From Candidatus Wukongarchaeum yapensis (GTDB taxonomy: Archaea > Asgardarchaeota > Wukongarchaeia > Wukongarchaeales > Wukongarchaeaceae), in assembly GCA_016840425.1 (NCBI GenBank), contig JAEOSI010000155.1, positions 1 to 5,653 on the forward strand: a DNA stretch of 5,653 nt, read 5' to 3'. The stretch's first letter is position 1. Each line of letters begins with the position of its first letter. Positions 1 through 5,653 of the stretch are shown here, one piece after another. A program made the position numbers and the translations under genes. Below the pieces are notes generated by a model. That model saw only the letters and a list, made by a program, of their open reading frames with translations, made no database searches and was not told the origin of the DNA.

Positions 1-241
1 CTGTTCCGTGGGGCACTGCTGTAAAAAGAAGGTCTATGGAATCCGCGATCTTGTTTGGTGAATATTTTTCGAAAGGCTCGTCAAAAAGATTTTTCAAGTT
101 CTTGTGGATCATGCTTACAGGTATTCCTTCCTCCGTACGGGAAAAAGCATGAATGGTTTCGACTGAGGGATGAATTTTTAAAATTCTTAAAAGTTCGCCA
201 CCAACATATCCTGTTGCGCCAATAATCCCTACACGAATCAA
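1..241 (-). CDS. argC: N-terminal 80 codons of a second ArgC/LysY-family reductase copy (runs off the window start; not in the ORF track)
   Basis: The reverse complement of 1-241 reads TTG ATT CGT GTA GGG ATT ATT GGC GCA ACA GGA TAT... = MIRVGIIGATGYVGGELLRILKIHPSVE...AVPHGT. It is open throughout and differs from 2715-2955 at 7 of 241 nt by manual alignment. Confidence 0.9.
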   Translation of the reverse strand, partial: MIRVGIIGATGYVGGELLRILKIHPSVETIHAFSRTEEGIPVSMIHKNLKNLFDEPFEKYSPNKIADSIDLLFTAVPHGT

Positions 242-367
242 TGAAAAACAACCTTAAAAACTATGAAAGTTCACAAGAAAATTATAATACGGATATTTTA
301 AAAAATTACTTATATTTTAATTAGTTTTCTTTTTTATGTTCTTTTTTGTGGTGGAGGATTTTTAATT
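242..367. promoter_or_regulatory. Divergent argC / Prx-like promoter region with TATA-like boxes and a GGAGG ribosome-binding site (353-357)
   Basis: Very AT-rich intergenic region between divergent starts (241 minus, 368 plus). It contains ATTATAAT and TTTTAAAA, and GGAGG lies 10 nt before TTG 368. Exact TSSs cannot be determined. Confidence 0.6.
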
Positions 368-802
368 TTGTTAAAAGTTGAGGATCTGGCGCCTGAATTC
401 AGACTCTTAAACAAAGATGAGAAAGAGGTAAAACTTAGTGATTTTAAAGGTAGAAGCGTGGTTTTATTTTTCCTCCATAGTGTTTTCTATCCCCGTTCTA
501 TTACTGAGATTCTAAGTTTTAAGGAAAAATTTGAGGATTTTAAGAAAAAGAACGTAGAAATAATAGGGATTAGCGCTGACACACCTCCCGAACTCAAAAA
601 GTTTTCAGAAGAACACAAAATACCTTTTGAACTATTATCAGACATCAGTGAAGAAGTTGGAAATATATATTGGGTTTATTCTCCGAAATTTGGGTTAAAA
701 AGAAGTACCTTTTTAATAGACGAACAGGGCTACATTACGAAAATTTTCTGGTTAGTTATAAGCCCAAAAAATCATGCTAAAGACTTACTAACATACTTTT
801 AA
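368..802 (+). CDS. Peroxiredoxin (BCP/AhpC-TSA)-like protein lacking all cysteines, copy A
   Basis: Hallmark fold motifs: LKVEDLAPEFRL, VKLSDFKG..VVLFF, EIIGISAD, F.LLSD, RSTFLIDEQG. The PxxxTxxC loop reads HSVFYPRS, and there is no Cys in the 144 aa. Confidence 0.85.
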   Translation: MLKVEDLAPEFRLLNKDEKEVKLSDFKGRSVVLFFLHSVFYPRSITEILSFKEKFEDFKKKNVEIIGISADTPPELKKFSEEHKIPFELLSDISEEVGNIYWVYSPKFGLKRSTFLIDEQGYITKIFWLVISPKNHAKDLLTYF

Positions 803-847
803 CTTATTCGGCGATAAGTTCCCTTGCGAAAGCTGGGAGTAGTTCAC
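803..847 (+). mobile_element. 45-bp minimal IS200/IS605 derivative: left end fused directly to the right-end tail
   Basis: 803-837 matches the left end of the 1855-2053 element (32/35 nt). 838-847 (AGTAGTTCAC) is identical to that element's right terminus. Contains the imperfect hairpin CCCTTGCGAAAGCTGGG. The left boundary (802/803) is inferred. Confidence 0.75.
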
Positions 848-886
848 TCATCCTCCCCCGTTCTCATTTTATTATCTTATTATCTT

Positions 887-1795
887 TCATAGTAAAAATG
901 GGCTAAAAACTACGGCTAAAAATACAACAATCATAGAACTTGAAAGGTTTACTATATCATTATTAAACCATTCTTTTCCCCGTATCAATATGGTTTTTTC
1001 GCCACAATGAACGCGTTTCTCGGTTTTTACTTTACACTTTTTACACTCATAATACCCTTGAATAATTGCCCCTAAAAAACTGTCAATCATCACGCCGAAA
1101 AACCCGATAATTATCACGATAAAAATGGAAAAAATAGCGTTTTCAGGAAAGGATACGGAGGAAGATCTTTTCACAAAAAAATCAACAAGGAAGTATGTCG
1201 AAAATATGAAAAGAGAGGCTGTAAAAGCTGCTATAGTTCCAAGAAGAGATATGCCGCCGCTTGTACCTTTTGAAACCTTTTTCTTCAGGTTAAGGATCCA
1301 CCTTGGGTCTTCTTTAGAAAAAACACCGATTTCTGTAGCCCAAGTATCGCCGGTAACAGTTGAAATAGTTGCCAAGTATCCTAGAACAAAACAGGAACTA
1401 TCTGTTACAAGGAAAAAAGCGGCCATAAGGGTTGCTGCAAAACCGTTTGCTATAACCTGATACTTATCGCGTTTACCCGTTTTCTCAAACTTTTCCGCTA
1501 CTTCTTTCTTCCTTTTTCCTCTCCACTTAGTTAAAGCAGACGAAGATATGAAAAAAGCAATCAAAAGAACCCAAAATACAAAAGCTGCAAGAAAAACGAT
1601 CAAAGAAACAAAAAACGCGACTATAATCGCTTCTTTTTCCAAGCATTCTTTCTTATAAGCAAAAAAACCTATAGGGGCATTCAAAAACGACCCTAAAAGG
1701 ATACCGTATTCAAAACTTCCAACCCAAAACTCCAAAGAAATGTCTCCAGAAAAATAATAATTGAAAAAGAAAAAGTACAAAATACGGGTATCCAC
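887..1795 (-). CDS. DUF92 / TMEM19-family integral membrane protein
   Basis: Family motifs: FFISSSALTK, GKRD..QV.ANG, TVTGDTWATEIG, GTSGGISLLGT, IDSFLGA..Q, N.IVN; multiple hydrophobic segments. The true start may be TTG at 1735, which has GGAGA 7 nt upstream, rather than GTG at 1795. Confidence 0.9.
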   Translation of the reverse strand: MDTRILYFFFFNYYFSGDISLEFWVGSFEYGILLGSFLNAPIGFFAYKKECLEKEAIIVAFFVSLIVFLAAFVFWVLLIAFFISSSALTKWRGKRKKEVAEKFEKTGKRDKYQVIANGFAATLMAAFFLVTDSSCFVLGYLATISTVTGDTWATEIGVFSKEDPRWILNLKKKVSKGTSGGISLLGTIAAFTASLFIFSTYFLVDFFVKRSSSVSFPENAIFSIFIVIIIGFFGVMIDSFLGAIIQGYYECKKCKVKTEKRVHCGEKTILIRGKEWFNNDIVNLSSSMIVVFLAVVFSPFLL

Positions 1796-1834
1796 ACAGT
1801 AATTTTAAAGATATTAATCTTCAAATAAGCTCTA

Positions 1835-1960
1835 AATCAAAGAAATAGGAGTAAGTGAACTACTTCCAGCCTTCGCAGGGAGCTTCCTATTTCAACGACG
1901 GGATCATCATTATTCAGCCATCTCCACAGGCGTAAATTCGGACAGTCCCTGTCCTACTCT
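1835..1960 (-). ncRNA. Putative TnpB omega/reRNA: ~105-nt scaffold plus ~20-nt flank-derived guide TTACTCCTATTTCTTTGATT
   Basis: TnpB reRNAs overlap the tnpB 3' end and right end, with the guide taken from the right flank (established). Seen here: stem GGACAG-GGA-CTGTCC (1954-1940), ACGCCTGTGGAG, TTGAAATAGGAAGC, a terminal hairpin and TCAC. The TSS and guide length are inferred. Confidence 0.6.
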
Positions 1961-2053
1961 TCTATAGTGTTATTCTTATGACTATAAATAGTTGATTATT
2001 ATTGTTCGGCTTTCATCGCCCAGCTTTCGCAAGGGGACTTCTCGCCGAAGAAG
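1855..2053 (-). mobile_element. 199-bp non-autonomous IS200/IS605 (tnpB-type) element, PATE-like
   Basis: On the minus strand: left-end hairpin CCCTTGCGAAAGCTGGG, with an outer TTCGGC/GCCGAA stem; a TnpB C-terminal remnant VGQGLSEFTPVEM (1957-1919); and right end GAAG-CTCCCTGCGAAGGCTGGAAG-TAGT-TCAC. GAAG/TCAC fits the IS608 guide/cleavage pairing pattern (GAAT/TCAA). No tnpA or tnpB ORF. Confidence 0.85.
1983..1990 (-). promoter_or_regulatory. TATA-like box (TATTTATA) upstream of the omegaRNA scaffold
   Basis: Matches the archaeal TTTA(A/T)A consensus and lies about 25-30 nt upstream of the first scaffold stem. Confidence 0.45.
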
Positions 2054-2512
2054 TTAAAAGTATGTTAGTAAGTCTTTAGCATGATTTTTTGGGCTTATAA
2101 CTAACCAGAAAATTTTCGTAATGTAGCCCTGTTCGTTTATTAAAAAGGTACTTCTTTTTAACCCAAATTTCGGAGAATAAACCCAATATATATTTCCAAC
2201 TTCTTCATTGATGTCTGATAATAGTTCAAAAGGTATTTTGTGTTCTTCTGAAAACTTTTTGAGTTCGGGAGGTGTATCAGCGCTAATCCCTATTATTTCT
2301 ACGTTCTTTTTCTTAAAATCCTCAAATTTTTCCTTAAAACTTAGAATCTCAGTAATAGAACGGGGATAGAAAACACTATGGAGGAAAAATAAAACCACGC
2401 TTCTACCTTTAAAATCACCAAGTTTTACCTCTTTCTCATCTTTGTTTAAGAGTCTGAATTCAGGCGCCAGATCCTCAACTTTTAACAAAGAACTCATTTC
2501 AAAACTCTCCAT
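2054..2512 (-). CDS. Cys-free peroxiredoxin-like protein, copy B, with a MITE-derived N-terminal extension
   Basis: 2054-2488 differs from copy A at 4 of 435 nt (S->G, S->N, D->N and one synonymous). Possible starts are ATG 2512, ATG 2497 (both inside the MITE) or the ancestral TTG 2488. Confidence 0.85.
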   Translation of the reverse strand: MESFEMSSLLKVEDLAPEFRLLNKDEKEVKLGDFKGRSVVLFFLHSVFYPRSITEILSFKEKFEDFKKKNVEIIGISADTPPELKKFSEEHKIPFELLSDINEEVGNIYWVYSPKFGLKRSTFLINEQGYITKIFWLVISPKNHAKDLLTYF

Positions 2513-2587
2513 AGGACGGGGGTTACATACTGGCTAAACTTTATAATAGTATGAAGGTTGTGCTTACAAAAGTTTTGAAATGACTTC
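2490..2587. mobile_element. ~98-bp MITE with 17-bp terminal inverted repeats and a 3-4 bp target duplication
   Basis: TIRs GAACTCATTTCAAAACT (2490-2506) and AGTTTTGAAATGACTTC (2571-2587), one mismatch. Arm A gives the empty site. The TSD is AAA (98-bp element) or CAAA (97-bp element, 2490-2586). No ORF; parent IS family not assignable. Confidence 0.85.
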
Positions 2588-2590
2588 AAA

Positions 2591-2714
2591 ATTAAAAATC
2601 CTCCACCACAAAAAAGAACATAAAAAGAAAACTAATTAAAATATAAGTAATTTTTTAAAATATCCGTATTATAATTTTCTTGTGAACTTTCATAGTTTTT
2701 AAGGTTGTTTTTCA
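2591..2714. promoter_or_regulatory. Arm B copy of the divergent promoter region
   Basis: Identical to the reverse complement of the arm A intergenic region except for a 1-nt indel in an A/T run. Confidence 0.6.
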
Positions 2715-3797
2715 TTGGTTCGTGTAGGGATTATTGGCGCAACAGGGTATGTTGGTGGCGAACTTTTAAGGATTTTAAAAATTCATCCCTCAGTCGAAAC
2801 CATTCACGCTTTTTCCCGTAAGGAGGAAGGAAGACCTGTAAGCATGATCCACAAGAACTTGAAAAATCTTTTTGACGAGCCTTTCGAAAAATATTCACCA
2901 AACAAGATCGCAGATTCCATAGACCTTCTTTTTACAGCAGTGCCCCACGGAACAGCCATGGAAATCGTTCCAGAAATCTTAGAGATGGGTATTAATGTTA
3001 TAGATATGAGCGCAGACTACCGCTTACCACCGGAAAAGTTTGAGGAATGGTACGGTATAAAGCACAAACCCCTCTCCTCAAAGTTTACCCCTGTCTACGG
3101 TCTTCCAGAAATATATAGGAAAGAGATAAAAAAAACTAAAACGGTAGCTGTACCCGGTTGTTATGCTACCGGAGCCATCCTTGCCACACTACCCCTTGTA
3201 AGAAATCACGCAGTTCACCCTCAAAAGATAGTGATCACAGCTATTTCAGGCACTTCAGGAGCAGGCTCAAGACCTTCCGAATTTCTCCACCACCCCGAAG
3301 TTTACAATAACGCAAAACCTTACAGTGTAATGTCCCACAGACACATACCAGAAATAGAAACCGTGCTAAGTGATGTCTCAAAGGAAGATGTGAAAATAGG
3401 ATTTGTACCTATATTAGTTCCCATGGTAAGGGGAATCTTAACGGTGGTTAATGTTTTTCCCTTAAAGGAACAAGAGGGAAACAGTTTCTTAGAAATGTAT
3501 CAAGACTATTACAGTCAGGAACCTTTTATTCGCCTCATAATCGAGGAAGAAAAAACGGTAGACGGATCAATGAAGAGGAAGGTTGGCGGCTTCCCCTACA
3601 CCGCAAACGTTATCGGTACAAACTTCTGCGACATATCTTTAAAAAATGATGAAAGAACAAGCCAAACAGCGGTCATATCCGCAATAGACAACCTAGTTAA
3701 AGGCGCAGCAGGTCAAGCGGTTCAATGCATGAACATCATGCTAAACATGAAAGAAACAGAAGGTCTTAACAAACTTGTAGGCGCCCACCCATGGTGA
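2715..3797 (+). CDS. argC: N-acetyl-gamma-glutamyl-phosphate reductase / LysY-type reductase (ArgC family)
   Basis: GATGYVGGEL Rossmann motif, AVPHG, IDMSADYRL, VYGLPE, catalytic PGCY, SGAG, HRH.PEI, RGIL, IDNLVKGAAGQAVQCMN. ArgC cannot be separated from LysW-dependent LysY by eye. Confidence 0.92.
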   Translation: MVRVGIIGATGYVGGELLRILKIHPSVETIHAFSRKEEGRPVSMIHKNLKNLFDEPFEKYSPNKIADSIDLLFTAVPHGTAMEIVPEILEMGINVIDMSADYRLPPEKFEEWYGIKHKPLSSKFTPVYGLPEIYRKEIKKTKTVAVPGCYATGAILATLPLVRNHAVHPQKIVITAISGTSGAGSRPSEFLHHPEVYNNAKPYSVMSHRHIPEIETVLSDVSKEDVKIGFVPILVPMVRGILTVVNVFPLKEQEGNSFLEMYQDYYSQEPFIRLIIEEEKTVDGSMKRKVGGFPYTANVIGTNFCDISLKNDERTSQTAVISAIDNLVKGAAGQAVQCMNIMLNMKETEGLNKLVGAHPW

Positions 3798-3842
3798 AAA
3801 CCCCAAAAAGTTTTCCCATATTTTACTATTTTCGAGGTATAA

Positions 3843-4205
3843 TTGATGGAGTTAGTGCACGAATCTGAGGTTGAAAAGGGCGGTAGGGTTTCAAAATGGC
3901 TTATCGTCCCAAAAGTTAGAACCTCTTCAAAAACTATTGAACTAGGCGTGGCCACATTAAAACCTGGCCAAGTTGAAGTCCTTCATAAACACGTTAAAAC
4001 CGAGGAAGCCTTCTACGTGATAAGCGGAACACCATCTTTTCAGGTGGATGATGAAGTGAAACAGCTTAAGGAGGGCACTGCCCTATACGTCCCTCCAAAC
4101 ACTCCTCACAGGATAGCAAACCACAGCGATAAAGAGTGCAAGATCATCGTGGTAAAAACGCCTTCTAATCCGGAAGATAAAATCATTCTCTCCGACAAAT
4201 CATAA
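3843..4205 (+). CDS. Cupin-domain (Cupin_2-like) protein
   Basis: Motif 1 PG....HKH...EEAFYVISG and motif 2 G...YVPPNTPHRI.N. GAGGT at 3834-3838 precedes TTG 3843 / ATG 3846. Probably co-transcribed with argC. Confidence 0.88.
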   Translation: MMELVHESEVEKGGRVSKWLIVPKVRTSSKTIELGVATLKPGQVEVLHKHVKTEEAFYVISGTPSFQVDDEVKQLKEGTALYVPPNTPHRIANHSDKECKIIVVKTPSNPEDKIILSDKS

Positions 4206-4249
4206 AAAAATCATTTTAAGTATAGCTCTTTGATTTTTTTTATTTTTTT
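4204..4249. terminator. Overlapping oligo-T tracts at the convergent cupin / methyltransferase junction
   Basis: T7 on the minus strand (4210-4204) directly follows the TGA at 4211. T8-A-T7 on the plus strand (4234-4249) lies ~30 nt after the cupin stop. No hairpin. Function inferred from archaeal termination rules. Confidence 0.4.
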
Positions 4250-5089
4250 AATTCCTCCAAGGTTTAGGATTTCTTTTAACTTATCAAGGTAGAATTTTTC
4301 GGTTTCTTCATCATACTCCACATTTCTACTTGCAGGGTTCCAGATCACTGTGTCTAAACCTTTTTCCATGCCTATTTTTAAGAACGCTTTTTGTAGGGGG
4401 ATTTTAATATCCCTACCTATATCTTCTTTAGAGGGTAGACCTTTCGTTAAATTTGTTAAACCTACCATTAGATGCATCCTGTTCATTTGCGGACTCTTTT
4501 TAATTTTCTCCATTGTTTCTAAAACCACATTAACCATTCCTTCTTCATCCACCGCTAAAGGGTATAAACCAAGGTCTGCGAAAAGTTCTTCGGGTTCAAA
4601 ACCGTATCTTACCGCTTTTATGAAGAGCCTTTTCGCCGTTTCATAAAGTTCCTCTGTGGATATATTAGGTTTAAGAGATCCGCCCTGAAACCTCTCCGAA
4701 ATAAGGAGCACAACACAACAATCTTTCCTTCTTTTAAGCGAAAAAACAGAAGAGGCTCTAACTTCAGTAGCGGAATTTAAAAGAGGAGGCATACCCCCTC
4801 CAATATCTAAATCATAAGCCTCCAAGCCAGCTTTTAACTTAAAAGGATCACCACTATCAATACACAAAGGCTTATCAACAACTTCCTGAACAGCCTTCAC
4901 AGCCTCCTCCATAACCTCTACAGGTAATAGTCCTACATTCACATTAATGTAGTCTGCCCCCTCTTCTGCCTGTTCTAAAGCAATCCTTTTAATCTCTTCA
5001 AAATCACGCTTTTCAAGGAGACCGCGAACAAATTTCGAAAAATAATTAATGCTTCCGCCGATAACAATCAAATTTTTCTTCAAAACCAT
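4211..5089 (-). CDS. Pterin-binding TIM-barrel protein, AcsE / MetH-folate-domain-like methyltransferase (dihydropteroate synthase-like fold)
   Basis: Matches the AcsE pattern: IGGSIN, A.EQ.EEGADYINVNVG, PLCIDS, LLNS, LFAD, MVGLTN, AFL...ME.GLD..I. GAGGA RBS lies 6 nt upstream of the ATG. Confidence 0.8.
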   Translation of the reverse strand: MVLKKNLIVIGGSINYFSKFVRGLLEKRDFEEIKRIALEQAEEGADYINVNVGLLPVEVMEEAVKAVQEVVDKPLCIDSGDPFKLKAGLEAYDLDIGGGMPPLLNSATEVRASSVFSLKRRKDCCVVLLISERFQGGSLKPNISTEELYETAKRLFIKAVRYGFEPEELFADLGLYPLAVDEEGMVNVVLETMEKIKKSPQMNRMHLMVGLTNLTKGLPSKEDIGRDIKIPLQKAFLKIGMEKGLDTVIWNPASRNVEYDEETEKFYLDKLKEILNLGGIKKIKKIKELYLK

Positions 5090-5137
5090 AAAAGAATCCT
5101 CTCTAAAAAACCAAAAAACACGCCTAAAACTGTTTTT

Positions 5138-5653
5138 TTATTCTCCTATATTGATCTTCGTTTTTAGGAGTTTTCCTCCGCACAGCGGGCAAAGTTTTTC
5201 TCCACGAACGGTAACGATTCTACACCTTGGGCAATAGTCTCGCTCGATAAACTTTGATCCTTTAGAGATAAAAGGGGCTACTTGTTCTACTATACTTCCT
5301 TTTACTTCTTTCATTCTTTGGCGTTCTAGCTTCTCCTTATAGCCCAAGGTCATAAGGTGCCATCCTTCTAAAACCGCATCCCCAAGTAATTCATTTTCAA
5401 GGAAGAGGCTTAAAATGTTAGTTAAAACGAAGGGATCTTCACCTCTTTTTTCCGCTTCTTCTGAAAGGTCTATAATACCCTTGCTTTCTAAAAGCTCTTT
5501 TATCTCATCTGCAAGGGGCTTTTTCAACTTTTTAACAATCTCTTTAATATGAGAAAAACCGTGTTTTCGAGCAATCTGGTTCAAAGCCATCTGGGTTCTT
5601 ATAGCGATAACCCTATCCCCCCTAGACTGAAGCTTTATAAGAGGCTCAATAGC
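5138..5653 (-). CDS. Hypothetical protein with a HEAT-like segment and C-terminal CxxC-CxxC zinc ribbon; 5'-truncated by the window end
   Basis: The frame stays open from 5653 (AIEPLIKLQSRGDRVIAIRTQMALNQIA), so ATG 5590 is probably internal. AIEPLI...ALNQI resembles HEAT/PBS repeats. C-terminal CPRC-x10-CPLC. Confidence 0.7.
   Translation of the reverse strand, partial: AIEPLIKLQSRGDRVIAIRTQMALNQIARKHGFSHIKEIVKKLKKPLADEIKELLESKGIIDLSEEAEKRGEDPFVLTNILSLFLENELLGDAVLEGWHLMTLGYKEKLERQRMKEVKGSIVEQVAPFISKGSKFIERDYCPRCRIVTVRGEKLCPLCGGKLLKTKINIGE

Follow-up and report, generated by a model that had tools for sequence, protein, structure and literature searches.

An apparent palindromic duplication in an archaeal metagenome bin probably results from chimeric assembly of two haplotypes with opposite orientations of a 1-kb segment beside an IS200/IS605 mini-element

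The single-strand transposition of the IS200/IS605 transposons is understood from IS608 and ISDra2, in which the Y1 (HUH) transposase TnpA makes its left-end cut 3' of a short target motif and its right-end cut precisely at the terminus. During transposition, the 3'-OH of the right end becomes linked to the sequence after the target motif. Protein-free derivatives of this family, the palindrome-associated transposable elements (PATEs), have been described from Haloquadratum and Natronomonas (PMC3119063). Deletion of the PATE core is repeat-mediated and gives rise to strain-specific "terminal-only" versions, with a 1500-bp transposon reduced to a PATE of 52 bp in the strains studied, and no genome rearrangements were found between the two strains compared (PMC3119063).

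The locus described here contains two such mini-elements, positioned at the inner ends of a long inverted repeat. The window, the whole stretch of 5,653 nt that was analyzed, is the complete contig C160 of a strain-mixed metagenome bin assigned to Candidatus Wukongarchaeum yapensis, and its features are as follows, with alleles assigned to the two haplotypes proposed below.

1-241, minus strand: 5' fragment of argC (first 80 codons), haplotype-1 allele (Pfam PF01118, E 3e-18)
368-802, plus strand: peroxiredoxin (AhpC/TSA; Prx), haplotype-1 allele (Pfam PF00578, E 4e-31)
803-847, plus strand: 45-nt terminal-only (core-deleted) IS200/IS605 mini-element, with a second 45-nt copy on contig C104
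848-1854, no strand assigned: 1-kb segment containing the DUF92 gene, present in the population in both orientations on junction evidence
851-1145, no strand assigned: stretch with a second version (96% identical) on contig C122, where it adjoins gene U instead of Prx
887-1795, minus strand: DUF92 gene (Pfam PF01940, E 1e-64)
1855-2053, minus strand: full 199-nt protein-free IS200/IS605 mini-element (PATE), identified from its copies and its homology to tnpB flanks
2054-2512, minus strand: peroxiredoxin, haplotype-2 allele (domain search and arm alignment)
2486-2586, no strand assigned: 101-nt miniature element with terminal inverted repeats, in arm B only
2715-3797, plus strand: full-length argC, collinear with the relative G001 and with JGI contigs
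3843-4205: cupin gene, downstream of the full argC

The argC fragment is cut by the contig end and has 95% protein identity with the full-length gene, which is followed by the cupin and further genes; argC onward represents the normal continuation of the locus. The first Prx is collinear with G001, where Prx and DUF92 are convergent, and its stop codon lies within a TTTAA target (798-802). The 199-nt element has its right end toward DUF92 and its left end at another TTTAA (2054-2058), which on the minus strand forms the stop of the second Prx. The ATG start of this second Prx is contributed by the inserted 101-nt element, itself polymorphic, as a joint that skips the 101 nt and contigs that retain the element were present in all three public runs (X1, X2 and X3). 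The edges of the 1-kb segment read TCA (848-850) and GTAA (1851-1854). There was no meaningful Rfam match in the window, and an exact-protein look-up returned no identical record for the DUF92 protein or for either Prx.

The assignment of the element ends to IS200/IS605, made in a first-pass annotation of this sequence, is right, and both elements are protein-free mini-elements of the PATE kind. There are at least nine copies of 199-212 nt with 83-95% identity, every one of which is preceded by TTTAA and terminated by GTTCAC; full copies have TTTAA before them and AGTAGTTCAC at the end, with unrelated flanks, as for insertion at a fixed target without terminal inverted repeats or target duplication. 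The corresponding empty site (TTTTAA/TCATCC, a slash marking a joint here and below) occurs in G001. The right part of the element (positions 90-199) matches at 70-75% the DNA immediately after the zinc-ribbon end of tnpB on contigs C134, C205, C143, C109, C125, and C239, shorter stretches match at 89-97% after tnpB on C54, C59, C137, and C180, and a 1351-nt copy on C97 has the same ends as the 199-nt element. The ends are thus common to the element and to tnpB-bearing elements of the same genome. In the 45-nt form the left-end hairpin is fused to the right end (AGTAGTTCAC) and the core is deleted. Misassembly through k-mer collapse was rejected as a source of this form, as the full element has only ~6 nt in common with the fusion point and there is a second copy. 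Similar CCC..loop..GGG motifs were identified by eye near both element ends; DNA folding returned an 8-bp left-end hairpin with weak z-scores (-0.1 to -1.6), and in the arm-B copy the stem at the right end has decayed from GGGAG to GGAAG. The Y1_Tnp genes of the bin are one intact copy (C70, E 1e-40) and one fragment (C117), whose element has different end sequences and follows TTAC; no tnpA with the ends of these mini-elements was found in the bin, which is 92% complete.

These properties (no terminal inverted repeats, no target duplication, a conserved terminal oligonucleotide, and ends common with tnpB elements) are those of the PATEs in PMC3119063, as are the terminal-only forms (199 nt versus 45 nt here, 1500 bp to 52 bp there); the near-terminal hairpins of the PATEs may have a counterpart in the motifs near the ends here. 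The present elements differ in the TTTAA target and in the occurrence of one copy at an inversion breakpoint, which was not reported for the described PATEs.

The inverted repeat pairs positions 1-847 (arm A) with 1855-2955 (arm B) at 98-99% identity. A repeat tool, MAFFT, and BLAST agree on it, placing 1-370 against 2955-2587 at 97.8% and 367-837 against 2489-2019 at 98.5% identity, both far above chance. Much of what the first-pass annotation reported of this structure is borne out: the repeat is real, the substitutions number seven in argC (positions 44, 123, 135, 149, 185, 209, and 238), four in Prx (437, 580, 648, and 719), and three in the element left end (806, 815, and 820), homology ends at inward-facing right ends (AGTAGTTCAC at 847 and 1855), and the spacer (848-1854) holds the DUF92 gene alone. 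There is in addition a 1-nt indel at 330, and arm B has two extra blocks, the 101 nt at ~2486-2586 and the 154-nt element core. The annotation was also right to dismiss a simple read fold-back. The description of the duplication as multi-kb applies to the structure as a whole and not to its arms, which are 0.85 and 1.1 kb. Similarly, only the inner end of arm A is a true limit, as the arm stops at position 1 because the contig stops there, 43 nt beyond the final SNP that distinguishes the arms.

Our reading, with a probability of roughly 0.85, is that C160 combines two haplotypes distinguished by a 1-kb inversion, which makes it a chimera with allelic and not paralogous arms. The mirror repeat was most likely written by the assembler when it joined two co-existing strains with DUF92 in opposite orientations. 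Haplotype 1, the ancestral form, would have the order U, DUF92 (forward), 45-nt element, Prx (reverse), and argC, and haplotype 2, with the 1-kb DUF92 segment inverted, would have U, DUF92 (reverse), 199-nt element, Prx, and argC. The DUF92 interior is near-identical between the haplotypes, and the assembler therefore could have entered it from the haplotype-1 Prx side and left on the haplotype-2 Prx side. Such a path would copy out the one argC-Prx locus two times, once in each direction, and the SNPs and indels of the strains would become the apparent differences between arms. As in other assembly chimeras from strain-mixed bins, the two orientations share an interior beyond the reach of assembler phasing and junctions of different haplotypes meet in one contig; what sets C160 apart is how neat the palindrome is, a consequence of strains that carry the shared piece in opposite orientations. 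No genome was shown to carry the duplication. The evidence for the chimera is indirect, with phasing inferred, as no read or molecule that spans U, DUF92, and Prx was seen and the raw-read run X21 contained no reads of this organism.

Comparison with relatives, proposed in the first-pass annotation as a check on the duplication, speaks for a single locus. Three relatives have one copy of each gene in the order U, DUF92, Prx, argC, where U is an unnamed coiled-coil gene, and this ancestral-type order is matched by arm A plus DUF92. G001, one of these single-copy genomes, is collinear with the window from 1763 to 1 and again with 2054-5653, so both arms correspond to the same argC-Prx locus. The JGI contig L034 has the complete single-copy order as in G001, and L038 its U-DUF92 part.

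All four junctions predicted for two orientations of DUF92 occur. For the ancestral orientation, U/DUF92-5' is present in public-run contigs from X1, X2, and X3, whose loose ends (at 1849 and 1854) match the U flank of C122 in 29 of 30 letters, and DUF92-3'/45-nt element/Prx is present in the window and in X3, where a single contig has this joint (807 to 2050) at a depth of 8.5, equal to all of the Prx depth in that run. For the inverted orientation, U/DUF92-3' occurs on two contigs, C122 from the bin itself and L039 from JGI, and DUF92-5'/199-nt element/Prx occurs in the window, in JGI contig L035, which continues through Prx and argC, and in X1 and X2 (DUF92-5'/199-nt element at depth 13-15). 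Continuity through the 199-nt element comes from two short-read assemblies (the bin and the JGI contig), since the public-run contigs (k = 31) are broken within the repeated element. A word search with the 67-nt U/DUF92-3' junction of C122 matched X1, X2, X3, and X25 on just 3 sampled words, too few to count as evidence. X1-X3 are possibly the source samples of the bin, in which case the assemblers are independent and the samples perhaps not. The public-run comparison used window positions 780-5653 as reference to exclude the long inverted repeat, and arm-A reads therefore appear as arm-B variants and joints.

The behavior of the alleles follows the same pattern. X1 and X2 are fixed for the arm-A letters 2419T and 2771A, on contigs that span full-length argC, and in X3 the arm-A type (4.0) and the other type (5.2) add up to the single-copy depth; the arm-A letters are variants of a single full-length argC-Prx locus. 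The first-pass annotation had foreseen misassembly if arm SNPs segregated as two strains and DUF92 could not be linked through the 199-nt element to the second Prx: the segregation was found, and so was the link. Approximately 44 contig-end pairs in the bin overlap at 93-98.7% identity, which indicates that haplotype mixing is bin-wide and the divergence of the arms typical, and C160 is the sole self-inverted contig. The DUF92 alleles are not strictly tied to orientation, so the strains number more than two. The inversion polymorphism underneath the chimera is real population biology, and the element-free U/DUF92-3' junction shows that the rearrangement itself is real.

How the segment came to be inverted is less certain. 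One breakpoint is exactly at the right-end cleavage site of the mini-element, immediately after GTTCAC, and the other is at TTTAA/TTAC, the target motif of the family on the opposite strand. The junction letters include a duplicated TTAC and a shared TCCT, and TCA has been lost. Transposase chemistry would give TTTAA/TCATCC as the reciprocal junction, whereas U/DUF92-3' reads TTTAATTAC/TCCTCC and so does not match it exactly. With both inversion and chimera accepted as real, it is quite possible, at a little under even odds, that replication template switching or microhomology end joining made the inversion and that its coincidence with the motifs is due to chance. The 4-nt microhomology (TCCT/AGGA) at one junction, the inexact reciprocal letters, and the failure to find a cognate tnpA with these ends in the bin are in keeping with this origin. 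Weighing against it, one break falls exactly at the element terminus, 1 position in ~85-240 intergenic positions, and the other exactly on the 3' side of a TTTAA, a motif that occurs about twice in the ~130-nt spacer, for a joint chance that we roughly estimate at 1e-4 to 1e-3.

Breakpoints at a right end and at an opposite-strand TTTAA tentatively hint at the involvement of a transposase. A Y1 transposase would cut or join at the GTTCAC and TTTAA sites, and the second junction would be closed by staggered or microhomology repair. The junction GTTCAC/TTAC has the right-end-to-post-target form of IS608/ISDra2-type transposition (PMC3597680), but the target would lie on the opposite strand ~1 kb away, the outcome is an inversion, and the reciprocal junction is inexact. 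The full proposal, in which a Y1 transposase made the 1-kb inversion by joining the cleaved right end past the opposite-strand TTTAA, without a second element copy, and the polymorphism persisted in an archaeal population, is doubtful.

The palindromic duplication on one molecule favored by the first-pass annotation, in which the element, cleaved at its right end, was joined to the opposite strand so that argC-Prx came to lie twice around DUF92 within one genome, is very unlikely. The contig itself displays the structure, and GTTCAC/TTAC is the junction expected for right-end transfer 3' of TTTAA, from which copying would, we reason, yield exactly such a palindrome. Both U/DUF92 junctions nevertheless exist, and the twofold arm depth expected of a true duplication was not observed: in X3, contig k-mer depths, which are rough, are 7.7-9.7 for DUF92, 8.5 for Prx, and 10.1 for argC and beyond (~1:1). 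In X1 and X2 the equally rough depths of Prx-argC (19.5-27) are 1.3-1.7 fold higher than those of DUF92 (14.6-17), an excess that does favor the palindrome and that could come from a minority palindrome or from additional strains. In these two runs, however, the 199-nt junction (X1 15, X2 13) is about as deep as the C122-type DUF92-3' allele (15, 15), and this equality of two haplotype-2 markers leaves no surplus for a palindrome. Fresh arms would also be identical, whereas these arms differ by the 154-nt core deletion, the 101-nt insertion, and ~2% SNPs that segregate as alleles; the end of arm A so soon past the last distinguishing SNP and the strain overlaps throughout the bin further argue against it.

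It is highly improbable that the DUF92 segment is an inverton switched within cells by a site-specific recombinase, since, although both orientations co-exist in the same samples, one DUF92 sequence type in X1 seems to feed junctions of both orientations, and an 8-bp inverted repeat (TTACTCCT) lies at both junctions of haplotype 2, haplotype 1 has no matching repeat (TCATCCT on its Prx side), no window ORF has a recombinase domain, and the states differ in junction letters (TCA versus TTAC), element size, and flanking SNPs, which fits separate lineages better. Homologous recombination between two inverted PATEs was rejected: it would likewise leave a mobile element at an inversion breakpoint, but it needs an element at both, whereas the U-side junctions of both orientations have none and the break here is at the very tip of the element, not inside it. 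Off-target cutting by TnpB, expected 15-21 nt from its motif, was rejected on the breaks at 0-4 nt from the motifs and on guide-flank mismatches to the U-side site. A PATE upstream of ancestral DUF92, mis-joined to Prx through the repeat, could also give the right-end/TTAC junction, but is disfavored by the element-free U/DUF92-3' junction and keeps only a slim chance.

With C160 read as a chimera over an inversion polymorphism, what remains for the biology of the family is modest, a population inversion whose breakpoints coincide with two landmarks of a single-strand transposon family, its cleavage site and its target motif. If made by the transposase, it would be a type of rearrangement for which we found no description in the literature on this transposon family, including on inversions made by Y1 transposases, and DUF92, which had been convergent with Prx, would have come to be read in the same direction as Prx, downstream of it and of the outward-reading guide-RNA unit of the element. 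The main value of the locus is as a caution: the bin is one of close strains, and its repeats, "duplications", and odd junctions may be haplotype artefacts.

A real 1-kb inversion polymorphism, bridged by a chimeric assembly, most likely (roughly 0.85) accounts for the palindromic duplication proposed in the first-pass annotation; this reading is preferred to a duplication on one molecule on account of four junctions, allele behaviour, ~1:1 depth in one run and strain overlaps. The long inverted repeat is itself borne out: repeat search, alignment and BLAST pair 1-370 with 2955-2587 (97.8% identity) and 367-837 with 2489-2019 (98.5%), and alignment reproduced the earlier substitution counts between arm A (1-847) and arm B (1855-2955) of seven in argC, four in the peroxiredoxin gene (Prx) and three in the element left end. 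Arm B alone has an extra 101 nt at ~2486-2586 and an extra 154-nt element core. Inward-facing ...AGTAGTTCAC terminates both arms, at 847 and 1855; arm A ends at position 1 because the contig itself ends there, 43 nt past the last distinguishing SNP. An Rfam search of the window returned nothing relevant, and Pfam gave the following genes:

2-241, minus strand, argC 5' fragment
368-802, plus strand, peroxiredoxin (arm A)
887-1795, minus strand, DUF92
2054-2512, minus strand, peroxiredoxin (arm B)
2715-3797, plus strand, argC, full
3843-4205, plus strand, cupin
4211-5089, minus strand, pterin-binding-type gene

The same-genus relative G001 carries each gene once, in the order U (a coiled-coil gene), DUF92 forward, Prx reverse, argC forward, cupin and on. 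A more distantly related organism, whose DUF92 is 78% identical, has the same single-copy order on JGI metagenome contig L034, and L038 (83%), which ends inside DUF92, shows the U-DUF92 part of it; arm A with DUF92 is therefore the ancestral arrangement. Window 1763..1 (DUF92 and arm A) aligns collinearly with the G001 stretch, and 2054-5653 (arm B onwards) does so no less well, so the two arms correspond to a single ancestral locus, and the lone argC-Prx of G001 and L034 speaks against two loci made by duplication. Gene U, a conserved neighbour of DUF92 (G000:C122 366-929), encodes 187 aa, rich in Pro, Ala and Gln in the middle and coiled-coil-like at the C-terminus, and had no Pfam match. 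L034 lacks the cupin that in the window separates argC from the pterin-binding-type gene (L034:3711-3719 vs window 3808-4221).

On contig C122 of the same bin, U is followed directly by the reversed DUF92 3' end (C122 1-294 = window 1145..851, 96% identity); the contig ends inside DUF92, and its U/DUF92-3' junction recurs on JGI contig L039 at 99.4%. JGI contig L035 spans window 5653..1059 at 99.65%, covering argC, the arm-B allele Prx(B), a 199-nt element and the 5' portion of DUF92. Together, these contigs appear to represent a haplotype, H2, in which the DUF92 segment alone is inverted between U and Prx. Logan contigs of three public runs (X1, X2 and X3, possibly the source samples of the bin, X1 and X2 looking nearly identical) were placed on window 780-5653. 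In all three, loose ends at 1849 and 1854 lead from the DUF92 5' flank into the C122 U flank (29/30 letters), which is the ancestral U/DUF92-5' junction of this species, present as two variants. In X3, a single contig links the DUF92 3' flank through a 45-nt element to Prx (joint of 807 with 2050, opposite strands), at a depth of 8.5 that equals the whole Prx depth of X3. With C122, the JGI contigs, X1-X3 and the window combined, all four junctions that two orientations predict are thus represented in two or more assemblies each.

Depths are in keeping with single-copy alleles. Values in X3 are ~1:1 (DUF92 7.7-9.7, Prx 8.5, argC and beyond 10.1), and in X1 and X2 two H2 markers have equal depths: the DUF92-5'/199-nt-element junction (1820-1901; 15 and 13) and the C122-type DUF92 3' allele (1-nt deletion at 882; 15 and 15), so there is no excess for molecules with Prx on both sides. 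Prx-argC depth in X1 and X2 (19.5-27) is 1.3-1.7 times that of DUF92 (14.6-17), an excess ascribed to further strains and noisy k-mer depths that remains a caveat. The arm-A letters 2419T and 2771A are the sole letters in X1 and X2, inside contigs running through full-length argC, and single-copy depth in X3 is the sum of 4.0 for the arm-A-type piece 2737-2863 and 5.2 for the other type; arm-A letters behave as alleles of one locus. DUF92 alleles do not track orientation strictly, and therefore more than two strains are present.

The window is the entire 5,653-bp contig C160, one of 277 in a bin of 2.16 Mb (92% complete, 3.3% contamination, 38% GC). Comparison of the bin with itself found ~44 overlapping contig-end pairs (e.g., C79/C261, C225/C230, C129/C264 and C112/C177) at 93-98.7% identity over 265-1983 bp, which mark an assembly of several closely related strains and the bin as a strain mosaic. 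The arm divergence of 1.5-2.2% falls within this range, and C160 alone overlaps itself in reverse. Given the mosaic, the same caution applies to repeats and unusual junctions on the bin's other contigs. Variant density changes between 2700-2955 and 2956-5653: it is 2-3% around DUF92, Prx and the argC 5' part, 4% at the DUF92 3' end and only ~0.2-0.3% further right (bin vs JGI contig vs public runs). At four polymorphic positions (5441, 5507, 5539 and 5624) L035 reads N.

In the proposed origin of C160, haplotype H1 would consist of U, DUF92 forward, the 45-nt element, Prx(A) and argC(A), and H2 of U, DUF92 reverse, the 199-nt element, Prx(B) bearing the 101-nt insert and argC(B), the DUF92 interior (~1146-1790) being almost the same in both. 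The assembler would have traced H1 from the argC(A) side as far as DUF92 and, from there, crossed the H2 junction to reach Prx(B), so that the 'inverted duplication' would be one locus written twice. The leftover H2 branch would have become the end of C122, and the H1 U/DUF92-5' branch would be too short for a 2-kb contig cut-off, inferred because the smallest contig is 2,009 bp. The 101-nt insert (2486-2586, upstream of Prx(B)) is a miniature element with terminal inverted repeats of 17-27 nt, a likely TTT(G) target duplication and ends matching those of ~870-bp elements on C196 and C223; its new ATG lengthens Prx(B) by eight codons. It is polymorphic in X1/X2/X3 (present at depth 13/12/3, skipped at 16/16/5.4).

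The 199-nt block (1855-2053, element top strand minus) has at least nine copies of 199-212 nt in the bin at 83-95% identity, with family variants of 275 to ~1350 nt. In the aligned copies TTTAA precedes every left end, every right end reads ...AGTAGTTCAC and flanks are unrelated; element positions 90-199 align to the DNA directly downstream of the zinc-ribbon end in many of the bin's 31 tnpB matches, and G001 has an empty site beside Prx (TTTTAA/TCATCC). These features support the earlier IS200/IS605 assignment of the ends and identify the copies as protein-free derivatives, or PATEs (palindrome-associated transposable elements). The 45-nt block in arm A (803-847), a left hairpin joined to the right end, lies at the same TTTAA beside Prx, whose stop codon falls within that motif. 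The core-deleted form recurs, since a second terminal-only copy of 45 nt follows TTTAA at G000:C104:5105-5149. It resembles the strain-specific 'terminal-only' PATEs of Haloquadratum, which arise by repeat-mediated core deletion (PMC3119063), and may itself be mobile by analogy with a 52-bp Haloquadratum PATE proposed to be so (PMC3119063). The only tnpA (Y1) genes found in the bin are these:

G000:C70:7460-8568, tnpA of a tnpA-tnpB element
C117:8440-9990, tnpA of a tnpA-tnpB element

Only the C70 gene is intact. The left end of this element follows TTAC, and its hairpins and ends are unlike those of the abundant TTTAA/GTTCAC family, for which no cognate transposase was found in the 92% complete bin.

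Read from U, H1 runs ...TTTAA TTAC TCCTATTTC, DUF92, ...GGAGGA TGA/GTGAAC (right end, reverse), and H2 runs ...TTTAA TTAC TCCTCCC, DUF92 reversed, ...ATAGGA GTAA/GTGAAC. The Prx-side break lies exactly at the element right-end terminus in both, and the H2 right end runs into TTACTCC..., the sequence found in H1 after a TTTAA of the opposite strand. Normal strand transfer by IS608-type Y1 transposases joins the right-end 3'-OH to DNA after the target motif, and this H2 junction resembles such a product. The other H2 junction departs from the exact reciprocal, with TTAC retained at both H2 junctions, loss of TCA and a shared TCCT, a pattern suggestive of staggered breaks or microhomology repair on the second strand. 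By a rough estimate, the chance of both breaks falling on these motifs is 1e-4 to 1e-3. A literature search found no description of inversions of this kind made by Y1 transposases of the IS200/IS605 family, and a role for transposase here is a tentative proposal, somewhat under even odds. The inversion makes Prx, the element (reading outward from its right end) and DUF92 co-directional in H2, which, speculatively, could change DUF92 expression.

Follow-up and report, generated by a model that had tools for sequence, protein, structure and literature searches.

The window analysed here is the complete contig C160 (5653 bp) of a MAG of 2.16 Mb (277 contigs, 38% G+C, 92% complete). The SSU rRNA of this MAG obtains 1391 bits with the archaeal model and 1057 bits with the bacterial one. 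In the window, a short element lies between a peroxiredoxin gene and the gene of a DUF92 membrane protein. The features of the locus are the following.

2512-2054, minus strand: peroxiredoxin gene, directly 5' of the element in the minus-strand gene order
2058-2054, minus strand: TAM and target motif TTTAA, its TAA doubling as the peroxiredoxin stop codon
2053-1855, minus strand: mini-element of 199 bp, between the peroxiredoxin and DUF92 genes
2004-2053, minus strand: left end, with a subterminal imperfect hairpin TCCCCTTGCGAAAGCTGGGC (2018-2037) and a GATGAAAG box
1958-2003, minus strand: AT-rich spacer that includes the TATA box; the deletion junction is immediately 5' of the scaffold
1983-1990, minus strand: TATA box TATTTATA, from the tnpB promoter of the left end; predicted start at about 1957-1960
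1855-1957, minus strand: predicted omegaRNA scaffold of 103 nt (R1 covariance model, 100.1 bits, E 9e-25)
1917-1955, minus strand: relic of tnpB codons VGQGLSEFTPVEM, recognised by translation and by comparison with full-length copies
1835-1854, minus strand: putative guide flank TTACTCCTATTTCTTTGATT, 40-60 nt upstream of the DUF92 ORF start at 1795
1795-887, minus strand: ORF of the DUF92 membrane protein, starting 60 nt past the right end of the element
803-848, plus strand: terminal-only derivative of 46 bp, a left-end hairpin joined to a right-end tail, after the same TTTAA of the other peroxiredoxin copy or allele

The element starts at base 2053, just after TTTAA, and finishes at base 1855 with ...GTAGTTCAC. 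A genome-wide search with 1835-2053 identified at least 13 copies whose homology ceases at precisely these two positions and whose flanks are unrelated. Extracted with their flanks, they read TTTAA, then CTTCTTCGGCG...GTAGTTCAC, then unrelated DNA, and TTTAA stands immediately 5' of the left end in 11-12 of the 13 copies having an intact left end. Four independent metagenomes agree with these limits: the depth of the element is 8-25x that of its flanks, and loose ends accumulate at 1854 and 2058/2059. An assembly origin of the element was rejected, because independent metagenomes show the same ends and junctions. Both ends carry near-terminal imperfect palindromes (2018-2037 and 1862-1883) that are conserved and covary across copies, without inverted terminal repeats; CCCYTGCGAAAGCTGGG is the hairpin of the element ends in the mini-element family. 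The left-end stem of the window copy has one C:C mismatch. No intact ORF is present in the 199 bp, the sole tnpB-like reading being 13 relic codons followed by stops. The segment 1855-2053 is a non-autonomous, ORF-less derivative of a tnpB-only (IS1341-type) element of the IS200/IS605 family, in other words a PATE. The initial annotation had described a protein-free mini-element with both transposon ends retained. The first statement is borne out by its membership in a multi-copy IS200/IS605 family and the second by the exact ends that the copies define.

The suggested genome-wide search for sister copies thus returned at least 13 ORF-less relatives with the same ends and unrelated flanks. The 195-202-bp type is represented by 9 ORF-less copies, 83-94% identical to the window copy, two of which have a disrupted left end. 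Other ORF-less types comprise 2 copies of about 210 bp and 2 copies of about 270 bp, and one additional copy is a 923-bp element with an internal deletion. The extra segment of about 95 nt found in copies C154 and C144 matches no tnpB of the genome. Besides the one at 803-848, a second terminal-only 46-bp derivative, devoid of scaffold, occurs on C104. TTTATA is retained in 11 of 13 mini-elements, C147 and C144 being one-base variants. The copies differ from one another by about 6%, so that their amplification is not very recent. The window copy is the most diverged of its subfamily, with the lowest R1 score and a C:A mismatch in the right-end hairpin. The sister copies lie in mixed orientation relative to neighbouring genes and carry differing guides, as expected from the proposal of a dispersed guide set.

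For two sister copies, C77a and C168, both flanks are adjacent in the same-genus genome G001, with no target duplication (for C77a, the empty site reads ...CCTTTAA/ATTGGTAAG...). These clean empty sites indicate real insertions after TTTAA, without duplication and later than the species split. TTTAA, one of the motifs put forward as TAM, is therefore confirmed by the copies as well as by the same-genus empty sites. The MAG contains a single complete Y1_Tnp gene (C70), located in a tnpA-tnpB element with a different hairpin and without TTTAA; a second Y1_Tnp match is a fragment. A TnpA cognate to the mini-element ends was not found in this 92%-complete, 277-contig MAG.

The genome contains 31 matches to Cas12f1-like_TNB (PF07282). 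Thirteen tnpB-linked loci share the right end of the mini-element, and long ORFs are found in three of them (C59, C137 and C205). The TnpB of C59 (P0001, 397 aa) carries the HTH_OrfB, OrfB_IS605 and TNB domains and is clearly homologous to ISDra2 TnpB (E 1e-43), its GIDVG, AVEKL and ERDYN motifs aligning with the catalytic D, E and D. A cognate tnpB with an intact RuvC D-E-D triad, which the initial annotation had asked to be looked for, is therefore present in P0001. The C137 ORF is as long as P0001. The nearest relative of the TnpB of this genome (78% identity) belongs to a Candidatus Hodarchaeota MAG. The left ends of full-length elements (C137, C143 and C97) show, after TTTAA, a similar hairpin and then GATGAATCGCGGTGTTTATAA; the tnpB ATG comes about 40 nt later. 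They carry GTTTATAA at the place matching the TATA box of the mini-element, about 40 nt before the tnpB ATG, and the mini-element TATA is therefore the transposon's own promoter. The predicted box TATTTATA was found at 1990-1983 as announced, as a native left-end promoter situated about 23-27 nt upstream of the first stem. In the 199-bp type, the 3' edge of the TATA is about 25 nt from the first scaffold stem, and a distance of about 25 nt is the typical archaeal spacing between TATA and transcription start. This arrangement suggests promoter activity for the mini-element TATA.

The minus-strand translation of 1957-1855 gives VGQGLSEFTPVEMAE followed by three stops. Its 13 relic codons match the TnpB tail LGQGLSEFTPVEIEPLPREISASSVVEAGS of full-length copies, at a position about 27 to 15 codons ahead of the tnpB stop. 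The full-length TnpB continues as ...IEPLPREISASSVVEAGSxLx and stops 15 nt ahead of the right end. In the mini-element, the remaining tnpB tail is still recognisable as DNA (GTCGTTGAAAYAGGAAGC), out of frame, following a 14-nt deletion and replacement. The idea that some 13 terminal codons of tnpB survive must consequently be amended: 13 codons exist and match the TnpB tail, but they are not terminal. The associated idea, that the retained part of tnpB doubles as RNA scaffold, agrees with the data, the retained tnpB and right-end stretch forming a conserved, covarying structure.

The structure proposed from an alignment of 26 right ends includes a stem 1 of 6 bp, a GAAUU/AGUUC pairing with the 3' tail, a 4-bp long-range CCUG/CAGG stem, a GAU/GUC pair that encloses a variable central hairpin, and the right-end hairpin. 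In the window copy, its elements are distributed as follows.

1940-1954, minus strand: stem 1 of the scaffold model
1935-1939, minus strand: GAAUU, pairing with AGUUC of the 3' tail
1927-1930, minus strand: CCUG, pairing with AUAGG at 1886-1890
1897-1925, minus strand: central AU-rich stretch of the scaffold
1862-1883, minus strand: right-end hairpin of the scaffold
1855-1861, minus strand: tail AGTTCAC of the scaffold

Among the 26 right ends of the genome itself, 96.9% of the cells are paired, 4 of 32 pairs are changed on both sides and covariation reaches 0.141 (shuffled 0.106). A covariance model, R1, was made from this alignment. It gives 27 strong matches in its own genome and finds matches in 41 of 151 genomes sampled from the phylum. 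In a set of 37 matches (29 loci of other Asgard-phylum genomes plus own), 94.7% of the cells are paired, 21 of 32 pairs are changed on both sides, and covariation is 0.456 against 0.155 for shuffled alignments (0/500); slid controls of this set are paired at 47% at most. A third set of 43 TnpB homologue loci, from diverse archaea and a few bacteria, is paired at 92.8%, with 24 of 32 pairs changed on both sides and a covariation of 0.404 against 0.140 (0/500). Although fitting the last two alignments to the model works in favour of the structure, the distance from the controls remains large. The alignment with full-length copies spans the LGQGLS codons to GTTCAC. It is noteworthy that the conserved nucleotides are translated in two frames, some tnpB copies giving ...GQGLSEFTPVE... 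and others ...RAGTxRIxACGD...; the nucleic acid, rather than the protein tail, is therefore what is constrained. In intact tnpB genes, the central hairpin measures between 0 and about 50 nt; for instance, locus L108 of another genome combines a 414-aa tnpB ORF with a 95-nt scaffold and a very short central hairpin. The fold of the window element as a single sequence is unremarkable (z -1.1).

Scoring with a reRNA covariance model was one of the checks proposed at the outset. The model built here scores the window copy at 100 bits; an Rfam search of the window with E up to 10 returned no relevant family. RAGATH-18 (RF03064), a family described as the reRNA of IS607 TnpBs in passages of PMC11061315, did not match the window copy at E up to 10. 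Its matches to a sister copy and to a full-length copy, with 29.4 and 25.1 bits, fall short of the gathering score (44.9). Membership in RAGATH-18 was rejected on these scores. The family is likewise a TnpB guide-RNA scaffold, and its weak similarity concerns the central part of the sister copies.

Comparison with the solved omegaRNA of ISDra2, as described in passages of Nakagawa et al. (PMC10097598), shows a similar general plan. The ISDra2 scaffold is 116 nt long; its 5' part (-231..-117) is dispensable (Trim1), as is the disordered stem 3b (-70..-49; Trim2). Besides homologous TnpBs, the two systems share a stem 1, pairing by the 3' tail, a long-range stem of 4 bp, a stem 3 and, ahead of the guide, a terminal hairpin. 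The positions correspond closely to those given in that paper. Stem 2, formed by -35..-32 with -84..-81 in ISDra2, has its counterpart in the CCUG/CAGG stem (-35..-31 with -90..-87); stem 3a (-48..-42) in GAU/GUC (-45..-43); stem 3b in the central hairpin, which is an AU-rich stretch in the mini-element; and the stem 4 loop (-20..-17) in the terminal hairpin loop at -19..-16. The 3' strand of the ISDra2 pseudoknot covers -5..-3 (-6 and -2 being non-canonical), while -6..-2 of the mini-element pairs with the strand beside stem 1. However, the two RNAs share no detectable sequence similarity and the correspondence is positional only. Moreover, unlike in the published ISDra2 structure, stem 1 of the mini-element forms a plain hairpin whose loop has 3 nt, and the tail pairs in a nested manner, with no true pseudoknot. 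In the protein alignment, 'VAAGIS' of ISDra2 (about residue 377, about -109) lies opposite 'LGQGLS', the start of the retained part. By analogy with the published trimming data, the 199-bp element would thus lack just the two parts that are dispensable in ISDra2.

The ORF-less copies appear constrained in the same regions. Among 8 close copies, the spacer has 0.28 variable sites per site. Stem 1, linker and stem 2 have 0.08 and GUCGUUGAAACAGGAAG has 0.10; the right-end hairpin reaches 0.32 and the left end 0.42, a value inflated by the divergent left end of C147. The conserved modules differ from the spacer with a Fisher p of 0.017, a test which is rough because the copies are related. In C175, C268 and C201, a change from CAG to TAG in stem 1 is compensated by a change from CTG to CTA. 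As read from these sequences, this double change is at least one compensated event in which the codon was lost and the pair kept. It could predate the loss of tnpB, in a full-length ancestor merely losing a dispensable tail. Mini-elements of other genomes (L095, L087, L096 and L106) likewise join the complete scaffold to a left-end hairpin and a stretch that is AT-rich or holds a TATA.

The immediate context of the window copy is more complex. Segments 1-848 (arm A) and 1855-2955 (arm B) are inverted repeats, 98-99% identical; arm A ends in the 46-bp terminal-only derivative and arm B in the 199-bp element. In metagenome X1, the arm-A peroxiredoxin allele is found at about single-copy depth and arm B is nearly absent; the situation is reversed in X3. 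The two arms behave as alleles and not as two copies. A 101-nt indel at 2486-2586 is polymorphic among strains. The arrangement in G001 is that of arm A: its peroxiredoxin and DUF92 genes are convergent, and no element is present at the empty site TTTAA/TCATCC. There, the peroxiredoxin TTTAA is joined to the 3' side of DUF92 and not to its upstream region, so the flank with the peroxiredoxin TTTAA and the flank upstream of DUF92 did not adjoin each other in the ancestor. Two explanations are considered: an inversion of the DUF92 segment whose breakpoint fell at the right end, or a pair of elements on both sides of DUF92, with the contig being a fold-back chimera. The inverted duplication of the contig is probably a strain chimera or an inversion, and the 'empty allele' addressed by the guide may therefore never have existed. 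The junction between right end and guide is real, as an X3 metagenome contig covers 1820-1901. None of the contigs among those listed spans the element from flank to flank, and the linkage of its left and right flanks comes from the MAG contig alone.

The sequence initially proposed as guide, TTACTCCTATTTCTTTGATT, is indeed the reverse complement of 1835-1854. Its targets were searched for in several collections. A joint skipping 1855-2053 was absent from the 4 metagenome contig sets. Neither the peroxiredoxin TTTAA joined to the guide nor TTAA followed by the guide had an exact match in metagenome_contigs (0 in each case), and TTTAA plus guide had 0 matches in viral_contigs. A search of the genome for a second target of the 16-nt guide with up to 3 mismatches gave only low-complexity matches, none of those with at most 1 mismatch being preceded by TTTAA. 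The sole exact match in the genome is the flank of the element itself, preceded by TTCAC instead of TTTAA. Self-targeting or regulation of DUF92 is thus not expected. The suggested inspection for TAM plus guide consequently produced no target in the genome, metagenome contigs or viral contigs. Two functions that had been attributed to the guide fare poorly. For the cutting of empty alleles, no empty allele of the window copy was found, and the arrangement in G001 indicates that such an allele is probably not ancestral. Regulation of DUF92 by the guide is unlikely, given TTCAC at the occupied locus and no second site with TAM and guide in the genome.

At the level of sequence, the mini-element has all the features of a PATE and of a TnpB omegaRNA. 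We consider, with a probability of roughly 60%, that it is a PATE derived from a tnpB-only transposon and makes an omegaRNA used by TnpB in trans. An internal deletion would have joined the left end of an IS1341-type transposon to its last 103 nt or so. From the left end would come a hairpin of the TnpA type and the native TATA promoter of tnpB, and from the last 103 nt a minimal omegaRNA scaffold. Transcription, probably starting at about 1957-1960 under the control of the TATA box, would yield the scaffold followed by the flank-derived guide. This RNA would be loaded in trans by the TnpB of the full-length siblings (C59, C137 and C205). The complex would then cut DNA carrying TTTAA and the guide, that is, the site vacated by excision, and repair from a sister copy would restore the mini-element. 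The PATE would in this manner exploit the TnpA and the TnpB of other elements. Transcription, loading and cleavage are predicted here from the arrangement of promoter, scaffold and flank. A more ambitious extension, which we put forward tentatively and hold to be somewhat improbable, is that ORF-less copies are 'hyperparasites' of tnpB transposons. Their promoter and minimal omegaRNA would recruit TnpB for their own retention, and the loci, at least 13 in number, would together make up a dispersed guide set relying on 2-3 nuclease genes.

The same copies could also be inert deletion relics, PATEs that need only ends recognised by TnpA and in which scaffold and TATA were spared by chance, the copies being young and the RNA unused. 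The state of the window copy itself, mismatched in each of its end hairpins and scoring lowest of its subfamily on the model, agrees with this, as do the persistence of scaffold-less 46-bp derivatives (803-848 and C104), the lack of a guide target in the genome and metagenome contigs, and the lack of a cognate TnpA in the 92%-complete MAG. However, chance sparing accounts poorly for scaffold modules that are about threefold less variable than the spacer among ORF-less copies and for the compensated change in stem 1. Differently built mini-elements, here and in other genomes, all retain the scaffold from stem 1 on. They keep 93-117 nt, whereas in work on IS608, TnpA reportedly needs only roughly the last 40-50 nt. 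We therefore regard an inert relic as doubtful. A related proposal is that an extended single-stranded right end is retained at the DNA level, for binding or excision by TnpA rather than as RNA. The hairpins fold equally well as ssDNA, covariation is blind to the difference between DNA and RNA, and the right-end hairpin and TCAC tail are certainly TnpA signals. Against it, the conserved modules coincide with the TnpB-contacting stems of the solved ISDra2 omegaRNA, as far as these are described in the cited passages, and the structure is found at tnpB 3' ends across many phyla, with or without TnpA; retention as DNA is therefore highly improbable.

A role in the expression of DUF92 might be suspected from the position of the element, which reads towards this gene and whose right end is 60 nt from the ORF start. 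Its outward TATA promoter could drive DUF92, or a nuclease-dead TnpB and the guide could regulate it. Such an exaptation seems very unlikely, as the sister copies are in mixed orientation to neighbouring genes, the guide match at the occupied site follows TTCAC and not the TTTAA TAM, the cognate TnpBs have an intact catalytic triad, and DUF92 in the same-genus genome is oppositely oriented to peroxiredoxin, with no element there. A locus of the TldR-like RNA-guided regulator type was also considered and rejected: no exact guide match flanked by the TAM was found in the genome, and the cognate TnpB keeps D-E-D.

An omegaRNA-bearing PATE acting with TnpB in trans, the reading we favour, has precedents. 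PATEs of IS200/IS605 were first defined in Haloquadratum walsbyi, where terminal-only forms of about 50 bp arise by deletion between two palindromes (passages of PMC3119063). They also occur in Geobacillus stearothermophilus, and, according to Meers et al., omegaRNAs that would depend on TnpB in trans are often encoded by PATEs (passages of PMC10055086). Like the PATEs described in these passages, the mini-element is too short for a transposase, lacks inverted terminal repeats and target duplication, results from a core deletion and carries, close to its ends, palindromes akin to the ones in full-length tnpB elements. The 46-bp derivative (803-848) similarly resembles the terminal-only PATEs of Haloquadratum. 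The mini-element differs from the PATEs described there in its Asgard-type archaeal host and in a native TATA placed about 25 nt from the first omegaRNA stem. No description of such a fusion of TATA to omegaRNA stem was found in the passages of the PATE and omegaRNA papers cited here by accession. According to a passage of Altae-Tran et al. (PMC10691335, citing the 2021 OMEGA paper), mobilised stand-alone omegaRNAs work in trans. As in those described there, the locus is without effector or transposase, compatible effector copies exist in the genome and the flank-derived guides differ. However, trans function was demonstrated by experiment for the OMEGA omegaRNAs, while that of the mini-element is deduced, and its cognate nuclease is a TnpB of an archaeal clade. 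Since trans-acting stand-alone and PATE-borne omegaRNAs have already been described, no new question is opened, and the mini-element is a well-supported new example of a kind already known.

Provided that the RNA is produced and put to use, a selfish mini-element would have been brought by selection to the same minimal scaffold as the structure-guided engineering of ISDra2 (Trim1 and Trim2), and a ready scaffold of about 103 nt with a TTTAA TAM would be at hand for an uncharacterised archaeal TnpB clade. Should the hyperparasite reading hold, these copies would represent a natural split of guide genes from the nuclease gene, as in a step towards a CRISPR-type organisation, in an Asgard archaeon. 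The family would also document that archaeal OMEGA systems may have guide genes away from the nuclease gene, ORF-less guide loci being about as numerous as tnpB-linked loci in this one genome.

The conserved ~117 nt of the right-end regions are read in two different frames among the tnpB copies of the MAG (contigs C205, C45, C125 and C164 versus C59 and C137), yielding protein tails of the type ...GQGLSEFTPVEIEPLPRE... or ...RAGTxRIxACGDRTSTERD.... This two-frame reading of the same stretch shows that it is the RNA, not the protein, which shapes the TnpB C-terminal tail.

Two further types of ORF-less mini-element (PATE) occur in the MAG (G000). The first is reduced to the termini:

Window 803-848: terminal-only PATE of 46 bp, left-end positions 1-35 joined to the right-end tail via the shared hairpin
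G000 C104:5105-5149: second terminal-only PATE of the same type

The element at 803-848 carries neither the TATA box nor the scaffold, and its clean empty site, TTTAA|TCATCC, is found in the same-genus genome. The second type is longer:

G000 C154:4360-4634 (L012:1496-1770): mini-element of ~270 bp
G000 C144:3474-3740 (L019:1501-1767): mini-element of ~270 bp

In both members the TATA box and stem 1 (the first stem of the omegaRNA scaffold) are separated by an additional segment of ~95 nt, which matches no tnpB in the genome. Visibly compensating changes distinguish the two copies (CGAAATA/TATTTCG versus CGTGCTAC/GTAGCACG). This segment could extend the guide RNA at its 5' end or form a separate structured RNA.

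A single complete Y1 TnpA is encoded in the MAG (C70:7544-8568), within a tnpA-tnpB element that has a different left-end hairpin (GCTCAAATCCTTCAGGGTTGAG) from the mini-element family; the other PF01797 match, on C117, is a fragment. A sister 199-bp copy (C177:4059-4257) directly abuts a TNB-domain match (C177:4252-4404).

In the window, DUF92 is flanked by an inverted repeat whose arms (arm A, 1-848; arm B, 1855-2955) are 98-99% identical and are both terminated by right ends facing inward. In the metagenomes, depth shows the two arms to be single-copy alleles that occur in different samples; only the arm-A arrangement is present in the same-genus genome. The contig is probably either a strain chimera or the trace of an event that inverted the DUF92 segment, its breakpoint lying at the right end. 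An indel of 101 nt (window 2486-2586) is also observed between the peroxiredoxin gene and argC: this segment is missing from arm A, from the same-genus genome and from contigs of two metagenomes, and the indel removes the ATG at 2512 of a longer peroxiredoxin ORF.
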